DNA from: a virus | Taxonomy: Duplodnaviria > Caudoviricetes | Virus record (IMG/VR): IMGVR_UViG_3300021082_000023 | Location: 794-64,793 of that record | Direction: 5' to 3' (one strand) | Length of the DNA stretch: 64,000 nt | In this document: one piece after another, positions 1 through 64,000 of the stretch | How the letters are laid out: each line of letters opens with the position of its first letter | How positions within the stretch are numbered: the first letter of the stretch is position 1 | Notes under the pieces: generated by a model | Told to the model about the DNA's origin: nothing | What the model saw: only the letters and a program-made list of their open reading frames with translations | The model's database searches: none | Program-made: the position numbers and the translations under genes

Positions 1-1927
1 CTGGCGGCGGCCGCAGCGAATCGAATGTCTTCTCATCCACCGCAACGCCTGTGGTATCGCTGCCGAACGTGGAGTCCACAACGGCGGCGGAAGTCCCATA
101 GGTTCCACCGTCGTACACATAGAATTGCGGCGCGTACTTCGGCGTCGGCTGTGTGTTGACGCCGTCGCTGGTGTCCAGCGTCGATCCAGAATCTCCCACC
201 CACGGATAGGCTTTGAAATTGACGGTGATCTGATCCCCGGCCGTGAACGTGCTTGTGGAGATGGTGGCGATGTATTCGCTGACCTTCCCGTAATCCTCCA
301 TCAGCGGATCGATGGTGGCACCCGTCACTGTCACGCTGACACTGTGGGAATGTTGATCGGTCGCGGTGAACACCACGCAGGCCACTGGCTTCCCATTGAT
401 GGCGGAGCGGTGAAAGGCCACACAACGGACATCGAACGATGGGCCGCTGACTTTCTGCCAACCTGGCCAGCTCCAGTTCGCAATCACCTTTGGATGGGCC
501 AGTGTGGAATTGTTGATGACAGTTCCACCGGCCGAAACGGCGCCGTTTGGTGTACCGCCTTGGGTATAGAAACCGCTGCCAATGGTGACCGTCACGGTGT
601 CGCCGCTGAAAATGAAATCACTCAACGCCACACGGACCGTCAGCGCCCCTCCGGAAACCGCCTCATCGTTGACGGTTGGATTCGGATAAGGTTTGCGCAC
701 CTCATGGGTACCGTAAACGGTGCGGACGATGGTGACCGCGCCGCCGCTGGCATCGTAGCCAGGGGAACTGACGCTGAAGGCGATCTTGGCCGCGGAAGGA
801 TCGTTGCGCGATCCCAGGCCCATCGCGTAGGTGCCACCTGTGCTCAAGCCGGCGATTTCAATTTCGGCCACCCAGCCGTTGTGTGCCGCTGCGCTCGCGA
901 TCCGTACCGCCGTGATGGTGCCGGCCGCGGCAACGGCCGTTTGGGAACCTTCCAACCAGAAGGCGGTGTTATTGGTAAAGGCGTTACTGTCCGCCGCCAT
1001 ATAGTCTGGCGATTTCGCGGAATCCCAGACCTGCACATCACCGATGGAACCATTCCAGTTTCGGCCGGCCGTGTTGGAATCATTTCCAACTTGTAACGAT
1101 CCGGAATTGGAATTCAGATCCCCTTCCGCCGTGCCAGTTCCATCCGAGGCGCCGCCGACATAACCAATCAGGCCACCCGCAGGATCGTAGGTTAATCCAA
1201 TCCGGTAAAACGTTCCCGTGGACAAGGTGTGCGAGCCAGTGCCATCGTAGTTCGAACTGCCGGTTGTTCCATCGAGATAAATCGCGAGCGTTCCATCCGA
1301 TTTGACGAACAGTTGGGAATACTCTGCCCCATTCGTTTTGGACAAAACCGCGTTGTAGGCGTTTGGTAACGATGTCGCTTTGACGGTGGCCAGGTAAGTT
1401 TCCGTTGTCAGGTTCGTGAGCGATGGTGTGGCCTCTGTCGCGTACTGCGCGGAAGCAGACAGCAATCCCATCGCGCCATCGATCAGTCCGGCCGCGGCCG
1501 TTGGCGTGTTTGTTCCTGTGAAATTATTCCCGTTGGCCGTGGCGTCATTCAGATTCAGCGCGGAACCGTTCCCAAGCGGAAGCACCGTTTTCGCGCCGGA
1601 GGGCCACACACTGGAACTGCTGCCGTCGCTGGTTAACGTCGAATCGCCGTAACCGAAATAGATGACCAACCCAACAACGGCGCTGACATTGACAAACCCA
1701 ATCCAAATCCCGTTGACGCCATCATAGAATTTCTGCTGATACGTCAGAGCCGTTGTTAGGCCGGAATCGGAATATGGGCGGATGTCATTCCCATTAATGA
1801 CATAGCCACCGTTGGCGATGGTTTTGTAACGCGCCCCACTCAGGACAACAGGCGCGACAAAGCCGCTGAGCGTACCAGTGACTTGCCCCGCTTGGATTGT
1901 GAATGGGGTCTTGTAAGCTTGAGCCAT
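1..1927 (-). CDS. Large virion protein, N-terminal part (DUF2341-like plus LamG/concanavalin-like domain); runs off the left edge
   Basis: ATG at 1927 after GGGAGTCTCCCT; reads MAQAYKTPFTIQAGQVTGTLSGF...DIRPYSDSG...WNGSIGDVQVWD. I saw no stop before position 1; absent from the ORF track, presumably because the stop lies outside the window. Confidence 0.75.
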   Translation of the reverse strand, partial: MAQAYKTPFTIQAGQVTGTLSGFVAPVVLSGARYKTIANGGYVINGNDIRPYSDSGLTTALTYQQKFYDGVNGIWIGFVNVSAVVGLVIYFGYGDSTLTSDGSSSSVWPSGAKTVLPLGNGSALNLNDATANGNNFTGTNTPTAAAGLIDGAMGLLSASAQYATEATPSLTNLTTETYLATVKATSLPNAYNAVLSKTNGAEYSQLFVKSDGTLAIYLDGTTGSSNYDGTGSHTLSTGTFYRIGLTYDPAGGLIGYVGGASDGTGTAEGDLNSNSGSLQVGNDSNTAGRNWNGSIGDVQVWDSAKSPDYMAADSNAFTNNTAFWLEGSQTAVAAAGTITAVRIASAAAHNGWVAEIEIAGLSTGGTYAMGLGSRNDPSAAKIAFSVSSPGYDASGGAVTIVRTVYGTHEVRKPYPNPTVNDEAVSGGALTVRVALSDFIFSGDTVTVTIGSGFYTQGGTPNGAVSAGGTVINNSTLAHPKVIANWSWPGWQKVSGPSFDVRCVAFHRSAINGKPVACVVFTATDQHSHSVSVTVTGATIDPLMEDYGKVSEYIATISTSTFTAGDQITVNFKAYPWVGDSGSTLDTSDGVNTQPTPKYAPQFYVYDGGTYGTSAAVVDSTFGSDTTGVAVDEKTFDSLRPPP

Positions 1928-1942
1928 AGGGAGACTCGGGAA

Positions 1943-2275
1943 CTAGCGGTGTTTGTTCGCTGCCTGTTTGATGGCCGTCATGACGGAAGAGACGGAGGCA
2001 TCCGAGTTGATCTTCGAATTCAGGCTACTCAGTTCGTCATACGAGGCCTTTGCCATCGCGTTCTGTGCGGCCTGGTCCACACCCGCATAACCGTAATAGG
2101 CAGCCGCGCCGGTGAAGTTGGCCGCGTTGTTTGGATCTGCGCTGTCGCATAGGTGCACGAATGTCGCCAGTTCTCGCGGCAACAGCGTCTGCCCATTCTC
2201 CAGGAAGTTCAGAATTTGCAGGATCCGCCCAGCGCCAGCCGTCGCTGGATTGAAAGTAATTTTTGTATTTGCCAC
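1943..2275 (-). CDS. Hypothetical virion-associated protein
   Basis: 110 aa ORF with GGAGG RBS in the structural operon. Confidence 0.6.
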   Translation of the reverse strand: MANTKITFNPATAGAGRILQILNFLENGQTLLPRELATFVHLCDSADPNNAANFTGAAAYYGYAGVDQAAQNAMAKASYDELSSLNSKINSDASVSSVMTAIKQAANKHR

Positions 2276-2290
2276 GGTCCCTCCCTACGT

Positions 2291-3127
2291 TTAGTTGTCG
2301 ACTTCCCGAATGTGCAGCCAGCTGCCAACCTTGACCGTCAGCCCAGCCGCGACGGCGATTTCCGATTTCCCGCGCATGGCGAATGTGCCATCGGCCGATG
2401 GTTGAATGTAACCGGAAATGTAGGCAATCCGCTGTGAAGTGGAACCCGTGGTCTGTGCCGTGACGGCCGTATCGCGCGCGGTAATCACGCCGGCAGAAAC
2501 GGCCGCCGCAGTGACGCTTGGTGTGACGGTATCAATGGTGCCCACAATGGAAACGGTTGGCGCGGCGCCGATGTTATAACCAAATTGGGATCCCGTGGTG
2601 GAAGCGTCGTTGACATGAAACAGCACCGCTTCGAACACATACTTTTTTCCGCTCTTGAGCGGCGTTGTCAGGCCAGTGATGTCGGTAAAGGACGTTGTGG
2701 CGTTGATGTAATCCGATCCCGTGACGATCAGAAAGACATCCAATTTCGCTTGGGCCGGTTTTGGCGCGCCGTTGACATCGTAGAGTGTGAACACCCCGTT
2801 GGCATCCAACACCACCGCCTCGCCGGACAGCAGTGTGCCCTTCCACAAAATTTCCACGGTGGTCCCATCCGTATGTTGGATGGTGATCAGGTTACTGACA
2901 GAGGCATCCGTGTTGCGCACGGACAACAGTTTGGTATTGCGCTGTGTGCTGGCGCCTGGCGCGGCCACAACATCCGTTGTTGCTGCCGTGGAGATGACCG
3001 CTGTGTTGGTACGGCCAGGTGTGACGACGCCGGACACATTATCCGCCCACGACGCATGGACATAGATGGTGCCGGCCGATCCCGTGATGACCTGTACTTT
3101 GTCGGACGTCGATGTTTGTAGAAGCAT
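2291..3127 (-). CDS. Putative virion structural protein (beta-rich, Thr/Ala/Val-rich)
   Basis: 278 aa, GGAG RBS, composition typical of tail or fibre proteins. Confidence 0.6.
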   Translation of the reverse strand: MLLQTSTSDKVQVITGSAGTIYVHASWADNVSGVVTPGRTNTAVISTAATTDVVAAPGASTQRNTKLLSVRNTDASVSNLITIQHTDGTTVEILWKGTLLSGEAVVLDANGVFTLYDVNGAPKPAQAKLDVFLIVTGSDYINATTSFTDITGLTTPLKSGKKYVFEAVLFHVNDASTTGSQFGYNIGAAPTVSIVGTIDTVTPSVTAAAVSAGVITARDTAVTAQTTGSTSQRIAYISGYIQPSADGTFAMRGKSEIAVAAGLTVKVGSWLHIREVDN

Positions 3128-3157
3128 TTAATTCTCCAAGTTGCCGACAGCCGACAA

Positions 3158-3550
3158 TTAAAGCGCGAACCAGCCGCTTGCGTGGACCGTGACGTTGATG
3201 TTGCCGCCGTTGGGCGTCACGGGCATGCCGGTAATCCCGGTATCGTAGAACACCACCAGCGCGTCACTGGCATGGGTATCGTCGTAGATGATGATGTCCT
3301 CGGACTGATCCCCGGTAACGGCGGTCCACGAGAAATCGGCGGAGTCAAACACACCCAGCGCGATGGTCAGTGTGCCCAATGTCGCCGTCGACACAATTCC
3401 GCCGCCTGCCACGTCGGCCAGGTCATCGTGCGCGGAACTGTACGTGTAGTCTGCCGCGTCCACCAGAATGGCCTTGATGGTGTCGGTGTCCATATCCAGC
3501 GCTTTGTCCAACAGACGTTGTTTGAAAATCGGATACAGGGCATTTGCCAT
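3158..3550 (-). CDS. Conserved phage tail/virion protein
   Basis: MANALY...DTIKAILVD...VTPNGGNINVTVHASGWFAL pattern recalled from phage structural modules. Confidence 0.65.
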   Translation of the reverse strand: MANALYPIFKQRLLDKALDMDTDTIKAILVDAADYTYSSAHDDLADVAGGGIVSTATLGTLTIALGVFDSADFSWTAVTGDQSEDIIIYDDTHASDALVVFYDTGITGMPVTPNGGNINVTVHASGWFAL

Positions 3551-3564
3551 TTAGCGGCTCCTTT

Positions 3565-3945
3565 TCAATTTACGGACATCGACACGGGCGGCAGGATGAG
3601 CAGTTGTTCACTGGGCGTCCCATCCTGCCGGCTCCCGGCCATCAATTTCGCATTCATCTTCACCTGTGTTCCCACGCCGAAACCGTTGGTGAAAAACCTT
3701 TCGAACAATTCGCGGATGTAGTTCACGTAATCGGGATCGTGGATCGGATGGCCCTCGCTCAAAACCTGCACCAAATAACCGCGGCTGTTCTGTTCGATCT
3801 TCATCCGTGAGGCCGAACCAAAACACTTCCTGGCGAAGCGGGCGGCGTTCTCCCGGACTTCCGCGAACGACCGCTGGCGGATGGTTCCTGGCACCACGAA
3901 CAGCACCCACTTACTCCACCGCTGGTTTTGAGAATTCGGATCCAT
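3565..3945 (-). CDS. Hypothetical protein
   Basis: 126 aa ORF packed in the operon. Confidence 0.5.
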   Translation of the reverse strand: MDPNSQNQRWSKWVLFVVPGTIRQRSFAEVRENAARFARKCFGSASRMKIEQNSRGYLVQVLSEGHPIHDPDYVNYIRELFERFFTNGFGVGTQVKMNAKLMAGSRQDGTPSEQLLILPPVSMSVN

Positions 3946-3951
3946 GCCGTT

Positions 3952-4212
3952 TTACCGCGTGCCGGGCATCGACACGTTGCCGATATCGGCCAGCCGCAAG
4001 GCCACCTTCGCGTCCTGACGGGCGAAGTAAGTGCCTTTGATGGTCACTGTCCGGTGCTCGGGTTTCTCGTGACATTCCTTACACACCGGAACCGCCATCC
4101 ACAATTTGGCCGGATCCGTCTGGACTTGTGTGGGTTCGTCGGCATCGAACTTCATCACCGCAACGATGGGATGTTCCTCGGCACGGATGCCGCAGCCGTA
4201 GCAATTTTCCAT
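3952..4212 (-). CDS. Small Zn-binding protein
   Basis: CYGC...CKECH motifs; GGAG RBS. Confidence 0.55.
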   Translation of the reverse strand: MENCYGCGIRAEEHPIVAVMKFDADEPTQVQTDPAKLWMAVPVCKECHEKPEHRTVTIKGTYFARQDAKVALRLADIGNVSMPGTR

Positions 4213-4224
4213 AGTGGTCTCCTT

Positions 4225-4884
4225 TTAATCGACTCTCGAAATCTGATGACACCCGTCGTTGACGCCAGCGGCGCCCATCGCATCCAGACGGAGATGCTCG
4301 CAGCGCAGCTCCGGAACCGTCGCCACCGTGAAGCCGGCGCGAATCGCCGACAGCGTGAAGAACCCGTCGTGTCCGCCGTATTCACATCGATTGGGAATCA
4401 GGTCCAGAAACGGCTTCGGCGTGGAGCTACCCGGATGACGCATGCCGGGAATGAGATCGGTTCGAAACCACGGCGAGGGCAGTCCCTCAAACACGCGGCG
4501 ATTTATTAACATGCAGCCCGTCCCCAAAGTGTGCAGCTCGCCATCGTCCGTGCGAATCTCCGAATTTCGATTCGGCCCGCCTTCCTTCAGGTTGTAATTG
4601 ATCGCCGCCACATCAACGTTCAGGTTCAGTAGTTCAATCAGGGCGTTGGTTGGAACCACGATGTCTTCTTCCACAAACCACGCGTACTGCGCACTCATCG
4701 TCAAAAACACTTCCACCAATGAATTGAAACTGTCCGGAATCGGTTTGTCCCCACACCGCAGCGATGGCAACGTGCAATCGATCATGTGATGGAGGTAGGC
4801 ATAGGCCAACGCGTTCTCCAGAGCCATGGAAGACTCCGTGAACTCCAAACCGCGCGTTGGCCTTAAGGCGACGACGGAAGTCAT
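4225..4884 (-). CDS. GT-A-fold glycosyltransferase-like protein
   Basis: WFVEEDIV (DxD position), GTGCMLINRRVFEGLPSPWF, GGHDGFF; paralog of 10484-11113. Confidence 0.6.
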   Translation of the reverse strand: MTSVVALRPTRGLEFTESSMALENALAYAYLHHMIDCTLPSLRCGDKPIPDSFNSLVEVFLTMSAQYAWFVEEDIVVPTNALIELLNLNVDVAAINYNLKEGGPNRNSEIRTDDGELHTLGTGCMLINRRVFEGLPSPWFRTDLIPGMRHPGSSTPKPFLDLIPNRCEYGGHDGFFTLSAIRAGFTVATVPELRCEHLRLDAMGAAGVNDGCHQISRVD

Positions 4885-5936
4885 TACGCAGCCACCAGCA
4901 ACTCGGATGTATTCACGGCCGCGCGAACTGCCCAGGTCAAATACGGATCACTGGTCCCCTTCAAGATCGTGTCTTCGCTCAGCGTCAAGGTGTAGGCGGT
5001 TTGCATGTCGATCTCGGAAAACGCTTCAGCCGAGAACTTCACGCGAGGGAACGTCAGCTGGACCTGATTGCGGTAGACGCCGGCAATCTGATCCCCAACG
5101 AACGTGATGCGAAGTTCACATTCGGTATCGTTCAAGAACAGGTTCCGCCTGGCGTTGTCGATGAAGAGGACGATGGATCCGCTCGCCGCCTGATCGCCAA
5201 TCAGCGCCTTGCTCAAGAGATTCTCTTCGTTTGACGGCGCGCCCGGCAGCCACCAGCCTTTGGCGCTCTGCGTGATGTTGACATTCATGCTCAGCACGTC
5301 GGTGGAAATGTTGGTGGCGTAGGTCCCGCCCGATGCCCCAAACCGGATATCGGCGTTGAGCAATTTGAAAAACGACTGGCTGGCCAGCAGCGATGGCATC
5401 GAGGTCGCATCGGAGGCCATCTTTCGGGCAAAGCCTTCCCATCCCAGCACCACGTGGTCATTGCGCTCGGCCTTGATGTTGAAGCTGTTGATGATCGCGC
5501 CGGAAATCAGGTTCTGGTATTCGCTGCCCATCTTCTCGATGAAGCTGGTGGGAATGCAGTTGGGATTGGTGGTGGGCGACTGGAACGTGAAGACGTGATC
5601 GTAGGCCGTGGGCGCCACCGCGCTGTTGGGCTGAGACGAGACCAGGCTTCCCAGCACAAACGCACCGGCAAATAACGCCGAGTGCTGCGTCATGGAGTAC
5701 TCGCGCGCGGGAATGACGAGGCGCTTGTCGATGTTGTCCTTGAAGGTGGCGAAGCTATGGCCCTTCCCGTACCAGTTGCGATCGCTGACCTGATCGGGGA
5801 ACTCCTGCGTGCTGGGCGTGAAGCCCCGCTGCGGCAGCATCTTGTTGATCTGGGCGGCAGCGATTCCAGTGCTCAACGCGCTCTGCTTGTTGAGCGAAAA
5901 GGCGAACTGCATTTCTCGTGCTCGTAAAACGGACAT
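4884..5936 (-). CDS. Major tail tube protein
   Basis: 350 aa beta-rich protein directly after head-completion genes; AYDHVFT and LTFPRVKF motifs. Confidence 0.7.
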   Translation of the reverse strand: MSVLRAREMQFAFSLNKQSALSTGIAAAQINKMLPQRGFTPSTQEFPDQVSDRNWYGKGHSFATFKDNIDKRLVIPAREYSMTQHSALFAGAFVLGSLVSSQPNSAVAPTAYDHVFTFQSPTTNPNCIPTSFIEKMGSEYQNLISGAIINSFNIKAERNDHVVLGWEGFARKMASDATSMPSLLASQSFFKLLNADIRFGASGGTYATNISTDVLSMNVNITQSAKGWWLPGAPSNEENLLSKALIGDQAASGSIVLFIDNARRNLFLNDTECELRITFVGDQIAGVYRNQVQLTFPRVKFSAEAFSEIDMQTAYTLTLSEDTILKGTSDPYLTWAVRAAVNTSELLVAA

Positions 5937-5958
5937 AGTCGAAAACCCTCCCTAAAAA

Positions 5959-6381
5959 TTACAGATATTCGCCGACCAGAATCGTGATCTCGGCACCGGC
6001 CCAATAACGCGGCTCGGATCCATACATCGCATTCACGTGGGTGACATTGCCCTTCCACGTTTCTGCCACAGCCGTTGTTTCCTTGATGACGTCCTTGACC
6101 AACTGCACCTTTTCGATCAACTGAATCACCGCGTCGCTGTTCTTTTCGGTGGCCAGATAGAGCCATGCCTTCAGAGTCAGGCGCGCATTGAACGGCTCGA
6201 TCCACTTCAAATCGCCGCCTTCGATCTGCAGCGACTCGTCATCCCAGAACAAGTACAGCGCCGGAAACGGGGACTGCGAAGGCGGCAACGGCGTCAGATC
6301 GCACTCCGGCAGCGTCTCGATCGAATCGAGGGCCCGCTGAATTTCCTGGAATGCCTGGAGTAGTCCGTTGCGTTCTGCCAT
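5959..6381 (-). CDS. Tail terminator-like protein
   Basis: Position before the tail tube, 140 aa, FPALYLFW motif. Confidence 0.5.
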   Translation of the reverse strand: MAERNGLLQAFQEIQRALDSIETLPECDLTPLPPSQSPFPALYLFWDDESLQIEGGDLKWIEPFNARLTLKAWLYLATEKNSDAVIQLIEKVQLVKDVIKETTAVAETWKGNVTHVNAMYGSEPRYWAGAEITILVGEYL

Positions 6382-6846
6382 TTAACCTTTCGCGATCCGA
6401 ATGACGCGGTCGGGAAACGATTCTCCGATCGCTGCTGCAAATTCCTGTTCGCCGGTATCGATCAAATACGGAAAGGACTCCTCGAGTCCGGGCTGCAGGA
6501 ACGGCCGCGCGGCAAACGTTTTCGCTGGAATGTGCGCGGACTTCCGGAAGATGAAGCCACCCGCGGTAGGGATCTTCAGGGCCTTCGCATTGATCGGATA
6601 GACGAAATACGCCGGCCGGGTGAATCCCAGTTCCCAGCCGACTCCGTACTGGACGCTCGTGCCTACCGTGAAGCTGGTGTCGTCGTTTGATGCCTCACTT
6701 CCCACCGATCGCACCAGCGTTCCGGTGCGGCGTTTCAATACCTGACCGGAGAGCTTCTTGTCTCGAATGACATTGACGACATACAGCCGGCCCTTGTTGG
6801 CCCAGTTGCGCATGGCCGTCCGAATTGCTGTGGATATTCCAGCCAT
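6382..6846 (-). CDS. HK97 gp10-like tail completion protein
   Basis: RRTGTLVRS, VGTSVQYG, ARPFLQPGL motifs. Confidence 0.7.
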   Translation of the reverse strand: MAGISTAIRTAMRNWANKGRLYVVNVIRDKKLSGQVLKRRTGTLVRSVGSEASNDDTSFTVGTSVQYGVGWELGFTRPAYFVYPINAKALKIPTAGGFIFRKSAHIPAKTFAARPFLQPGLEESFPYLIDTGEQEFAAAIGESFPDRVIRIAKG

Positions 6847-7545
6847 CTAACGAAAGCTCGGGAACACACCGCGCTTCAGCGGCGCGAGCATTCCCTCCTC
6901 CTGCTTGGTCAGGCAAACATCGAGATAGGAAGTGCTGGAACCGTCAAAGGACACGGACGCCACATCCCACCGGTTGTTTTTGAACTGATTGAAAATGCGA
7001 GCTGCCGCCATGAAGCACACCATTCTCATCAAGGCAGCGTCTCCGGAACTGGGGACAACCACGGAGTAGTCGGCCAGTAGATTCATGGTTCCGGGTGGCA
7101 GTCCCGGATACGGCCAGAGTGGAGTCAGGACCCAGTCCAGCTCCCTGACAATGCCGGTGGACAGTTCCACGTGGTAACCATTGCGTGGGAATTCGGTCGA
7201 TGCCGTCACGGACCCATCTACCGCACTCCGCTCGGTGACCACTTTGAGGGCAGTAAATTCCCCCACCGGTGCGCGGCGCAGGATGAAAGACGTCGGCCGC
7301 CGGATGACGATGTCGTCCTGAACTGTCGGCCAGGGAATGGAATACTCTTCCCCTTCGATTTCCAGTTCTTCCCCGACGATGCTGACTTTCCGGCGAACCA
7401 AGGCCTCGACCGTGCGAACAATGATCGATTCCCGATCGACCGCATCCGCAGAATCGCCGCCCCATTGACCGGCCTCTCGAAAGCCGGGGCACATGACGGC
7501 GTATTCCTGGTTCGTGGCTAAGGTTCCAACGTTAGTGATTGGCAC
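6847..7545 (-). CDS. Head-tail connector/adaptor
   Basis: Position after the capsid genes; C-terminal SVSFDGSSTSY...MLAPLKR. Confidence 0.6.
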   Translation of the reverse strand: MPITNVGTLATNQEYAVMCPGFREAGQWGGDSADAVDRESIIVRTVEALVRRKVSIVGEELEIEGEEYSIPWPTVQDDIVIRRPTSFILRRAPVGEFTALKVVTERSAVDGSVTASTEFPRNGYHVELSTGIVRELDWVLTPLWPYPGLPPGTMNLLADYSVVVPSSGDAALMRMVCFMAAARIFNQFKNNRWDVASVSFDGSSTSYLDVCLTKQEEGMLAPLKRGVFPSFR

Positions 7546-7990
7546 TCAATTCCTTGATTCGGTTTTCGATGGCAGCCACGACTCCGCTGCGGCCATTTGG
7601 AAATTGCGGATGCGTCTTTTCGCCTTCGAGTAAAAGCAGAAGCACGCCGGGATCAGCGACTGTGGCGATGAAGTCCTTGGCGTCGGAGCTGTTCATGGCG
7701 TGAGTCTCTTTGCCGGTGATGGTGCCAGGCTCTCCGGGTTTCGCAGCATTGCTACTTTCGGCCGCCGTGACGGTGCCGGCGACTGCGAGATCTCCAGCCT
7801 CCGGAACTTTGGGCAGCTCGGCAGGAGCATCGGCCCCCAACTTCGCCGCTGCTCCAATCAGGTGGTGTTCCAGGCGCTCATCAATTTCAACGTAGGGTCG
7901 GTTGTCCTTCGGATCGCGTTTCATTTGCACGATCGTTCCGCCCAGATTCAGTTCCAGTTCGTATGCGGGCATGTAGATTCGTTTCAGCAT
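7532..7990 (-). CDS. Head-associated hypothetical protein
   Basis: ATG at 7990 with AGGAG RBS; C-terminal RSGVVAAIENRIKEL helix motif. Confidence 0.55.
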   Translation of the reverse strand: MLKRIYMPAYELELNLGGTIVQMKRDPKDNRPYVEIDERLEHHLIGAAAKLGADAPAELPKVPEAGDLAVAGTVTAAESSNAAKPGEPGTITGKETHAMNSSDAKDFIATVADPGVLLLLLEGEKTHPQFPNGRSGVVAAIENRIKELSANH

Positions 7991-8060
7991 GGTCTCTCCT
8001 TGAGATGCGATTGCCGGGGCAGTTCCAAAGAACCACCCCGGCACTACGTCAACCGGGCTC

Positions 8061-9089
8061 TTAGGCAGTCGGGTCGACGATTGTGGTCCGGACTTCCACA
8101 TTCAGGCGGGCGAAGTGATCGGAGAATCCGTCACCATCGAGAGCGCCGAACATGATGCCCTTGTAGGGCGTATCGAGAACGGTTGTCATCGGGAACTCGA
8201 ACACTTTCGGTTCCGCCCCTGCCTGACCCAACGGCTCGACATATTCCCAACGCAGCTTGTCGTTGGAGATGATGTGTGTCGGATACACATTCGGAGTGCC
8301 AGCGACAACTGAGTTGAATGGATCTGCGATGATGGGCAGTCGGCCAGCCTGAGTGTCAATGGTGGCGCACTGCACGCCTTGAATGACCACACCGCCCGGT
8401 GCGCCAACTGCGTTGTCGTTGATCTTCATCTTCATCTGTTCCTGAGTGATGTAGTACGCCACGACAGGATTGGCGAAGACATGGGTCGGCATGACACTCT
8501 TCGAGGAGCTGTTCATCATGTCGACGACCTTGGCTTGGATCGCCTTCACAACTGATGCCGTTGACAGGACGGTAGTGCCCGAACCGATCAGAATCTTCAG
8601 TCCGTCAAATTCCAGCGGATCGCCCGACAAGGTTCCGTTGTAGAACTGACGGTTCCATTCCTTAAACATCGCGGACGTGATGTCGCCGATGTCTTTCTGG
8701 GTCAGGTCACCGTGAGGATTATTCTGCTGTTCCGTGAGCGACCGTTTATACATGCCGAAATTTCGATCCGAAGTGATCGCCTTGATTTCGACAGGAGTGC
8801 GCGTCGTGCGCGTTGCCGTGGTAGCCGAGAATGTCAGCGTGTTCTTGTCCACTGGACGAGCAGCGCCAAATGCCGACTGCAGAAAGCCAGTCGTAAAATC
8901 GCTATTGGCCGCGTGTTTGGTGACGATGCTCCACGGCAGAAACTTCCGCAGAAGATCATCAAACACTTTCGCATCGTAAATGTCGTGCGTGATAAACCCC
9001 TCACCCGTGGACACGTTTGGAGGAGTGCCAGCCGCTCGGTACTGCGCCTTCTGGATTGACCGGGCTTGAATATTTTGAAGCCAGTTCAT
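8061..9089 (-). CDS. Major capsid protein (HK97 fold)
   Basis: 342 aa after the protease/scaffold gene; EFDGLKILI and GRLPIIADPF motifs. Confidence 0.8.
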   Translation of the reverse strand: MNWLQNIQARSIQKAQYRAAGTPPNVSTGEGFITHDIYDAKVFDDLLRKFLPWSIVTKHAANSDFTTGFLQSAFGAARPVDKNTLTFSATTATRTTRTPVEIKAITSDRNFGMYKRSLTEQQNNPHGDLTQKDIGDITSAMFKEWNRQFYNGTLSGDPLEFDGLKILIGSGTTVLSTASVVKAIQAKVVDMMNSSSKSVMPTHVFANPVVAYYITQEQMKMKINDNAVGAPGGVVIQGVQCATIDTQAGRLPIIADPFNSVVAGTPNVYPTHIISNDKLRWEYVEPLGQAGAEPKVFEFPMTTVLDTPYKGIMFGALDGDGFSDHFARLNVEVRTTIVDPTA

Positions 9090-9090
9090 G

Positions 9091-10317
9091 TTAGTTCACC
9101 CCCATGGCTTCGCGCTGAAGCTGATTACGCATCGGGACGAGGATGTCCTGTGCTCGTGTTTTCGCTTCGGCACTGAGCGTGAAGTCATCCCTGATCTTCT
9201 GGATTGCTGCATTCAGGCCTTCCACGCTGAGATCGCCTTCGCTGGCTGAATCTGGAACGAACCGCTTGACGGTTTCCAGCTGGGCTGCGGAATAGGTCTG
9301 CCGTTGCCCAGTACCTGCGGGAGCGTCTGGGCCTATCCCTGCGGCCTTGAACGCTGCAGTGATTGCGGTTGCCGTCGCCGTACCGATGGTTTCAGCCAGC
9401 TTTTCGGCAGTCAGTGTCGCCGGCTGCTGGGTGATGGCGGGCGCCGGATCCGTCCGGGGCTTCACTGCGGCTTCAAGCGCAGCGAAGCGAGTTTCGTATC
9501 CTTCCTGAGTCGTATTCAGCTTCGTGACCGAAGCAGTCAACGGCTCCAGTGCCTTGGCAATTGCCGCGGCGAGTTGCTCTGGCGTCATTTCAATCTCTCC
9601 TGAGGGTTGTCCTGACGGCGTGCTGCTTGTGCTGGTACCGGCTGGAAGGGTTGGCTTGTCGTTCGCCGAAGACGATGCTGTAAATGCTGCGATCTTGGCG
9701 AGTCGGGTGGCCGCGAGGTTGGTGTAGTAATATGCTGCTTTTTCGCGGCGTAACACAGTGGCACCGCGCCACTGAAAATCATCGAGAACAAGGACGGTTT
9801 CACCCGGGCACATTTCGGTATCGAGATGCCCGGGCGCTTCTTTCAAGTCATAACTGAAACCGAGTTCACCGCTTCGCGCCCTGTCGATGATCTTGGCGAT
9901 GAGTTCGGTATTGTCCCGCTTGTCGAAAAATCCCGATGCGCGGACTTCGTGATATTCGCTGAACCGGATGCGCTCCATGTAGGCGTCGACAAACTGGCCG
10001 ACGACGACACTTCCCTCGTGGGTATCGAGTTCTTCGGCGGCAAAGACGCCCTTACCCATGAGTTCGCCCACGCGCGCGCGCATGACCTTTTCGGGGATGA
10101 AGATGCGAAGCGGCCCAATGGCTTTATTGTTTTCGTCGGTGATGACTTCGGTACCGCCGACACAACCGTCGCTGACATAATTGGCGAGCGTGACGGTGGC
10201 GAGAAAGGGCTGCTTGGTCAGATCCGAGGATGCCGCGGAAAGCTCAAACGGGAGTTCGGTAAATTGCAGACTGATCGTGATGGGGATTCGAACGCCAGCC
10301 ACATTGACAAGCTTCAT
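9091..10317 (-). CDS. Prohead protease/scaffold protein
   Basis: N-terminal globular domain (GFSYDL), low-complexity linker, helical C-terminus; directly upstream of the capsid gene. Confidence 0.65.
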   Translation of the reverse strand: MKLVNVAGVRIPITISLQFTELPFELSAASSDLTKQPFLATVTLANYVSDGCVGGTEVITDENNKAIGPLRIFIPEKVMRARVGELMGKGVFAAEELDTHEGSVVVGQFVDAYMERIRFSEYHEVRASGFFDKRDNTELIAKIIDRARSGELGFSYDLKEAPGHLDTEMCPGETVLVLDDFQWRGATVLRREKAAYYYTNLAATRLAKIAAFTASSSANDKPTLPAGTSTSSTPSGQPSGEIEMTPEQLAAAIAKALEPLTASVTKLNTTQEGYETRFAALEAAVKPRTDPAPAITQQPATLTAEKLAETIGTATATAITAAFKAAGIGPDAPAGTGQRQTYSAAQLETVKRFVPDSASEGDLSVEGLNAAIQKIRDDFTLSAEAKTRAQDILVPMRNQLQREAMGVN

Positions 10318-10484
10318 GCGGTCTCCTTTTTCATCCAGCCCTTACCAGCGCATTTCTCGCACTTCACCGGGATCCCTTTCGCCAGGGTGAGTCCGCTGCC
10401 GTAGCACGTCCGACACGTGACGCAGTCGTTGCAGTTCGGGTACGGACCTTCCCATTTCGGGTTGAGGCATCGTTTGCACGCCAT
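10314..10484 (-). CDS. Small Cys-rich protein (DnaJ-type CxxCxGxG repeats)
   Basis: CRTCYGSG and CEKCAGKG; start overlaps the upstream stop (TGATG). Confidence 0.55.
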   Translation of the reverse strand: MACKRCLNPKWEGPYPNCNDCVTCRTCYGSGLTLAKGIPVKCEKCAGKGWMKKETA

Positions 10485-11113
10485 CAGAGAACTTGCACCT
10501 CGTGACAACCGTTGTTCACACCCGGCGTTCCCATGCGGGAGACGCGCAAGTGCTGGGCTTCGATGCTGGGGATCAGGTGGATGGGAAGATCAGCTTGCTG
10601 AAGTGAGTAGCAGAAAGAAATGTCTTGGCCGCCATATTGCTTCTGTTCGGCTGTCGGTTTCAAGAGTTGTTTGTGGCCGTCGCGCTCAATCGTGAAACAG
10701 TTGGTGGTGAACCAGGGGTACGGCAAGCGCCGGAAAACATCGGCGGCGACCAGCGTGCAGCCCAATCCACAGAACAAAACCCTGCCGGATTCGTCCTGAT
10801 GAACAGACCGGTTCCCACCGACGAGGTTGTAGTCCAGGCATTGAACCGGATCGTCTGTGGTGCGATTGAGAAAGTCCGCAGAGGGGACATTGTCCTCCTC
10901 GATAAACCAAATCCATTCGACAGCCGGACTGATCAAGATGCTGCGCACGATGAAGTTCTGTGCTTCGGGGATGGGCTCGTCATGAGTATAGCGAACCTTC
11001 CAGCCGTCCCACATTTCCAGAAAATCTGTGACGGCCTGCATCGTTCGCGAATGCACCAGCCCGCGCGAGCAAATGGCAATCACGCCGTGCAGCGTCTCTC
11101 TCGGTGAATTCAT
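10484..11113 (-). CDS. GT-A-fold glycosyltransferase-like protein
   Basis: WFIEEDNV, GLGCTLVAADVFRRLPYPWF, GGQDISFC; paralog of 4225-4884. Confidence 0.6.
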   Translation of the reverse strand: MNSPRETLHGVIAICSRGLVHSRTMQAVTDFLEMWDGWKVRYTHDEPIPEAQNFIVRSILISPAVEWIWFIEEDNVPSADFLNRTTDDPVQCLDYNLVGGNRSVHQDESGRVLFCGLGCTLVAADVFRRLPYPWFTTNCFTIERDGHKQLLKPTAEQKQYGGQDISFCYSLQQADLPIHLIPSIEAQHLRVSRMGTPGVNNGCHEVQVL

Positions 11114-11295
11114 GGAGTGATCCGAATCACCGCGGCCGCTTCGGTGTCTTCGTGTTCCGCAATCAGCGCTTTCATGTCATCGACAGCCTTCTGGTGCATC
11201 TTGATCGCATCCTCGTGGGCAGCAACCGACGCTTTCATTTTGCTGAGATTCTTTTTCGAGAGCGCCTTGCCTACCGCTTCCAGCTTGTCGTTCAT
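11110..11295 (-). CDS. Small helical hypothetical protein
   Basis: 61 aa, ATGA-coupled at both ends. Confidence 0.5.
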   Translation of the reverse strand: MNDKLEAVGKALSKKNLSKMKASVAAHEDAIKMHQKAVDDMKALIAEHEDTEAAAVIRITP

Positions 11296-11450
11296 GAGTC
11301 CTTCTTGGCTTTCACCGAGGAATGCGAACGCACGCCGGTGACCTGGTGAAAGTGCACCAAGTGAACGTAAGGTTTCTTGGAGCTGGAGACTTCGCCGGAG
11401 TACTCCGCGCGAATCGGCTCGGGCTTTTTGGTTTCTTGTTGTTCGTTCAT
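11292..11450 (-). CDS. Small hypothetical protein (52 aa)
   Basis: AAGGAG RBS; MNEQQETKKPEP...; stop overlaps the next ATG. Confidence 0.45.
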   Translation of the reverse strand: MNEQQETKKPEPIRAEYSGEVSSSKKPYVHLVHFHQVTGVRSHSSVKAKKDS

Positions 11451-11568
11451 TTCAGAACGCTCCTTCTCAAACAGATTTGGAATCCGTGATGTCGGGTTGA
11501 GGTGAGAAGAGCTTCTGTATGTGCCGTGAGGCGAGCGGGAGGAGAGAAGTGCGGGACTGTGTTTTTAT

Positions 11569-11799
11569 TTACTCAATAATCTCCAGCGAAAACCGGCGCT
11601 TGTACTTCATGCCGCACGCACTCAGCAGTAACCGCATCGCCGCAGCCGTGCGTCCCTGCTTGCCAATCACTTTACCCACATCCATGCTGTGAACCGACAA
11701 TTCGAATACCGTCGACTGAGCGCCATCGTTCTGCTTCACCGACACCTGATCCGGATGATCGACAAGAGCTTTTGCCATATCTTCAATGAGCTGCTTCAT
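11569..11799 (-). CDS. khpA: KH-domain RNA-binding protein KhpA (YlqC/UPF0109)
   Basis: MKQLIEDMAKALVDHPDQV...DVGKVIGKQGRTAAAMR...RFSLEIIE; GxxG loop; AGGAG RBS. Confidence 0.9.
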   Translation of the reverse strand: MKQLIEDMAKALVDHPDQVSVKQNDGAQSTVFELSVHSMDVGKVIGKQGRTAAAMRLLLSACGMKYKRRFSLEIIE

Positions 11800-11814
11800 G
11801 ATGTTCTCCTCTTT

Positions 11815-12570
11815 TTACTGCCACTGTTCGACTTCATCTTTCGGGACGTACAGCGCCACGCAACGGCAATTGGCGATCTCCTCAATGGGGCCTTCCTCCC
11901 ATAGCGGATAGAGCATGCCGTTGGAGAACGTCTCCTCCATTCCCACCGCTTCCCCCTGGATTTGATGGGACTCCCGAACCTTGTCGTCCTTCGAATTCGA
12001 CCAGACCTTCATGAGATCCAGTTCTGTCATTTGCGCATTCACGTAGTCGCCGCGTCCTGCCGCGATCCCGGTCTCGACCTGCGCAATCAATTCGGACCGG
12101 GATTTCCCCATCTCATCGAACAATTCGCGGATGGCTTTCGCCGTCTCCTCGATCGACTGACCCTCCTGAATTCCCAGCGCAATGTGCTGGGACACGCGCT
12201 TTAGGGTGGTCTCTGCAATGTCGACCTGGATCTTCGCCGTTCGACTCGCGGCGAAAGCCACCGCTTCCTCGTTGAACAATTCCAAGTCGATGCGGACGCC
12301 CAGATCGTGCAGGCCGGCATTCGACTTGGTACCCGTCAACTTCATTGCCCCTTTGATCTTGGCCCGCAAGACGCGGTTCCATTCCGAACTGGTTTCATCG
12401 AGAACTTTCCGGACGGAAATCAGAATCGGTGCCTGATCCCCGGGATTCAGGCTGTCCGTCGGGGTACGTTTCGATGCGGTTAATCCGGTCATCGTCTCCG
12501 CAATCATGCGGCCCTGCTTTTGAAACAATCCCTTGAGCTTCTTTGTGAATCCACGTTCATACGCGATCAA
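11815..12570 (-). CDS. Head morphogenesis protein (Mu gpF / SPP1 gp7 family)
   Basis: RSELIAQVET, KVWSNSKDDKVRESH, NCRC motifs; start uncertain (see the A9 run). Confidence 0.85.
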   Translation of the reverse strand: MIAYERGFTKKLKGLFQKQGRMIAETMTGLTASKRTPTDSLNPGDQAPILISVRKVLDETSSEWNRVLRAKIKGAMKLTGTKSNAGLHDLGVRIDLELFNEEAVAFAASRTAKIQVDIAETTLKRVSQHIALGIQEGQSIEETAKAIRELFDEMGKSRSELIAQVETGIAAGRGDYVNAQMTELDLMKVWSNSKDDKVRESHQIQGEAVGMEETFSNGMLYPLWEEGPIEEIANCRCVALYVPKDEVEQWQ

Positions 12571-12608
12571 CTTTGCCTGGCGCTGCTGCTGGTACTGATC
12601 CAGCGTCT

Positions 12609-14003
12609 TTACGCTTTTTTTTTACGAGCGGCCGTCAGCATGGCCAATGAGGCCTTTGCTGTTTTGGTTTCCGGAATCGGATCACCGTTCTCATCCACTG
12701 CTGGGGCTCCTCCGCCGGATCCCATCCCAAATTGCGCCGTGAATTCGCTGTACGACATATCGTCGGTGCCATCGTCGGGCGCATCGTAACCGAGAGCCTT
12801 CCGGTATTCTCCGCGCGTGATTCCGTTCGAGCGCCACTGCTTGGTCGCCAAATCGGTCTGTTCCTTCTCATCCCACGGGTCGATGTTCGTGTATTTGTAT
12901 TCAAGCTCGAGAATCTTCGGATCTTTGGCAAGGGCGGCAATGCGCGGAATCAGCCGGCGCGTCACCCGGGACTGCAACGCGATCGCGTAAGGCCGGATGG
13001 CTTCTTCGATACTGGCGGCCTGACTGACTTCTCCCTGGCCGCGGTTGACATCGCGCTCGATACCGAAGTCCTGCGGTTTCAATTTGAAAACGTAGGCCAG
13101 GATGCGAATCAACGTTTCCTGATATTTGAGGTAAAGCCCTTCGTCGGTGATGGCCTTCAGCTGAATGGATTTGGGATCGTCCATTCCGCCGACCAGTCCG
13201 GGTTTGCCGCGACCATCCAGATCGTTTTTCCAATACAGGGCGAACCGATCCATCAGGGTTTGATCCGCGGTATTGCCCAACGAAATCAGAAATGCCGGGT
13301 ACGCTTCCGAGGCCACACTCGCCTGATAGCTGGTGAGCTTCAGGTAGGCTTCCATCAACCCTATGGCGACTTCCATCGACGACAGCCCATAACTGACGCT
13401 CGTGCGCCGATTCATGATGATGACTTCGAGTTGAGAGTTCAGGAGTCCGATGGGTTTCCCCGTGCCGGTCTGCTGCGCCCATCGCGGCTTCTTCGGATCT
13501 CCATCCCAGGCGATCGTGCGCTCAATGCTCCACCCCGGGACCGGTACCAGGCTGAGCAGGTTGTTGGGCATCGGCGCCGGCGTGGGAGACTCGACGTATT
13601 CCCAACACTGCGTATCGAACACACACCCATCATTGATCAACTGACGCACGACGGTCGGCCAGTCTTCATCTTCGATGTTTGGGTTGTCGAGCACGATGTT
13701 GACCGCGTCGATCTGCTTCGAGTAATCGGTGCCGTTGTCCGCGAACGCTTCCATCGGTCCGACTTTGTATTCCAGGGATGCCACCTTGTCGACGATGAGG
13801 CTGATGGCGCGGTTGGGTAGCGGCGACTCGGAAAGCTTGAGCATCGATCTCCAGTCGCGGCGCAGCTTGCGGGATTCGGCGTTCCCGCGCGTGCGGGTGT
13901 AGCCACCGAAGTTCATCATCTGGCTGGGAACCGTCACGCGCTCAGCGGCCTCCACCCTCGGGAGCGGGGCCACCAGACCGAAACGCTCTAAGATTTCTCG
14001 CAA
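12609..14003 (-). CDS. Portal protein
   Basis: 464 aa between TerL and gpF; YGLSSMEVA and ILAYVFKLKPQDFG motifs. Confidence 0.85.
   Translation of the reverse strand: MREILERFGLVAPLPRVEAAERVTVPSQMMNFGGYTRTRGNAESRKLRRDWRSMLKLSESPLPNRAISLIVDKVASLEYKVGPMEAFADNGTDYSKQIDAVNIVLDNPNIEDEDWPTVVRQLINDGCVFDTQCWEYVESPTPAPMPNNLLSLVPVPGWSIERTIAWDGDPKKPRWAQQTGTGKPIGLLNSQLEVIIMNRRTSVSYGLSSMEVAIGLMEAYLKLTSYQASVASEAYPAFLISLGNTADQTLMDRFALYWKNDLDGRGKPGLVGGMDDPKSIQLKAITDEGLYLKYQETLIRILAYVFKLKPQDFGIERDVNRGQGEVSQAASIEEAIRPYAIALQSRVTRRLIPRIAALAKDPKILELEYKYTNIDPWDEKEQTDLATKQWRSNGITRGEYRKALGYDAPDDGTDDMSYSEFTAQFGMGSGGGAPAVDENGDPIPETKTAKASLAMLTAARKKKA
12615..12623 (-). other. A9 run at the portal stop; possible slippage site joining portal to gpF
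   Basis: CGT AAA AAA AAA GCG TAA; the -1 frame is open from the run into gpF. Confidence 0.4.
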
Positions 14004-14006
14004 GAG

Positions 14007-14234
14007 CTACGCCACCTTTTTCAAGCGATTGGACAACGCTATTCCGATGTGACCGAACCCGGAACCCAGGAGGAGTACAGCTTCGAGGAGAAGTACCAGA
14101 GGCCAGAAGAGCATGATCAGACCAAGGGTTGTCGCCTGCTTTGGAGGGTTCATCACGAGGATGTACGCCACCAAAAACAAGCTTCCGATCAGACAGTACA
14201 ACAAGACGTCCAGAACGTAGAGCAATAATTCCAT
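14007..14234 (-). CDS. Small membrane protein
   Basis: Two hydrophobic segments. Confidence 0.5.
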   Translation of the reverse strand: MELLLYVLDVLLYCLIGSLFLVAYILVMNPPKQATTLGLIMLFWPLVLLLEAVLLLGSGFGHIGIALSNRLKKVA

Positions 14235-14258
14235 TCCCGAGCCTTCCTTTCGACGGCG

Positions 14259-15731
14259 CTAAGCCATCACGACAATTTTCCGTTTCCGAATCTGAGACAG
14301 CGCCTGCGACATCGCATCGACATCATCGTCATGCGCCCCACTGGGAAATGAGGCGTGCTGCTCGATGAAATCGTGGACCCAGCCGAGCGGCACAAACACA
14401 CCCTGGGCGTTCTTCTTACCCGGCAAATAAACGTTGTGGGCTTCCACATCTCCGGACACAGCATGGGCCCGGGCGACTTTGCCACCTTCCGGCTCAACGG
14501 GAATCATCCCGGAAATTTCCAATTTCAGATCGTCAATGATTGCCGAGCCGTTGGCCTTGTCTTCGATAAACTTCTTGTGGGCCTTGGGATGCTTTGCCGA
14601 CAGCGTTCGAATCGCCGCCTTGGTTTCTCCAAAGGTCATGCGCGCGTTGACCCGATCGACCAAATACTTTCGAGCGCCCAGCCTGCCCCACACATGCCCG
14701 GCCACGAAATCCGAGTCACTGGTTTTCTTGAACGTGCAATCCCAACTCTGGACCAGCTCCTCGAAATCACCGTCCTCGATCGAGTCCGGATCATAGAAGC
14801 GCCAGTCATCCCGCTTGAACACTCCGCCGCCTGCGGGAGAAGGACGCTGCTGATAGAGAGCGGCCCACTGGTAGCTGTTGATGACACCGCCATCACGGAT
14901 GGACAAAAGTGTTTCGAGTGAGAATCGTTCCACGCTCAACGGTTCGCCGATCTTGCGGTGGGGCTCGTCGACCTCGGCGAGTGCCGGAAAGTTGAGCACC
15001 TTCCATCGGCCCTTCTCGCGGTCCTGCAATCTCCCGATGACGTCATCCATATGCCAGCGTGTCTGCATCACAATCGCGCCACCGCCCTCCTGAAGACGCG
15101 GCAATGCGGCCGTTGCAACGATATTCCAGCAACTCTCGCGGATGGTTTCCGACATCGCCTCGTCGAAATCTTTAAGTAGATCGTCAACGATAACGACGTT
15201 CGCGGGGCGACCCGGGATACCGCCGGTGCGGCCAACGGCTCGATAGGTCCCTCCGTCGGAAGCGACAATATGGAATTCTTCCGCCGACCGTTTATAGCGA
15301 TTACTTTTCGCGTTCTCCGCAAGAATTCGCGTTGCTGGAAAGATTGCGGAATATTCCGGCGTATCGATGATCCTCTGAGTGTCACGGCTGAAACTTTGTG
15401 CGAGATCTGCGGAATAGGCGATGCCGACAATGTGTAGACTGGGATTCTTCCCGAATGCAAATGCAGGAAACCGACGACTCGTCAGTTCGGATTTCCCAAA
15501 CTGAGGTGGCGCGGTGAGAATCAGGCGCGGTGATCGTTTCTCTAAAACGTCTTCCAGGAACTGATCGAGCGCTGCCGCCACTCCTCGATGAAACCACCCG
15601 GCCCTATACGATGGCTTCGTCCGCAGCGTGAAATCAATCAGGCTGCGGCGCGCCAGTTCATCATCAATCTCGTCAAGTGTGGCGTCGCGCAGTTTTGGCT
15701 TTGAGGGCCCGGTACTGTAGGAGCTCTTCAT
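14259..15731 (-). CDS. terL: Terminase large subunit
   Basis: APPQFGKS (Walker A), VIVDD (Walker B), QSWD and HDDDVDA nuclease motifs; start uncertain, overlaps terS. Confidence 0.92.
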   Translation of the reverse strand: MKSSYSTGPSKPKLRDATLDEIDDELARRSLIDFTLRTKPSYRAGWFHRGVAAALDQFLEDVLEKRSPRLILTAPPQFGKSELTSRRFPAFAFGKNPSLHIVGIAYSADLAQSFSRDTQRIIDTPEYSAIFPATRILAENAKSNRYKRSAEEFHIVASDGGTYRAVGRTGGIPGRPANVVIVDDLLKDFDEAMSETIRESCWNIVATAALPRLQEGGGAIVMQTRWHMDDVIGRLQDREKGRWKVLNFPALAEVDEPHRKIGEPLSVERFSLETLLSIRDGGVINSYQWAALYQQRPSPAGGGVFKRDDWRFYDPDSIEDGDFEELVQSWDCTFKKTSDSDFVAGHVWGRLGARKYLVDRVNARMTFGETKAAIRTLSAKHPKAHKKFIEDKANGSAIIDDLKLEISGMIPVEPEGGKVARAHAVSGDVEAHNVYLPGKKNAQGVFVPLGWVHDFIEQHASFPSGAHDDDVDAMSQALSQIRKRKIVVMA

Positions 15732-16077
15732 TGCTGAGTTGGGAGAGGTCTTCCGTGTTGACCTGGATGGGCGGCCCGTCTGTAGTTCCGCTGAGTTCGA
15801 TTCGCTGATTGGGCTTGCCTTCAATGCGGTCTCCAATTTCGCGGATGGCGCCGACGTCCTTGGCATCAATACCCACCTCGAACACCAGCACGTGCGCCAG
15901 CTTGTCCGCCACAGTCGGATTGGAGCCGAGTCTCTTTTTTTGTTTCGAATTGAATTTGCGATTCAAGATGCGGCGAATCGCATCCGACAGCGGCTGCTTG
16001 GGACGGCCGGAAGGGTTCCCCGACTGACCCGGCTTCCAGGGCTTTAGATTTTCCAAGTTTTGGCCTCGAGAACTCAT
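15673..16077 (-). CDS. terS: Terminase small subunit (DUF5681-like)
   Basis: WKPGQSGNPSGRPK motif; directly upstream of terL. Confidence 0.8.
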   Translation of the reverse strand: MSSRGQNLENLKPWKPGQSGNPSGRPKQPLSDAIRRILNRKFNSKQKKRLGSNPTVADKLAHVLVFEVGIDAKDVGAIREIGDRIEGKPNQRIELSGTTDGPPIQVNTEDLSQLSNEELLQYRALKAKTARRHT

Positions 16078-16112
16078 GCATGGATATTAAACCTTGGGTG
16101 CAAGCGCGGCAT

Positions 16113-16604
16113 TTATTCGCCATCCCTTTCCGACGATTGTATTGCGCGTATCAAGCTCGGCGCTGTCTTCTGAATCAGCCGGAAGATTGGCCGCTCTTTG
16201 GCAATCAACGCCTGACGCATCTGCGCGCGCTCCAGCTTTTGCGCGTGTCGCACTTTCTGAGATTCCGTAAGCAGCCCAACGTTGGTATTGGTGCCAAGAA
16301 TTACGGCACGTGTTGTCAGGTCTTTTGATTTTCGAAGATACTGTCCCATCACTTCGTGGTTCTGTGACGCGGGGATGATCTCGAATGCCTGCCCGTTGTG
16401 GCCCTGCCCTGAAAGAAAGAAGCCTTCGCGTTCAAGCTCACGACGAATCCTTGAGACGTCCACTCCAAATCGAATTGACTTGATTGGTACCGACAGCTCC
16501 GCCTCGAAGAAATCGGCAGTGAATACGGACCCGTATTCGATTCCAATTTTCCTCATGCTGTCGAGGCAGTTCTTCCAGAGCGGGAGTCGGCGAACTTCAA
16601 TCAT
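16113..16604 (-). CDS. Putative partner protein of the RAMP/array locus (possible winged helix plus helical tail)
   Basis: GGAGG RBS just after the array B hairpin; 163 aa; LPLWK...YG...IRRELEREGFFL...G. Confidence 0.65.
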   Translation of the reverse strand: MIEVRRLPLWKNCLDSMRKIGIEYGSVFTADFFEAELSVPIKSIRFGVDVSRIRRELEREGFFLSGQGHNGQAFEIIPASQNHEVMGQYLRKSKDLTTRAVILGTNTNVGLLTESQKVRHAQKLERAQMRQALIAKERPIFRLIQKTAPSLIRAIQSSERDGE

Positions 16605-16624
16605 ATTGCCTCCAAATTAAAACT

Positions 16625-16750
16625 ATTCGGGGGCCGAAGCCCCCGAATGAGATTGCTGAGCTACGCTGAGCTCGGCAAAGCGCAGCGGCGGGGCTCTGCG
16701 CGGAGCAGCGACGCGCGATGCTATGCGAAGGAGCGCGGCGTGCTGGAAAT
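16625..16750 (-). ncRNA. Periodic RNA array B: (NN-NGC)n, CAGCAATC, UUCG hairpin
   Basis: 5-nt period; 13 of the first 17 triplets are GCN on the + strand (NGC in the RNA); ATTCGGGGGC-TTCG-GCCCCCGAAT at 16625-16648. Confidence 0.8.
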
Positions 16751-16779
16751 CGAACAATAATCTATTAGTCATGGTGCTC

Positions 16780-16898
16780 TCCCGGGAATAATCCCGGGAT
16801 GTGATTGCTGGGCAACACTACGCACTGCTAGGGCCTGCTGGGCACTGAGACGCTGCGCTCCGCTCTGCAGTGCCGCGCATAGTCGTGAACTCGAAACA
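16780..16898 (-). ncRNA. Periodic RNA array A: (NN-WGC)n, CAGCAATC, hairpin
   Basis: 5-nt period; 12 of the first 15 triplets are GCN on the + strand; TCCCGGGA-TTAT-TCCCGGGA at 16780-16799; begins right after the RAMP stop codon. Confidence 0.8.
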
Positions 16899-17462
16899 CT
16901 ACAAAACCTCCGATAGAAATCTTCCAAACTTTGGATGCCAGGCCCCGCAGCCGATTTGCCGTCCAGCGATGTCCTGTACGAGAACGATGTTTTTCCGATC
17001 AATGATTTCATCGTCGTATTCCAACTCAAACTCGCAGCTCCATCCGGTCGGGAACATTGGACGAATGCTCATCACGCCAAGCTTCGTCGGTTTTTTTAAT
17101 TGAAAGGTGCTGGCCACCCAGAGCGCCTCTAGTGTGCGAGGGCCTGAATAATTCAGAGGAACGATCTCGTTTGTTACCAAGACTGCCGCCTCCACGTCCT
17201 TTCCGAGCTTCAGCTTTCTGGCCCCAAACTTAATGCACGCTTCGATATTATCGTTCGGCATGAATGGACCCGACTCCTCATCGAAGTACAGCGAGCCCTC
17301 CCACCGTAATCGATAGAGCAGTTCGTAATCCGTTTCGGTTTTCTTCCGCTTGTTTGTGATCTCTTTGCAGCGCTTCACGTATTCATTCAAGGGATCCATC
17401 ATCAACCCGTTCGACATCAGCAATGGGCGAATGCCCGTCCATTTCATCTTGATCGTTTCCAT
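16899..17462 (-). CDS. RAMP/Cas7-like RNA-binding protein (Vipr-like)
   Basis: AGGAG RBS, 187 aa; WTGIRPLLM (beta1), FMPNDNIEACIKFGA, RPMFPTGWSCEF, C-terminal G-loop AGRQIGCGAWHPKFGRF. Confidence 0.8.
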   Translation of the reverse strand: METIKMKWTGIRPLLMSNGLMMDPLNEYVKRCKEITNKRKKTETDYELLYRLRWEGSLYFDEESGPFMPNDNIEACIKFGARKLKLGKDVEAAVLVTNEIVPLNYSGPRTLEALWVASTFQLKKPTKLGVMSIRPMFPTGWSCEFELEYDDEIIDRKNIVLVQDIAGRQIGCGAWHPKFGRFLSEVL

Positions 17463-17534
17463 CTGTCGCTCCTGTTTCAACTCCAAGTTTTGCCGGAACC
17501 GTCCGCCTCTCGCTCGCGGCCCCGGCAAACTCAT

Positions 17535-17987
17535 CTACGGATTTGGATCTTCCGGCGTATTTGCGGTCAGCGCGGCGAGTGTCTCCGCAGTCTGATCCGA
17601 AATCTTTGTGGAAATGGCACCAAGTGCCGCCTCCTGTTCCGCGGTGAGTCCGGGGTGATCGGCGATGTATTTATCCACCGCTGCCTGCACCATTGCCGGA
17701 ACGCCCTTGATGTACGTAACGGCCGAATCCTGGACCGTTTCGCCTGCTTCAACTTTTGCGGTCAAATCCGCAATAACTTCGTCAATCGTCATTTTGTTTT
17801 TCTCCGTCGAAATGGGGTTGTGCGTTACAGGACGCAGGATGTACGCCTCCAACGCGGTTGTTAATTTGTCATTGGATTGAGACAGGCGCCTGCTCAACGA
17901 CTGCAGCTGTCTCACCCGCTGCCGCTGATTCTCGTGATCCTCGTTTTCGTGAATGTGAACGTGGATATGAATTTCCGGGAATTTCAT
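17535..17987 (-). CDS. Coiled-coil protein with an N-terminal HIHVHIH motif and C-terminal ANTP
   Basis: ATGA overlap with the upstream gene; heptad pattern. Confidence 0.6.
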   Translation of the reverse strand: MKFPEIHIHVHIHENEDHENQRQRVRQLQSLSRRLSQSNDKLTTALEAYILRPVTHNPISTEKNKMTIDEVIADLTAKVEAGETVQDSAVTYIKGVPAMVQAAVDKYIADHPGLTAEQEAALGAISTKISDQTAETLAALTANTPEDPNP

Positions 17988-18538
17988 TTCGTCATACTCC
18001 AACTGATTGCTGTTGTGTTATTCGCAGCGTCCCAAATGGTGAGACGCAGAGTGTGAAGTCCGATCGGAACTGTCTTTGCGTTCCAGCGAACGTAAATGGG
18101 ACTGGGCTGCACATCGATTCCATTCCCAAACGGCGTGGCCAGCTTGCCGTCGACTTCGAGCTTTCCGCCCACAACTCCGACGTTGTCCGTAGCGGTCACC
18201 GTGAGCGGCAGTCCGTTATTCGCCGCCAGTAGCTTCACGTTGCCCGGCAGCAAGTTCACTCCGGCGCTATTGGTCACGCTGACAATCACGGGGCTCTGCG
18301 TGTCGTTGCTCTGCGGCGAGATTCCGATGCTCGCCTGCAGCTGCGCGAATGGCGTGTTGGTGAATTTGATCTGTACGGGCGGGCCATTGCCGACGATGGG
18401 CAGGCACTGGTAGGCGACGTCGTGATCGGGGAGCTGTGGGGGTCCAGCCCAAGCGATGACTGCCAGCGAAAGCAGAATCACGGCAGTCGTCAGGTAATTT
18501 ATTTTTCGGTGAGTCGATCGCGCTTCGTTCAATTTCAA
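17984..18538 (-). CDS. Exported protein with a bacterial Ig-like (Big_7-type) domain
   Basis: Hydrophobic N-terminus; VTATDNVGV...WNAKTVPIGLHTLRLTIWDAANN. Confidence 0.65.
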   Translation of the reverse strand: MKLNEARSTHRKINYLTTAVILLSLAVIAWAGPPQLPDHDVAYQCLPIVGNGPPVQIKFTNTPFAQLQASIGISPQSNDTQSPVIVSVTNSAGVNLLPGNVKLLAANNGLPLTVTATDNVGVVGGKLEVDGKLATPFGNGIDVQPSPIYVRWNAKTVPIGLHTLRLTIWDAANNTTAISWSMTK

Positions 18539-18780
18539 TCTCCGATCTCGGCAATATGGGAACAGGCGAATATGGCCGCCGGGTACGGGCCACTCTGGAT
18601 CCGATACCAGGGTGCGCCGCAGCCGTTGTCATCGGGCAGGTGAGGCGTTTCGATCTGTATGGGCTTCCCACGCAATTCCTGCCAGGCGATCGTGTTGGGA
18701 AGAACTCCGGGATAGGCCCGATGGTGTTCATCAATTTCCCGCCAGTGCACATCCCGATAGCGCGTCTGGATCGTGTTCAC
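18535..18780 (-). CDS. Hypothetical protein
   Basis: 81 aa, coupled overlaps. Confidence 0.5.
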   Translation of the reverse strand: MNTIQTRYRDVHWREIDEHHRAYPGVLPNTIAWQELRGKPIQIETPHLPDDNGCGAPWYRIQSGPYPAAIFACSHIAEIGD

Positions 18781-19085
18781 GGACCCTCCTTTTTCATTCC
18801 GCGTCCATAAACGCCGGCCGCCTGTAAATTATTTCGGACGCCATGGTTGCTGTAACCCATTTGCCGAGCAATCTCCGCAACAGTTGGGCGAGACGGATCC
18901 AGATACAGTCGAACCATTTCCGCGCGGATTGCAGCCTTGGTAACCCGAACCTCCAATGCAGCCTCTTCGTCGAGCTCCTGCGGTCGAACGCGGGCCCGAC
19001 GCTGCTCTTCGATAGCGCACACACGCTCGACCAAAGCTGCCAGAACCATCGGAATGAGAGAGCCATTGAGTTCGTCATTGCACAT
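18777..19085 (-). CDS. HTH DNA-binding protein (possible late regulator)
   Basis: PTVAEIARQMGYSNHGVRNNLQAAG. Confidence 0.65.
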   Translation of the reverse strand: MCNDELNGSLIPMVLAALVERVCAIEEQRRARVRPQELDEEAALEVRVTKAAIRAEMVRLYLDPSRPTVAEIARQMGYSNHGVRNNLQAAGVYGRGMKKEGP

Positions 19086-19088
19086 GCC

Positions 19089-19310
19089 TCACGGTTGCTC
19101 CGGCATCGCGATAGGTTTCGCAGTGGGTAGCGGTGGCGCCGGCGCGTTGGGTTGTTGCGTCTGCGGCACGGGTAGATGCAACGGCTGCGCATCTGGACCG
19201 GGCCCACTGTTCAACGGAATCACCAACTGCGTGCCCTGGATGGGTTCGAGCTCCACGCAGCTGGTGACCGCCCCCCCGGACAGGAATAAGAATGCGATGA
19301 AGAATTTCAT
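19089..19310 (-). CDS. Pro-rich predicted lipoprotein
   Basis: MKFFIAFLFLSGGAVTSC lipobox; Pro-rich mature region. Confidence 0.5.
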   Translation of the reverse strand: MKFFIAFLFLSGGAVTSCVELEPIQGTQLVIPLNSGPGPDAQPLHLPVPQTQQPNAPAPPLPTAKPIAMPEQP

Positions 19311-19441
19311 AGACAATAGTCCTCACGTTGAGTCGCCAGAAACTCGAGGTCGCAGACGACCACAGGCTTCTCCCACGCAGTGCAGTCCTCGTAAATCACG
19401 CGGTCGATGCGTGCCGCGAGGGAATCGGGTCCGGCGTTCAT
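19307..19441 (-). CDS. Small hypothetical protein (44 aa)
   Basis: MNAGPDSLAARIDRV...; ATGA overlaps at both ends. Confidence 0.45.
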   Translation of the reverse strand: MNAGPDSLAARIDRVIYEDCTAWEKPVVVCDLEFLATQREDYCL

Positions 19442-20088
19442 CGCAAACCTCCAAGCCGGGCCTGTACCGGCTTTTGAAATTTCAGTTTCGGTGCTCGGAC
19501 TTTCCGGACTTTCTCGGTGGGATACTTGATCGCGCCGATCACTTCGCGCTGGTGGTAGGGCAGCCGCGCGTTGTCGAGATCGCTCATCACCAGCGCCTCA
19601 CCGATTTTCGCCAGGACAAACGCGTCGGCCATGTTGTCGTCGGTGAGCTCGAGGCCGAACCGATGCGCAACCGCGGCGATCACCTGGCCTTTCTCCGCAA
19701 AACCTTTGCCGGTGGCAAACTTTTTCAGCGACGTCGGCGCGACTTCGACCGGAGTGTGTCCGATCTTGCGCAGCTGGTACCGCACGATGCCGCCGAGCTC
19801 GCGGATGGCGGTAGCGAACTGCAGATTGGATCCGAACGAATACCCTTCGATCACGACGGTGTGGGCGTGCTGGGCCCAGGCGAGAACCATGGCTGTGATG
19901 GCTTCCCAGCGCTGCAGGACTCCGGCCGGCACGGGTGAGATACAGACGCCCTGATACAGAATCCCGGCGAGTTCTTGAGCTTTGGACGGATACGCGGGAA
20001 GCCGGGGAAGCGTGGGTGGCGCTTCGTCGATCGAGAGCATCGCGAGGCCGGTTCCGTTCAGCGAAAGATCGATCCCCAACACGTTCAT
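19438..20088 (-). CDS. RuvC-like Holliday junction resolvase
   Basis: VLGIDLS, VVIEG, LKKFATGKG, DNMADA catalytic motifs. Confidence 0.85.
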   Translation of the reverse strand: MNVLGIDLSLNGTGLAMLSIDEAPPTLPRLPAYPSKAQELAGILYQGVCISPVPAGVLQRWEAITAMVLAWAQHAHTVVIEGYSFGSNLQFATAIRELGGIVRYQLRKIGHTPVEVAPTSLKKFATGKGFAEKGQVIAAVAHRFGLELTDDNMADAFVLAKIGEALVMSDLDNARLPYHQREVIGAIKYPTEKVRKVRAPKLKFQKPVQARLGGLR

Positions 20089-20133
20089 GATTTCGCTCCC
20101 GGAGTCACTGTTTGCAGTGGGCGTTTATGGTTT

Positions 20134-20346
20134 TTATTCATCGTCACACCCCGGCTCCCTAGACTGGGATTTCCGCTCCCGTGTCTCGGTACCTTCAGCC
20201 CACAGCAGGACTTGCGGCGGCAGTGAAAGGCGTGCACGTTCTTCATCCAACTTGCGGTATCCCTCGATGATCCAGTCCGCAACGAACCGGTCACTTTCAG
20301 TCAGCCGGAGATCGTCGGAAACTGAAATCGCCTGCATTTCGCTCAC
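20134..20346 (-). CDS. Hypothetical protein
   Basis: GTGA overlap with the upstream stop. Confidence 0.45.
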   Translation of the reverse strand: MSEMQAISVSDDLRLTESDRFVADWIIEGYRKLDEERARLSLPPQVLLWAEGTETRERKSQSREPGCDDE

Positions 20347-20930
20347 GACTCGATGCCTGCCTGACGTTTGAGATCCTCAGCCTGCCGGCGGATTCGCGCC
20401 TCCCATTCCGGACCTTTGGCGGCAGCAATGTTCGGAGGAATCTCACGCGGCGCACCGGATGGATCCGCGTCGTCCGCCTTGGGCGCTGGAGCCATTTCGA
20501 TCTTCCGTGCGGCCTCAGCAACCATCTCCGCAAATTCGTTTCGTCGTTCTTCGGCGCTGGTTTCCTCGAACCGTTCGTCCTTGATCCGGTCTTCGATGAG
20601 CCGCTGGTTCTTCCGGCTTTCTTCCGTAAGGCGCTTATGGTTGTCTCTCGCAGCGTCGAGAGCGAACTGCCGGATGTGCGCGGGTACCGGAAACTCCTGA
20701 AGAATTCTCACTGCGAGTTCGAATCCCGCGTTGATATCAGCCTCCGACATATCCGCCAGCGCACACAGAAACGCATCCGGGCGATCCGGAAAGTCCTCAA
20801 GAGTCTTCCCGTACATCGGAAACGTCTGGGTGCACCTCCGGAGCCAGAGAACGATCAACGAAAGCCTTGAGTGCTCGGTTGTTTTTCTGTTCGTCGGTTT
20901 CACGATGTTTCCCATTTCCATTTGCTCCAT
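20343..20930 (-). CDS. Putative helicase loader/inhibitor (lambda P / G39P position)
   Basis: Follows the initiator; EFPVPAHIR motif; start uncertain. Confidence 0.5.
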   Translation of the reverse strand: MEQMEMGNIVKPTNRKTTEHSRLSLIVLWLRRCTQTFPMYGKTLEDFPDRPDAFLCALADMSEADINAGFELAVRILQEFPVPAHIRQFALDAARDNHKRLTEESRKNQRLIEDRIKDERFEETSAEERRNEFAEMVAEAARKIEMAPAPKADDADPSGAPREIPPNIAAAKGPEWEARIRRQAEDLKRQAGIES

Positions 20931-21618
20931 TTCGATTGAACTTGATTGAGTTCCGCATCCAGGTGCGCCAGGTTGCCTCCCAGTCGAGCCGGGTTTCACC
21001 CTTTCCGCGGAAGTGATCCAGCATCTGCTCGGTCTCGTTTTCGAGGTTCGCCGTCACCCCGTTTTTCGCTGCCCATTCGCGGTGCGTGGAAGTGATCGGA
21101 AAAATGAGAGGAGGTTTCGTTTTTCGCTTTTCGGACTTCGGTTCCCCATTCCCCTTTGGGTTCAATTTGGTTTCAATTGGGGGTTCCATGGGACTCTGTG
21201 TCCCTACTAGTGGTGACACAGTGTCCCTACCGTATGGACGCTGTGTCCCTACCTTCCCGTTTTGGTGGTGACTCTGTGTCCCTACTAGTGGTGACACAGT
21301 GTCCCTAGGAGTGGTGACGCTGTGTCCCTGATTACTTGGCTCAGAATCCTTAGTTGAGTGGTGACGCTGTGTCCCTACTAAAAGCGTGTAAACCGTCGTC
21401 TGAATCCCGCGCGATTTTCGGGCGATCAACTGGAGGGATTCCAGGGCCTGCACACACCTACCGACGCTGCGTCTAGTCATGCCGGTATCCGCCGCTAAAG
21501 ATGTGAGTGAGGGGTAGCATTGATGCTGTTTGTCGGCCCGGTTTGCCAGCACCATCAACACGTGTTTGCACGTATGCGGCGCGGTTTGCCGAATCGCCCA
21601 ATCGATGTCTTTGTTCAA
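20797..21618 (-). CDS. Replication initiator (HTH_36, lambda O-like)
   Basis: VLMVLANRAD...CYPSLTSLAADTGMTRRSVGRCVQAL; internal iterons; WEATWRTWMRN. Confidence 0.85.
   Translation of the reverse strand: MNKDIDWAIRQTAPHTCKHVLMVLANRADKQHQCYPSLTSLAADTGMTRRSVGRCVQALESLQLIARKSRGIQTTVYTLLVGTQRHHSTKDSEPSNQGHSVTTPRDTVSPLVGTQSHHQNGKVGTQRPYGRDTVSPLVGTQSPMEPPIETKLNPKGNGEPKSEKRKTKPPLIFPITSTHREWAAKNGVTANLENETEQMLDHFRGKGETRLDWEATWRTWMRNSIKFNRNGANGNGKHRETDEQKNNRALKAFVDRSLAPEVHPDVSDVREDS
21190..21380. repeat. Replication origin iterons, 7 copies of GACNCWGTGTCCCT
   Basis: Seven copies counted inside the initiator gene; AT-rich TTCAAT(T)TGG pair at about 21161-21180. Confidence 0.8.
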
Positions 21619-21649
21619 GAATCATTCCTGCTTCGATGAATCTTTCGCT

Positions 21650-21874
21650 TCACCCGAAAAGTTGATCCCACACCCAACCCATCGACGTCACCAGGCCGAT
21701 GAGCGACAGCGCCCCGCCGATCACCAGTAGGGTCATGTTGAAGGTGGAAATATTGCTGCGCGGCTCGTCTGTGGGAACGTACCAATGCCGCTGCCCTCCT
21801 GAGTCAGGAGGGGAGTTGTGCTGAATCTTCGGCTCGAGGAAGGTCCGAATATCATTCGCGGTAAACGATTTCAT
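21650..21874 (-). CDS. Small membrane protein
   Basis: GGAG RBS; C-terminal transmembrane segment. Confidence 0.5.
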   Translation of the reverse strand: MKSFTANDIRTFLEPKIQHNSPPDSGGQRHWYVPTDEPRSNISTFNMTLLVIGGALSLIGLVTSMGWVWDQLFG

Positions 21875-22019
21875 GGCTTTCTCCTTCTGTCGGTAGAGTT
21901 GAGAGTCGAGTTCTGGCGTGTGGAATCTCCTGCCGGCTGCCAGTGCCGAACAGGGGTTTAATTTCGATGGGAACCTCCGTCATCGTTCGGGTAGAATCTC
22001 GGGCTTCACGGAGGACAAT

Positions 22020-23144
22020 TTGGGGCGCAAGAAAACTGGATATATTCAGAAGCGCGGGGACTCGTTTCGAATCGCGTACCATGCGAACGGCCGCCGCCAA
22101 TTCGAAACCTTCAAAGACCGGGATGAAGCGGAGCGAGCGCTGGCTCGACGCCTGGCCGATGCTGCCGATGGGATCCCGGTATCGTCGCGGCCCAATACGG
22201 TTCTGTTTGGTGAGTTGTGTACCGACGTTCGGAATGAATACCTGGTCAATAAACGAAAGTCTCTGGCCTCCCTGGATTCCCGAATGGAAAAACACATCGT
22301 TCCCTTCTTCGGACTTCGCAAAGCCAGCCAGATCACGACCGCACTGATCAATTCCTACATCCTTCACCGTGAATCCGAAACTCCGAAGCCGAGCGATGGA
22401 ACCATCAGCCGGGAACTTCAGGCGATTCGACACGTGTTCATGCTGGCGAAGAAGGGCGGAAAGATTCTCCACATGCCCTACGTGACGCAGCGGCGAGAAA
22501 CGAATGTGCGTCAGGGTTTCTTTACCGCCGCGGAAGTCGAGCGGCTGTGCAGCCACCTGACGCCGATGCTGGGCCTGTTTGTGCGCTTTGCGTTCCTGAC
22601 TGGCTGGAGAAAAAGCGAGATCAGCGGATTGAAATGGAGCAACGTGGATCTTGTTGCCAATGAAATCAGGCTGGAGCCAGGAACGACAAAGAGCGGAGAA
22701 GGCCGGGTGTTTCCGATTACGGGCGAATTGCGGGAAGTCCTTGCCAGCGCGTCGACACTCGCATCCCAAGACCGGGCAGCCAAGAGGATCGTGGACCGCA
22801 AAAAGGTGGCCACACTGACACCGCGCCACTGCTTCGAAATCGACAGGCTTCCAATTGGTGACATCCGTAAGTCGTGGCTGACCGCCATGCACAAGGCCGG
22901 GTTGCCGTGTGTCTACGATGCCGCCGGCAAGAAAGCAATCAAGGCGCTGCGTATCTTTCACGACCTGCGCCGATCGGCTGCGAAGCGATTCGTTCAGGCT
23001 GGACTGAGCCAAAGTGCGGTCATGGCTCTTTGTGGATGGCAGACGCCAGAAATCTTCCATCGGTATCAGGTGCTGACGGTGGACGACTTGCGTGCTAGTC
23101 TGGAAGGAATGGAAGGGCCAAAAGAGCCCAAACTGGCGAAATAA
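22020..23144 (+). CDS. int: Tyrosine integrase
   Basis: GGAGG RBS then TTG; TGWRKSEI, HDLRRS, GWQT...YQV catalytic motifs. Confidence 0.93.
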   Translation: MGRKKTGYIQKRGDSFRIAYHANGRRQFETFKDRDEAERALARRLADAADGIPVSSRPNTVLFGELCTDVRNEYLVNKRKSLASLDSRMEKHIVPFFGLRKASQITTALINSYILHRESETPKPSDGTISRELQAIRHVFMLAKKGGKILHMPYVTQRRETNVRQGFFTAAEVERLCSHLTPMLGLFVRFAFLTGWRKSEISGLKWSNVDLVANEIRLEPGTTKSGEGRVFPITGELREVLASASTLASQDRAAKRIVDRKKVATLTPRHCFEIDRLPIGDIRKSWLTAMHKAGLPCVYDAAGKKAIKALRIFHDLRRSAAKRFVQAGLSQSAVMALCGWQTPEIFHRYQVLTVDDLRASLEGMEGPKEPKLAK

Positions 23145-23375
23145 AGAGCCAGAGTTTTTCGAACCACTTACGCGCCCGTAGCTCAGCTGGATAGAGCGTT
23201 GGTCTCCGAAACGGATGATTTCACGCATTGGATTTCGCCGGAAACCTCTCATAATAAGGAACATTGCTGAATCGGTTCGCCCGCATGCCGGGCTCATGGC
23301 GCCGTTCTTTCTGAGCCGACCTGTCTTGAGGTTTTGAAACCGCGGAATTTTCAGTAGAGCCCGGTAAAGAGCCCG
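23121..23375 (+). repeat. Putative integrase arm-type sites (A/T)AGAGCC(C/A) flanking attP
   Basis: Copies at 23121, 23143, 23355 and 23366, two on each side of the tRNA fragment. Confidence 0.5.
23172..23212 (+). pseudogene. attP core: 5' half of tRNA-Arg(CCG)
   Basis: GCGCCCGTAGCTCAGCTGGATAGAGCGTTGGTCTCCGAAAC has the acceptor 5' strand, D arm and anticodon loop; no T arm or 3' end follows. Confidence 0.85.
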
Positions 23376-23544
23376 ATTTCCAGCCCTCGATAACCTTGTC
23401 CCAATCGGTAAGGTCGACGAGAGGAAACTGTCTTCCAGGGACTTCCACGATTGGCAAATCCCCAGATCGTACCAGCCGGCGGACCAGGGCTATCCCGAGA
23501 CCTTTCGCTTTCGCAGCGGCTTTGATGGTGATTAGCGAAGGCAT
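23221..23544 (-). CDS. xis: Excisionase-like HTH protein
   Basis: LITIKAAAKAKGLGIALVRRLVRSGDLP; adjacent to attP. Confidence 0.7.
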   Translation of the reverse strand: MPSLITIKAAAKAKGLGIALVRRLVRSGDLPIVEVPGRQFPLVDLTDWDKVIEGWKSGSLPGSTENSAVSKPQDRSAQKERRHEPGMRANRFSNVPYYERFPAKSNA

Positions 23545-23879
23545 TAATGAAACATCCCCCGAATTTCCTCGACTTCGCTCTTCTTCCGCGTGAAGTCTCC
23601 CAACTCAAACGCTCCTGGGTGGGTCACTGAATTGTGGATTCCACAAACGGAGCAACGGTACAACACGATGGAATGGACACACGCCGGCAGCTGCACTTGA
23701 CGCACCTGAATCACTTCGAACAAATGCATCACTGCGCAGGGATGCTTCTTTTCTTCGACAGGGGGGGGTATGGCCGGTGGCGCCGGTTCCTTCTTCTTTG
23801 CAATCCGCAGCAATCCAATGACGATGAGGAGCGCAAACGTGCAGGCGGCGCCGGAGAGCAGGGCCAGAAAGGTATTCAT
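23544..23879 (-). CDS. Membrane-anchored hypothetical protein
   Basis: N-terminal TM segment, Pro linker, H/C motifs. Confidence 0.55.
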   Translation of the reverse strand: MNTFLALLSGAACTFALLIVIGLLRIAKKKEPAPPAIPPPVEEKKHPCAVMHLFEVIQVRQVQLPACVHSIVLYRCSVCGIHNSVTHPGAFELGDFTRKKSEVEEIRGMFH

Positions 23880-24082
23880 CGCTTCACCACCAGCCAGGCG
23901 ATCGCCAGCACCATCACGATCAGCGCCGCCGTGACCGTCGCACCGTCAACTCTCAACGAATCCAGGCACCTCGCAAACGCAATGAACTTCGGATTCCGCT
24001 CATCGCAGATGCGCAGCCCGATCAGCCAGTAGGCGAGGTAGCCCGCGGCGAGAATCAGGAGAACGACGGGAAAATACTTCAT
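23876..24082 (-). CDS. Small two-TM membrane protein
   Basis: Two hydrophobic segments; ATGA overlaps. Confidence 0.55.
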   Translation of the reverse strand: MKYFPVVLLILAAGYLAYWLIGLRICDERNPKFIAFARCLDSLRVDGATVTAALIVMVLAIAWLVVKR

Positions 24083-24246
24083 GAGTTCCCTGCTTGCTCA
24101 CCGGTATCTGTGGAACTAGAATCGTCACGTTCGTCGAGAAGCCGATAGTCTCCGGCCGGGATCGTGACCACGTCTCCCGGGTGTCGGAGCGTCAATTCCA
24201 GACGCTCGCCGGTCGCCAAATTCACTAAAGTGAAGGATTGATCCAT
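24079..24246 (-). CDS. Small hypothetical protein (may start at 24567)
   Basis: MDQSFTLVNLATGERLEL...; in frame with an upstream ATG that has a GGAG RBS. Confidence 0.4.
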   Translation of the reverse strand: MDQSFTLVNLATGERLELTLRHPGDVVTIPAGDYRLLDERDDSSSTDTGEQAGNS

Positions 24247-24478
24247 GACAAACCCCTTGACGTTAGAATGCGGTTCCTGTGGGAGAGTGTTGATGCAGCC
24301 CGTCATCCAGGACAACGGACGAATCGACCTTCGAATACAAAGCGGTAACGGCGTCGGCGTACAACTGAAGAAGGCGGACGATATGCATCTGAAGGCGATC
24401 TGCTCTTGTGGCGGGGAAACGATCGTGCCGGACGACGTGATGGCGTTTTTGAACAGGCCGCGCAAAAAGCCGGATTGA
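24245..24478 (+). CDS. Zn-ribbon protein
   Basis: CGSCG...CSCGG; AAGGA RBS. Confidence 0.55.
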   Translation: MTNPLTLECGSCGRVLMQPVIQDNGRIDLRIQSGNGVGVQLKKADDMHLKAICSCGGETIVPDDVMAFLNRPRKKPD

Positions 24479-24655
24479 ACGAAGCGGCGCACGCCCGGAT
24501 AAGTGGATAACCGGTCTTGTGGCGTCGGGTTTTGCTGTGAGGATTTGAGTTTTACTTCGCCCGACATCTCTACTCCAATGTCGGGATCAACGAACTAAGC
24601 GCCCTGGCAGGCAAGCGGATAGTGAAGGATTTACTAGAAGGCTGTCAACAGGATT

Positions 24656-25240
24656 TTATTCACCGAAGCGAAAAACGAGTCCACCGCTGATCCGAAAGCC
24701 TCCAGAATGCGTGTCGTACTGATTAAAGTAGATGTAGCTGTAATCGAATTGCGCAGGCCTGAACGCAAACCAAGGTTTGATCGCGATATCCAAGCCGCCC
24801 CCAAAAGCCAAACTTAGACCATTGGTCGATTGAGAAGCCGTTATTGTCGTCCCCGCAATGTAGCTGGAGCTTGCTCCTGTCAGATGTGAGCCGCCAAACA
24901 GGACTTCACCAAACGTTGTGACGCGCCGTCCACGTCTCGCAACAAACTTCGGGCCAAATCGGTAGTTCGTGATCGTCACGCCGAGCGATGAATACGTGCC
25001 GCTTTCCACGGCAACATCCGCCACAATGCCGATGGATTTCCATGGATAGATAGTCAGCGATACATCTCCTCCGTAGAGGTCGATACTTCCCTGCTGCGCG
25101 TAGGACAGCAGATTCCATCCGATTTCATAACCTCGATACGTGTTCGGCGCTTCCTTCTGGGGCGGCGTCTGTGGCGGCGCCTGAGCGAATGCAGGAATGG
25201 ACAGTGCGAGCAAAATGCAAACGGTCGCGAAAATTTTCAA
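24656..25240 (-). CDS. Outer-membrane beta-barrel protein (Lom/OmpW-like moron)
   Basis: GGAGG RBS then TTG; signal peptide ending PAFA-Q; amphipathic strands; C-terminal GGLVFRFG. Confidence 0.85.
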   Translation of the reverse strand: MKIFATVCILLALSIPAFAQAPPQTPPQKEAPNTYRGYEIGWNLLSYAQQGSIDLYGGDVSLTIYPWKSIGIVADVAVESGTYSSLGVTITNYRFGPKFVARRGRRVTTFGEVLFGGSHLTGASSSYIAGTTITASQSTNGLSLAFGGGLDIAIKPWFAFRPAQFDYSYIYFNQYDTHSGGFRISGGLVFRFGE

Positions 25241-25531
25241 GTGGTCCTCCAATTGGTGTGCTCAAAGGAGGGACACTCTACTCCGAAAAATACATTCACG
25301 GTCGAGAATTTTTGACAATGGCCAGAATTCGCCATTGGTAGATGACTGGCACCGAAATAAAACCTTCGTCCATGTCAGTGGACAGGCGTGCATGATGCCG
25401 ACCTGGAAATCGAGAAAGGATTCTCATGGCCAAACGAAAGCGCCTGCCAAAGTACTACGGCAAGATGTCGCGACAGCTTCACTATATTGTTCTGAATGGA
25501 TACCCCGAGGAGCGTAGCGGACTGCGCATTG

Positions 25532-25894
25532 TCATTTCTGAGATTTTTCGCTTCGTTTCTCGTCGGCTAAGAGTGCGTCGATAAATCCTTCAAGCGCCTT
25601 ACGCTTTTCTGGCAGCACCAGCGCAATCTTCAATAAACGAATCGTTTCTCTTTGAGCGGCGATGGAATCCAGCTCCTCGCTATCTGCCATTTCGTTTAAG
25701 TAAGGAATCATGGCCTTTCCGAAATGATTCAGCCAGGCATCCAGGACTGTAATTTTAGGAGCCCGCTGTTTCTTCTCGATCGCCTGAACGGTTGCATAGG
25801 AAATATCAATCTTCTCTGCGAGCGCACGAGTACTCAGATTTTTCGATTTTCGTAACGCGCGTAGGTCTTCCGCAATCCTACCCATATCGACCAT
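25532..25894 (-). CDS. CI-like XRE repressor
   Basis: LRALRKSKNLSTRALAEKIDISYATVQAIEKKQRAP; divergent from cro; start uncertain. Confidence 0.85.
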   Translation of the reverse strand: MVDMGRIAEDLRALRKSKNLSTRALAEKIDISYATVQAIEKKQRAPKITVLDAWLNHFGKAMIPYLNEMADSEELDSIAAQRETIRLLKIALVLPEKRKALEGFIDALLADEKRSEKSQK

Positions 25895-25997
25895 GTCAGA
25901 GAGGGTAAACCGGTCGCTGAGAATTTCTGAAACAAACTGCTTGACATTGTTTCGTGTCTCTGACATAAATACGTGCCATGCGGTACGACTTCAGAAA
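25893..25997. promoter_or_regulatory. cI/cro switch region with promoter and operator-like repeats
   Basis: TTGACA at 25941 flanked by GAAACAA-N11-TTGTTTC; TGTCAGAGA (25894) and TCTCTGACA (25957) are inverted copies. Confidence 0.6.
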
Positions 25998-26208
25998 AGT
26001 TCAGGAGGCGATCACGGTCAGCGGGAAAACTCTTCGCGCTGCCGAGGAGTTGACTGGCGTTCCATACACAACCATCGGACGTGCGTTGAAAACTGGCCGG
26101 GCGCACCAATCCACAGCGTTGCGGCTCATTGAAGGTTTCCGTAGCGAAGGATTTGACATCGTCATGGAAGACATTTTGGTTCAGCCGCGAAGAAAGAAAT
26201 ATGCGTGA
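25978..26208 (+). CDS. Cro-like HTH protein
   Basis: TLRAAEELTGVPYTTIGRALKTG; first gene of the rightward operon. Confidence 0.75.
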   Translation: MRYDFRKVQEAITVSGKTLRAAEELTGVPYTTIGRALKTGRAHQSTALRLIEGFRSEGFDIVMEDILVQPRRKKYA

Positions 26209-26423
26209 AACCTGCAAGGGAAACGACCGTTGCCGTTTCGTCGCGAATGTGTCGGAAGAGAGGCTGTCAGCGGTCCGGGAGTTATGCGCGGGAACTCTGC
26301 GAGCCGTGCTACCGGCAAACATGCAAATACGTGAGCGACGGAGTTACAACGTGGAGCCGTCTTGAGGCTCAAGGGAAAGTAGCGGAGCGGAAGCCAACCT
26401 TGAAGGAATGGCTTCTTAGTTAA
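26205..26423 (+). CDS. Small Zn-binding protein
   Basis: CRKRGC...LCEPCY...VTTWSRLEAQG. Confidence 0.55.
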   Translation: MKPARETTVAVSSRMCRKRGCQRSGSYARELCEPCYRQTCKYVSDGVTTWSRLEAQGKVAERKPTLKEWLLS

Positions 26424-26510
26424 CAACACATCGGGATTGACGGGCGCTCTGGCAGGCACCCAACGACATCCGGATTTAACGACGAATGGATCAGAGAGGA
26501 GAGGTGCGTC

Positions 26511-26978
26511 TTGTCGAAAGTGGTCAAAGACATTACCGGAACCCGGTTCGGCAAATTAACCGTCCTTCGATACGAAGAAAAAAGAGGAAGGCTGCACTAC
26601 TGGCGTTCCCGTTGCGAATGTGGAGCGCTCGTCATTAAGAGTACGTACCGCACAAAAGAGGGGCGTTCTTGCGGGTGCTTGCTACGCCGAAAGCTCGGAG
26701 CCTCGCTCGTCGGAGTTAAAAGCGTCCCGGAGTATAGCGTCTGGCGTTCCATGAAGCAGCGCTGCACCAATCCTCATGTCCGCAATTACCAGAACTACGG
26801 CGGACGTGGAATCGCAGTCTGTGAACGCTGGCAATCCTTTGAAGCCTTCATGTCCGATATGGGATCTCGTCCCGCAGGCCATTCCATTGAACGCATCAAC
26901 AACGACGGCAACTACGAGCCCGGGAACTGTAAATGGGCGACCCGTAAAGAACAGGCGAACAATCGGAGGGCGGCATGA
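26511..26978 (+). CDS. HNH homing endonuclease
   Basis: [50 protein letters not shown]. Confidence 0.88.
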
Positions 26979-27121
26979 GCGTCACGCTGGAACAATTCTA
27001 CGAAGACCTCGGCCTGATTCGTTGCGACGTGTGTTCCGGCGAGACCTTGGATCTAGTTCCCATCGGCAAGCTGCGCGTCTGCAAAGAGTGCGTCAGCCCG
27101 AAGAAGGCTTGCTGTGAATAG
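26975..27121 (+). CDS. Small Cys-rich protein (48 aa)
   Basis: CDVC...CKEC; ATGA overlap. Confidence 0.5.
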
Positions 27122-27205
27122 TCGAACCAGCTTGTACCTCCTGATTGTATTCACAGTCGCCGCCGTCATCCTGGGCGCGTTCGCTCTCGCGGGAGGGATC
27201 CAGCC

Positions 27206-27433
27206 ATGAAGCCAGACTTCGAGGGCCTCACCTGCGAAACCTGCCACTTCGATAACCCGGCCGCCGCCGTGGTGGATGGTGAACTGCGATGCCTCGATTG
27301 CATCACGGGACTCATTCAATTCGAAGCGCATATGAAGGAATTCCCGAAGTCGATTCCCAGCCAGTCCCACGAGCAGAAGCGATACCCGACCATCAGCGGA
27401 CGCCAGAACCCGTTCTTTTCATACGAAAGGTAA
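27206..27433 (+). CDS. Small Zn-binding protein
   Basis: CETC...CLDC. Confidence 0.5.
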   Translation: MKPDFEGLTCETCHFDNPAAAVVDGELRCLDCITGLIQFEAHMKEFPKSIPSQSHEQKRYPTISGRQNPFFSYER

Positions 27434-27435
27434 TC

Positions 27436-28308
27436 ATGAGCACACTACAGGGCACAGAGCCCAATCTCGAACCATCCACCGGATACCAGGCCCCGAAGCG
27501 CCCGCAACTCCACTTCTCCGGGCTCGACAAGCTTTGGGGCTGCGGCGAGCAGTTCCGCCGCATCTATATCGAGAAAGAACGGCCCGATGCCAACGCCGCG
27601 ATCCTTGCCGGTATTGCCGTCGACCGTTCTGTGACGATGAACCTCGAAAGCAAAATCACCACTGGCGCCCTACTGCCGATCGAACAGATCAAGGATAAGG
27701 CCCGCGACGTGGTCGAGTCGGAATGGAAGCTACGCACGATCGTGATGACGGCGGATGAGAAAGCGGCCGGGGAATCTGCAACACGCGGCGCCGTAATCGA
27801 TAAGTCCATACGCCTGGCTGCGCTCCACGCCCGTGAGATTGCGCCGAAGATCAACCCGATCCACGTCGCGCGGAAGTGGTCGATCGAGATCCCGGGCTTC
27901 CCTTTTGATCTGGTGGGTGAAATCGATGTACAGGAAAAGGAAGGCCCGCGCGATACAAAGACCTCCGGCAAGAGTCCCGTCGCCAACATTGCGGACCTGT
28001 CCGATCAGGGCACCATGTATTCCCTCGCGCTGAAGGTGCTCGACGGTGTGACTCCGGAGCGCTTCGTCCTCGACTACCTCGTCGACAACAAGACGCCCGT
28101 GGCGAAAAGCTTCACGTCCACACGCAACGACGATGATTTCCGCGTCCTGATGTCGCGCATCGAGAACGCCGCCGAAGCCATTCAGAAAGGTGTCTTTGTT
28201 CCCGCCCAGCCCACCGACTGGCGCTGCAGCATGAAGTGGTGTGGATTCGCTTCGACCTGCCGCTATTTCAAGAAACCCAAATCTGTAGTGATCGAACAGG
28301 GAGAGTAA
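27436..28308 (+). CDS. PD-(D/E)XK exonuclease (RecB/Cas4-like), partner of RecT
   Basis: GEIDV...DTKT; one N-terminal Cys plus CSMKWCGFASTC (Fe-S type). Confidence 0.85.
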   Translation: MSTLQGTEPNLEPSTGYQAPKRPQLHFSGLDKLWGCGEQFRRIYIEKERPDANAAILAGIAVDRSVTMNLESKITTGALLPIEQIKDKARDVVESEWKLRTIVMTADEKAAGESATRGAVIDKSIRLAALHAREIAPKINPIHVARKWSIEIPGFPFDLVGEIDVQEKEGPRDTKTSGKSPVANIADLSDQGTMYSLALKVLDGVTPERFVLDYLVDNKTPVAKSFTSTRNDDDFRVLMSRIENAAEAIQKGVFVPAQPTDWRCSMKWCGFASTCRYFKKPKSVVIEQGE

Positions 28309-28310
28309 TC

Positions 28311-28493
28311 ATGGGAATGGAAAACGCCACCCGCCCGGTACCGCCAAACACCAGCGAAGGCTGCTACGTCTGCGGAGAAGGCCTCAACGAAGTCCTCGTA
28401 TCCAAACTTGTCAGCGGGGCCAGCGTGTCGCTGTGCTCCAAACACGTCGATGTCAAGTCGGTCGACTCAAAACCATTCCAATGGAAGAAATGA
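28311..28493 (+). CDS. Small Zn-binding protein
   Basis: CYVC...CSKH; GGAG RBS. Confidence 0.5.
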   Translation: MGMENATRPVPPNTSEGCYVCGEGLNEVLVSKLVSGASVSLCSKHVDVKSVDSKPFQWKK

Positions 28494-28508
28494 AAGGAAC
28501 GCTGAACC

Positions 28509-29711
28509 ATGGCTGAAACCGCTGTCCAGACCCGAGAAAAAGAAGGTGCGAAGACCGCGCTCGCACTATTGCAGAAGATGAAGCCCAGCATCGCGGCGGT
28601 GCTTCCGAAGCACATGACACCCGAACGCATGTCGATGATTGCCTTTACGGCGATGCGCCGGAATCCCAAGCTGCTCGACTGCTCAATGGAGTCGATCGCC
28701 GGTTCCATCATGACCGCGGCGATCCTCGGGCTCGAGCCGTCCGGTCCGCTCGGGCACGGTGCCTTGGTTCCCTACAAGGGCGAGTGTCAATTCCAGCCCA
28801 TGTATCAAGGACTGCTCGATCTCGCGCGACGATCCGGAAACATTAAGGACGTCCAGTGCCGCGCCGTCTACAAGGGCGATCATTACCTGTTTCGTTTTGG
28901 GCTGGAGCCGACGATCGAACACGTTCCAATGGAAGGCGAAGGAGCCGACGATCCCAACCGCGAATGCACGCACGTGTATTGCATCATCCGATTCACCAAT
29001 GGCGGCGTGCAGTGGGATCAGATGTCGATGGCCGAGGCGATCGCGCACGCGAGACGATTTTCGAAAACGGCGGAGGGGAAAGGATTCAAGGCCAACACGC
29101 CCTGGGCGGAACATCCGGTGCCGATGGCCATGAAGACGATCCTGAAGCGCACGCTGAAGTATTGCCCCAAGTCTCCGGAAATGGCAGCGGTGATGATGAT
29201 GGACGATGCTGCCGACAATGGAAAGAAAGCCAAACTCCAGACCAATGACGATGGAACGTTCGACGTGGAGTTTGAATTTCCAGCCGAAGCCCAGGAGCGC
29301 GAGAAAGGGACCGTCGACCTCGAGTCCCTGAAGCCCGGCACCGAACAGAACCGCGGTCATGGCAACGATGGGCTCGATCAGGTCAAGGGCAACGGATCTG
29401 CAAAAGTCGAGACGCTTGAAGAGCAACGCAAGAAAGCCGCCACCCAAGGTGGCACGACGTCCGAGGCAACCAAACCCGAAGCTTCCGCGACTTCGTCAAC
29501 CGGGGTAGATCCGGAAGCTTCACTCACCGAAGACCAGCAGGATCAGCTCGAATCCATCCGCACGCAGCAGAACATCCAACTGAAAACCTTTAAGGCGTGG
29601 ATCCTTGCCGCCTTCGATATCAAGCTGACGTCCCAACTGCGGCAGAAACATTTCGATCGATGCCGGCGCTGGTGCGAAGCCGGCGGGCAGGAGGAATCCG
29701 ATGCGAAGTAA
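28509..29711 (+). CDS. recT: RecT-family single-strand annealing protein
   Basis: NPKLLDCSMESI, LGLEP, YQGLLDLARRSG, MAMKTILKRTLKYCPKS. Confidence 0.92.
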   Translation: MAETAVQTREKEGAKTALALLQKMKPSIAAVLPKHMTPERMSMIAFTAMRRNPKLLDCSMESIAGSIMTAAILGLEPSGPLGHGALVPYKGECQFQPMYQGLLDLARRSGNIKDVQCRAVYKGDHYLFRFGLEPTIEHVPMEGEGADDPNRECTHVYCIIRFTNGGVQWDQMSMAEAIAHARRFSKTAEGKGFKANTPWAEHPVPMAMKTILKRTLKYCPKSPEMAAVMMMDDAADNGKKAKLQTNDDGTFDVEFEFPAEAQEREKGTVDLESLKPGTEQNRGHGNDGLDQVKGNGSAKVETLEEQRKKAATQGGTTSEATKPEASATSSTGVDPEASLTEDQQDQLESIRTQQNIQLKTFKAWILAAFDIKLTSQLRQKHFDRCRRWCEAGGQEESDAK

Positions 29712-31104
29712 AAACGACAAGCCCGCGGTGCGCGTGGTGAAACTCCGACTCCATAATTTTATGGGCATCAGCGATGCCGAAATTGAACCCGGCAAGGTGA
29801 CACTGGTTCGCGGCTCGAACGGCGTCGGCAAGACCACAATTCTTGAAGGATTCAAATCGGCTTTGAGGGGTGGCCATGACGGTTCGCTCATCCGCCAGGG
29901 CGAGGAATCCGCTGAAGTGGGATTGATCCTCTCCGATGGCGTCGAGATTGAAAAGCGCATCCGCGAGACCGACTCCAAAACGCAGGTCACGCATCCGGAT
30001 TTCGGAAAACTCTCGAAGCCTGCGGCCTATCTCGACAACCTGCGCGATGCGTTCGCCATCAATCCCATCGATTTCCTGCAGGCAAAGCCGGAGCGGCGCG
30101 TCGAGTTGCTGTTGTCGGCAATCCCGATGGCGGTCAATCCTGTCGACCTGGCCGGGATCAAGGAGCTCTGCGCCAGCGCTCCGGATTTGTCGCAGCACGC
30201 CCTGCAGGTTCTTGCCGGCATCCAGAAGGATCTCGAAGACCAGCGCCGCGACATCAACCGATCGGCGAAGGAGAAGCGCGCGTCGGTGCTGGAGATGACG
30301 AAGGCACTGCCGACGGAGGCCACGGCAGCCAATGCAAAGACGGTGCTGAATTCCGTGGAGTTGGAGTACTCCGACTTCCGGGACAAATTCGAGAAAGAAA
30401 AAGCATCGATCGTGGCCGTTGCGAATGATCGCGTGAATGATCTGAAAGAAGAGATGCGTCTCCGGCTCGAAGATGCAGCCCGTGCGCTGGATAAGGAAAT
30501 TGAGGCGGTCCGAAAAAAGCACGCCGCGGGAGTCGACGCAATTCGAGCAGCGGCCACTCAGGAGATTGATTCGGTCAGTACTTCCGCAAGGAAGCGTATG
30601 GATGCTCTCTCCGAAAATCGCGCAGCGAAAACTCAGGAATTTGAATCCGCCCTGGCCACCGCTCGTGCCAACTCGGACGCCTTCATTCGTGCCCAGTCCG
30701 CCCGCGATCATATCGCCCGCATGGAATCTAGCGCGGCGACGCTCGAAGCGGATTCCGAATCCCTGACGACGGCACTCTCCGAACTCGACAGCGTCCGGGG
30801 AAACCTATTGGAGAGCCTACCCATCAAAGGCGTGACGCTCGTCGACGGCGACATCTACGTCGATGGAATTCCGTTTGATCGCGTCAATGAATCCCGGCGG
30901 ATGCGTCTCGCCATTGAGGTGGCGATGCTGCGTTCCGGATCGCTGCCATTCATTGCCATCGACGGCGCAGAAGCTTTGGATCATGCCAGTCTGCGGATGC
31001 TGGCCGATGTTGCCGTGGAGATGGGCGTTCAGATGGTATTAGGGATTGTCGAGGATGGGCCGGACGGAGAACACCGTCCACTGGAAATCCGAAAGCTTGC
31101 ATGA
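29701..31104 (+). CDS. SMC/Rad50-like AAA ATPase
   Basis: GSNGVGKT Walker A, long coiled coil, IAIDGAEALD Walker B/D-loop. Confidence 0.85.
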   Translation: MRSKNDKPAVRVVKLRLHNFMGISDAEIEPGKVTLVRGSNGVGKTTILEGFKSALRGGHDGSLIRQGEESAEVGLILSDGVEIEKRIRETDSKTQVTHPDFGKLSKPAAYLDNLRDAFAINPIDFLQAKPERRVELLLSAIPMAVNPVDLAGIKELCASAPDLSQHALQVLAGIQKDLEDQRRDINRSAKEKRASVLEMTKALPTEATAANAKTVLNSVELEYSDFRDKFEKEKASIVAVANDRVNDLKEEMRLRLEDAARALDKEIEAVRKKHAAGVDAIRAAATQEIDSVSTSARKRMDALSENRAAKTQEFESALATARANSDAFIRAQSARDHIARMESSAATLEADSESLTTALSELDSVRGNLLESLPIKGVTLVDGDIYVDGIPFDRVNESRRMRLAIEVAMLRSGSLPFIAIDGAEALDHASLRMLADVAVEMGVQMVLGIVEDGPDGEHRPLEIRKLA

Positions 31105-31337
31105 ATTGCCCAGAATGCCAATCGCCATTCTCTCCCTTTGTGGAGCAGACGGCCGCCTCGCTTCCCTACTCCGGCGCCGCCTGCGTGAATTGCGGCGAGG
31201 TTTCGATTTCGGAGTTTGGGCAGCTTCGCAAGATGACACCGGGAGAAGCGGCTGATCCGTGCTGGGTCAAGTTGGTGGCTGTGGCGCGGGTGGCAATCCG
31301 GCAGCAGCGGGTGATGCGGATGGCGGCGAGGAATTGA
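31101..31337 (+). CDS. Small Zn-binding protein
   Basis: CPEC...CVNC; ATGA overlap. Confidence 0.55.
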   Translation: MNCPECQSPFSPFVEQTAASLPYSGAACVNCGEVSISEFGQLRKMTPGEAADPCWVKLVAVARVAIRQQRVMRMAARN

Positions 31338-31721
31338 AGTCTCGGGTCTGGATGACTTTGGACGTGGGAGACGGACCTTTTAAATGTCACTAGAAACGTC
31401 TCGGGCTGGCCCACCGCAGCAAGAAACGGGCCGCAGGTTTCCGCAACTCTCTTCCGTGATGCGCACGGAGGTTCAGGGCAAGCAACGTAGGCGCGGCCTG
31501 ATCTGTGAAGCGGCCGGTGAGTTGTCCGGCAGTTGCGGATTTCAAATTCCCTCTGCCAATTGAGGGAGTCACCGGGCGGTGTGTCCGGTGTTTTAAGGAA
31601 GTGGCAGCGGGCTGAAGGCAAGGACGCTGCCAACTCCTCTAACCAGGACCTGGCGGCTGGACTGTGGAGGTTGCTTCGGTCATGCCAAACAGCCGCCTGG
31701 CACGAATGAGGATCTGACGTC
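31338..31721 (+). ncRNA. Candidate structured RNA
   Basis: 384-bp gap in a tightly coupled operon containing at least 7 stems of 5-9 bp. Confidence 0.5.
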
Positions 31722-31970
31722 ATGAATAGTCCGAAAATCATGGACGAACTCTGGCAGACCTATCTGGCGATTCTTCCGGCGAGTGCATCGTCGACTCAGA
31801 TTATTGAAACCCGGCGCGCATTTTACGCGGGAGCGCAGGCACTGTTTCACAAGGTACTACTCGGTCTCAGCGATGGCCCGGAATGTGAAGAGCCGGACCT
31901 CGCATTACTGGATGGCATCCACGCCGAACTCAACGAATTCTGCTTACTGATTAAGAGAGGTCTCGCATGA
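31722..31970 (+). CDS. Conserved phage hypothetical protein
   Basis: ETRRAFYAGAQALF motif. Confidence 0.65.
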   Translation: MNSPKIMDELWQTYLAILPASASSTQIIETRRAFYAGAQALFHKVLLGLSDGPECEEPDLALLDGIHAELNEFCLLIKRGLA

Positions 31971-32161
31971 TCCCCACCCTCGGAGATTTCTACATCGTGT
32001 TCACCAGCGCCCTCGGGCACGCGCTTTTGGGGTACCTGGTTTGGATTGGATTCAAACAGACCCGCAAGGAATCGCAGCTGGGCCAGCGCGTCATCGAAGT
32101 GGCGGAGGGGCAAGTCGCCGAAGACGAGTCAAGGCCGCGGGCGTTGAGGCCGATCGGATGA
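31967..32161 (+). CDS. Small membrane protein
   Basis: One TM segment; coupled overlaps. Confidence 0.5.
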   Translation: MIPTLGDFYIVFTSALGHALLGYLVWIGFKQTRKESQLGQRVIEVAEGQVAEDESRPRALRPIG

Positions 32162-32394
32162 GCAGCTTCGATTCTTCCCGCACCTTACTTGCCCTCGAAT
32201 TGCTCCGGAAGATCCGGGACAAGATTGCCGCCGGTGCGGAGTTTTCGAATACCGACAGCGGGAGAGCCTCCAACGAGTTCTACACGCGCACGCGGGATCG
32301 GGCGAAGCAGTTCTCCGAACGCACCAACATCAGCGAGGGTGAGTTGTCTTTCCTGCAGGGGATCGAAGCGCGACTCAGGGGAAAGAGGAAATGA
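32158..32394 (+). CDS. Hypothetical protein
   Basis: ATGA overlaps. Confidence 0.5.
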   Translation: MSSFDSSRTLLALELLRKIRDKIAAGAEFSNTDSGRASNEFYTRTRDRAKQFSERTNISEGELSFLQGIEARLRGKRK

Positions 32395-32678
32395 CGGAAC
32401 TGCACTATTTCGTCGAGGGCCCGCGAATCAATGTCTGCAGTTCGTGCGGCAAGGAACCGGAGGATGAATGTCACTACCATGCTTCACCGATATTCGCGGG
32501 AGATGGTTACGACGATGACGATACGCAGTTCGAAGAAGACGAAGACGAACTGCCCTTTGATTGTCACATGGGGCCGGACGGGCTTTGCGGCGCGGCCGGT
32601 TCCGAAGATTGCGACTTCGAATGTCCGGTGATGCTGGAGCGGTACGCGGCGGAGCGCAGAAAGGCAGAGAAGAAGTGA
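32391..32678 (+). CDS. Acidic Cys-rich hypothetical protein
   Basis: CSSC, DCHMGPDGLCGAAGSEDCDFECP. Confidence 0.55.
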   Translation: MTELHYFVEGPRINVCSSCGKEPEDECHYHASPIFAGDGYDDDDTQFEEDEDELPFDCHMGPDGLCGAAGSEDCDFECPVMLERYAAERRKAEKK

Positions 32679-32884
32679 CGGACCCTCAGCAAATGTTCGA
32701 GTTTACCGGCAAAGAATACGATTGGGCCATGGAGCGCTTCCACACGCTCATCGGAAAGCTTTCTGTCGTTGCGATGCACTGCCCGCCTCCGGAGCGGCAG
32801 TTTGCCAAAGAAGTCCATCAGGAGTTGATTGATTTCGCTTTCGAGTGGGAACGCTTGTTCGAAGAAAAAGAGGAATCGGAATGA
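32675..32884 (+). CDS. Hypothetical protein
   Basis: GTGA and ATGA overlaps. Confidence 0.5.
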   Translation: MTDPQQMFEFTGKEYDWAMERFHTLIGKLSVVAMHCPPPERQFAKEVHQELIDFAFEWERLFEEKEESE

Positions 32885-33162
32885 AAACTCCCGAAACGTT
32901 CATGGAGTATTTCCGGAAAAACTACCCCGGCCCGAACACGATCATCCATGACCCCGACTGGCACGCGCCGAAGATCTATCGTGTGGCGCTGACGGCGAGC
33001 GCATTCGCGGATCTATTGGCAGCCTGCGAAAAGACGCTGAAGTGGATCGAAAGTGTCCGGGTTAGCGATCCGGATGATCCCCTTCAGAAACTTCAGGATC
33101 AATTCCACGGACCCTATCGGGAAATGCTGGCCGCAGCGATCGCAAAGGCGCGTGTCGAATGA
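32881..33162 (+). CDS. Hypothetical protein
   Basis: GAGG RBS; DLLAACEKTL...AAIAKA motif common in phage early proteins. Confidence 0.55.
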   Translation: MKTPETFMEYFRKNYPGPNTIIHDPDWHAPKIYRVALTASAFADLLAACEKTLKWIESVRVSDPDDPLQKLQDQFHGPYREMLAAAIAKARVE

Positions 33163-33755
33163 AATGCCTATTTATTGACGTGGAGACCTCCGGCACCGAT
33201 TTCAATAAGCACGCCCTGCTGCAGCTGGCCGGTTCCATCTTCGTCGACGGCAAGCAGGTCGATACCTTCAATCTTCAAAGTGCGCCGTTCCCGGGCGATG
33301 TCCTTGAAGACGAAGCCCTCGAGGTCAACGGCCTCACGCGCGAAATGATTGCCACATTCCCGGATCCGAAGACCACCTATCGCAGCTTCACTTCCCTGCT
33401 TTCGAAGCACTGCGACAAGTACCAGCGGGCGGACAAGCTGCACCTTCTGGGCTACAACGCGGATTTTGACGCGGCATTCCTGCGCCGATGGTTTGAGAAG
33501 AACCAGGACAAATACTTCGGAAGCTTCTTTTGGTGGCCCATTCTCGACGTTTCGAAGCTCGCCGGCATTCGGCTGATGTCCACGCGTCACCAGCTCGAGA
33601 ACTTCAAGCTGATCACCGTTGCAAAACACATGGGAATCACCGTCGATGAGGAGAAGGCGCACGACGCCATGTATGACATCCAACTAACGATGGAGATCGC
33701 CCGGATCCTGATCAAGGACATGCCGGCGCTGAAGTTCATGGGGGCGAAGGCGTGA
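33159..33755 (+). CDS. DEDDh 3'-5' exonuclease (DnaQ-like)
   Basis: FIDVETSG, GYNADFD, AHDAMYDI. Confidence 0.9.
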   Translation: MKCLFIDVETSGTDFNKHALLQLAGSIFVDGKQVDTFNLQSAPFPGDVLEDEALEVNGLTREMIATFPDPKTTYRSFTSLLSKHCDKYQRADKLHLLGYNADFDAAFLRRWFEKNQDKYFGSFFWWPILDVSKLAGIRLMSTRHQLENFKLITVAKHMGITVDEEKAHDAMYDIQLTMEIARILIKDMPALKFMGAKA

Positions 33756-34189
33756 TCCTCCCTTTCACCAACGACCTTGTCGTTACCAACAAATTCGATC
33801 CAGAGATGGCAGCAATCGCCGATCGGCATTACTCCCGGCGCACCATTGGGCATCGTCAGTTCCTTCCTCCGGGCCGGACGATTTGCATCCGCGACGCCGA
33901 GGGCCGATTGCTATTCGCGTGGAACTGGCAGATTCCGGAGAAGCGCGCTGACAAGCAGGACGGCTATTACTGTTCGATTTTCCGCAACGAAGGACCGCGT
34001 CGGAGTTCGGAAGTGATTCTGGAATGTGAAGGAATCGCCCGTGAACGCTGGGGCCGAGGGCGGATGTTCACGTACATCAATCCCGAAAAGATTGAGAGCG
34101 TCAATCCCGGCTACTGCTTCAAGTGTGCCGGATGGAAACGCGAGGGGTATTCGGCAATGGGACTGCATTTACTGGTGAAGGCGGCATGA
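33752..34189 (+). CDS. Putative Mom-like (GNAT-fold) DNA modification protein
   Basis: RHYSR, TYINP and NPGYCFKCAGW resemble Mom-family motifs as recalled. Confidence 0.5.
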   Translation: MILPFTNDLVVTNKFDPEMAAIADRHYSRRTIGHRQFLPPGRTICIRDAEGRLLFAWNWQIPEKRADKQDGYYCSIFRNEGPRRSSEVILECEGIARERWGRGRMFTYINPEKIESVNPGYCFKCAGWKREGYSAMGLHLLVKAA

Positions 34190-34380
34190 AGACGAAGCAA
34201 CCTAAACGCCCGGAGCGCCAGATCGTCACGGAGGAGAAGCCCGTCACCATGGAGCGATGGGAGCCAACAGGGCTCTGCTTTTTCTGTCACGAGCCCATTG
34301 AAACCGATCAGAACAGCCCGAGCGAGGCGACGACGCGGCATGTGGAGACGAAGGTGAAGTACGGCGGGTGTCGCGCATGA
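34186..34380 (+). CDS. Small hypothetical protein
   Basis: ATGA overlaps; CFFC. Confidence 0.45.
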   Translation: MKTKQPKRPERQIVTEEKPVTMERWEPTGLCFFCHEPIETDQNSPSEATTRHVETKVKYGGCRA

Positions 34381-35309
34381 CTTTCGACGGCCGCATTCGC
34401 GCCGATGCACGACACCTGCCGATTGCAGACGAATCCATTCAATGCGTCGTGACAAGTCCTCCGTACTTTGGACTTCGCGACTATGGCAACGCTGGCCAGA
34501 TTGGATTGGAGAAAACCCCGGACGAATACGTTGCGGCGCTCCTCGAGGCGTTCGCCGAAGTCTGGCGCGTGCTGAAGCCGGACGGAACGCTCTGGTTGAA
34601 TCTCGGAGATTCCTACGCGACAGGCGGCGGTTCCGTTGGCCGGGCCCCGGGCGGAGGCGCACAGGGAGAAAGGTTCATTCGTGCAGGAATGACTGGAACT
34701 CAGCCGAATCGAATGCCGCTGCCCGGCCTGAAGCCAAAAGACCTGATCGGCATCCCGTGGAAAGTTGCCTTCGCTCTACAATCTCGAGGATGGTATCTCC
34801 GCTCCGATATCATTTGGGCGAAACCGAATCCCATGCCGGAGAGTGTCACGGACAGGCCGACACGCTCGCACGAATATATCTTCCTACTGACAAAGTCAGA
34901 ACGTTACTACTACGATGCGGACTCAATCAAAGAAGCGGCCACCGATAGTGGGCGAGACAATGGACGCGATGGAAGGGCTGAAGAGTCCGGAGCGCGTCCG
35001 CCCAATACCAGGGCGCGAACTCTGGCGAGAATTGACTATTCGGAGCGCGGCAGAAATAAACGCTCGGTCTGGACAGTCAGCGTGTCGAAGTATTCCGAAG
35101 CTCACTATGCGACATTCCCGCCAGCTCTGATCGAGCCATGCATTCTGGCAGGTTCCCGCACCGGAGATTCGGTACTGGATCCTTTCGCTGGTACCGGTAC
35201 CGTTGCGATGGTCGCGGAGAAACACAGTCGGCGTGGATTATCCATCGACCTTGGATACCAGGATTTGCAGAAGCAGCGACTGACCAATCTTCAAAAGGTG
35301 CTGGCATGA
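34377..35309 (+). CDS. DNA amino-methyltransferase (N4-C/N6-A, beta class)
   Basis: VTSPPYF, KPNPMPES, HYATFPPAL, LDPFAGTGT. Confidence 0.92.
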   Translation: MTFDGRIRADARHLPIADESIQCVVTSPPYFGLRDYGNAGQIGLEKTPDEYVAALLEAFAEVWRVLKPDGTLWLNLGDSYATGGGSVGRAPGGGAQGERFIRAGMTGTQPNRMPLPGLKPKDLIGIPWKVAFALQSRGWYLRSDIIWAKPNPMPESVTDRPTRSHEYIFLLTKSERYYYDADSIKEAATDSGRDNGRDGRAEESGARPPNTRARTLARIDYSERGRNKRSVWTVSVSKYSEAHYATFPPALIEPCILAGSRTGDSVLDPFAGTGTVAMVAEKHSRRGLSIDLGYQDLQKQRLTNLQKVLA

Positions 35310-35581
35310 CCTGCTCCCCCATCGACCTCGGCAACGGCGTGACCGGGCTCGTGTGCGGCCGTTCGAGGCGCCGCGTGATCTGCCACTACTGCCGGAACGT
35401 CGCGGAGTTCCAGTGTGATCACCCCGTTTTCCGCGACAACAAGAAAGGCACCTGCGATACCTGGATGTGCGAGCACTGCCGAAACAACATCGGGCCCGAG
35501 CTCGATCTCTGCCGGGCGCACTTCAACGTATGGCGGAACAATGGGAAGACGTTTGTATTGGGTGGAGAGGTGCAGACGTGA
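35306..35581 (+). CDS. Cys-rich hypothetical protein
   Basis: CHYC, CDHP, CDTWMCEHC, LCRAH. Confidence 0.6.
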   Translation: MTCSPIDLGNGVTGLVCGRSRRRVICHYCRNVAEFQCDHPVFRDNKKGTCDTWMCEHCRNNIGPELDLCRAHFNVWRNNGKTFVLGGEVQT

Positions 35582-36216
35582 AGGAAAGACCCATTCTCAT
35601 GCACGCCAGAAGCATTAACGGAATTTTGGAAGGCCGGAAGACGCAGACGCGGCGGATTGTGAAGCCGCAACCACAGCCAAATGGAGGCGTCGGTCGTCAG
35701 CCAATCGTGCCGTACCTGACTTCGATCGGAACATGGACTTGGGTACTGAAAGATACCGGACATGGGAACGGAACCAGCGGAGCGCCGTGCCCCTACGGCC
35801 AGCCCGGAGACCGGCTGTGGGTGCGGGAATCCGGATGGATGGACCGCTCTGAGAAACGCTTCTTCGCATATAAGTCCACGCCGGGAATCTGTAAGGTTTC
35901 CGATACCGGCGAATTCATTGAGACGCTTCCGGGGAAAGTAACAGCCGAGTCAATGAAGACTTGCTACAAGCCGGTGCCATCAATCCACATGCCGCGCTGG
36001 GCCTCCAGACTCACTCTGGAAATCACCGGCATTCGCGTCGAGCGGGTTCAGGACATAACTCCTGAGGACTGTCTAGCAGAGGGCGTACAGACTGAATCGG
36101 ACTATCAGAGCCTTAAGACGCTATTTGCTGAACTCTGGGACGACACGAACGGCAAAGACGCATGGGATCGGAACGACTGGTGTTGGTGTATCGACTTCAA
36201 GAGGATTGAAAATTGA
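35578..36216 (+). CDS. ASCH/PUA-like phage protein
   Basis: GRKTQTRR, CPYGQPGDRLWVRE, PSIHMPRWASRLTLEIT. Confidence 0.75.
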   Translation: MKERPILMHARSINGILEGRKTQTRRIVKPQPQPNGGVGRQPIVPYLTSIGTWTWVLKDTGHGNGTSGAPCPYGQPGDRLWVRESGWMDRSEKRFFAYKSTPGICKVSDTGEFIETLPGKVTAESMKTCYKPVPSIHMPRWASRLTLEITGIRVERVQDITPEDCLAEGVQTESDYQSLKTLFAELWDDTNGKDAWDRNDWCWCIDFKRIEN

Positions 36217-37919
36217 AACTGCAAATCGCAACCGATCTGACTCTCCCGCTCGAAGTCGTTACCGAGAAGTTGGCGTTCCTCGGCCGCACGGGCAGTGGAA
36301 AAACCTATGCCGCCATGAAACTCAAGGAACTGATGCGCGAAGCTGGCGCGCAAACCATCGCACTGGATCCCGTCGGCGCATGGTACGGCATCCGGATCGG
36401 CGGCTCCTGGAACGTCTATATCTTCGGTGGTCTCCATGGAGACTTTCCTCTGGAACCCACGGGTGGAAAGCTCATGGCGGATCTCATAGTGGATCGCGGA
36501 CTTTCTGTCGTGCTCGATGTCTCGCAATTCATTCGGTCGGAACAGGTGCGGTTTGCATCGGATTTCATTGAGCGTTTTTTCAATCGAAAGAAGGCGTCAC
36601 CTTCTGCTGTCCATTTGTTCCTGGAAGAATGCCAAGAATTTGCGCCGCAGAACAATGCTCCAAATGAAGCCCACATGCTTCACCACTTTGAACGCTTGTG
36701 GAAGCTCGGCCGCGGCTTTGGAATCGGCGGCACGCTTCTGAGTCAGCGCCCCCAGGAAGTGAACAAAAAGGTTCTGAATCAATCTGGCACCTTGTTCGCC
36801 TTCAACATGACGGGACCACAGGAGCGCAAGGCGATCGCCGATTGGACGCGCCAGGCTGGCATTGATGAAGACATCGAGAGTGTTCTACCAAAGCTGAAGG
36901 TTGGTGAGCCGCACGTGTGGAGTCCCACCTTTTTGAACATCTCTAAAACAATTCACATCTTGCCGAAGACAACCGCCGATGTCTCAATGACGCCGAAGGT
37001 CGGAGCGCGGACAAGGGAGCAGGTGTTGACGCCGATCGATGTGGAGCGATTGACAGCCGATATGGCGGCAACGATTGAGAAGTCGAAAGCCGACGATCCG
37101 AAGGAGCTCCGCAAGCAGATTCTTGCTCTCGCGGCAGAACTGAAAAAGGCCAATACGTTTCAATCAAACTCCGCTCCGGCACTACCGCCGAAGATTGTCG
37201 AGGTATCGGTTCTCACGGACGCGGATCGGGAGTTTCTTTCAAAGTTCTGGACCGACGTCTCGCAACTTCAGGATAAGGCCTCGACATTAATGATGGCAGT
37301 CCGAGATGTTGAAACGGTCCTTTCCAAGGCCCTGCGTCCCGGCTCACAGCAACCGTCCGCAAGAATCGGACATTTGAAGATGCCACAGCCGCCGATCGTC
37401 AAGCATTCCGGTCCGTTTGACAAAATGCGCAAATCGCCAGTTGCCGCCTCTTCGGAGCTCGGCAACTCCGGACTCCGCCGCATCTTAATCGCATTGGCAC
37501 AGTATCCACAGGGCCGGTCCGCCCGGCAGGTTGGCATTCTCGCGGGCCTCTCCAGCAAGAGCGGTTCGTTCAACACCTATCTCAGTAAAGGCCGGTCCTC
37601 AGGATGGATTGAAGGCGAACGCGGAATGCTTCGAATCACGGATGGTGGACTGGAGGCACTTGGGAATTTCGATCCCTTGCCTCAAGGTCCGGAACTTCTC
37701 AACTACTGGCTGAGCGAACTCGGCGATGGCGGCGCCGCGCGCATCTTACGAGTTCTGGCGCAGGCCTATCCCAAGTCCATGTCGAAAGAAGAGCTTGGCA
37801 CCGCCGCGGAACTTAGCCACACCAGCGGATCGTTCAATACCTACTTGAGCCGACTGCGCACGCTGGAACTTGCAGAAGGCCGCGGTGAACTCCGCGCATC
37901 GGAAACACTTTTCGAATAA
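36213..37919 (+). CDS. HerA/FtsK-like ATPase with two C-terminal winged-helix repeats
   Basis: GRTGSGKT, LDPVG, FLEECQEF, LSQRPQ; repeat GSFNTYLS twice. Confidence 0.8.
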   Translation: MKLQIATDLTLPLEVVTEKLAFLGRTGSGKTYAAMKLKELMREAGAQTIALDPVGAWYGIRIGGSWNVYIFGGLHGDFPLEPTGGKLMADLIVDRGLSVVLDVSQFIRSEQVRFASDFIERFFNRKKASPSAVHLFLEECQEFAPQNNAPNEAHMLHHFERLWKLGRGFGIGGTLLSQRPQEVNKKVLNQSGTLFAFNMTGPQERKAIADWTRQAGIDEDIESVLPKLKVGEPHVWSPTFLNISKTIHILPKTTADVSMTPKVGARTREQVLTPIDVERLTADMAATIEKSKADDPKELRKQILALAAELKKANTFQSNSAPALPPKIVEVSVLTDADREFLSKFWTDVSQLQDKASTLMMAVRDVETVLSKALRPGSQQPSARIGHLKMPQPPIVKHSGPFDKMRKSPVAASSELGNSGLRRILIALAQYPQGRSARQVGILAGLSSKSGSFNTYLSKGRSSGWIEGERGMLRITDGGLEALGNFDPLPQGPELLNYWLSELGDGGAARILRVLAQAYPKSMSKEELGTAAELSHTSGSFNTYLSRLRTLELAEGRGELRASETLFE

Positions 37920-37970
37920 CTCCGCGCCAGCGGCCCATTGGGTGGGGGTACTTACTCAAGAGAATCGATC

Positions 37971-38756
37971 ATGCTCCAAACTCCTAAAGTACAGGCGTAC
38001 GTCCAGAAGGCATCCCTCGAAGGCAAAGAGGAGAAGAAGTTCGTGCGATTCACATTTTACATTACGCCCGTGAATCATGAACTCGCCGCCGAAGTCTCTC
38101 CCGCCATCGCAGGACTTCTCTTCAAGAAGGATGAAGGCGGCGCGTTCCACCCGGTTCTGGAAATGGACGCGGCGCAATTTGAAATCGGGATGATTCCGCT
38201 CCAAACGATGGAGTTGCATCCTGTCGATGATCCGAAGATGGATATGATGGGAGTGCTGCTTCAGGGAGTTCAGATTTCCAATATAAGCGCCAGGAAGGTC
38301 TTTCCCGACGATCCAAACTTCACCCTGATCTTCAACGCAGAGCTGCCCAAAAACGAACTCGCGGTGAAAATGATGGATAAATACTTCCGGGAGAAAGTAC
38401 ATCTGACGTTCGCTGTGATGCAGGGCCAGCTCTTTCCCGATGCCGATGTCAACGACACCATCAACAATCCCCAGTGCGAGTACTGCGACGACCGCGCCAT
38501 CTACCGCGACAAGGAGAAGATCTACTACTGCCAGAAGGATGTCCGGCGCAGTTCGACCGAAGTCACGCTGCTGGTCACGAAGGAAACCCCGGCCCAGGCG
38601 GAAGCGCGGATCCTGGCCGAGCGCGAGGCGGCCATGAAGGAAGACGGCGCGGAAGTGGTGTTGCCGGGGATGGAGGCGGCCGTCGATGACACGAAGGACA
38701 CCAGCCATGCCAATCGGCCTCGAGGCGGGAAGACTTCGCGGAAGCCGAAGAATTAA
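37971..38756 (+). CDS. Hypothetical protein
   Basis: 261 aa with CEYC...YCQ. Confidence 0.6.
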   Translation: MLQTPKVQAYVQKASLEGKEEKKFVRFTFYITPVNHELAAEVSPAIAGLLFKKDEGGAFHPVLEMDAAQFEIGMIPLQTMELHPVDDPKMDMMGVLLQGVQISNISARKVFPDDPNFTLIFNAELPKNELAVKMMDKYFREKVHLTFAVMQGQLFPDADVNDTINNPQCEYCDDRAIYRDKEKIYYCQKDVRRSSTEVTLLVTKETPAQAEARILAEREAAMKEDGAEVVLPGMEAAVDDTKDTSHANRPRGGKTSRKPKN

Positions 38757-38760
38757 AACT

Positions 38761-38988
38761 ATGGACTCCATGTATCTCAACGGATCCGAAGATGTGCGTC
38801 GTGCAGGAAGCGCGATTCAAAGCGCAGCGTCCGACATGCAGAGCGCTGCGTCGAATATTTCTTCGGCGCTCGAACGTCATCAACGATCGATGGATGAGTT
38901 TTCCAATCAAGCGGCAGCCCTGATTGAAACGATGGATCGCCTCACTTCGGCAATGAATCGATTCGCCGATCTAACGGAGAAGCCATGA
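38761..38988 (+). CDS. Small coiled-coil protein
   Basis: SAASDMQSAASNI heptads. Confidence 0.55.
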   Translation: MDSMYLNGSEDVRRAGSAIQSAASDMQSAASNISSALERHQRSMDEFSNQAAALIETMDRLTSAMNRFADLTEKP

Positions 38989-39416
38989 CCAAAGACGGAA
39001 CGGTGCGCGGCCGGGAAAGCGAACGGCCGACTGGAATCATCCGGACCCTGCCCAGTCTGTATGGGCCGCGTGCCGCCTTCGCGGCCGGTATCAACTCTCG
39101 CGAGGAATCCATCGGTGCGAAACGGTACCGGCAGTCAATGAAAATGTTGGAAGCCGGCAAACTGGACTGTATCTATATCGCGCTTCAGTGCGTGCCGCGC
39201 TTGGATGTCCTGCACATCTACCTCATCATTGATGGAGAGATCGATGTCCGGCTGAACTTGGCTGGCTACGAACCAGGAGAGGCTAGGAAGTGTTGGGACG
39301 AGACCATTCGGAAACCGAAGGTGTGGGCGGTTTGTACACCGCCCGTCAGCCGGCCGCCGGAGCCGATATTACGCCGCGGGTTTCAGGGGATTCGATACAC
39401 CGAGGAGCTTTGGTAA
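38985..39416 (+). CDS. Hypothetical protein
   Basis: 143 aa, coupled overlaps. Confidence 0.55.
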   Translation: MTKDGTVRGRESERPTGIIRTLPSLYGPRAAFAAGINSREESIGAKRYRQSMKMLEAGKLDCIYIALQCVPRLDVLHIYLIIDGEIDVRLNLAGYEPGEARKCWDETIRKPKVWAVCTPPVSRPPEPILRRGFQGIRYTEELW

Positions 39417-40315
39417 TGCAGCTGTCACCCATAGAATGGACGCAGTACACTGCAAATCCGTTGAGGTATCGCGACGCGGACGGCAACATTGTTCACGCTT
39501 GCATTCACGCGTCGACTGGCTGCCTCCATTGCTATGCCGAAACGCTGGCGCCTCGCTGGGGACGACACGGCAAGAAGTTCACAGTTGAGAACATGAAGAG
39601 TCTGACCCCTTTTCTCGACGAGAAAGAACTTCACCAGATGCTGACGCTCAAACAAGCCTCCGGGAAGATGTGCTTCATTGGCGATATGACAGATATCTTC
39701 GGAGATTGGGTTCCGTTCGAATTGCTCGATAAGCTCTTCGCAGTTTTCGCGCTGAGATGGGATGTGACCTGGCAGGTGCTCACGAAGCGTGCGCAGCGAG
39801 CAATGGAGTATTGGAATGATCCTGATCGCGCATTCAAGATCGCGTGTCAAATGCTCACGTTTGCCAAACCACCGATGCCGATACCGGATCGGATTCCGCC
39901 ACATCTGACACCGACTCTGCCACTTCGCAACGTCTGGCTCGGTGTCTCGGTGGAGAATCAGCAGTATAAAAGTCGAATCGATATCTTGCGAGAGATCCCG
40001 GCTGCGGTCCGCTTTCTTTCCGTTGAACCGTTGCTCGAAGATGTCGGAGTGCTGGATCTGCGCGCAATTCATCAAGTGATCATGGGTGGAGAGAGTGGGC
40101 CCGGCGCCCGGCTGTTTGATATCCAGTGGGCGCGGTCCGTCGTGCAGCAGTGCAAGGCGGCGGGAGTGGCGTGCTTTGTGAAGCAGCTTGGCAGCAATCC
40201 ATTCGTTCAGCTCAATGAGGAGTTAGAAGCCGCTGCCATCTATCTGAAGAGCAGGAAGGGTGGGGCGATGGAGGAATGGCCGAGTGATCTGCAAGTCAGG
40301 GAGTTGCCGAAATGA
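39416..40315 (+). CDS. Gp37Gp68 (DUF5131) family protein
   Basis: IEWT, CxxxSxGCxHCYA, QVLTKR, VWLGVSVENQ, FLSVEPLL, GGESG. Confidence 0.88.
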   Translation: MQLSPIEWTQYTANPLRYRDADGNIVHACIHASTGCLHCYAETLAPRWGRHGKKFTVENMKSLTPFLDEKELHQMLTLKQASGKMCFIGDMTDIFGDWVPFELLDKLFAVFALRWDVTWQVLTKRAQRAMEYWNDPDRAFKIACQMLTFAKPPMPIPDRIPPHLTPTLPLRNVWLGVSVENQQYKSRIDILREIPAAVRFLSVEPLLEDVGVLDLRAIHQVIMGGESGPGARLFDIQWARSVVQQCKAAGVACFVKQLGSNPFVQLNEELEAAAIYLKSRKGGAMEEWPSDLQVRELPK

Positions 40316-40341
40316 GGCCCACGATTGACATACGATGGCCG

Positions 40342-41148
40342 TCACTTCCATTTGAAAAAAGCTACGTTCAATAGTTCTTGGCGACCCAAAATGTGACAGC
40401 TACTGAGATCTACGCTTGCTCCCGCCTTGAATTCGAAATCCCGTATGGAAGATTGGATCTGTGGTAAATCGAGCTTTTCTGCACCGAGTCTATCGGCAAC
40501 CAGAAGCCTTAAGTGCGGCGTCCAAATGTTCTTCGTAGCGGGATATTGAAGGAGTATCGATCCTCGAATTGGCTCGTTCGGGCGGAGCACGCTATCTTTC
40601 AGTTGCAGCGTCAACAAATCGGGATTTAACTGCAGAGCAATCGGGAATTTGCCAACCTGCTCAGAATAGTTCTTCCAATGTTCGTCAGTGTCAACGCGGA
40701 GCAATTTGAGCCAATTGCCATCTACAGCTTGCGCTTCGACTTCGATCTGATCCAAGAATGCTGGTTCACTGTGAACGTTTTCCAGTCTGACTACAAGAAG
40801 AAGGTCAATAAGATATTTTTCGCAGTTTTTTGTTCCTTCGTTAACCGCACGCCAGTACCTCCCCTCCGAATCTCTGGGTAGAAACCACCAGTAAGCAACT
40901 TCTGAAAATGCAGTGAATCGCTTGGGACGAGATACCAATCCAATGACCGTGATGACTATCCATATAACTGCGATAATGGCGAATAATCCGCGTCGTTTTA
41001 GGAGCCGTTCCAAAAGCAATGCTACTCCGACGAATATCACCGCAGTCATCACCAAAATCCAGGTCGGCGCAGAATACTGCGAAAGCGCAATCAAGAAAAT
41101 TGCCCCAGAGGCTGCAAGCAACCAGTTCCTAATATTCTCTCGAGACAT
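40342..41148 (-). CDS. Membrane protein (moron)
   Basis: Three N-terminal TM segments plus a soluble domain; visibly lower GC; opposite strand. Confidence 0.7.
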   Translation of the reverse strand: MSRENIRNWLLAASGAIFLIALSQYSAPTWILVMTAVIFVGVALLLERLLKRRGLFAIIAVIWIVITVIGLVSRPKRFTAFSEVAYWWFLPRDSEGRYWRAVNEGTKNCEKYLIDLLLVVRLENVHSEPAFLDQIEVEAQAVDGNWLKLLRVDTDEHWKNYSEQVGKFPIALQLNPDLLTLQLKDSVLRPNEPIRGSILLQYPATKNIWTPHLRLLVADRLGAEKLDLPQIQSSIRDFEFKAGASVDLSSCHILGRQELLNVAFFKWK

Positions 41149-41157
41149 TGCCGGCTT

Positions 41158-41412
41158 CTAACCCAGTTGCGATCTTGCGAAATCTAAGTTGTTTTTTATT
41201 TGCGACAGATCTTCCGGTTCTGGTTTCCAGCTTCCGCCACATGGGCAATGCAGCTCCAAACTTCCGGAGGCAATCTGCTCTAAAAGATAGTCTCTTGTGT
41301 GCTCTCCAGCTGTCATTCTTCTTCCGTCCTCATTGATGTCGGACCGAACCAGGCCGCCACACTTTGGGCATGCCCTCGACAGCGGTCTCAATTCTGGTTG
41401 CGCCTTTGACAT
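41158..41412 (-). CDS. Zn-ribbon protein
   Basis: GGAAGG RBS; CPKCG...CPCGG. Confidence 0.65.
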   Translation of the reverse strand: MSKAQPELRPLSRACPKCGGLVRSDINEDGRRMTAGEHTRDYLLEQIASGSLELHCPCGGSWKPEPEDLSQIKNNLDFARSQLG

Positions 41413-41494
41413 TGTGTATCCTTCCTGTTGTGAATTCGGTGGAGCGCCGGCTTCTGCGGATTCTCCCAACAAAAGGCGACGCCCCATCTAGTAC

Positions 41495-41635
41495 CTACTT
41501 CTTAGTCTTATGGTCGCGGACCTGTGTCAACGCCGATCCTGCAATACTCTTCGCCTTCGCTGAAGCATTCGGATTAGCCAGCACCTTTGCTGCCTGGGAT
41601 GCGACCTTTGCAGACGTCTTTTCGTTCTTAGCCAT
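41495..41635 (-). CDS. Small basic protein (46 aa)
   Basis: GGAG RBS; MAKNEKTSAKVASQAAKVLANPNASAKAKSIAGSALTQVRDHKTKK. Confidence 0.7.
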   Translation of the reverse strand: MAKNEKTSAKVASQAAKVLANPNASAKAKSIAGSALTQVRDHKTKK

Positions 41636-41702
41636 GGAAACTCCTATTAAATTGAAAGCTCAACAACTCAGATTTCGCGTTGAGAGATTGCAGTTTCCAG
41701 TG

Positions 41703-41731
41703 TTGACGGGGCTTGTCGTCGAGGCTATGAT
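41703..41731 (+). promoter_or_regulatory. Sigma70-type promoter
   Basis: TTGACG-17 bp-TATGAT. Confidence 0.65.
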
Positions 41732-41778
41732 GCAGCTATCTTAGTTCTACATCCACCCCATCAACACCGGGTTGGGTC

Positions 41779-41818
41779 AACGGCTTCGGGAGTGAGATCC
41801 CGGAGCCGTTTTCACTTT
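41779..41818 (+). terminator. Intrinsic terminator closing a candidate ~80-nt sRNA
   Basis: 13-bp stem AACGGCTTCGGGA / TCCCGGAGCCGTT followed by TTCACTTT. Confidence 0.65.
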
Positions 41819-42039
41819 AGACGATGACCGTCCAAAACACCAGATGTAGTATCAGCTTTATCTGTTACGCACAACATAGGACGATGATTTCCAATTTTTC
41901 GGTTGATCTTTTAGCGGCTATCGGTTTCGTCTTGCCGCACCACCCTCACCTTCTTATCCTCCCGTAGCGCCACAAACTTCGAGTGCCGCAGATGTCCAAG
42001 CGGACCCTTCCGGTATACTGACTTTTCCGGAGGTATCCC

Positions 42040-42723
42040 ATGTGCGGCCGCGCCTATTCCACCTACACCGCTGATGAACTGTACTTCGTCTACTTGAACC
42101 GGAAACTCCAGCGAGGCGAGAGCCCGTTCGAGAAACCCAATTACAACTTCAGTCCGACGCAAAACTCTCTGATCGTTCGGTTGATCGATGGCGCTCGGAA
42201 TATCGACACCATGACGTGGGGCCTGGTTCCGGAATGGTCGCCCGAATTCAAGATGAAGTTTTCCACGATCAACGCCAGGAGCGAGGGTGTCTTTGAGAGC
42301 CGCCTCTACAAGAAACCGGTCCTCCAGCGGCGTTGCCTTTTGCCCGTCAGCGGATTCTTTGAATGGAAGAAAGAAGGCGCCGCGAAACGGCCGTTCAAGA
42401 TCTATCTGAAGGACAGCCCCATCATGTCTATGGCATGCATCTGGACTGCCTGGCGCGCCGGCACACCAGAAGAACAGCGCTCGTTCTCGATTATGACGAC
42501 GTCCGCGAATGACTTCATGGCGAAGATTCACGATCGAATGCCGGTCATTCTTAATGAGAAGCAATGGGACGAGTGGCTGGATCCGGAGGTTCACGAACCG
42601 GAAGTACTGAAGAAGCTGCTGCGGCCTTGCCCGCCGAAGTGGTTGGAATCTGCAGAGGTCTCGACCCTGGTGAACAAGCCTGCAAACAACCGGCCGGAAG
42701 TGCTCGAACCGATCGAGAAGTGA
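42040..42723 (+). CDS. SRAP / SOS response-associated peptidase (YedK/HMCES family)
   Basis: MCGR start, YNFSPTQ, INARSE, RRCLLPVSGFFEW, IHDRMPVIL. Confidence 0.93.
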   Translation: MCGRAYSTYTADELYFVYLNRKLQRGESPFEKPNYNFSPTQNSLIVRLIDGARNIDTMTWGLVPEWSPEFKMKFSTINARSEGVFESRLYKKPVLQRRCLLPVSGFFEWKKEGAAKRPFKIYLKDSPIMSMACIWTAWRAGTPEEQRSFSIMTTSANDFMAKIHDRMPVILNEKQWDEWLDPEVHEPEVLKKLLRPCPPKWLESAEVSTLVNKPANNRPEVLEPIEK

Positions 42724-42729
42724 GCGCCC

Positions 42730-43065
42730 ATGTTCGATAGCGGCAGTTACTCGCCAATCCACAATGACCCCGACGCCTACTGGTGCGCCGGATGCTGGGC
42801 CTGGAAATACGACTGCGCGCATCTGGTCGAGCCGCTGACCAGCCCCAACATGAAACTGAGTCACTACCTCTACCTGGAAGCGACGTGGCAGAAGGACATC
42901 TTTCAGATCACGACGAACACCGGCGCACGGTACCAGTACTTCAAAGTCCCACGGCGCATTGCAGTGGCCTGGGTGCGGAATCCCGATCGCGATTTGCTTG
43001 AGGGTTATCGATTCGAACTTGTCCGCGGCAAGGTGCCGATCCAGTGGCGGAAGCAGAGAACCTAG
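42730..43065 (+). CDS. Cys/His motif plus KTSC-like domain protein
   Basis: CAGCWAWKYDCAH; FQITTNTGARYQYFKVP. Confidence 0.55.
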   Translation: MFDSGSYSPIHNDPDAYWCAGCWAWKYDCAHLVEPLTSPNMKLSHYLYLEATWQKDIFQITTNTGARYQYFKVPRRIAVAWVRNPDRDLLEGYRFELVRGKVPIQWRKQRT

Positions 43066-43700
43066 AGAATCTCTATACTTCGATCAGCGGCATTATAGCG
43101 AAGCGTAATCCATTTAAATTTCCAAACTCCGCCCGACCCCGTAACTATTAAGCGCACTCTCACTTTTTCCGGAACGGATTCATTGTGGTAGTTCATTTTC
43201 CCATCCGGTAGTTTCGCGGGTGCTTCGCCGGTAATTCGGATTCCGGCTGATTCATAGGCAAGTTCCACTAGTCCGCTATGACCCGGCCCGATATAGTCAT
43301 GCGGAGCCTTATGATTCCATCTGAGATGGTTCACGGGTACCCGCCTCGATCCATCGGTTATTTCTAGCATCGCAATCGGATGAGAAATCGTGACTGAAGG
43401 AGAGGCATTGCGTATTTCGGCCAAGACGCGGCGATTCTGAGCAAAAGAAATATTAATCAGTTCGAGTTGGGGGAGCGGCTTCTTTCGGGCCTGAAGAATC
43501 CGAAATGTTTGATTTGCCGCGAAAGCTGTTAATCCCCAGCACGTTAATCCACCCAAATAGACCCAGTGTGGGGGAATGGCGACGAAATAGGAAATCAAAG
43601 CCCATGGCGTCATTCCTAAGATGCCTAAGAGGGCTAGGCCCCAGCCGCCCCACCGCATAAATACTGAAACACTATCGTCGAATTTCCTAAACCATGCCAT
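43062..43700 (-). CDS. Membrane protein (moron)
   Basis: Two N-terminal TM segments plus a beta-rich domain; lower GC. Confidence 0.65.
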   Translation of the reverse strand: MAWFRKFDDSVSVFMRWGGWGLALLGILGMTPWALISYFVAIPPHWVYLGGLTCWGLTAFAANQTFRILQARKKPLPQLELINISFAQNRRVLAEIRNASPSVTISHPIAMLEITDGSRRVPVNHLRWNHKAPHDYIGPGHSGLVELAYESAGIRITGEAPAKLPDGKMNYHNESVPEKVRVRLIVTGSGGVWKFKWITLRYNAADRSIEIL

Positions 43701-43804
43701 TCGTGGCGCATCTTACCTTCTACCTCTGGGTTTGCAAAATGCATAAGTCCAGGCGGACTGCGTCTTTGCGGTCCCTCATCGGTTCCGACGCAGTTGCGGG
43801 CGGT

Positions 43805-44068
43805 TTACTTCTCTACGGCCTGAACTACTGGATTTTGTTCTTCGTCTGGAAACATCCAATAGAATCCATGCGCTGGCGTGACCGATTTGTGAGACGACGA
43901 TGTCTCGCGGCGAATCTGACGGCCGTAAGTGTCATCCATCTTCTTGTCGTCACTGACCATGACCACGTTGATACAGGTTGGGCCCCACACCGCCGTTACA
44001 AGCGCGTTGTTTGGCCTGGCTACTGGATTCACCCATATCACGTGATAACTTCTCGCATTGCATTTCAC
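43805..44068 (-). CDS. Conserved phage hypothetical protein
   Basis: ALVTAVWG...CINVV...DTYGRQI...HG.YW. Confidence 0.55.
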   Translation of the reverse strand: MKCNARSYHVIWVNPVARPNNALVTAVWGPTCINVVMVSDDKKMDDTYGRQIRRETSSSHKSVTPAHGFYWMFPDEEQNPVVQAVEK

Positions 44069-44097
44069 CTCCCTTCCGTTGATATCCCGACCGAACT

Positions 44098-44481
44098 TCA
44101 GCCCTCGAAACCGTTCATGAACTCGGCCGCTGCGCCGGCGAGTTTCGCGGCGTCGGCTTTGGTCTTTGCCGGATCCTTAGGCTTCTTGTCCTTGAGGATC
44201 GGCAGTTCGAGGAACAACTGGACCACGGCCGGCGCGATGCCTGCCGCTTTCTGAGGCCCGGTCAGTCCTGCCGCTTGCCCGAACACTTCAGCCTGCACAA
44301 TCATGTCCTGAAAACGGACCAGACTTTTGGAGACGTCGACCACACCGCCCACGATCTGATTGTCGCGATCGCCGGGTGTGAAACTGGTAACAAGCTTCGC
44401 CATCTGGCCATAGTCCGCAACGGCCCCATTGACCGCGTTCGCGTTTGCGCCGACTTTCTTCAGGACACTGAGAAATGACAT
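44098..44481 (-). CDS. Lysis-region hypothetical protein
   Basis: GGAGG RBS; amphipathic helices; follows the holin. Confidence 0.6.
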   Translation of the reverse strand: MSFLSVLKKVGANANAVNGAVADYGQMAKLVTSFTPGDRDNQIVGGVVDVSKSLVRFQDMIVQAEVFGQAAGLTGPQKAAGIAPAVVQLFLELPILKDKKPKDPAKTKADAAKLAGAAAEFMNGFEG

Positions 44482-44490
44482 GGAGCCTCC

Positions 44491-44970
44491 CTATGCTGCA
44501 GTTGGTTTGACGAGTTTGGATTCGAATTCGCGGAAGCCCTTCTCAAACGCTTCCCGCATTTCTTTGGTGGTGTACGGACATTCTTCGATCTTCTTGCCAT
44601 CTACGGCGGCCTTCATGCCGGAATAGAACGCGAGCGTGATGCGATCCGCGAGCCCCTCGGCCTCGGGCGGTTTTTCATTACTGACGGCGTTATCGGCCAC
44701 AAGGTTTTCAATGGATTTGGATTTCGCCGCGCTGCCGGAACTGGATCCGAAAAAGTAATCGTAGATCGAGCCCCATTTGCCGATGATGATCCCGATAACC
44801 AGCGTGAGTGTTGTGGACGACTTGTCGGGAATATCTTTGTACATCAGCGCAACGACAATCAAAAACACCAACAGCGTCGCGGACACCGCCAGAAACGTGG
44901 TGATGCCGGACCAGCCGTTCTGTTCTGTGGGCGCTGCGGCCGCCGCGTTTGCCTTCGCGATACTGAGCAT
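44491..44970 (-). CDS. Holin-like membrane protein with a C-terminal RMF-like domain
   Basis: Two TM segments plus YFFGSSSGS; tail aligns without gaps to E. coli Rmf. Confidence 0.65.
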   Translation of the reverse strand: MLSIAKANAAAAAPTEQNGWSGITTFLAVSATLLVFLIVVALMYKDIPDKSSTTLTLVIGIIIGKWGSIYDYFFGSSSGSAAKSKSIENLVADNAVSNEKPPEAEGLADRITLAFYSGMKAAVDGKKIEECPYTTKEMREAFEKGFREFESKLVKPTAA

Positions 44971-44979
44971 GGGTTCTCC

Positions 44980-45399
44980 TTAAGTCAGTGGTCCAGTAAA
45001 TTCAAAATGACCCAGGTCGGGCGTCTTCCACCGGCCGCCCCACAGCAATCCAACACCCTCCCCGATGGCGCCGATCTTTTGCCACACCGGATCCGCGCCG
45101 CTCCATTGGAGTTTGTCCGGACCGTGTAGTTCAAACGTTTCGAATGGGCACACATCGATCGCCAGACTCTTCATGTTCTGCAGCGGCGACATGACGTGTT
45201 TGGAATCCAGCGTCCACGTCACTTGTTTGGAAGCCGGCTGGCCATCCGTGCGGCCGATGGCGTAGAGGGCGGCCTGTTCCTCCCGCGTGCGGCCGGTGAA
45301 CACAATCATCAGCGGGATGCCGGCTTCGGTCGCGCGCGCGAGCAGTTCGAAAAACTGCGGCCGGGATCTAGGATGGAGATCGTCCAGTAGTCGGCTCAT
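44980..45399 (-). CDS. Endolysin, M15 L-Ala-D-Glu peptidase
   Basis: RTREEQAALYAIGRT, SKH...AID, WGGRWKTPDLGHFE. Confidence 0.9.
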   Translation of the reverse strand: MSRLLDDLHPRSRPQFFELLARATEAGIPLMIVFTGRTREEQAALYAIGRTDGQPASKQVTWTLDSKHVMSPLQNMKSLAIDVCPFETFELHGPDKLQWSGADPVWQKIGAIGEGVGLLWGGRWKTPDLGHFEFTGPLT

Positions 45400-45408
45400 C
45401 AGCTCCTC

Positions 45409-45801
45409 CTATTCTTCGTAATCGTTTTGGTTTTCGTGATTACGGCCATTGTCGGGGCGCCGCCGCAATCGCTTCGCCCACGTCGCAAACCGCTCAATCA
45501 CAATGCCGAAGATTCCAGCGGCAATCGCCCGAAGCAGAAAAGAGGACTGATCGGCGATCCCTTCCAACGCCGTAATGCGGCGATCCGACTCCAGCCGGTA
45601 CCGCTTCAATTCCTGAAGATCGGAGTCCGCGGAGGTAATGTGGTTATCCAGGCGCTCTTCGATCCGGACCACGGACTGTCCCAGATCGTATTGATACTGC
45701 CTGGACTGGGCATACACGTTAGCGCCACGGACCAGGTAATAGATCATGACCGTCATACACACCAGCCAGATCAGCCCGCGTTCCTTTTGAAGTTTCGTCA
45801 T
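45409..45801 (-). CDS. TM-coiled coil-TM lysis-region protein
   Basis: ATGA overlap; two TM segments around a coiled coil. Confidence 0.55.
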   Translation of the reverse strand: MTKLQKERGLIWLVCMTVMIYYLVRGANVYAQSRQYQYDLGQSVVRIEERLDNHITSADSDLQELKRYRLESDRRITALEGIADQSSFLLRAIAAGIFGIVIERFATWAKRLRRRPDNGRNHENQNDYEE

Positions 45802-46010
45802 CGGATGGAGCGTAGGGACACCGGCGTTCGTGTAAAGGCCCGGTACAAAATGATGCTGGAATAGAACACCACCATCGTGATCACGGCGAGTTTGATCCAG
45901 TTCTTCATGCGTGCACTGATCGTCAACAGCGGCAACCACAGAGTCAGTGCGCCACCGGCCAGACAGAGAAGCGTCAGGATTGTCAGGAACGGGTAGCCAT
46001 ATCCAGGCAT
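45798..46010 (-). CDS. Small two-TM protein (holin candidate)
   Basis: GGAGG RBS; two TM segments. Confidence 0.55.
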   Translation of the reverse strand: MPGYGYPFLTILTLLCLAGGALTLWLPLLTISARMKNWIKLAVITMVVFYSSIILYRAFTRTPVSLRSIR

Positions 46011-46131
46011 ACGACCTCCAGAACTGCATTGAGATTCGTTCATGTCGTGGACCGCTTCGCCTGTAGAGAATCTGGTGAGGAAATGAAGTCAGATGAGAAC
46101 TGCAGAAGACAGGGCGATACTATCACGCCTC

Positions 46132-48828
46132 CTACGGTATTTGAGTTAGAGTCGCCGCCAAATTGCCGGGCACGGTCCCATCAATCGAAACCGTATCCCC
46201 GCCGCCCACCACCAAAGCCTGGCTGGGCCCCCACATCAGAAAATGTCCGGAACTGCTCGCGTCAAACAATCCCAGCCGCGTTAACGAAACGGCCGGCATG
46301 CCCGCGAACTCTACCAATGCCTGGAAGTCCAGCGAGAAGATTGTGTCCCCAAGGATACTTTCCCCCGCGGTCTCCCAGTCGGCGATGGTGGCTTCCTGCC
46401 GCGCATAACTGCCGCCCGTCACTTCATGACCACCTGTCGCGTCTTTGGCTCCTGTGTGGAGTGACCAATACGCTGGAGCCGACGTGAAGGCTGTTCCTTT
46501 GAACAAATAGCCCAGAACCGCGTTCGCCATGTAAGTGCTGAAATCATCCGTCAACGCGAATGTGACCGCACCAACGGAAAACTTTGGCGTCTGTCCGGCC
46601 GTGATCGTCCGTGGATTATTCAGTGGGACAAACCGGATCGGCGTTCCGCCAGTGGATGAACTCCACAACCCCACATGGGTAACCGTACATGCCGGCATGG
46701 CGCTGAATTGCATTTGGGTCACGTTGGTGATGGAGCGCGACGCCGGCGTCGACCAATAGGATTCCGACGCCGCGAAGCGGCCGTAACTGCCGCCAACCAC
46801 TTCATGGATTCCGTTCAATCCCGGAGGCCCAGTGTGCAGAGACAACCACAGCGGAAATAATGCAAATGGTGTGTCCTTCAGGATCTTATCCAGCAGCAAC
46901 TGGCCGATGACGGCCGTCGCCGGGACGGATGTGCAACCGATGGCATCCCACCAGATGGTGCCGTTGGAAGTGGAGTTGTTGAACTGAATATGGTTCAACA
47001 CGGTCATGGTTCCCGCGGCTCCGATCCACGCGCTCCATGTGCCTTCATTGACGCGCACGCGGTATTCGTCCGGGTGGCCAATCAGATCGATAGCAAGTTC
47101 CAGTCGGTAAAACGTATTCGCGGCGAAACCGACCAGCACATTGACCCAACTGGAGGTGTCGTAATTGTAGGCGCGAATATTTCCGCCGCTACTGAACTGG
47201 ACCTGTGTGCGAATGCTGACGCCGCTTTCATGGAACGAAACGCCATAGGAATCATCGTTGGGATTGGTGACGTTGGACGCCATCTCCCATGTGAAAACGT
47301 TGTTACTGACACCGAGAAACGTCCGGTAGTAATAGGTATCGGCACCGCCCGTGATGGACTTCAAACACTTGCCACCCTGGCCGCCGCCGAATGGCACCAC
47401 CACAATCGTCATGGCGCCGCCGTCGCCTTTTACGGCCGGACCTGTCCAGTCGCCTGAACCACCAGTTGCACCTTCGTAATCAGCTGACGTGGTGTAAGAA
47501 TCGAAATTCTCAATAGGCGGTATCGAACCAGGCGTTATGGTTGGCGGTGTTCCCCATATGGAAGTGACATCTGCGGTGACATCACGCACGGTGTACGCCG
47601 TCGTGGACATCGCATCAATAATTCTCTGATTCATCTTCCATGGGAATAATGGCGTGGAAGTGGTCACCCCATTAACGACTTCAAAACAAATCGTTGCGCC
47701 ACGTGTTCCATCGTTTTGGTACAAGCTCTGGCCACTGGGATACGCCGCAGCAACCGAATTGGCGTTGTTCTCATTCGTGCGCGTCCACTCGCCCGGCGTC
47801 TCCCGTTGGCCCCAGCCGTCATTGTTGCCGCCGCCGCTCGTGGATGGATCCGGAAGAATGACGGTGATGTTTTGGGCGATGGCGGATTGATGCGGAATGG
47901 AGTTTCCAAATTCGGGAACAACGCGCAGATCGCTATAGGTATAACCAAACACGTTCTGCTCACTGTAGAAGGCCATGTCTTTGAATGTGATGTAGTCCAC
48001 AAAGGCGCCAGCATCAATTCCGCCAGCGTCCCAATATCCGGCCTGGCTTCCCAGTTGATAGCCGATGCAACCTTCAAAAATCGTATGTGAATTCAATGTG
48101 CTATCGGACCATGGCATGGTGGAGGCGCCAGTCATCTGACCGGCGATAAACAATCCAGGCGAGTACATCGTATGGCCGCCATCCCACGTGGCGATACAAT
48201 TCTCAAACCGCGAACCATAAGAAGAGTAGTTCGTAAACACCAACTGTGGGTTGACGGCTACGTTATCCTGCCACTGGCCCCAGCAACGGCGCGCGGTGCA
48301 ATCGTTGGACTCATAAATGGAGAATGCCTTGCGGCCGGTTCCGAATGCGGCGCAGTCCTCCCAAAGGACACGTTGGGAGTTGTTGGTTTCAAAAACCTGC
48401 GAATTCTCGGTCTGTGAGCCGTCCCATGCGACAATCCGGCGGAAGTTGATATCGTGCGAGAAATTGTTTGTCGTGATGACGCCTTCGGTCACACTGCTAT
48501 CGGAATGTGCCGCGTTGAATCCCTCAAAGTCCAACCACTCATTGCCGTCCAACAACAATGGCAGCCGTGAGAATTGACCGTCAATCAAGACCATGCCGTC
48601 GTTGAGGGCCTTCAGTTTAATTGGATGGCCCGGGGTGCCGCCGAAACTGGCAGGCGGCCGAATCATGTTGTCATCGCCGGTATAGCCGCCAGTCAGGTCG
48701 TCAAACAGCAGCACGATGTCATCCGGCCCAACCACACTCCAGATGTGATCGATGGTAAGCCATGGATCCCCGAGGCCGCCAACGTCCCCATCGTCTCCTG
48801 TGAGCGGATTCACATAGAAAATACTCAT
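46132..48828 (-). CDS. Tailspike/receptor-binding protein with a right-handed beta-helix
   Basis: FYVNPLTGDD start, parallel beta-helix pattern, central lectin-like domain, two C-terminal LHTG...EV.GGSY.R repeats. Confidence 0.75.
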   Translation of the reverse strand: MSIFYVNPLTGDDGDVGGLGDPWLTIDHIWSVVGPDDIVLLFDDLTGGYTGDDNMIRPPASFGGTPGHPIKLKALNDGMVLIDGQFSRLPLLLDGNEWLDFEGFNAAHSDSSVTEGVITTNNFSHDINFRRIVAWDGSQTENSQVFETNNSQRVLWEDCAAFGTGRKAFSIYESNDCTARRCWGQWQDNVAVNPQLVFTNYSSYGSRFENCIATWDGGHTMYSPGLFIAGQMTGASTMPWSDSTLNSHTIFEGCIGYQLGSQAGYWDAGGIDAGAFVDYITFKDMAFYSEQNVFGYTYSDLRVVPEFGNSIPHQSAIAQNITVILPDPSTSGGGNNDGWGQRETPGEWTRTNENNANSVAAAYPSGQSLYQNDGTRGATICFEVVNGVTTSTPLFPWKMNQRIIDAMSTTAYTVRDVTADVTSIWGTPPTITPGSIPPIENFDSYTTSADYEGATGGSGDWTGPAVKGDGGAMTIVVVPFGGGQGGKCLKSITGGADTYYYRTFLGVSNNVFTWEMASNVTNPNDDSYGVSFHESGVSIRTQVQFSSGGNIRAYNYDTSSWVNVLVGFAANTFYRLELAIDLIGHPDEYRVRVNEGTWSAWIGAAGTMTVLNHIQFNNSTSNGTIWWDAIGCTSVPATAVIGQLLLDKILKDTPFALFPLWLSLHTGPPGLNGIHEVVGGSYGRFAASESYWSTPASRSITNVTQMQFSAMPACTVTHVGLWSSSTGGTPIRFVPLNNPRTITAGQTPKFSVGAVTFALTDDFSTYMANAVLGYLFKGTAFTSAPAYWSLHTGAKDATGGHEVTGGSYARQEATIADWETAGESILGDTIFSLDFQALVEFAGMPAVSLTRLGLFDASSSGHFLMWGPSQALVVGGGDTVSIDGTVPGNLAATLTQIP

Positions 48829-49091
48829 ACCGCACCTCCGCCGCTTTTCAGGGCTTTGATGGTCTGCGTGTCTTCCACGGCCCGAACGCGGGCCTCTTCC
48901 AGCGCCTGGCGCAAAATGGTGTCATTCTTTTTCAAATCCGCGATCTGGCGTTCCAGATGGTTCACATCCCGTTGCAGTTTCTTTACCGCTTTCCGCGCCT
49001 GTTGCAATGTGATCGTATCGGCATAGGCCTCCGGCGTCAGGAATGCCGGAATGGGTTGTGGTGTGCCAACCGCCAGGAATTTCTCTTTCAT
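48825..49091 (-). CDS. Small coiled-coil protein
   Basis: Heptad pattern; coupled overlaps. Confidence 0.55.
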   Translation of the reverse strand: MKEKFLAVGTPQPIPAFLTPEAYADTITLQQARKAVKKLQRDVNHLERQIADLKKNDTILRQALEEARVRAVEDTQTIKALKSGGGAV

Positions 49092-49258
49092 GTTCGCCGC
49101 CGGCGGCGGATACGCTTCGCTGTGATGCCACCACCCAGCTTGAAATCGGCCGACAAGGACGGGTGTGTTTTATCGATCCGCAGTTTCGCCATCCGGATTC
49201 CGCCGCCAACGCGAAACCGGGCCGCCATTGTGGGAACGCCAGGTGGAATGATGGCCAT
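49088..49258 (-). CDS. Small basic protein (56 aa) with two FxxGGGI motifs
   Basis: TGATG and ATGA overlaps; not in the ORF track. Confidence 0.55.
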   Translation of the reverse strand: MAIIPPGVPTMAARFRVGGGIRMAKLRIDKTHPSLSADFKLGGGITAKRIRRRRRT

Positions 49259-50847
49259 CAGGCGGCCTCGATTTCTTCAACCGTCAAACCGCCGCCGAGA
49301 CCAAAGTCGGCCGACAGTTCCGGTGAATCGGTGGGTGGATCCGGCTCCACGTAGCCAATCAGGATCAGTTGCGCCCGTGCCGGCGACGGTGTCAGCCGCG
49401 TCCCCAACACCACAATCCGCTTCTCGGTAAAGCCCGCCGCGCCGACACCCGCCCAGTGTGTATCCAAATACACATCGCCAAGATCGATGTCATCGAAGAA
49501 TTCAGTCGGTATTTCGTTCTCGATCAATAGGCCGTTTTCCCGCATCAACGACAGGTACAGCGCGCCGATACTCAATGGGGTGGCTGGATCCCCATCGAAG
49601 GAGCGTCCAAACCACAAACTGATGTTGACGGCAATGTCGCTGCCAAGATTGATGATCTCCGCCGCGCTGATGATGTCGGGGGTGTGCCCAAAGAACTCGT
49701 TGCCGGGACTCGAATAGTTGTAGTCGTAATTGAGATGAAGGCGCGAGGCCAACGTGTCGGAGGTGTAGCTACTTTGCTTGAAGCCACCTTTCACAAATTG
49801 TTTCGGCGTCAATGTCAGGACGGATGACTTCGAAAGGCCAATGAAGTTCAGGGCCCACAGGCCGTTGCGTTTTCGAAACAACTGCAGGCCGTTGCTGCGC
49901 AGATGTCGGGCCACCACATCCATATGGGTGAAGTCGTTTTTCGTCACGACCAGAGTGCCCACATAGCCACGATCATCGAATTCGGTTTTGCATTCGTTCC
50001 AACTCGTCGTGTCCAGTTGATCCGCCGTAATTCCTACATAATCGGCCAGGTACGTTTCCAACTGATAGATGGGCCGTTGTTCAGCCGAACCGCCCGACCA
50101 CGTAACTTCCACTTCATCGGTGGTGTGATTGACCAGATCCCGCGGATCCGCCGCGAAAACAAAAACCGTGATGGTGCCGCCGCCAATGGGTGTCCGCGTT
50201 TCCACAACATAATCTGTGGTCGGTGTTTGCTTCACACCGTACACATACACATTCTCGACGGTGGCGCTCACATCTCCGATGGCGGCCGCGTAGATCCATG
50301 CGGCTTCATTGATGTTGTATGCCGGCAACTGGCCGCCGTTGTCCACGCTGCCCACTGGAGCCTGGCACAGACCAGCAACGTAGGGGATCAACTCCCCTTT
50401 CGAATACAGCGGACACGTATCGGGATAACCGCCAGCGACCAGCCGGCGCAGCGTTTTGGTCACTGGCACATTGAACAGATCCAGCGAATTGTCCACGATG
50501 GTCACCGTCATTTCATCGTTCTGAAATGAGAAGTCGTCCACCACGCCGGTATACGCTGGCTGAAAATCGGCGATCGGGCCTTCCACATCCCCCAGCCGGA
50601 TCCGCATGGTGCGGCCGCGCCAGGCCCGCCCGTCTTTCAACTGGGAAAAGAATTGTGTGGCGTTGTCGAATGTCAGGGTCACACTGCCGATGTTGAACAC
50701 CCCGCACAGCCGCGGAATGGAGCGGCTGATACTGGAAATGGACAACAAGCCTTTCTTCCAATCGCCGCTGATGCTGCTCAGTGTCGACAACGCAAACTTA
50801 TACGTGGCGTCATCCAGATCCCATTCGACGTATGGAAATAGTTTCAT
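49258..50847 (-). CDS. Tail hub/baseplate protein
   Basis: 529 aa, second gene after the tape measure; beta-rich. Confidence 0.65.
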   Translation of the reverse strand: MKLFPYVEWDLDDATYKFALSTLSSISGDWKKGLLSISSISRSIPRLCGVFNIGSVTLTFDNATQFFSQLKDGRAWRGRTMRIRLGDVEGPIADFQPAYTGVVDDFSFQNDEMTVTIVDNSLDLFNVPVTKTLRRLVAGGYPDTCPLYSKGELIPYVAGLCQAPVGSVDNGGQLPAYNINEAAWIYAAAIGDVSATVENVYVYGVKQTPTTDYVVETRTPIGGGTITVFVFAADPRDLVNHTTDEVEVTWSGGSAEQRPIYQLETYLADYVGITADQLDTTSWNECKTEFDDRGYVGTLVVTKNDFTHMDVVARHLRSNGLQLFRKRNGLWALNFIGLSKSSVLTLTPKQFVKGGFKQSSYTSDTLASRLHLNYDYNYSSPGNEFFGHTPDIISAAEIINLGSDIAVNISLWFGRSFDGDPATPLSIGALYLSLMRENGLLIENEIPTEFFDDIDLGDVYLDTHWAGVGAAGFTEKRIVVLGTRLTPSPARAQLILIGYVEPDPPTDSPELSADFGLGGGLTVEEIEAA

Positions 50848-50849
50848 GC

Positions 50850-51641
50850 TTAAGCCACCACGCGTTCGCCGCGCGATTCCTCTGCGAATGTCAGCGGGTT
50901 TAACCGCTTCCGTTTGCCATGAACGACGCGGACTTCACTGACAAGCCGCATCAGATAGCCATCGTTGACGGCCGGATCCGGAATCAAAAAGAAGTACACC
51001 GCGTCCCCATGAAGCGAATCCGTAAAGCCGGTCAACACACGCATTTGGGACTCCGTCATTTCCTCAAACGTAAACGTCAGTTCAATCCATTCGGTAATCC
51101 GGTTGACGGTGCGGCTTCGGACTTCGCTGATGTTGGTGTTGTTCATCACCGCCCGCAATTCTTCCCATTCGTAATTGAAATTGGTGGCCAGTGTAGTGGC
51201 CAGTCCCACCATAATCCGGCCGATGGAAATACTGTGGCTTGTCGTCTGCGGATCGTGGAGGGTGATCTTGATATACCGATCCGTGCGGGTGGAGGCGGTG
51301 CGGAAGAACACATCGAACTGCCGAAAGGTCATGGTGTCGGTGTGGTCCGTGACACCGGAGGTGGTTCCGCTTTTGATGGTGAACGTACTGCCGGCCGGAA
51401 ACGTGTGATTGATCACCATGATTTGATTCCATGGTGTGGTTACCCCGCGATCGATGCTGATGTTGACATCCACCGGCCCCGTGTAGGCGAGAGAAATGTA
51501 CAGTTCTGAAATGTCGTTTGTGGTGGTGTTGTCGAACAAATGATCGGCATCGAGCGGCCCCTTATCGCAGAGAAGCTGTGTGACTGGATCCAAATCCTTA
51601 TACTGATCGTCGGTCTCCGTCAGGAATGTAAAGAAGCTCAT
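50850..51641 (-). CDS. Distal tail-like protein
   Basis: Directly after the tape measure; ISIGRIMVG...NFNYEW. Confidence 0.6.
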   Translation of the reverse strand: MSFFTFLTETDDQYKDLDPVTQLLCDKGPLDADHLFDNTTTNDISELYISLAYTGPVDVNISIDRGVTTPWNQIMVINHTFPAGSTFTIKSGTTSGVTDHTDTMTFRQFDVFFRTASTRTDRYIKITLHDPQTTSHSISIGRIMVGLATTLATNFNYEWEELRAVMNNTNISEVRSRTVNRITEWIELTFTFEEMTESQMRVLTGFTDSLHGDAVYFFLIPDPAVNDGYLMRLVSEVRVVHGKRKRLNPLTFAEESRGERVVA

Positions 51642-54600
51642 ACGGCGGCCCGCCCCTGAATCATCTGGCGGAATTCGCCGTTATATTTCAGTTCACGAGA
51701 AACCGCCGCCGCGATCTTCCGGCCGAAGGTGTCCGGATCGTCCGAGGCCGCGCCGTTGACAGTGACCGCGATAGTGCCGATGGAGAACGAGCCGCCCATC
51801 CTGGCCTGTGCCGCTGTTTGGACGCGTTCACCTTTATGCAACAGCGCCGGGAAATTGTCGTAAGGGACGTAATCCATTCCGCCATTCAACGGCATGGGAC
51901 TCATCGGATTCAAGGTGGCCGTGATTTTCGCCATGTCGGCCAGTAGGCTGTTGCCGAAATCTTCACTGGCCGCGTCATTCATGTCCCCGATGAGGGTGCG
52001 GAGATTGTTCATCCCCTCCATGGCTTCGTAGTAGGTGAGCGTCCCGGAAACAGCCTTCGAGTTGAAGCTGTTGACGACGTTGTTAAAGTTGGCCCACAGG
52101 TCATTGGACCCTGTACCGTTGGCTCCGAATGATCCCGCTGTAAGAATAGGATTGACACCACCGCCTGAAAAACCAAAGGACGTTCCACCGCCTGACGACG
52201 CGGCCGCGGCTTGGACGGTTTGTCCCAAACCGGAAATGGTTTTCTGCATGTCGCTGATCAGGACATTGGCGAACGAATCAATGGTGGTCCGGCCCTGTGT
52301 GGCCACGGTCCGTTCATCGGATCCGCCGAGGGCAAACTTTTCTGCGGCCTGATCGAACGCGGCGACGATATCTTTCAGGTTGCCGATGTAGGAATTCCCT
52401 TCGTCGGCCGTCAACGTTCCCGCGGCCGCCCGGGCGTTGAAGTCCCCGATCAGCTGATTGATGACCCCCGTGTTTTGCTGATTGATGAGCGGCTCCTGCA
52501 GTTCCTTCACGAAGGTGTTGGCTTCCCAGTGAGCCTGAGATTTGATTGCGGCGACCACGCCAGCCACCGCAGCCCCGATGCCCAGTGTCGATGCCCCGGC
52601 CAGTCCGATCCCACCAAACAAGCTGGTACTGCCACCCAGCCCGAGAAGAGACGTGGTCCCCGTGGCACTGCCGACGCCAGTGATGCCGCCGCTCAATCCA
52701 AAGCTTCCGGCCAAACCGCCGATGCCTGTCGTCGTGCCGGTCGCCCCGGCGCCGCCTGTCGCCGCGCCAAATAGCGTCTCGGCCAGCGACTTCCCGAGAT
52801 TGGCCAAGGAGTTTGTAAATGGGCTGATGAAACCGGAAATGAAGGAACTGAGCAACGATGACGCCGTCGTCTGACCAATATTGATCAACGAATCCATGTT
52901 GAATTTGAAATGGACGATCATGTCGGCGAAACTTTCCGCAAGCCGCGTATTCAGGTTTGCGATTGCGGCGACGAAGGCATCCGAGTATCGGTTCTCTTCT
53001 TTGATTCGGTTGTCGGCGGATTTCTTTTGCGCCTTGTCCCAGGATTCATAGAACTCGACGTTCTTATCCAGATCAGTTTCGCGGAGACCGTTGATCTTGT
53101 TGAACAGATCATTAGTAGAGGTTAGGTTTTTCTGGTCTGCCTCTTCCCACGCCAAGTGTGCCTGATAGCGAGCCTGCGCGATGGTCACCCACGCACTGGT
53201 GCCGGTAAACGCCAACTCGCTGTGGGCCACTTGAACTTTCTGAAGTGATTCGATGTAGTCGTCGTTGGCACGTTCGGCTTTGTCGAAACCGTCCAGCCAC
53301 GCGGCCACAAACTTCGCCGCGGCTTCCACCTGCAATTGATAACGATCGGCCAGCACCTGGCGGTACGCCTTCTCAATTGCGATTTGTTTTTCGGTCATCG
53401 CGGCCGAGTCCGCGGAGGCCTTGGTGAATTTGTCGACGGCGGCCGCGAAGTCGATATGGGACGCCGTTCCCGCATATGTGGCTTTGAGTTGATCTCCCAG
53501 ACCCGCAACGTATTTAGAATTCCCGAGCTGTGTCACGTCATAGGAAATGCCCGCCTTGTCCAGTGACGCGCGCATTTTGTCAGTTGCATCGGCGGCCATC
53601 TTATTCGCGGCGATCACACTGTCCTGGCCCGTCAGGTAGGTGCCGATGACGGAGTTGTTCCAATTCAAAACGGAGGCCACCATCTTGTCGAAACTCTTTT
53701 GAAAACCGCCGATTTCAATAATCCAATTGATGAACAGGCCAATCAGGTGGCCCACTTCCGCGGCGACAAGCACCAGCCCGCCGATCAGAATGTTTCCAGC
53801 CGTGAACACGCCGGCAAGGGCGGTCTTGACCAGAGTCAGACCAGCGGAGAACTGGCCAAGGATCCCTGTCGCTGCCGTGGTCTTCACCGATGTGCCGACG
53901 ATGGCATCCCCCATTAACCCCACTTCGGCCGTGGTCGCTACCGATGTGGTTCCCAGTGTCCCGATGGCCAGAATCAGTTTTGGCAGAACCGTAATCAAAC
54001 CGCCGATCGCCAGCAGCACACCCCCACCGCCGATCATCGCGGCTGCGATTTCCAACAGTGTGGTCGCCAGTTTTGGATTCTCGTTGATCCAATCCTTTGT
54101 CGCCACAATCACGTCTGTGATGCCGGAGACCATCTTCAGAAACACGGGATACGCCTGTTCCCCAATCGCGCGCGTCAGCCCGATCACACTTTGATTCATC
54201 GCGAAAAGGGCATCATCAAATTCATCGGCTTTGTCGGAAGCTTCCCCACCAAACACAATCCCCAGCCGCTGGGCTTCGGCCGACAACTTGGCGATACCAT
54301 CCCGCCCTTCATTCAACATGGGAATCAGGGCCAGTCCGCCGCGGCCAAACAGTTCCACGGCGATCGCGGACTTCTGTGCGCCGTCTTCCATGTTTTTGAA
54401 TTTATCGGCGACATCCAACAACACTTCCGACGTGGGCCGCAAATGGCCGTTGGCGTCGGTCACACTGATCCCCAGTTTCTTGAATGTTTCGTTAGCGGAA
54501 TCGCCCTTGGTAGTGACGTCTTCCATGTGGGTGGCCAGCAAGCGAATACCCGTGGTGACATCTCCGATGGAAGCCCCACTCTGGCCCGCGGCGTATCCAA

Positions 54601-54919
54601 ACTCGGACAGGGTTTCTGTACTGATGCCGGTCCTGGCGCTCAAATCGTGCATGGCAGCGCCGATCTTGGATGTGGACTCCGCCATCTCGAACAAGGCACC
54701 CACCACGGCAACCCCAGTGGTGGCGATCGCGGCGCCGGTCACGGCGAACACCGCTCCAACCTGAGACCAACTGACCTGCATCCCTTTGGCGGCTTCAGTC
54801 GATTTCGCGCTTAATTTGTCGGATTCATCGGCAGTCTTCTCAATGGATTTTGAGATGTTGTCAAACGTCGAGATGACGCCGTCTTCACTGATCTTTGTGA
54901 CGAATTGTATGGTCGGCAC
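51638..54919 (-). CDS. Tape measure protein
   Basis: 1093 aa, Ala/Gly-rich helical; LSARTGISTETLS, ELFGRGGLALIPML, MLHKGERV-like C-terminus. Confidence 0.92.
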   Translation of the reverse strand: MPTIQFVTKISEDGVISTFDNISKSIEKTADESDKLSAKSTEAAKGMQVSWSQVGAVFAVTGAAIATTGVAVVGALFEMAESTSKIGAAMHDLSARTGISTETLSEFGYAAGQSGASIGDVTTGIRLLATHMEDVTTKGDSANETFKKLGISVTDANGHLRPTSEVLLDVADKFKNMEDGAQKSAIAVELFGRGGLALIPMLNEGRDGIAKLSAEAQRLGIVFGGEASDKADEFDDALFAMNQSVIGLTRAIGEQAYPVFLKMVSGITDVIVATKDWINENPKLATTLLEIAAAMIGGGGVLLAIGGLITVLPKLILAIGTLGTTSVATTAEVGLMGDAIVGTSVKTTAATGILGQFSAGLTLVKTALAGVFTAGNILIGGLVLVAAEVGHLIGLFINWIIEIGGFQKSFDKMVASVLNWNNSVIGTYLTGQDSVIAANKMAADATDKMRASLDKAGISYDVTQLGNSKYVAGLGDQLKATYAGTASHIDFAAAVDKFTKASADSAAMTEKQIAIEKAYRQVLADRYQLQVEAAAKFVAAWLDGFDKAERANDDYIESLQKVQVAHSELAFTGTSAWVTIAQARYQAHLAWEEADQKNLTSTNDLFNKINGLRETDLDKNVEFYESWDKAQKKSADNRIKEENRYSDAFVAAIANLNTRLAESFADMIVHFKFNMDSLINIGQTTASSLLSSFISGFISPFTNSLANLGKSLAETLFGAATGGAGATGTTTGIGGLAGSFGLSGGITGVGSATGTTSLLGLGGSTSLFGGIGLAGASTLGIGAAVAGVVAAIKSQAHWEANTFVKELQEPLINQQNTGVINQLIGDFNARAAAGTLTADEGNSYIGNLKDIVAAFDQAAEKFALGGSDERTVATQGRTTIDSFANVLISDMQKTISGLGQTVQAAAASSGGGTSFGFSGGGVNPILTAGSFGANGTGSNDLWANFNNVVNSFNSKAVSGTLTYYEAMEGMNNLRTLIGDMNDAASEDFGNSLLADMAKITATLNPMSPMPLNGGMDYVPYDNFPALLHKGERVQTAAQARMGGSFSIGTIAVTVNGAASDDPDTFGRKIAAAVSRELKYNGEFRQMIQGRAAV

Positions 54920-54922
54920 GGT

Positions 54923-56133
54923 TCAACCTCTCGTTGCGCGTTCCCATTCCCCGTAGAAAACACTCAGGAATTGATATTCCGATTCGCTGAGTTCGGTGTC
55001 GCGGAGGAGTCCGAGTCGAGATGAGGTGTGCAGTCGAGAGGAGAGTTCAATTTCAGGCCAGTACTGTTCGATTAGTCTTGTATCACTGTCTTTCGCTTTC
55101 TGCTTTTCTTTTCCTTCTGGGTTGTCCGGACAGTCATAACAGGCAGTCGGGCCCATGTGCAGCTTCGAGCACTCCAACTTTTGAGTCGAGAGCCATTCGG
55201 CCGCTTCTGTTTTTTCCTCGTCGGAAGCGTCCGGCTTCGCGACATGTGGATAAATCTCTTTCCATCGCGGCTCCCACTGGCACGTTCCCGAAGAACCCTT
55301 GAAATAGGCAACGACGGCCTTACGGAATTCTTCGAGCTCTACACGTTTTTTCTTTGCGCATCCTGGAACAGCGTCTGGACCGCACTCATTTTCCAGGTGA
55401 ACGGAAGCGAATTCAGGATCGCACTCCGGTCCCCGATCACTCCATCGACTCTTTGAATCATCGCGTCGTAGAGTTTGCCGAATTCCTTATAGCGGGCAAT
55501 GAACTTTCTGGCGCCTCCCGGAATCGTTCTCACTTTGACGATGCGCTGGAATTCGGTGGTCTGCTTGGCGGTCGGAGGCTCAAAATGATGCACAATATCC
55601 AGCTTGTGTTCGACACCTTCATCGTCGGCCAGCAATACAAATTGACGCACGCGCGGCGACTCCTCCAGTAACTCCTCCAGTGTGGGAATTTCCGGATCTT
55701 CCGCGGGGTCGAGCGCTCTGGGATTGCCCACCATGAGCAGCCCCCGAGCAATGGCATTGGCCCGGACATTGTTGAGGCGGTCGAGTTTGTCCAGCTGTTC
55801 GGGTGTGAGCTCCTGCTTGAAATAGGAAACCGCGATTTGATGTTCGTTAAAGAAAGCGCGGTCGATATCGGTAGACCCGCTGTTCAGAAATGGCTCATCG
55901 ATTCCGCCATCCTTATCGCCCGAAGGAACCATGTAGGTGTTGCGATCCTGGAGAAGGCGGATCGTACGCTCGGCCGTCGGTGGTTTCAGATTGCAGTAGA
56001 AATCGAGCTTTTTCCCGTCGCGTTGGATGAAGAGCGCGATACATATGCGTTCTCCGGAAAGGTCGTAAGTGGGAACGGGAGGCTGATTGGGCTCGGGCGA
56101 GTTGACGAATTGAAGGACGTTCTTTTGCTGCAT
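54923..56133 (-). CDS. Tail assembly chaperone GT, made by -1 frameshift
   Basis: A AAA AAC at 55345-55351; the -1 frame stays open to the stop at 54923. Confidence 0.75.
55339..56133 (-). CDS. Tail assembly chaperone G
   Basis: 264 aa ending QRKNV at the slippery site; upstream of the tape measure. Confidence 0.75.
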   Translation of the reverse strand: MQQKNVLQFVNSPEPNQPPVPTYDLSGERICIALFIQRDGKKLDFYCNLKPPTAERTIRLLQDRNTYMVPSGDKDGGIDEPFLNSGSTDIDRAFFNEHQIAVSYFKQELTPEQLDKLDRLNNVRANAIARGLLMVGNPRALDPAEDPEIPTLEELLEESPRVRQFVLLADDEGVEHKLDIVHHFEPPTAKQTTEFQRIVKVRTIPGGARKFIARYKEFGKLYDAMIQRVDGVIGDRSAILNSLPFTWKMSAVQTLFQDAQRKNV

Positions 56134-56189
56134 TGTCTTTATCTCCGTCCGGGCTCAGCTGGGAGATGTCGACAATGCCCGGTTGAATG

Positions 56190-56213
56190 AATTGTTGTTT
56201 ACAAACAACAATT
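56190..56213. promoter_or_regulatory. Perfect AT-rich palindrome (operator-like)
   Basis: AATTGTTGTTT-AC-AAACAACAATT. Confidence 0.5.
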
Positions 56214-56220
56214 ACGTTGA

Positions 56221-56514
56221 TCAGATCGGCCGCTGAGGGCAACCCTCACACGCCCTGGAATTCAATTGCACCAATGTGCACGTCGGCTGCAACGCCGCCA
56301 TCTTAGCAGAATCGCCGAAGGCCTGTAAAATGCGTTCGTAACGATTCCTCTCGGGACATTGAGAATCCGGCAATAATTGGAAATCGAAAGTCTTCAATAT
56401 CAAAATCCGACGCTTGCCTTCGAAGGAAATCTCCGCAGTCTCAACGGGTATGGAATGACCATTGTGCGTGATCTCAATCTCATGTCGGTTTTTGCTGAGG
56501 CGTACGGTAAACAT
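56221..56514 (-). CDS. Hypothetical protein with a C-terminal Cys motif
   Basis: CTLVQLNSRACEGCPQRP. Confidence 0.55.
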   Translation of the reverse strand: MFTVRLSKNRHEIEITHNGHSIPVETAEISFEGKRRILILKTFDFQLLPDSQCPERNRYERILQAFGDSAKMAALQPTCTLVQLNSRACEGCPQRPI

Positions 56515-56523
56515 AAAACAAAA

Positions 56524-57354
56524 CTATTCCAGAATCGGTGCCGGGTCCCAGACTAATTCGTCCATTCTGGATTCCTTAAAATGAAAGTACCGTTGATACC
56601 AATCCACCAAGGCCGCCTCACCGCCGCGCTCGAATGCGGCGTAGTATGCCCGCCAGTGCGCCCCTTCGCTTTCCGGTAGATTCGCCGCTTGATACGCCAG
56701 ACCACCATTGATGGCTTTCCGAACAAAGTGCTCCGCCGATCGGTATGGAAAATGACAGATTTTGAGCATCGTGGAATGCGTCGCTTCGAGTGTCGAGCCG
56801 TCCGTGTCCAATACCGCGTGGGATCCTTGCTGAATCGTGATGCCCGCCGTGCCACGAAAGACGACCTTCGGGAGCGTGTTCAATGGAACATGCCGGTGCA
56901 CAATTCGCTTAAATGGATTGTGGTGCTCGCGGTCCAGGTAGCAAGGGAAATAGTTCACCATCGGCACCGAGAAGCAACGTCTCGTTTCCGGCATGGACCG
57001 CAGATACTTCGCGAAGGGCACTCGATAACTGCAAACCAATACCTCGTCGGCATCAAAAGGAACAATCCAGGGCCACTCCTGATCGGCGTGTCGCAAGGCG
57101 ATCTGGAGCAATGCCGTCATCTTCGCACTCTGATAGTAGGCGGGGTCGGTATCGTCAATGAGAATGATCGGAGTCCTCACCTGACGTCGGACATTGAGGA
57201 TGATGTCGCGGGTTCCATCGGTCGAGAGATTGTCGGCCACCACGATTCCGTCGACGGCGCTCGCGATCAGGTGCCTCAGGGTATATTCGATCACGTCCGC
57301 TTCATCGCGAACCATTCCGACGGCCCAGACTTTTGGGGTTTCGACGAACTTCAC
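56524..57354 (-). CDS. GT2-family glycosyltransferase (Glyco_tranf_2_4 type)
   Basis: MVRDEAD, DNLSTDGT, PFDADE, HFPYRS; GTGA overlap. Confidence 0.88.
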   Translation of the reverse strand: MKFVETPKVWAVGMVRDEADVIEYTLRHLIASAVDGIVVADNLSTDGTRDIILNVRRQVRTPIILIDDTDPAYYQSAKMTALLQIALRHADQEWPWIVPFDADEVLVCSYRVPFAKYLRSMPETRRCFSVPMVNYFPCYLDREHHNPFKRIVHRHVPLNTLPKVVFRGTAGITIQQGSHAVLDTDGSTLEATHSTMLKICHFPYRSAEHFVRKAINGGLAYQAANLPESEGAHWRAYYAAFERGGEAALVDWYQRYFHFKESRMDELVWDPAPILE

Positions 57355-58100
57355 GCGCGTTGCGCTTTCCATCCGGAATCCCGGAGGTCGGTCCATTCTT
57401 TGATCACTGCCCTCATCCCGTCCGAATTCCCCTCCATGTGAAGATATCGCTTGCCGAGCTGAACGTTGATATCGTGCATCGGGTTTTCCTCTTCCGTTGC
57501 GCGTGACCGTGGATGATACAAATGATACACGTTGCCTGCCACGCGGCCGTTCCCACCGCGAAGCGTTTGACAAGTTGCGCGGAAGATCCAGTCGTCCACG
57601 CCCCACCCGTACACGCGCTCATCCATACCGCCGATTTCTTCCCAGAGATCCCGGCGAATCGCCTGGCAATTGGAGAAGGTTGGTCCGTAGCTTCCATAGG
57701 GTGGCTCCAGTTCCGAGTCATCCGGCTTGGCCGGCAATACGTATTTCCCGGACAGCAGGCCGTCCGTGGCCACCTGATCTAGCGCGTAACGCCAGTCATG
57801 GGAATACACCATCTTTCCCGTTTCGTTCGCCGTTCGCAGGCTCTCATAAGCCTGATAGGGGCTTCGGAGAATGATGTCGGAGTCGATGATCAGAGCCAGC
57901 TGCCAGTCTCCGGCATCACGGGCAGCATCGTTTAGCGCCTCACACCTCGAGAACAAACCGATATCATGATGGCCTTCGAAGATTGGAAACTCTGGTGTGT
58001 GGTGCTCCCACCAGTCTTTACAGAATGCCCAGAGCTGATCGCGCCGGCCGTTGTCCTTGCGCCGTGGGACCAGAATGACGGTGTCAGTAGCCTGTGCCAT
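57351..58100 (-). CDS. GT-A glycosyltransferase (galactosyltransferase-like C-terminus)
   Basis: IIDSDII, GGMDERVYGWGVDD, HLYH; GGAG RBS. Confidence 0.85.
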   Translation of the reverse strand: MAQATDTVILVPRRKDNGRRDQLWAFCKDWWEHHTPEFPIFEGHHDIGLFSRCEALNDAARDAGDWQLALIIDSDIILRSPYQAYESLRTANETGKMVYSHDWRYALDQVATDGLLSGKYVLPAKPDDSELEPPYGSYGPTFSNCQAIRRDLWEEIGGMDERVYGWGVDDWIFRATCQTLRGGNGRVAGNVYHLYHPRSRATEEENPMHDINVQLGKRYLHMEGNSDGMRAVIKEWTDLRDSGWKAQRA

Positions 58101-59379
58101 TGCGGATTTCTCCAATGTGATGAACCTTCGGTGGATCCGACTTCTTACCGAGGAAGGCGGTCTTATATCCGGCTGGAAACAGCCGCTCAATCCCGAACTT
58201 CCCTTCACTGTGGGGCGCGTCGGGCCAGCCCAGTTCCGTAATCCGGACGGGATAGAGGGACGGGTTGGTGGTGAAGAACCGCTTGTGTTCAAACCAGTGC
58301 AGGCCGCCCCACTCCATATCGGTGTAGCTGTCTGGGAACTGCTCGACAAAGCCGCCGAAGTTCACTTCGTGGCCCACCGCCTGGCGGCGCAACGCGATCT
58401 GCGCCACGTCCGGATGGGAGTCCAGAATGTTGATGGCGTCCCGCTGATCCCAGCGCTCATTGAACGTGAAGTCATCCTCTAAATGCAGGCAGAACTCCGT
58501 ATTCCTCGGCAGCATCGACCAGCCCTTTTGAATCGCGCCTGCAAATCCCAGACGCGTCGTACTGTGCGCGATCGTGAACTCCGGATAGGTGGCGTCCAAC
58601 CAGGCCGCATATTCCGGATTGCAGGAGTCATCGACCATGATCCGGTGCGTGATGTTGCCGATGATGTTCTTTCCTGCAGAGTCCAGCGTTTGCTGCAGGT
58701 ACTCTTTCCGGCCATCAGTGATGACCAATTGCGTGACAACCCGTTCGCTGGCGCGGAAGATCTCCGGGTGGACGATGTTGAATTCAGCAGGCGTCCTGAA
58801 TGATGGAATCCTGGAGCTGTCCTTATCGCGAATAAACAGAATCCAGTTTTGCCGATACCATGCCGGTATGGAGGAGTCATTCCACAACTCATCGCGAAGT
58901 TGTGTCGACGCGACGAAACCGTGCCGATTGAATGCCTCCACCCAATAACTCTGCCACTGCTCGTTCTTGTGATCCTCGCCGCCCTGGCCGGGAATGGCGG
59001 CAGAGAAAACGACAACGTCCGTCACTTCGCAGATTTCCTTTATTAATGCCTGGCCTGATTCTGCTGATAGGTGCTCCGCCACTTCCAAGCACAGCACCAA
59101 GGAAATGGGCTGCTGGATATTCCAGCCACGGGTTTCAAGATCCAATTGCATATAGCGATTCTTTGAAATCGCCATGCTGTCATCATAGAAGTGGGAATCG
59201 ACACCGATACAGGTTTCAATTCCTGCCGCTTCACCGGCTGAAAGGAACCACCCCTCACCACAGCCAACATCCAACATGCTGATGGGATGAAACAACTCCA
59301 CCAATCGCGGAATCAACTTCGCCGCAGCCGCCTGACACCCCGGCCGAATGTTCGCGTAGAATTTCGCGTCGTAGCTCAA
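58084..59379 (-). CDS. SAM methyltransferase fused to a GT2-like domain
   Basis: LDVGCGEG and EVAEHL; then LHLEDDF and FTTNPSLY. Confidence 0.85.
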   Translation of the reverse strand: MSYDAKFYANIRPGCQAAAAKLIPRLVELFHPISMLDVGCGEGWFLSAGEAAGIETCIGVDSHFYDDSMAISKNRYMQLDLETRGWNIQQPISLVLCLEVAEHLSAESGQALIKEICEVTDVVVFSAAIPGQGGEDHKNEQWQSYWVEAFNRHGFVASTQLRDELWNDSSIPAWYRQNWILFIRDKDSSRIPSFRTPAEFNIVHPEIFRASERVVTQLVITDGRKEYLQQTLDSAGKNIIGNITHRIMVDDSCNPEYAAWLDATYPEFTIAHSTTRLGFAGAIQKGWSMLPRNTEFCLHLEDDFTFNERWDQRDAINILDSHPDVAQIALRRQAVGHEVNFGGFVEQFPDSYTDMEWGGLHWFEHKRFFTTNPSLYPVRITELGWPDAPHSEGKFGIERLFPAGYKTAFLGKKSDPPKVHHIGEIRNGTGY

Positions 59380-59939
59380 GTCGCCCTCCGGACTATTTTG
59401 AATACGATTTCCACACCGTACTGCGTGGCCGGTTTTCCGGTCTCGATCGTTTCGATCTCATATTCGCAGTTAGCGAAGTCAATATGGCCCACGAATTCCT
59501 CGCGGTTGAACGAAAGATCTGGAACATCGGCGTGCTTAAAATCTTCGCGGATGTTTTCCGTTGGTCCAGTTCTTAACGGAATGAACAGGACCAGAAAGAA
59601 TTTGCTTTGGAATGAGGCGAGGGCGTTCTGGAGAACCGCTTTCCAATTCCAGTTATGCTCCAGCACGTGGCGCATAAAAATCGCCGGTGTCTCCGATCGG
59701 TATGTTTCCAAATCCGCGATCACGTCCACGTTGGGACTCTTCGAACCATCAACACCGATGTATTGAATACCCGGTTTTAACAGGGTTTTAAAGAAGCCCG
59801 GGCCGCAGCCCCAATCCTGCACTTCTGTTTGATCCGCCAGCCAGGACGCGCCCATGGTGTAGGTGAACATCGGCCCGTAAGGAAACACGGTTTGATGATA
59901 CGGATCCCACTTGCCGACGTTGGATGTGTGTTCGCTCAT
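59376..59939 (-). CDS. SAM-dependent methyltransferase
   Basis: QDWGCGPG, YIGVDGS, RHVLEHN. Confidence 0.85.
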   Translation of the reverse strand: MSEHTSNVGKWDPYHQTVFPYGPMFTYTMGASWLADQTEVQDWGCGPGFFKTLLKPGIQYIGVDGSKSPNVDVIADLETYRSETPAIFMRHVLEHNWNWKAVLQNALASFQSKFFLVLFIPLRTGPTENIREDFKHADVPDLSFNREEFVGHIDFANCEYEIETIETGKPATQYGVEIVFKIVRRAT

Positions 59940-60178
59940 GCTGGCTGCGTTCCATGGACTTCTTTCTGTTTTGGAACACAGACGACATAGGTCTGCCTGT
60001 CAATTTCGCCATAGTGCATCTTGGGAAGTCCATCTTCGATCGACACCTTGGCATCGACGGGGATGGCGTCGTCGTTGGCGCTGCTCATGACCCAGAGAGT
60101 GGCACCGCACCGGCTGCAGAATTGAACGCCGCCTAAAGGTGTGCCCGCGGAGTGGATCAATATCTTACCGTCTGTCAT
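59936..60178 (-). CDS. Small Zn-binding protein
   Basis: CSRCG; ATGA overlaps. Confidence 0.45.
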   Translation of the reverse strand: MTDGKILIHSAGTPLGGVQFCSRCGATLWVMSSANDDAIPVDAKVSIEDGLPKMHYGEIDRQTYVVCVPKQKEVHGTQPA

Positions 60179-60798
60179 AGAAGCCCTGCCTTTCGTGCAA
60201 GTGGGGTGTAGCGATTCCGAATGCGATCGCAGATCGCGGAATACTGTTTGTGTTCCAACTGATTGCGGCTGCCGGGACGCCAGTGCTGTCGGTAGATGGC
60301 GCCGGCAACGGACGCGATCCGGGCCCGGGCGATCCAGGCTTTGATCCACAACGGCCAATCCTCAGCCGTTTCGTAATCGTCAAATCCGCCAACGTTATAG
60401 AAGAGTTGCCGGCGAATCGCCGCGCCAATGACGATATAGTTCCCTTCCAGGAACGGTCGCGGCGCAATCTCAAAGGATTCCGGGAGTGGCGTTTCATTGG
60501 GGCCTTCACTCAAACAACGAACCATCGGCACGCGGACGTCCGAATCCAACGTGCGCATGGCGTCGATGTAACCGGGTTCCAGTTCGTCGTCGGCATCCAA
60601 AAAGACCAGGCTTTCGGATGTGGCCATGTCCGCGGCTCGATTGCGAAGCCTGGACAGACTGATCCCGGGATCCGGATCATGGACCATGACAATTTCGTTG
60701 TCGCCCTGGGTTAGCGCCGATGGCAATGCTCGCGAGATCGCAAGGTCCCGCCACCAGGGATCGCCGTAACTCACAATGAGAATGGAGAAGTCCTTCAA
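60175..60798 (-). CDS. GT2-family glycosyltransferase
   Basis: RNRAA, FLDADD, GGFDDYETAEDW. Confidence 0.88.
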   Translation of the reverse strand: MKDFSILIVSYGDPWWRDLAISRALPSALTQGDNEIVMVHDPDPGISLSRLRNRAADMATSESLVFLDADDELEPGYIDAMRTLDSDVRVPMVRCLSEGPNETPLPESFEIAPRPFLEGNYIVIGAAIRRQLFYNVGGFDDYETAEDWPLWIKAWIARARIASVAGAIYRQHWRPGSRNQLEHKQYSAICDRIRNRYTPLARKAGLL

Positions 60799-61382
60799 AA
60801 TCGTATCCCGTGCTTCTCTTTGTAGAGGCGCCAGCCCACGTTCAGCCAATATGTCTTGTAGACCATCACTTCAAGGCTGTCGTCTTCGGGAGACTCGTGG
60901 TCGATCGGTAATTCGATCTCCGCGATCTCCCTTCCGGACTGTTCGGTTCTTCGAATGAAGTCCGTTTCCTCGAACCCGAATACGAATTGCTCATCGAATC
61001 CGCCGAGCTGCTCGAACCATTCCCTCCGCACAAAGAAACAGGCTCCGCAGATCCAGCGATTCACGCACCACGCCTCGAGCATCACATCGCTCTTGCCGTA
61101 CCGCATCCCGCAGGCCATCACCTCTGGCATCGCGGCCAAACATTCCTCAATCTGCCTTCCAAAAGTTGCATGAATGTGAACATCGGGATTCAGAAACCCA
61201 ATCACATCAGCCGTGACCTCACGCGCGCCCAGGTTGCACGCCTTCGCGAAGCCCCGGTTGACGGGACGGTTGTCGACCACTATGAATTTGGCAATGTTGG
61301 AATCTTTGGCAAGGATCGCGCCCAGCATCCTGCCGAGCACTTCGGTCTTTTCATCATACACGACGGTGACAACATCGATCAT
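60795..61382 (-). CDS. GT2-family glycosyltransferase
   Basis: NRGFAKACNLG, FLNPD, GGFDEQFVFGFEETD. Confidence 0.88.
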   Translation of the reverse strand: MIDVVTVVYDEKTEVLGRMLGAILAKDSNIAKFIVVDNRPVNRGFAKACNLGAREVTADVIGFLNPDVHIHATFGRQIEECLAAMPEVMACGMRYGKSDVMLEAWCVNRWICGACFFVRREWFEQLGGFDEQFVFGFEETDFIRRTEQSGREIAEIELPIDHESPEDDSLEVMVYKTYWLNVGWRLYKEKHGIRF

Positions 61383-61723
61383 GTGGCTTTCACCACCTTC
61401 CATAAATCCGGCAACGACGTCGACGGATAGGGATGCGTCGCGGAGTCGGTCACAAACCAGCGAGCCCGGTAAGGAGACTTCTCGGCATCGAGATCCCCGG
61501 CCAGACGATTGAACTGCGCCTTGCTCAACAGTTCATCGAGCCAGACGACTTTGCCTGTGGTGTCGACCAGTTCGCCATCGGCACCGCGGAGTTCGAGCGT
61601 GATTGTTTTCCCTGATGCATCGAAGGGTTCCGGATCCGCGAAGGAATCAAAGTCTCGGTTCGTCAGCTGGACAATGATGGGTTCGGCGATGCCTCCGATA
61701 ATGGCATCCAGTGTCGTGCTCAT
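61379..61723 (-). CDS. Virion-associated hypothetical protein (possible BppU N-terminal-like)
   Basis: 114 aa beta-rich; coupled to its neighbours. Confidence 0.5.
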   Translation of the reverse strand: MSTTLDAIIGGIAEPIIVQLTNRDFDSFADPEPFDASGKTITLELRGADGELVDTTGKVVWLDELLSKAQFNRLAGDLDAEKSPYRARWFVTDSATHPYPSTSLPDLWKVVKAT

Positions 61724-64000
61724 TTATTCAATCTCCTTTGTGGCTCGGACGATCATGATGGCCCTTGTTCCGTTCTGAACTCTGGCATCGACCGTGGCTC
61801 TGTGAATCAAGTTGGGGCTCAAGTAGTTGGTGATGCGTTCGGCGACATTTGAAATGTTGGAACCGGGTGTTCCCAGTGCCACGGCCGGCGCGAACAGACT
61901 GAGGCCGCTGGAAAGGAACGGCATCTGGAGAACAGCGGCTAACGTTGGCGCGAAAACCAGACTTGCGGCCGCGATCGTCGGCAACGACAAGGACACCGCG
62001 CCAGGCGCAACAGTTGGGGCTTGAATAGCGGCTCCGGATGGCAGGAACGGTAACGTGATCGCGTAAACGAGTGTTGGCGCGTTCACCGCGACGCCGCTGG
62101 AAATTGTCGGCAGCGTCACTTGATACGCCAGTGTCGGACTGTTCACAGTGGCCGTCGACGACAGGAAAGGCATGGTGACCGCGTAGGCCAACGCCGGAAC
62201 ATTGAGACTTGCACCCGAACTGATAAACGGCACCGTCAGTGTGACCGCGCCGGGGGAAACAGTCGGCGCAAACGTCACACTGCCGGCACTGATGTTGGGC
62301 GCGGAAATCACGCCGTCCAGCGCCACGACAGGGGCATTCACCACCGTTCCAGCCGCGATGGTTGGCAACGAAACCGCATACGCCAACGTCGGTGTGTTCA
62401 CGCTCGCGCCCGAGGCCAGGAACGGCAACGTGACGTTGTACGCCAGCGTCGGGGCGGTGGTGGTAGAACCAGCCGCAATGAAAGGTAACGTAACCGCGTA
62501 GGCCAGTGTGGGAGCCGTCGTTGTGGATCCAGCCGCGATAAACGGCAGGTTCAATTCGTAAGCAAGCGTCGGCACGTTGACCGCCGTGCCGCTGGCTAGA
62601 AACGGCAGTGTGATGGCGTAGGCAAGTGTTGGGGCATTCAACACCGCCCCGGATCCGATGGTGGGCAGCGTCAGGATGTCGGAACCGTCCGCGATCGCTG
62701 GCGAAAAAAGACTCGCGCCCGCCGCGATGGTGGGCATGGTGATCTGATACGCCAGCGTTGGCGCAAATGTCGCCGCGGCCGAGGCAATGGTCGGAGCCAC
62801 CAACGTGACGGCGCCGGGACTGACCGTAGGGGCATTCACTGTGGAACCTGCCGCGATGGTTGGCAGCGTTACTGCGTATGCCAGTGTTGGAACATTCAGA
62901 ACAGTACCAGCCGCAATCGTTGGCAGACTGATCCCGTAAGCCACGGTTGGGGCATTAACGGCCGCGCCGCTGGCGATGGTCGGCAAAATTAGCGGATACG
63001 CCACAGATGGCGCGTTGACACCGGACGCCGACGCGATGGTCGGTAAGGTGATCCCGTAGGCCAAAGTCGGCGCGTTGATGGTGGCGCCGCTGGAAATTGT
63101 CGGCATCACCACACTGCTGGTATCGCTGGCCGTCAGATCGTCATCGAACCAACGCAGGGCTTGAGCCACAATGTCCTGATCGAACCACGCCCGGATTTCC
63201 AAATCCGGATCGAACTCCGCCATGGAAGCGTTCCCAAACGTTGGCGGTGTGGCCGGCGCGGTCAGGTCCTCATCAAACCAGCGGATCGCGGAGGCGACAA
63301 GATCCGAATCGAACCACGAAGCGATTTCTAGGCATTCATCAAACAGGGCTTTGGACGCGGAACCCGGATTGAACTCCGTCGCCCCGGCCGCGCCGGTGCC
63401 GTCATTCTTGCGCGGAACGCCGAAGATATCGTAAGGCAGTACAGCGCCGCCGGATGGAATCAGATTCCGCAGTAACGAGTGTGGCTGCATCCGGTAATCG
63501 CCGCTTCCCACATTGGCGGTGCTGCCGTTCCACGCCAAGCGGCCGAGCAATCCGGAGAACGCGATGGGATTGGTGGCGGACGTGATGGGATTGGTGCCAC
63601 CGTTTTTCGCCGGCGCGTAACTGTTGATCCCGTCGAACTCCAATTGAAATTGGCCGGATGCGGCCAGCGGTGTGGCTTCCACATTCATACAACCACGGCG
63701 CCCAACACCATAAAGCACGGGCCAATTCCCAGTGCGAGCCGCATCTGCTGTTGGGAACGTGTCGGATTTCAGCGCCTCTTTCTCGATCAGGTTGCCCACT
63801 TCGGACCATAGCGTCCGAAGCAATGAACTGGAACCCGTATCGTTGTAGCCGCGATTGATCCGGCCGCCGACGAGAGTGTTGTGCCACATCAAGACGTTGT
63901 TGGCTGGATTGGATGTGGACGCATCGGCAGTGATGAACAACTCCAGTTCACCGCTGCTGTTGTTTTCAAAAATGTTCTGGACGATGGCCGCACCGAGAAT
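61724..64000 (-). CDS. Large virion protein, C-terminal part; runs in from the right edge
   Basis: Frame is open from 64000 (ILGAAIVQNIFENN...) to 61724; beta-helix-like region followed by repeats. Confidence 0.8.
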   Translation of the reverse strand: MLGAAIVQNIFENNSSGELELFITADASTSNPANNVLMWHNTLVGGRINRGYNDTGSSSLLRTLWSEVGNLIEKEALKSDTFPTADAARTGNWPVLYGVGRRGCMNVEATPLAASGQFQLEFDGINSYAPAKNGGTNPITSATNPIAFSGLLGRLAWNGSTANVGSGDYRMQPHSLLRNLIPSGGAVLPYDIFGVPRKNDGTGAAGATEFNPGSASKALFDECLEIASWFDSDLVASAIRWFDEDLTAPATPPTFGNASMAEFDPDLEIRAWFDQDIVAQALRWFDDDLTASDTSSVVMPTISSGATINAPTLAYGITLPTIASASGVNAPSVAYPLILPTIASGAAVNAPTVAYGISLPTIAAGTVLNVPTLAYAVTLPTIAAGSTVNAPTVSPGAVTLVAPTIASAAATFAPTLAYQITMPTIAAGASLFSPAIADGSDILTLPTIGSGAVLNAPTLAYAITLPFLASGTAVNVPTLAYELNLPFIAAGSTTTAPTLAYAVTLPFIAAGSTTTAPTLAYNVTLPFLASGASVNTPTLAYAVSLPTIAAGTVVNAPVVALDGVISAPNISAGSVTFAPTVSPGAVTLTVPFISSGASLNVPALAYAVTMPFLSSTATVNSPTLAYQVTLPTISSGVAVNAPTLVYAITLPFLPSGAAIQAPTVAPGAVSLSLPTIAAASLVFAPTLAAVLQMPFLSSGLSLFAPAVALGTPGSNISNVAERITNYLSPNLIHRATVDARVQNGTRAIMIVRATKEIE
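61870..63120 (-). repeat. About 20 tandem 20-23 aa repeats, consensus AYAVTLPTIAAGSTVNAPTL
   Basis: 20 P-[TFN]-[IL] cores counted in the translation. Confidence 0.85.

What the first reader, a model, noticed from the sequence alone, without database searches (positions are those of the whole stretch)
16113..17462. Phage RAMP/Cas7-like gene with two 5-nt-periodic guide-like RNAs and a partner gene
Seen: a 187-aa gene with RAMP-type motifs (beta1 WTGIRPLLM, FMPNDNIEACIKFGA, G-loop GRQIGCGAWHPKFGRF) is followed directly by two ~100-nt units. Each alternates a variable dinucleotide with a near-constant triplet (NGC in the RNA; 12/15 and 13/17 in phase), shares the 3' end CAGCAATC and closes with its own hairpin (16780-16799; UUCG hairpin 16625-16648). 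There is no CRISPR repeat, cas1, cas3, cas5, cas6 or nuclease. Knowledge: Cas7-group proteins polymerise on RNA with a fixed nucleotide step. As I recall, the recently reported VIPR systems pair a phage RAMP with GGY/NN RNAs; this should be checked. Inference: one subunit binds per 5-nt unit, giving an RNA-guided complex. The NGC triplet would be a variant of the GGY code.
Basis: partly seen in the sequence, partly recalled or inferred. Interest (0 to 1): 0.97.

Follow-up and report, generated by a model that had tools for sequence, protein, structure and literature searches.

The report
Phage VIPR locus with G1-less guide repeats
This phage carries a VIPR system, a recently described RNA-guided DNA-silencing system related to CRISPR; its guide repeats lack the usual first G, the protein pocket that reads that G is altered, and one guide spells a conserved tape-measure gene motif of other phages.

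Summary
The 187-aa gene (16899-17462, minus) is a full-length homolog of the solved SUSP1 Vipr protein (PDB 36pp, E 2e-35) and models as a RAMP fold. Downstream on the same strand lie two tracts of 15 pentamers (16805-16879, 16653-16727). Each ends in the linker CAGCAATC(A/T)CAT plus its own hairpin. The 163-aa gene 16113-16604 is a conserved partner (vap-like), next to vipr in more than 50 related loci.

VIPR was published in 2026 (three bioRxiv preprints), so this is a new member of a known kind.

Two points go beyond the finding:
- **Repeat variant.** The repeat is HGC/NN, not GGY/NN: first-position G in 3 of 30 units, G2 in 26, C3 in 28. The two SUSP1 residues that read G1 (H17, D177) are S and A here, while the G2 contacts R and W are kept. 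Of 104 related loci, 101 keep H/D, and nearly all of those have G1 at 70-100%. This fits the YNNNG alternative consensus the discovery paper mentions.
- **Likely target.** Read by the published 1-nt-skip rule, guide 1 spells (F/L)GTTL(S/R)LGLTAPLVA, an N-terminal tape-measure motif. It matches tape-measure genes of several IMG/VR phages at up to 26 of 30 positions. The phage's own tape-measure gene lacks the motif.

No target was found for guide 2. No RNA or binding data exist.

The parts
16899..17462 (-). vipr gene, 187 aa. RAMP protein homologous to SUSP1 Vipr. Its G1-pocket residues are S17 and A174, where SUSP1 has H17 and D177.
   Evidence: phmmer against PDB 36pp_D gives E 2.1e-35 over the full length. 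It matches PHROG 4652 at E 1e-50. The AF2 model has pLDDT 87, and its best Foldseek matches are Csm3/Cas7 and Cas6 chains.
16805..16879 (-). vrRNA 1 repeat tract: 15 pentamers of form xGC-NN. NN series: GC AC AG GG GC GT AG CC AG CT AG GT GT CC AA.
   Evidence: for the periodicity. Under the 1-nt-skip rule it decodes antisense to (F/L)GTTL(S/R)LGLTAPLVA. It matches tape-measure genes at up to 26/30 NN positions.
16780..16804 (-). vrRNA 1 tail: linker TCACAT followed by an 8-bp hairpin (UCCCGGGA/UUAU/UCCCGGGA).
   Evidence: The same linker-plus-hairpin layout, with different stem sequences, occurs in the units of L001 and L105.
16653..16727 (-). vrRNA 2 repeat tract: 15 pentamers xGC-NN. NN series: AT AT GC GC TC GC GC GC TG TT CG TC GT TC AA.
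   Evidence: No target was found; the best match was 23/30.
16615..16652 (-). vrRNA 2 tail: linker TCTCAT, a 10-bp UUCG hairpin (16625-16648), then a T-run. It also scores as intrinsic-terminator-like.
16113..16604 (-). Partner gene, 163 aa (vap-like). N-terminal winged-helix-like domain followed by long helices.
   Evidence: Homologs lie beside vipr on the same strand in more than 50 related loci. The AF2 model has pLDDT 95. Only weak winged-helix matches were found. hhalign against the partner gene of the SUSP1-like phage HY02 gives probability 18%. No Pfam, NCBIfam, PADLOC or PHROG family matched.

Best explanation
The stretch 16113-17462 (minus strand) is a VIPR (Viral Interference Programmable Repeat) module of a tailed phage. 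Its order is vipr, two vrRNAs, then a winged-helix-like accessory gene, the same order seen in its relatives.

By homology with the SUSP1 system, one Vipr protomer should bind each pentamer. The constant triplet would be sequestered and the two variable bases of each unit presented. Together these read double-stranded DNA with one target base skipped per unit, silencing a competing mobile element.

In this lineage the scaffold triplet is HGC rather than GGY. The first G has been lost from the RNA, and the two residues that read it in SUSP1 (H17, D177) are S and A. The G2 contacts (R, W) and a C at position 3 are kept.

Guide 1 is aimed at the conserved N-terminal motif of PF10145-type tape-measure genes of other siphophages. 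This phage's own tape-measure gene lacks that motif.

Shown here: the homology, the anatomy, the repeat statistics, the residue changes and the match of the decoded guide to tape-measure genes. Inferred: expression of the RNAs, filament assembly, DNA binding, silencing, and that the residue changes cause the relaxed first position.
For: - Protein: full-length homology to the solved SUSP1 Vipr. RAMP fold with Csm3/Cas7 as top structural matches.
- Relatives: almost all of the 104 related loci carry 5-nt arrays beside vipr on the same strand, nearly all of form GGC/NN or GGY/NN.
- Periodicity: the two tracts are the only strongly 5-nt-periodic stretches in the 64 kb.
- Tails: a shared linker plus hairpins whose stems differ in sequence but keep the structure, across window, L001 and L105.
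- Partner gene: conserved next to vipr.
- G1 pocket: SUSP1 contacts are taken from the cryo-EM paper. The window protein has S17, A174 and H176, and keeps R134, W175 and K33. Of the 104 loci, 101 have H/D/R, and nearly all of those have G1 at 0.7-1.0. The window has G1 at 3/30. L104 (A/A) has G1 at 0.44. L105 (S/A/H) has 1 G in 7 units of a partial tract.
- Target: anchors of 16 specified bases taken from guide 1 hit tape-measure ORFs, antisense and at the same motif, in 30 of 40 and in 4 of 6 IMG/VR hits. The ORFs match Pfam PF10145 or TMP_2. The best matches are 26/30 NN, above the paper's 80% criterion.
- Control: none of the other 336 tracts called in 107 loci decodes to this motif.
- No self-target: the best self-match is 20/30, which is shuffle level.
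- Phage context: the record is a 64.8-kb virus contig with terminal repeats, terminase, portal and tape-measure genes.
Against: - No RNA-seq, binding or silencing data exist for this locus.
- No perfect target was found. 26/30 matches to a conserved protein motif are homologous to each other, not independent, and may or may not suffice for binding.
- Guide 2 has no target.
- The link between pocket residues and first-position G is imperfect. L001 keeps H/D yet has only about 56% G1. L022 (A17/D) has 78%.
- The residue mapping rests on a 41%-identity alignment and on the paper's text.
- The pseudoknot described for the SUSP1 tail was not established here.
- The partner gene's relation to vap1 is weak (hhalign probability 18%).
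Confidence: 0.88

Rival explanations
1. This is a decaying, non-functional VIPR remnant. Loss of G1 in the repeats and of H17/D177 in the protein would reflect relaxed selection, not a working variant code.
For: G1 is absent and both G1 contacts are replaced. Each tract holds a few off-consensus units, such as CTC, GCC, AGT, GTC, AGA and CCC. No perfect target was found.
Against: Both ORFs are intact. G2 (26/30) and C3 (28/30) are strongly kept. The same substitutions recur in the closest relatives: P0002 has A/T/H and P0005 (L105) has S/A/H. About 29% of 150 family representatives vary at these two sites, while the G2 arginine is kept in 149 of 150. Guide 1 decodes to a coherent 15-residue tape-measure motif. 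The paper reports frequent internal degeneracy in working vrRNAs.
Confidence: 0.06
2. The RNAs are made from the plus strand. GC is palindromic, so the plus strand also reads NNNGC. The hairpin would then be a 5' handle, with the triplet read as GCx.
For: The periodicity is equally visible on both strands. The NN positions, and so the decoded target, are the same for either strand.
Against: Relatives have the non-palindromic GGC/NN on the vipr strand, with the hairpin 3' of the tract. The published architecture is repeats followed by a 3' tail. The second hairpin is followed by a T-run only on the minus strand. The plus-strand reading would require the G2 and Y3 pockets to change, and their residues are conserved.
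Confidence: 0.03
3. The module is a Vipr-family ribonucleoprotein with a different job from silencing rivals. It might regulate the phage's own genes or target RNA.
For: Function is inferred only by homology. Guide 2 has no identified target.
Against: No self-match rises above shuffle level, which agrees with the paper's finding of no self-targeting. Guide 1 matches tape-measure genes of other phages, and the own tape-measure gene lacks the motif. Published VIPR systems bind double-stranded DNA and act on satellites and prophages.
Confidence: 0.03

Closest known systems
SUSP1 / Pseudomonas fulva type II VIPR systems (bioRxiv 10.64898/2026.04.26.720920; structures in 10.64898/2026.04.26.720927, PDB 36pp)
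   Same: The Vipr protein is homologous over its full length (41% identity, E 2e-35). The module is minimal: vipr plus one accessory gene. The vrRNAs are about 100 nt with 15 pentamer repeats (published range 9-16) followed by a constant structured 3' tail. It is phage-encoded and has no CRISPR array. A guide decodes under the 1-nt-skip rule to a structural gene of other phages; SUSP1 guides target satellites that carry tape-measure and baseplate genes.
   Different: The scaffold triplet is HGC, not GGY. The G1-reading residues H17 and D177 are S and A, and R179 is H. The array lies between vipr and the accessory gene. The tail is a plain hairpin, with no pseudoknot established. The accessory protein is not detectably similar to the HY02/SUSP1-type partner by BLASTP and only weakly by hhalign. 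The host is unknown and is not an enterobacterium or Pseudomonas by any evidence here.
VIPR systems with alternative repeat consensus (NNNGG, YNNNG, NNNNG) mentioned in the discovery paper's methods
   Same: xGC-NN written cyclically is C-NN-x-G, that is YNNNG with Y = C.
   Different: The text held here gives no list of which clades use YNNNG and no link to pocket residues. I therefore cannot tell whether this sublineage (S17/A174/H176) was among them.
Class 1 CRISPR-Cas backbone RAMPs (Cas7, Csm3, Cmr4, type VII Cas7)
   Same: RRM/RAMP fold with G-loop and thumb. These are the best structural matches in the PDB (Foldseek E 2e-5 to 1e-3). One subunit binds per fixed RNA step, with periodic base flipping.
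   Different: There is no CRISPR array, no cas1/2, Cas5, Cas6 or large subunit, and no second RRM. The step is 5 nt with only 2 of 5 guide bases pairing, against 6 nt with 5 of 6. Sequence identity is about 10-15%.

Membership tests
VIPR | A Vipr protein: a minimal RAMP (RRM core, G-loop, thumb) homologous to the described Vipr family | tested here: met
   E 2.1e-35 to the SUSP1 Vipr in PDB 36pp_D, residues 2-186 against 2-189. AF2 pLDDT 87 with Csm3/Cas7 and Cas6 as top folds. The G-loop GCGAWHPKFGRF aligns to SUSP1 GVGDWRPRFGRF.
VIPR | vrRNA made of tandem pentamers in which a conserved triplet (GGY, or the related consensus NNNGG, YNNNG or NNNNG) alternates with a variable NN; 9-16 units | tested here: met
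   Two tracts of 15 units, with G2 in 26/30 and C3 in 28/30. The first position is G in only 3/30, so the canonical GGY is not met at G1, but the published alternative YNNNG is.
VIPR | A constant, structured 3' tail after the repeat tract | tested here: met
   Shared linker CAGCAATC(A/T)CAT plus a hairpin in both units. The same layout, with different stem sequences, occurs in L001 and L105. The pseudoknot reported for the SUSP1 clade was not established.
VIPR | NN positions hypervariable while the triplet is constant | tested here: met
   The two units share only 2 of 15 NN dinucleotides. Across 337 tracts in 107 loci the triplet register is constant and the NN vary. Near-identical sister phages, needed to see recent NN turnover, were not available.
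VIPR | An adjacent accessory (vap) gene, in type II a predicted DNA-binding protein | tested here: inconclusive
   A conserved partner lies beside vipr in more than 50 loci. The model shows a winged-helix-like N-terminus, but matches are weak: Foldseek E at or above 0.08, VIA Z 5.3-5.9 to the winged-helix domains of PurR, YydK and NaeI. hhalign to the HY02 partner gene gives probability 18%.
VIPR | Encoded by a virus or provirus, outside any CRISPR-cas locus | tested here: met
   The record is a virus contig with direct terminal repeats. It carries terminase, portal and tape-measure genes. No CRISPR-like array was found. Neighbouring ORFs are not conserved with the module.
VIPR | Guides match genes of other mobile elements under the 1-nt-skip rule (at least 80% of NN positions) and do not match the own genome | tested here: met
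   Guide 1 reaches 26/30 (87%) in tape-measure genes of L165, L158, L151/L129 and L189, with 24-25/30 in ten more loci. The best self-match is 20/30. Guide 2 has no target at or above 80%. The IMG/VR scans could only anchor on exact 8-unit runs.
VIPR | vrRNAs are expressed and co-purify with Vipr; the complex binds dsDNA and represses transcription | not testable with these tools
   This needs small-RNA sequencing, pull-down and reporter assays.
Class 1 CRISPR-Cas effector (Cas7 backbone) | A CRISPR repeat-spacer array and further cas genes (Cas5, Cas6, large subunit, cas1/2) | tested here: not met
   No repeat-spacer array in the 64 kb. The two locus proteins have no PADLOC, Pfam or NCBIfam cas match. 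The other ORFs of the window were not scanned.

The most novel reading that the evidence does not exclude
A sublineage of SUSP1-like Vipr proteins (S/A at position 17, A/T at the D177 position, H at the R179 position) may have co-evolved with its RNAs to a two-base scaffold code, HGC/NN. That would make it a natural experiment showing that G1 recognition is dispensable for filament register. Its guide 1 would be a broad-spectrum guide aimed at the most conserved codons of the tape-measure gene of rival siphophages, not at one specific competitor.
Probability: 0.5. Interest if true: 0.55.

Novelty: new member of a known kind. Interest (0 to 1): 0.42.

Why it matters
VIPR is a months-old discovery, so well-characterised natural variants are useful.

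- **Scaffold requirements.** This locus pairs loss of the first scaffold G in the RNA with loss of both residues that read it. The G2 and Y3 readers stay intact. That gives a direct, testable hypothesis about which contacts set the 5-nt register, and so about how small a vrRNA scaffold can be when engineered.
- **Targets outside the model hosts.** The locus extends natural target prediction beyond E. coli and Pseudomonas. One guide spells a conserved tape-measure motif, which suggests VIPR guides can be aimed at conserved structural-gene codons shared by many rival phages.

It does not change the picture of what VIPR is.

Tried and rejected
- Pfam, NCBIfam and PADLOC gave nothing for either protein. 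Only PHROG 4652 (unknown function) matched Vipr.
- Rfam found no family, including no hammerhead ribozyme between the units.
- No sigma-70-like promoter was found on the minus strand.
- The search for related loci with the single protein found nothing in IMG/VR. The alignment query was needed.
The contigs of the closest proteins, P0002-P0004, could therefore not be read. Only L105 (P0005) was recovered, through the metagenome scan.
- Full-length 1-nt-skip patterns of both guides have no exact match in IMG/VR.
- The 3' half of guide 1 gave 9 chance-level hits.
- Guide 2 anchors gave 17 hits with no convergence on one gene family.
- A tblastn search and an hmmscan with the 15-residue decoded peptides, padded with X, returned nothing because the queries were too short.
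- Guides of relatives do not match this phage above chance.
- The upstream 155-aa ORF and the DUF5681 gene are not conserved with VIPR loci, so they are not part of the module.
- A pseudoknot in the tail was looked for by eye only and not established.
- Terminase similarity (42% or less) does not identify the host.
Full report
**What is there**

On the minus strand of the window lie three things in a row:
- a 187-aa gene, 16899-17462, with a good ribosome-binding site;
- a 294-nt non-coding spacer, 16605-16898;
- a 163-aa gene, 16113-16604.

The spacer holds two 75-nt tracts of 15 pentamers each, at 16805-16879 and 16653-16727. Written as x-G-C-N-N over all 30 units, the base counts are:

| Position | Counts |
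|---|---|
| 1 | A 13, T 7, C 7, G 3 |
| 2 | G 26 |
| 3 | C 28 |
| 4 and 5 | variable |

The two units share only 2 of 15 NN dinucleotides.

These are the two most 5-nt-periodic windows in the 64 kb. In-phase GC occurs in 12 of 15 units in both. Every window with 8 or more in-phase GC belongs to these two tracts; elsewhere in the 64 kb the count does not exceed about 7.

Each tract ends in CAGCAATC(A/T)CAT, found exactly only at these two places. A GC-rich hairpin follows each: 16780-16799 and 16625-16648. The second hairpin is followed by a T-run and scores as terminator-like on the minus strand.

**The protein**

- Pfam, NCBIfam and PADLOC find nothing; PHROG 4652 (unknown function) matches at E 1e-50.
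- Against the sequences of solved structures it matches 'SUSP1 Vipr protein', PDB 36pp chain D, at E 2.1e-35. The alignment covers residues 2-186 against 2-189 with two small gaps.
- An AlphaFold2 model built on 17 homologs has pLDDT 87. Only the G-loop (residues 172-177) has low confidence.
- Its best matches among solved structures are Csm3/Cas7 subunits of type III and type VII complexes, and Cas6 (Foldseek E 2e-5 to 1e-3). That is a RAMP fold.
- The family is large: 2191 cluster representatives at E 1e-3 or better.

**What is known**

Three 2026 bioRxiv preprints describe VIPR.
- The discovery paper (10.64898/2026.04.26.720920) reports phage-encoded minimal RAMPs (Vipr) and an accessory gene (vap). 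Its vrRNAs are about 100 nt, with 9-16 YNNGG repeats and a constant structured 3' tail. DNA is recognised through the NN bases with one target base skipped per unit. Natural targets lie in satellites and prophages.
- The same paper defines seven types. Its methods note alternative repeat consensus forms: NNNGG, YNNNG and NNNNG.
- The structural paper (10.64898/2026.04.26.720927) shows one protomer per repeat. It gives the contacts: G1 is read by H17 and D177; G2 by R138 and W178; Y3 by E71, M72, R179, C173 and T175. K33 contacts the phosphate backbone next to the skipped target base.
- A third paper (10.64898/2026.10.15.759431) shows that SUSP1 needs Vipr and Vap1 to resist a satellite that carries tape-measure and baseplate genes.

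**Relatives**

Scans with a protein alignment gave 80 IMG/VR loci, 24 loci from bacterial genomes (mostly Alphaproteobacteria) and 13 metagenome loci.
- Almost all carry 5-nt arrays next to vipr on its strand. Nearly all are of form GGC/NN or GGY/NN.
- The order vipr, array, partner gene is common, for example in L002, L003, L011, L012 and L014.
- Because GGC is not palindromic, this fixes the transcribed strand in the window as the minus strand. The window's own GC core could not settle that.
- The closest relative with DNA, L001 (56% identity), has four units. Each ends in GGCTAAATCAC followed by a hairpin. L105 (60% identity) has ATTCACAT followed by a hairpin.
- The stems differ in sequence throughout while the layout is kept. 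That is the pattern expected of a conserved RNA structure.

**The partner gene**

tblastn finds homologs of the 163-aa protein beside vipr, on the same strand, in more than 50 loci. In L105 it follows vipr directly. The two flanking ORFs of the window are not conserved with the module.

The AF2 model (pLDDT 95) has an H-E-H-H-E-E N-terminal domain followed by long helices. Structural matches are weak but are dominated by winged-helix DNA-binding domains:
- MarR, GntR, PadR, Z-alpha and Hop2-Mnd1 by Foldseek, at E 0.08 or worse;
- the winged-helix domains of PurR, YydK and NaeI by VIA, at Z 5.3-5.9.

A profile comparison with the partner gene of the SUSP1-like phage HY02 is colinear but weak (probability 18%). 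I call it vap-like. Its equivalence to vap1 is not shown.

**The variant triplet**

The alignment has no gaps before residue 105, so SUSP1 numbering transfers directly.

| SUSP1 residue | Reads or contacts | Window residue |
|---|---|---|
| H17 | G1 | S17 |
| D177 | G1 | A174 |
| R179 | Y3 | H176 |
| R138 | G2 | R134 (kept) |
| W178 | G2 | W175 (kept) |
| K33 | backbone at the skipped base | K33 (kept) |

Both G1-reading residues are therefore replaced in the one system whose RNAs lack G1.

- Of the 104 loci from the first two scans, 101 have H/D/R at these sites.
- Pooled G1 frequency in nearly all of the H/D loci is 0.7-1.0, against 3/30 in the window.
- L104 (A/A) has G1 at 0.44, the rest being A.
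- L105 (S/A/H, like the window) has 1 G in the 7 units of its partial tract.
- The closest proteins share the trend: P0002 is A/T/H, P0005 is S/A/H, P0003 is N/D and P0004 is S/D.
- Among 150 family representatives, H+D occurs in 106, while the G2 arginine is kept in 149. G1-pocket variation is thus recurrent in the family.

The link is not perfect. L001 keeps H/D with only about 56% G1, and L022 (A17/D) has 78%. The low values for L016 and L092 are contaminated by pentapeptide-repeat coding sequence picked up by the periodicity scan.

Written cyclically, xGC-NN is YNNNG, one of the alternatives the discovery paper lists. The RNA pattern as such is therefore not new. Its pairing with the pocket changes is my inference and is not stated in the text I could read.

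**Targets**

I applied the published 1-nt-skip rule.
- *Own genome.* Neither guide matches it above shuffle level. The best scores are 20/30 and 19/30, while 200 order-shuffled guides give maxima of 18-23.
- *Full-length patterns.* Neither has an exact match in IMG/VR.
- *Units 1-8 of guide 1.* An anchor of 16 specified bases gave 40 hits. Of these, 30 lie antisense in large ORFs, near the N-terminus, at the motif ...G..L(S/T).GLTAPLVA.
- *Units 4-11 of guide 1.* A second anchor gave 6 hits, 4 of them at the same motif.
- *Identity of the ORFs.* Seven were tested. Six match Pfam PF10145 (phage minor tail protein) and one matches TMP_2. They are tape-measure proteins.
- *Other anchors.* Anchors of 16 specified bases from elsewhere gave 9 and 17 hits with no convergence.

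Read antisense, the whole guide spells (F/L)GTTL(S/R)LGLTAPLVA, a plausible tape-measure sequence over all 15 codons. The best natural sites match 26 of 30 NN positions (L165, L158, L151/L129, L189), and ten further loci match 24-25. The paper's criterion is 80%.

None of the other 336 tracts called in 107 loci decodes to G-L-T-A-P. The match is therefore not an artefact of composition.

The phage's own tape-measure gene (51638-54919, minus) has no such motif.

This result also supports the register (NN follows xGC) and the 1-nt skip for this variant. It does not discriminate the strand, because the NN positions are the same on both.

Caveats: the tape-measure hits are homologs of one another. 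No perfect site was found. Whether 87% suffices for binding is unknown.

A first-stage note on this genome had proposed the tape-measure reading. I tested it independently, as described above. Guide 2 decodes to IIAASAAA(C/W)(F/L)RSVS(K/N), or antisense to (F/L)(D/E)T(D/E)R(K/N)(H/Q)AAA(D/E)AAI(I/M). It has no target at or above 80%.

**Context**

The window is nearly all of a 64,793-bp IMG/VR virus record with direct terminal repeats. It carries portal, large terminase and tape-measure genes. The VIPR module sits just upstream of a small DUF5681 gene and the terminase. There is no CRISPR-like array and no Rfam family or ribozyme in the region. The host is not identified.

**Verdict**

This is a VIPR locus, a member of the SUSP1-like branch by protein homology. 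Its scaffold lacks G1 and its G1 pocket is remodelled to match. One guide is aimed at a conserved tape-measure motif. VIPR is already described and the YNNNG consensus already mentioned, so I class it as a new member of a known kind. Interest is moderate, resting on the pocket-scaffold pairing and the target prediction. Expression, assembly, binding and silencing are all inferred by homology.

Noticed in passing
window 21187-21380: Seven copies of a 22-23-nt direct repeat (GTGGTGACnCTGTGTCCCTAC) lie inside the ORF 20797-21618 (minus). They look like iterons of a replication origin within a replication-initiator gene.
   Followed up: no
L001:3690-3960: About 10 nt after each of the first three vrRNA tail hairpins in the closest relative there is a conserved motif, CGCAAT(C/T)AT(A/T). 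L105 has CCGCAATCACAC downstream of its hairpin. It could be a promoter element of the next unit or a processing signal. The window lacks it at that position.
   Followed up: partly
L105:1-1274: In this relative with the same S/A/H pocket, the partner gene follows vipr directly and the vrRNA lies upstream of vipr. The position of the array within the module therefore varies inside the sublineage.
   Followed up: partly
window 51638-54919: This is the phage's own tape-measure gene (1093 aa, several PHROG tape-measure families). At the place where guide-1 targets have LG..LS.GLTAPLVA, it has VGAVFAVTGAAIATTG.
   Followed up: yes
L016:5029-5228 and L092:4873-4973: These are coding pentapeptide-repeat genes near vipr (period 5 codons, ACCTGCGCGGCGCCG...). 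The 5-nt periodicity scan picks them up, and they lower the apparent G1 frequency in those loci. They are false positives of the scan.
   Followed up: partly
family representatives P0020-P0169: The G2-stacking tryptophan (W178 in SUSP1) is Y in 47 and F in 10 of 150 representatives. Recurrent pairs at the G1 sites, such as Q/T (6), N/D (8) and C/T (2), suggest several independent pocket variants across the family.
   Followed up: partly

What the first reader, a model, noticed from the sequence alone, without database searches (positions are those of the whole stretch)
16653..16749. Array B decodes to a helical, Ala/Lys/Glu-rich peptide under the same code
Seen: dinucleotides TT GA AC GA CG AA CA GC GC GC GA GC GC AT AT AA GC GC CT AA give [F/L][E/D]T[E/D]R[K/N][Q/H]AAA[E/D]AA[I/M][I/M][K/N]AAL[K/N], with no TA or TG that could be a stop. 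The set differs from array A, so the two units carry independent information. I found no match by eye among this window's proteins. Inference: a second target in a coiled-coil gene of another element.
Basis: partly seen in the sequence, partly recalled or inferred. Interest (0 to 1): 0.75.

Follow-up and report, generated by a model that had tools for sequence, protein, structure and literature searches.

The report
Phage VIPR guide RNA, target unknown

Summary
At 16653-16752 a variable dinucleotide alternates with a near-constant triplet, and the 20 dinucleotides are exactly as listed. This 5-base period occurs nowhere else in the 64.8-kb phage genome except in array A.

The gene upstream (16899-17462, minus strand) is a Vipr protein: phmmer E 2.7e-35 to PDB 36pp, "SUSP1 Vipr protein". 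Arrays A and B are therefore most likely vrRNAs of a VIPR system (bioRxiv 10.64898/2026.04.26.720920, .720927 and 2026.10.15.759431). They would be transcribed on the minus strand, and each ends in a hairpin tail. The order Vipr, arrays, ~160-aa accessory gene recurs in all 15 distinct related loci I examined.

This member is a variant. Its scaffold is NGC, not GGY (G at position 1 in 3 of 32 units), and the two Vipr residues that read that G in SUSP1 are replaced (H17 to S, D177 to A).

No target was found. Seeded searches of IMG/VR, species-representative genomes and JGI metagenomes gave at most 72% NN match, against the published 80% threshold. Whole-contig scans of related phages, GenBank phages and 401 Acidobacteriota genomes also gave nothing. 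The "coiled-coil gene" idea is untested.

This scan has met VIPR before on other DNA.

The parts
16653..16737 (-). vrRNA B repeat tract: 17 in-phase pentamers of NGC + NN on the RNA strand. The NN dinucleotides are the guide positions. The 3'-most unit, AGC-AA, is constant in related arrays.
   Evidence: By analogy with vrRNAs of SUSP1 VIPR.
16738..16752 (-). Three further 5' units in the same phase with degenerate triplets (CAC, TCC, CGA). It is uncertain whether they are part of the guide.
16615..16652 (-). vrRNA B tail: UCUCAU, then a 10-bp G+C-rich hairpin with a UUCG loop (16625-16648), then a U-rich run (16615-16624). It has the form of an intrinsic terminator and lies about 10 nt before the RBS of the next gene.
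   Evidence: The same 'CAU + hairpin' tail with different stem sequences occurs in array A and in L011.
16805..16879 (-). vrRNA A repeat tract: 15 pentamers with NN different from B.
16781..16804 (-). vrRNA A tail: UCACAU plus the hairpin CCCGGG-AUUAUU-CCCGGG.
16899..17462 (-). vipr gene, 187 aa from the internal ATG. The ORF is open back to 17534. It encodes a RAMP-like protein expected to form a filament on the vrRNA.
   Evidence: phmmer E 2.7e-35 to PDB 36pp 'SUSP1 Vipr protein'. phrog_4652. About 39% identity to Felixounavirus proteins. Alignment.
16113..16604 (-). vap-like accessory gene, 163 aa. The model shows an N-terminal winged-helix-like domain followed by long helices.
   Evidence: It lies downstream of Vipr and the arrays in all 15 distinct related loci examined. 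AF2 model pLDDT 86. Only weak fold matches to winged-helix regulators, E about 0.1. No Pfam or PHROG hit.

Best explanation
Array B is the gene of a VIPR guide RNA (vrRNA). It is one of two encoded between the phage's vipr gene and a vap-like accessory gene. The RNA is made from the minus strand and ends at its own hairpin/terminator.

The mechanism below is inferred from the SUSP1 structures. One Vipr protomer binds each 5-nt unit. It buries the constant triplet, here NGC, and presents the two variable bases. The 16 to 19 NN dinucleotides then pair with a DNA strand that reads NN-x-NN-x, with one target base skipped per unit. This forms a Vipr-coated gapped R-loop that blocks transcription of the target.

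The decoded target is 5'-GA.AC.GA.CG.AA.CA.GC.GC.GC.GA.GC.GC.AT.AT.AA.GC(.GC.CT.AA)-3' on either strand. The most likely owner is a competing phage, prophage or satellite of the same, unknown host.

Shown here: the repeat anatomy, Vipr homology, conserved synteny, hypervariable NN in relatives, and absence of self-targeting. Inferred: expression of the RNA, filament formation, the 1-nt skip rule for this NGC variant, and the nature of the target.
For: (1) The adjacent gene is a Vipr: phmmer E 2.7e-35 over 185 residues to PDB 36pp. The residues that hold G2 (R138, W178) and the DNA-contact residues (K33, R39, K88) are conserved.

(2) The 5-nt period with a constant G-C core is unique to the two arrays in the genome.

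(3) Homologues of the 163-aa gene lie in 15 distinct loci from other phage contigs and in different genomic contexts. Each has a Vipr gene upstream. In the 14 loci parsed, 5-nt arrays with hairpin tails were found, lying between the two genes in most of them. In one locus (L154) the two genes are 27 nt apart.

(4) In the sister clade L009/L150/L152/L148, Vipr is 86-97% identical and the GGC scaffold and tail are conserved. The NN dinucleotides and the number of arrays (2-5) differ.

(5) There is no self-target. The best 1-nt-skip match in the phage's own genome is 60-67%, equal to the shuffled-guide null, as reported for natural VIPRs.

(6) A terminator-like hairpin plus U-run lies on the gene strand directly after array B.

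(7) The published code and mechanism are.
Against: No target with at least 80% NN match was found in any collection, so function as a guide is not demonstrated for B.

The scaffold lacks the first G of GGY (3 of 32 units). The 1-nt skip rule was established for GGY systems only.

The G-C core is palindromic, so the + strand also parses as xGC+NN. Strand assignment rests on context: gene orientation, terminator, tail, and relatives with GGC repeats.

Seven of the 20 triplets in B are degenerate.

There are no expression data.
Confidence: 0.88

Rival explanations
1. Array B is a real vrRNA, but its target is not a gene of a rival element. It could point at the host chromosome (a decoy or regulatory site) or at a rival's VIPR locus. 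It could also be a decayed guide whose target no longer exists.
For: The October 2026 preprint describes vrRNAs that redirect VIPR to host decoy sites, and solo vrRNAs aimed at other vipr genes. No target was found in phage collections. Seven of B's 20 triplets are degenerate.
Against: Guides A and B do not match the Vipr/vap loci of 15 related systems. There was no hit with 3 or fewer mismatches in 401 Acidobacteriota genomes, and no extended hit in the species-representative genomes. The host is unknown, so the host-decoy idea is essentially untested.
Confidence: 0.25
2. The array is a protein-binding leader or DNA site unrelated to guiding. One option is a TRAP-like attenuator, with triplets every 5 nt ahead of a terminator controlling the packaging genes. 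Another is a pac/cos-type terminase recognition region.
For: It lies directly upstream of the DUF5681/terL/portal genes. A terminator-like hairpin follows array B. Triplets with 2-nt spacers resemble TRAP binding sites (my own knowledge).
Against: The same gene-array-gene module sits in lysis and replication contexts in other phages. A phage with 70% identical TerL lacks it. The neighbouring gene is a Vipr with a solved RNA-filament structure.
Confidence: 0.03
3. The region only encodes a small peptide: a 37-aa ORF on the + strand (16647-16760) or a 49-aa ORF on the - strand (16623-16772).
For: Both ORFs exist. The minus-strand ORF has a GGGAG about 7 nt before its ATG.
Against: A 5-nt period cannot come from codons. 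Three of six frames across B and two of six across A are stop-free simply because the DNA is G+C-rich. The arrays in relatives keep the scaffold and vary the NN, which is not a coding pattern.
Confidence: 0.02

Closest known systems
Type II VIPR system of Escherichia phage SUSP1 and the Pseudomonas fulva prophage (Vipr + vap1 + vrRNAs; bioRxiv 10.64898/2026.04.26.720920 and 10.64898/2026.04.26.720927; PDB 36pp)
   Same: The Vipr protein is homologous (E 2.7e-35, about 39-42% identity). The vrRNAs are about 100 nt and built of tandem pentamers with a constant triplet and a variable NN. Each has a structured 3' tail. A small accessory gene with a winged-helix-like fold is present. The system is phage-borne, and no self-targeting was found.
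   Different: The scaffold is NGC instead of GGY. The G1-reading residues H17 and D177 are S and A here, and R179 is H. The arrays lie between vipr and the accessory gene, not upstream of vipr or downstream of vap1. The tail is a simple hairpin, or a terminator for B, with no evident pseudoknot. The accessory protein has no detectable sequence similarity to the vap1 gene position of phage HY02 (BLASTP E 2.6, hhalign probability 0.2%). I could not assign a VIPR type because the preprint's supplementary tables are not held.
Alternative vrRNA repeat classes named in the discovery preprint (NNNGG, YNNNG, NNNNG)
   Same: Written in that notation, the window's unit is C-NN-N-G, which is YNNNG.
   Different: The text I could read gives no targeting rule, structure or residue basis for these classes. 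The link to loss of H17/D177 is my inference from 16 loci, in which only two related ones (the window and L011) show it.
Class 1 CRISPR crRNA bound by a Cas7 backbone
   Same: A RAMP-fold protein polymerises along a guide RNA, flips bases out periodically, and the guide is capped by a hairpin handle.
   Different: There is no CRISPR repeat-spacer array and there are no cas genes. The period is 5 nt, with only 2 paired bases per unit, against 6 nt with 5 paired. The target period is 3 nt.

Membership tests
VIPR system (vrRNA) | A Vipr (minimal RAMP) protein gene lies next to the array | tested here: met
   phmmer E 2.7e-35 to PDB 36pp SUSP1 Vipr. The alignment shows the G-loop GxGxW(R/H)PKFGRF and R138 conserved.
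VIPR system (vrRNA) | Tandem 5-nt units with a constant triplet alternating with a variable NN, at least 4 units (typically 9-16) | tested here: met
   17 units (up to 20) in B and 15 in A. Position 2 is G in 27 of 32 units and position 3 is C in 30 of 32. NN is variable.
VIPR system (vrRNA) | The canonical GGY triplet, with the first G conserved | tested here: not met
   Position 1 is G in only 3 of 32 units. This corresponds to the 'YNNNG' alternative listed in the preprint, so it marks a variant rather than an exclusion.
VIPR system (vrRNA) | A conserved structured 3' tail caps the repeat tract | tested here: met
   AA-UC(N)CAU plus a G+C-rich hairpin follows A, B and the L011 arrays, with different stem sequences. 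No pseudoknot as in SUSP1 was seen.
VIPR system (vrRNA) | NN is hypervariable between related loci while the scaffold and tail are kept | tested here: met
   In the sister clade L009/L150/L152/L148, Vipr is 86-97% identical and the NN differ. In the window's own clade only L011 is available (69% Vipr identity), and all its NN differ.
VIPR system (vrRNA) | A linked accessory (vap) gene | tested here: met
   The ~160-aa gene lies downstream of Vipr and the arrays in all 15 distinct related loci. The fold is winged-helix-like, but matches are weak. It is not similar in sequence to the vap1 position of HY02.
VIPR system (vrRNA) | No self-target at or above 80% NN match under the 1-nt skip rule | tested here: met
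   The best match in the phage's own genome is 60-67%, equal to the shuffled null.
VIPR system (vrRNA) | A natural target with at least 80% NN match under the 1-nt skip rule | tested here: inconclusive
   None was found. The best was 72% with the seed included, and extensions beyond the seeds were at chance. The collection scans needed 9-10 perfectly matching units, so imperfect targets could be missed.
VIPR system (vrRNA) | The vrRNA is expressed, co-purifies with Vipr, and directs DNA binding or repression | not testable with these tools
   This needs sRNA-seq, pull-down and reporter assays.
CRISPR array | Identical direct repeats separated by unique spacers, with cas genes | tested here: not met
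   The tandem-repeat finder reports no such array in this region. The two hairpins differ in sequence. No Cas family turned up among the ten neighbouring genes scanned against Pfam and PHROGs.

The most novel reading that the evidence does not exclude
In this NGC-scaffold clade (the window and L011), the freed position 1 of each pentamer might also carry targeting information. The code would then be 3-of-5 rather than 2-of-5, and a search under the 2-base rule would find no target. A milder version is that replacing the G1-reading residues (H17 to S/A, D177 to A/T, R179 to H) created a Vipr subfamily with a two-base scaffold. That would be a natural experiment on how the scaffold is read.
Probability: 0.07. 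Interest if true: 0.6.

Novelty: new member of a known kind. Interest (0 to 1): 0.3.

Why it matters
VIPR is a very recent class of RNA-guided DNA recognition, known from preprints of April to October 2026. This locus adds a member from an uncultivated 64.8-kb temperate-type phage. Its gene order is different (vipr, vrRNAs, accessory gene), and the module sits just ahead of the packaging genes.

It also has a relaxed NGC scaffold that goes together with loss of the two residues that read the first G in the SUSP1 structure. That pairing gives a simple, testable hypothesis on how Vipr proteins define their scaffold. It is also a practical warning: callers that look for GGY will miss such arrays.

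For the finding as given, the decoding of array B, the practical result is negative. The code is right, but the target remains unidentified.

Tried and rejected
Before the PDB hit I considered several other explanations.
- A TRAP-like attenuator with triplets every 5 nt, or a terminase pac/cos site. Rejected because the module recurs in non-packaging contexts and the neighbouring gene is a Vipr.
- A small ORF. Rejected because of the 5-nt period and because open frames are uninformative in G+C-rich DNA.
- A known RNA family. Rfam gave nothing in 15500-18000.
- G-quadruplex or self-pairing of the array. Not pursued, because the window's units lack GG.

Target searches that gave nothing:
- Own genome under skip rules 0 to 2.
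- IMG/VR exact seeds for B: units 1-9 (0 hits), 2-10 (1 hit, 55%), 10-18 (6 hits, at most 65%), 4-13 (4 hits, at most 67%).
- IMG/VR seed for A, units 2-10: 0 hits.
- Species-representative genomes, seed units 2-10: 115 hits, best 70%, extension 0-9 of 20 bases, which is at chance.
- JGI metagenomes, seed units 2-11: 9 hits, best 72%.
- Four whole contigs of related phages: 61-69%, equal to the null.
- Cross-tests between the window's guides and the related VIPR loci, and between the relatives' guides and this genome. All were at background; a few 8-9-unit calls of the crude array caller reached 81-83%, a level expected by chance for such short guides and not calibrated against a null.
- tblastn of both decoded peptides against GenBank phages: no match.
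- 401 Acidobacteriota genomes with 3 or fewer mismatches: none.

Host inference failed. The best cultured-phage TerL is 42% identical and the best Acidobacteriota prophage TerL is 41%. The KhpA atlas taxa are mixed. No tRNA gene was found.

Full report
**The observation**

The + strand from 16653 parses into a dinucleotide followed by a triplet, twenty times over. Thirteen of the twenty triplets are GCN.

I counted GC at a fixed 5-base phase in 12-unit windows. Array B reaches 9 and array A (16805-16879) reaches 10. No other place in the window or the 64,793-base genome exceeds 6. The periodicity is therefore real and confined to the 294-base gap between two minus-strand genes. The absence of TA and TG among 20 dinucleotides has a chance of about 0.07 and carries no weight.

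**Context**

The window is almost the whole of a virus record. On the minus strand, the genes downstream of the gap are:
- a 163-aa gene with no Pfam or PHROG family,
- a DUF5681 gene,
- the large terminase,
- the portal.

Upstream of the gap lies a 211-aa ORF of phrog_4652, function unknown.

Read on the gene strand, each array is a run of (N-G-C)+(N-N) units ending in AGC-AA. It is followed by UC(N)CAU and a G+C-rich hairpin. The hairpin after B (16625-16648) is followed by a U-run and scores as an intrinsic terminator. It ends about 10 nt before the ribosome-binding site of the 163-aa gene. Rfam has no match.

**Identity**

The upstream protein matches PDB 36pp, "SUSP1 Vipr protein", with E 2.7e-35 over 185 residues. 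It is about 39% identical to a hypothetical protein of about 130 Felix O1-type and other phages. Three 2026 preprints describe the system.
- VIPR stands for Viral Interference Programmable Repeat. It consists of a small RAMP-like Vipr protein, an accessory gene (vap), and ~100-nt vrRNAs built of 9-16 pentamers in which GGY alternates with hypervariable NN, capped by a structured tail.
- One Vipr protomer binds each unit. It buries the GGY and exposes the NN.
- The NN pair with DNA that has one skipped base per unit, usually the codon wobble base. Targets lie on either strand and need no PAM.
- The result is transcriptional silencing of rival phages, prophages or satellites.

**Comparative support**

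The 163-aa protein has 41 homologues in metagenomic and viral assemblies. I could fetch 15 distinct loci: L007, L009, L011, L145, L146 and L148-L156. In every one a Vipr gene lies upstream on the same strand. In the 14 I parsed, 5-nt arrays with hairpin tails were found, mostly in a 130-590-nt gap between the two genes. In L154 the two genes are only 27 nt apart.

The flanking genes differ between loci (lysis, replication, Mu-like head). A phage whose TerL is 70% identical to this one lacks the module. The three parts therefore travel together as a cassette.

In the clade L009/L150/L152/L148, Vipr is 86-97% identical. The GGC scaffold and the tail (CACACACUGCAU plus hairpin) are kept. The NN and the number of vrRNAs (2 to 5) differ. 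The first guide of three loci shares its first eight units (identical in two, two units different in the third) and then diverges. This is the hypervariability expected of guides.

**What is particular here**

In the window, position 1 of the triplet is G in only 3 of 32 units. Position 2 is G in 27 and position 3 is C in 30. In L009 position 1 is G in 39 of 43 units. In the preprint's notation the window's unit is YNNNG, one of the alternative classes it lists without further detail.

In the SUSP1 structure, G1 is read by H17 and D177, G2 by R138 and W178, and Y3 sits in a pocket that includes R179.

| Locus or loci | Residue at H17 | Residue at D177 | Residue at R179 | G at position 1 |
|---|---|---|---|---|
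| Window | S | A | H | 9% |
| L011 (nearest relative) | A | T | H | 17% |
| Ten loci keeping H/D/R | H | D | R | 69-92% in six of ten |

R138, W178, K33, R39 and K88 are conserved in the window. Four of the H/D/R loci gave lower G1 values (33-59%) with my crude array caller.

I read this as a Vipr subfamily that has given up reading the first G. The evidence is one two-member clade, so it is suggestive only.

Position 1 is depleted in G rather than evenly variable. That argues against it being a free guide base, but I could not test a 3-base code.

**Strand**

The conserved core G-C is its own reverse complement, so the + strand also parses as xGC+NN in another phase. I assign the RNA to the minus strand for four reasons:
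- vipr and the accessory gene are on that strand.
- The terminator is on that strand.
- The constant AA-UC(N)CAU-hairpin tail follows the arrays on that strand.
- Relatives with the asymmetric GGC repeat have it on the gene strand.

**The accessory gene**

An AlphaFold model built from a 32-sequence alignment (pLDDT 86) shows a small N-terminal helix/strand domain followed by long helices. Foldseek gives only weak matches (E about 0.1), mostly to winged-helix DNA-binding proteins such as MarR, ScpB, SSV1 F-112 and Z-alpha. That agrees with the preprint's statement that vap proteins of several types are predicted winged-helix or HTH DNA binders. It does not prove it. There is no sequence similarity to the gene at the vap1 position of phage HY02.

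**The target of array B**

Under the published rule the target reads 5'-(TT.)GA.AC.GA.CG.AA.CA.GC.GC.GC.GA.GC.GC.AT.AT.AA.GC(.GC.CT.AA)-3' on either strand.
- **Own genome.** The best match is 60-67%, the same as for shuffled guides. This fits the reported absence of self-targeting.
- **Public collections.** These could only be scanned for exact patterns, so I used seeds of 9-10 consecutive units and scored the extension. The table below gives the results.
- **Related phages.** Whole contigs of four related phages gave 61-69%, equal to the null.
- **Cross-tests.** Guides of relatives against this genome, and this phage's guides against their loci, stayed at background. A few very short calls of 8-9 units reached 81-83%, which is expected by chance for such short guides and was not calibrated.
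- **Peptide search.** tblastn of the two decoded peptides against GenBank phages found nothing.
- **One candidate phylum.** 401 Acidobacteriota genomes had no site with 3 or fewer mismatches.

| Collection | Seed (B units) | Hits | Best overall NN match |
|---|---|---|---|
| IMG/VR | 1-9 | 0 | none |
| IMG/VR | 2-10 | 1 | 55% |
| IMG/VR | 10-18 | 6 | 65% |
| IMG/VR | 4-13 | 4 | 67% |
| Species-representative genomes | 2-10 | 115 | 70% |
| JGI metagenomes | 2-11 | 9 | 72% |

In the species-representative genomes, the 20 bases beyond the seed matched 0 to 9 times with a mode of 4. That is what chance gives.

The host is unknown. No sequence reaches the published criterion of 80%.

The seed hits do fall in frame with codons, for example ...ETERKHAAA... 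inside a gene with a methyltransferase domain in L014. That is expected for any GA.AC.GA.CG.AA.CA.GC.GC.GC match in G+C-rich coding DNA.

**The "helical Ala/Lys/Glu-rich peptide"**

The decoding is formally correct for one strand. VIPR targets occur on both strands, and the other reading gives [FL][SR]AA[FL][IM][IM]AASAAA[CW][FL]RSVS, a hydrophobic segment. Eight of the 20 dinucleotides are GC, which reads as Ala in either orientation and is common in G+C-rich genes. The peptide's character says little. A coiled-coil gene as target is a guess that I could neither support nor refute.

**Verdict**

The feature belongs to a kind already described in 2026, which this scan has met several times on other DNA, including a CGC-scaffold case. 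The specific claim about the target is unproven.

The small additions from this locus are the NGC scaffold coupled to changes in the G1-reading residues, the vipr-vrRNA-accessory gene order, and a distinct accessory protein family.

Noticed in passing
L009:2668-2707, L152:1948-1987, L148:2259-2298: In three related VIPR loci the first vrRNA shares its first eight units (NN = TC/GC TT GT GA GA GC AT AA, with two changes in L148) and then diverges completely. Guides may evolve by recombination within the repeat tract, or there may be a conserved 5' module.
   Followed up: no
window 16653-16879, position 1 of each pentamer: Position 1 of the scaffold triplet is depleted in G rather than random: A 13, C 8, T 8, G 3 of 32 here, and 9 of 52 G in L011. 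G may be avoided there, possibly to prevent register slippage into the G2 pocket.
   Followed up: partly
L146:352-437 and L146:1081-1357: This relative has arrays both upstream and downstream of its vipr gene. Its Vipr N-terminus, as called, lacks the conserved beta1 segment (TGIRPLLM), so the gene start or frame may be miscalled.
   Followed up: no
L036, L040, L063, L095, L098 and other Dehalococcoidia MAG loci (genome-contig hits): The 9-unit seed of guide B hits a multi-copy gene in several Dehalococcoidia genomes. The peptide LETERNQAAATIDWRFSTTN recurs at least five times in one contig, so this is probably a repeated mobile-element gene. Beyond the seed the match is at chance.
   Followed up: partly
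Its nearest clusters come from mixed phyla (Bacillota, Thermodesulfobacteriota, Acidobacteriota), so it gives no clear host.
   Followed up: partly
window 14259-15869 vs L002: A phage contig with 70% identical TerL (IMGVR_UViG_3300046472_000096) has a different set of genes upstream of its terminase and no VIPR module. The module is an insertion or replacement at the start of the packaging operon.
   Followed up: partly

Follow-up and report, generated by a model that had tools for sequence, protein, structure and literature searches.

The locus at 16113-17462, on the minus strand of the 64-kb window (the whole stretch of DNA that was analysed), is almost certainly a VIPR system, which comprises a vipr gene, two guide arrays (vrRNA-A and vrRNA-B) and a vap-like gene. 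This assignment is made because the encoded Vipr is homologous to the Vipr of phage SUSP1 and shares the Cas7/Csm3 fold. The best explanation of the locus as a whole, namely a VIPR system in which vrRNA-A is aimed at the tape-measure gene of a rival, is considered likely.

VIPR, a CRISPR-like phage silencing system, was first described in 2026, in three bioRxiv preprints (10.64898/2026.04.26.720920; 10.64898/2026.04.26.720927; 10.64898/2026.10.15.759431). As far as their accessible text goes, the systems are mostly phage-borne, and the discovery preprint defines them by a small RAMP protein (Vipr), by vrRNAs that consist of 9-16 YNNGG repeats and a constant tail, and by an accessory vap gene. 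The NN bases of each repeat pair with the target and one target base is skipped per dinucleotide, a rule that was shown experimentally, and the skipped base falls mostly at the codon wobble position (10.64898/2026.04.26.720920; 10.64898/2026.04.26.720927; 10.64898/2026.10.15.759431). Therefore, conserved protein motifs can be read despite synonymous change. The preprints also state that a target can be on either DNA strand and can be non-coding, and describe decoy sites in connection with satellite vrRNAs. Since gapped guides, wobble skipping and inter-phage warfare are already in print there, the present finding confirms and extends rather than discovers.

Organization of the locus

The minus strand is the sense strand for all genes flanking the arrays, and the neighbours of the locus are phage structural and packaging genes. 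The vipr gene (16899..17462, minus strand) encodes 187 amino acids starting with METIKMKW, and its RAMP/Cas7-like product would, by homology, be the coat of the guide RNA. The start was set at Met25 of a longer, 211-aa open reading frame because the homologues begin at residue 25; the 211-aa frame, upstream of the arrays, belongs to phrog_4652, to which no function is assigned. The vipr stop codon is followed by a short spacer (16880..16898), by the 15 NGC+NN pentamers of vrRNA-A (16805..16879) with their 3' tail (16772..16804), and by the 18 pentamers of vrRNA-B, which keep a single register (16653..16742), with their own tail (16616..16652), all on the minus strand. Both arrays lie between the 187-aa gene and the gene of a 163-aa partner (16113..16604, minus strand), which has no family and which, judged by its synteny with vipr homologues and pentamer arrays, is a probable vap (VIPR accessory protein) gene. 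TerL and the portal gene lie beyond it. Over the whole window no Rfam family was matched at gathering thresholds, no tRNA genes were found, and there were no CRISPR-like repeats and neither a CRISPR array nor further cas genes.

Some features of the surroundings may be mentioned separately. An 85-aa open reading frame without a family (p85, 15866-16123, minus strand) lies between the partner gene and TerL, and it was excluded from the system because it is not homologous to the 71-aa frames that related cassettes have after the partner gene. Upstream of TerL in the window, no recognisable small terminase was present. At 21190-21329, near the integrase region, two adjoining sets of about three tandem 22-23-nt repeats with the palindromic core GACACTGTGTC look like iterons or operators. 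A tRNA-Arg attachment site lies at about 23172-23212.

Vipr and its family

The 187-aa protein aligned with the phiSUSP1 record in tblastn over residues 2-186, at 40% identity and an E value of 1.3e-37, and a profile of 64 family members matched PDB chain 36pp_D, the 'SUSP1 Vipr protein', with E 1.1e-62. The phmmer search with the window's Vipr as a single-sequence query recovered 2191 cluster representatives at E <= 0.001. The AF2 model of the 187-aa protein (pLDDT 97.4) found its best structural matches, determined with Foldseek and VIA, among Csm3, Cmr4 and Cas7 chains (Z 10-11.5), on which about 150 of the 187 residues were superposed with an rmsd of about 3 A. According to this model the window's Vipr has the RAMP fold, with an RRM core, a glycine-rich loop and a thumb, and has no second RRM. 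The C-terminal G-loop motif, G-x-G-x-W-x-P-K-F-G-R-F, is present in its sequence.

Homologues of vipr occur in 130 phage records. In Felixounavirus genomes (Escherichia phage HY02, L001, 4052-5082; phiSUSP1, L027) the vipr homologue and the next gene, of 146 aa, are labelled only as hypothetical, and the two adjoin a DNA ligase gene. Searches for the locus in IMG/VR with the single proteins p163 and p211 found nothing.

Guide arrays and their tails

Read on the minus strand from 16879 down to 16805, the units of vrRNA-A are UGC-GC, GGC-AC, UGC-AG, AGC-GG, AGC-GC, AGC-GU, CUC-AG, UGC-CC, AGC-AG, GCC-CU, AGC-AG, UGC-GU, AGU-GU, UGC-CC and AGC-AA, so that on the plus strand the tract is a dinucleotide followed by a near-constant triplet, 15 times over. 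The triplet has G at position 2 in 13 of the 15 units, C at position 3 in 14 and both in 12 (the degenerate units are CUC, GCC and AGU), while the NN part is varied; the NN set of vrRNA-B is unlike that of vrRNA-A, and the sets also differ between phages. When the two arrays were pooled (30 units), G occupied the second position in 26/30 and C the third in 29/30, and the first letter was A in 12, U in 8, C in 7 and G in 3, so the conserved first G of the canonical GGY triplet is not found in these arrays. GC at a 5-nt period reached 12-13 of 18 consecutive positions at the two arrays and nowhere else in the 64-kb window, compared with a maximum of 10/18, and mostly 7-8, in 30 first-order shuffles, and with a maximum of 10/18 in the window for periods of 3, 4, 6 and 7. 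The NGC repeat marks the locus as a variant and does not count against membership of the VIPR class, because it corresponds to the YNNNG-type repeats that the discovery preprint names as a natural variant.

An earlier note on this DNA had described an array of 19 units at 16805-16896. The plus-strand dinucleotides that it listed are present in the sequence, and the 15 units at 16805-16879 fit the repeat, but the remaining four (TA GT CT AA, 16880-16896) do not: the minus-strand triplets there are GAC, UUC, UCG and GUG, which misfit the NGC repeat, and the stretch is therefore read as a short spacer between the end of vipr and the array, outside the guide. The doubt that the note had raised about the terminal TT is shared here. 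The corresponding unit, AGC-AA, is identical in both arrays and runs directly into the shared tail, and therefore may be scaffold rather than guide, so that vrRNA-A is counted here as 14-15 NN units.

On the minus strand, each tract leads into CAGCAAUC(A/U)CAU, a shared motif that can be written AAUC(A/U)CAU, and then into a GC-rich hairpin. In vrRNA-A, UCACAU precedes the hairpin CCCGGG-AUUAUU-CCCGGG (16780-16799); in vrRNA-B, UCUCAU is followed by a 10-bp GC-rich hairpin at 16625-16648 and a U-rich tract, a terminator-like arrangement directly ahead of the ribosome-binding site of the next gene. The vrRNA-A and vrRNA-B units have 36 nt in common at 72% identity. Among five tails from two phages, six of the nine predicted pairs of the hairpin carry compensatory changes, and the hairpin is thus conserved in structure, not in sequence. 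An exact search for the shared array handle in IMG/VR gave five chance matches without arrays, and a DNA search of the intergenic region against phage records gave none.

Residues 17 and 177 of Vipr and the first scaffold letter

According to the VIPR preprints, residues H17 and D177 of SUSP1 Vipr read the first G of GGY, and silencing was abolished by the substitution D177A. The window's Vipr differs from SUSP1 at both positions (H17S and D177A) and also at position 179 (R179H), which are residues 17, 174 and 176 in its own numbering, whereas D is present at position 177 in 50 of the 63 other aligned family representatives, and those without it mostly also lack H17. Since the window's Vipr naturally has the Ala that put an end to silencing when introduced into SUSP1 Vipr, its own activity is not assured. 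Taken together with the first G in just 3/30 units and with the degenerate units CUC, GCC and AGU, these substitutions could be explained by a decaying or inactive VIPR locus, in which the first G and its two contact residues have been lost, the RNA is no longer loaded and the arrays are drifting. Such an explanation is improbable. Triplet positions 2 and 3 have been kept in 26/30 and 29/30 units, the tails and hairpins are intact, and so are the reading frames of vipr and its partner, with a confident model of Vipr; YNNNG-type repeats, moreover, count as a natural variant in the accessible text of the discovery preprint.

A further contrast with decay comes from other phages, in which Viprs whose residue 177 is A (L070) or V (L071) adjoin long, clean arrays whose units start with U or A. 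Eight loci were compared (the window, L014, L015, L017, L070, L071, L072 and L027), without phylogenetic correction. Where residues 17/177 are H/D, as in L015, L017 and SUSP1, the first pentamer letter is G in about 75-95% of units; with S/D (L014) and Q/T (L072) it is G in about 58% and in 58%, respectively. With H/A (L070) the units are mostly UGC-NN, the first letter being U in 59% and G in none, and with S/V (L071) they are AGC-NN, with A in 72%. The window phage, with S/A, has G in 3/30 (A 12, U 8, C 7). This co-variation between residues 17/177 and the first letter suggests a changed scaffold specificity, not decay. A bolder proposal, to which slightly less than even confidence is given, is that VIPR scaffold letters are tunable, so that natural Viprs would form mutually orthogonal scaffold classes and vrRNA-A would be a broad-spectrum weapon directed at the best-conserved segment of rival tape-measure genes. 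If the co-variation is real, co-resident phages might be unable to borrow or hijack each other's guides, because their scaffold classes would be orthogonal.

Partner gene and conservation of the cassette

The 163-aa partner protein has 42 homologues. In the metagenomic phage contigs examined, a 192-aa vipr homologue always precedes the partner gene, with a gap of 350-590 nt between the two. Pentamer arrays fill this gap: it contains 3-4 units in tandem, each made of 9-18 GGC-NN repeats with ACACACUGC and a hairpin behind them. The wider context of the cassette varies between a replication module (AAA_24, PDDEXK and DnaB genes) and a position after a lysozyme gene. Because the contexts differ between contigs, the vipr-like gene, the arrays and the 163-aa gene together make up a mobile cassette that is independent of the terminase. 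In the model of the partner (pLDDT 86), the N-terminal part resembles a winged helix and long helices make up the C-terminal part; its fold matches are weak and include winged-helix proteins at E ~0.1. The sequence of the partner shows no detectable similarity to Vap1 of SUSP1. The partner is probably vap. As a separate observation, two very long in-phase pentamer runs of 35 and 29 units, without an obvious internal tail, are present in L014 (3577-3750 and 3815-3958); these may be staggered or overlapping vrRNA arrays of the kind described in the discovery preprint.

The TerL relatives of the window phage have no such cassette. The closest of them, an IMG/VR contig (L009, 1-4300), encodes a 70%-identical TerL and homologues of the 184-aa and 155-aa genes, and has other genes at the place of the VIPR cassette. 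This suggests that the cassette of the window was inserted ahead of the packaging module or replaced other genes there. This arrangement also bears on the question of whether the arrays are guides at all. TRAP binds triplets at 5-nt spacing. With the terminase-portal module a short way downstream of the arrays, and with a terminator-like hairpin and then a ribosome-binding site at the end of array B, the locus might be taken for a pac/cos packaging site wrapped by a small terminase, or for an RNA leader on which a TRAP-like ring protein controls the terminator ahead of the packaging genes. However, in other phages the cassette adjoins replication or lysozyme genes and not the terminase, the phage whose TerL is 70% identical does without it, and the homology to a solved Vipr accounts directly for the arrays. 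The packaging-site or leader explanation was dropped on the grounds of this genomic distance from terminase genes and of the Vipr homology, and it is regarded as hardly credible.

The target of vrRNA-A

The plus-strand dinucleotides opposite vrRNA-A can correctly be decoded as codon positions 1-2, because the target unit is N1N2x3 on the strand complementary to the guide. Read in this way, vrRNA-A gives (F/L)GTTL(S/R)LGLTAPLVA. The earlier note had obtained this peptide by skipping every third target base; its arithmetic is right, and the skipping agrees with the published and experimentally shown VIPR rule. Many siphovirus tape-measure proteins have this hydrophobic peptide as a conserved motif near the N-terminus, and therefore the 5' part of a rival's tape-measure gene would be the most likely natural target. 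A tape-measure gene as the natural target of vrRNA-A is held to be fairly probable. In the three VIPR preprints, as far as their accessible text goes and supplementary tables aside, tape-measure genes were not found as a named vrRNA target, although SUSP1 satellites are said there to carry a tape-measure gene.

The nine right-hand units (CT GG CT AC GC CC CT GT GC, corresponding to LGLTAPLVA) were searched exactly with a skip length of 1. In IMG/VR they gave six exact matches, and four of these lie in frame at residues 52-85 of tape-measure proteins of 735-1156 aa with TMP_2 or PhageMin_Tail domains, compared with two matches, from one unrelated lineage and in a 48-codon frame, for the reversed unit order. 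In a collection with one genome per species (596 Gb) there were 34 matches, four in prophage tape measures and 30 in unrelated proteins, where they mostly fall in hydrophobic segments; enzymes, transporters and signal peptides are among them. As a hydrophobic segment LGLTAPLVA is generic, which counts against a tape-measure target. It is conceivable that vrRNA-A is a genuine VIPR guide whose likeness to tape measures is coincidental. Its real target would then be another sequence, coding or not, of a rival element or of the host genome, comparable to the decoy sites of satellite vrRNAs, and would spell a hydrophobic peptide by chance. Such a coincidence would fit the 30/34 exact matches in cellular genomes that fall in unrelated proteins, the want of a full-length target in the collections searched, and published targets that, in the accessible text of the preprints, occupy either strand and need not be coding.

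Several results speak against this coincidence, which is considered unlikely, though less so than a decaying locus. Four of the six matches in viral contigs are tape-measure N-termini. The six guide units that had been left out of the search (12 bases) agree with the guide in a mean of 6.2 bases in five independent tape-measure lineages and of 2.7 in the 31 other matches (Mann-Whitney p 0.0003), with G at -5, L/M at -2 and S/T at -1, and the four prophage tape-measure matches rank at or near the top on these units. In translation, the tape measures have G-[STRG]-[TSRA]-[LM]-[ST]-LGLTAPLVA, compared with G-T-T-L-[S/R]-LGLTAPLVA decoded from the guide, and more distant homologues of one of the matches retain the motif as GRALTMGLTLPLVG. 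A search of a region with a tape-measure N-terminus returned four proteins. The tape-measure-like character that the earlier note had assigned to the peptide is thus borne out by five independent lineages, whose tape-measure N-termini contain exact nine-unit matches in the reading frame.

The match over the full length of the guide is less complete. The best full-length matches share 26/30 guide bases (L023; L054/L044) and 24/30 (L019/L030), which is at or above the cut-off of 80% given in the accessible text of the discovery preprint, but these figures of 80-87% are inflated because the matches had been pre-selected for 18 exact bases, and a random match of this kind would reach about 70%. 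The mismatches are bunched in three to four adjoining units. The regular-expression search that the earlier note had proposed was thus productive in part, with six nine-unit matches in IMG/VR against one lineage for the reversed order, but no exact match to 11 units was found in the metagenome or genome collections. The nine left-hand units had no exact match in IMG/VR; in metagenomes they had five, none of which is a tape measure or extends to the right (best 7/12 bases). For the note's proposal of a rival phage's tape-measure gene as the target, the tape-measure matches of 80-87% are regarded as weak, and no near-perfect match to the guide was found in these searches.

Self-targeting is absent. 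The full 15-unit pattern with up to three mismatches does not occur in the window, the best vrRNA-A match in the phage's own genome reaches 20/30 bases and none reaches 80%; skip lengths other than 1 were also compared against this genome. The phage's own tape-measure gene (51638-54919, minus strand, PhageMin_Tail) encodes VGAVFAVTGAAIATTG at residues 54-69, aligned with the motif position of other tape measures. This is the sequence given by the earlier note, which had rightly excluded the gene as the target, since it matches vrRNA-A in at most 12/30 guide bases.

The other guides did not reveal a similar code. Among 24 further guide tracts decoded from related loci, no second tape-measure-like guide was found. 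On its target strand vrRNA-B reads [FL][DE]T[DE]R[KN][HQ]AAA[DE]AA[IM][IM][KN]AA, and nine of its units had one exact match in IMG/VR, in a DNA methyltransferase gene, which at 22/36 overall is at chance level and gives no credible target. Altogether, the interpretation offered by the earlier note was right in kind, and its specific tape-measure target is plausible.

Proposed mode of action

By homology with the SUSP1 system, expression of the two arrays would yield vrRNAs along which one Vipr protomer is placed per pentamer. In the resulting ribonucleoprotein, Vipr would sequester the constant triplet, which here is NGC and not GGY, and display the NN dinucleotides. These bases would pair with N1N2 of the target triplets, with the third base flipped out, and the gapped R-loop or triplex formed on the target DNA may then silence transcription. 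The target would be the 5' part of the tape-measure gene in a competing phage or satellite of the same host, and as the guide would read the coding strand, synonymous changes should give no escape.

The present analysis adds an environmental, integrase-bearing siphophage to the known VIPR systems and provides a concrete target prediction for vrRNA-A, the conserved N-terminal motif of tape-measure genes. The locus is also a natural experiment on the code, with a Vipr carrying D177A beside guides that are missing the base which D177 reads. It therefore bears on the specificity of Vipr-vrRNA pairing and on whether orthogonal VIPR scaffolds exist as tools.

Comparison with known systems

Among the known systems, the leader of the Bacillus trp genes bound by TRAP resembles the locus in having triplets every 5 nt upstream of a terminator. 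It differs in that the window has no TRAP-like protein, and in that the information in the window lies in the variable part and not in the constant triplet. The Cas7-family backbones of class 1 CRISPR effectors (Csm3, Cmr4 and the Cas7-11 domains) share with the window's Vipr the predicted RRM-based RAMP fold with its glycine-rich loop and thumb, and would also share the placement of a protomer per repeat. However, a CRISPR array, further cas genes and spacer acquisition are all missing from the window's locus, and the periodicity is 6 nt in both guide and target in class 1 CRISPR, as compared with 5 nt of guide and 3 nt of target in VIPR, where the guide information is non-contiguous.

The closest relative is the Type II VIPR of Escherichia phage SUSP1 and of a Pseudomonas fulva prophage, which consists of Vipr, vrRNA and Vap1 according to the accessible text of the preprints (10.64898/2026.04.26.720920; 10.64898/2026.04.26.720927; 10.64898/2026.10.15.759431). 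The SUSP1 locus was inspected directly, and its vipr gene adjoins GGU-NN arrays. The window differs from SUSP1 in its triplet, which is NGC with G first in 3/30 instead of GGY, and in the residues S, A and H of its Vipr in place of H17, D177 and R179. Both guides of the window lie between vipr and the partner gene, whereas in SUSP1 a single guide precedes vipr and three follow vap1; the tail in the window is a simple predicted hairpin after AAUC(A/U)CAU; the partner, of 163 aa, is not detectably similar to Vap1; and the targets predicted for the window are tape-measure genes. The two systems nevertheless agree in a phage-borne locus with a Vipr of about 190 aa (40% identity) and a small partner gene alongside, and in guides of 9-16 or more pentamers, each with a constant triplet and a variable dinucleotide, that end in a constant structured 3' tail. 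They also agree in a decoded guide that would match the conserved first two positions of codons in a rival element's gene and that spares the phage's own genome at the 80% level.
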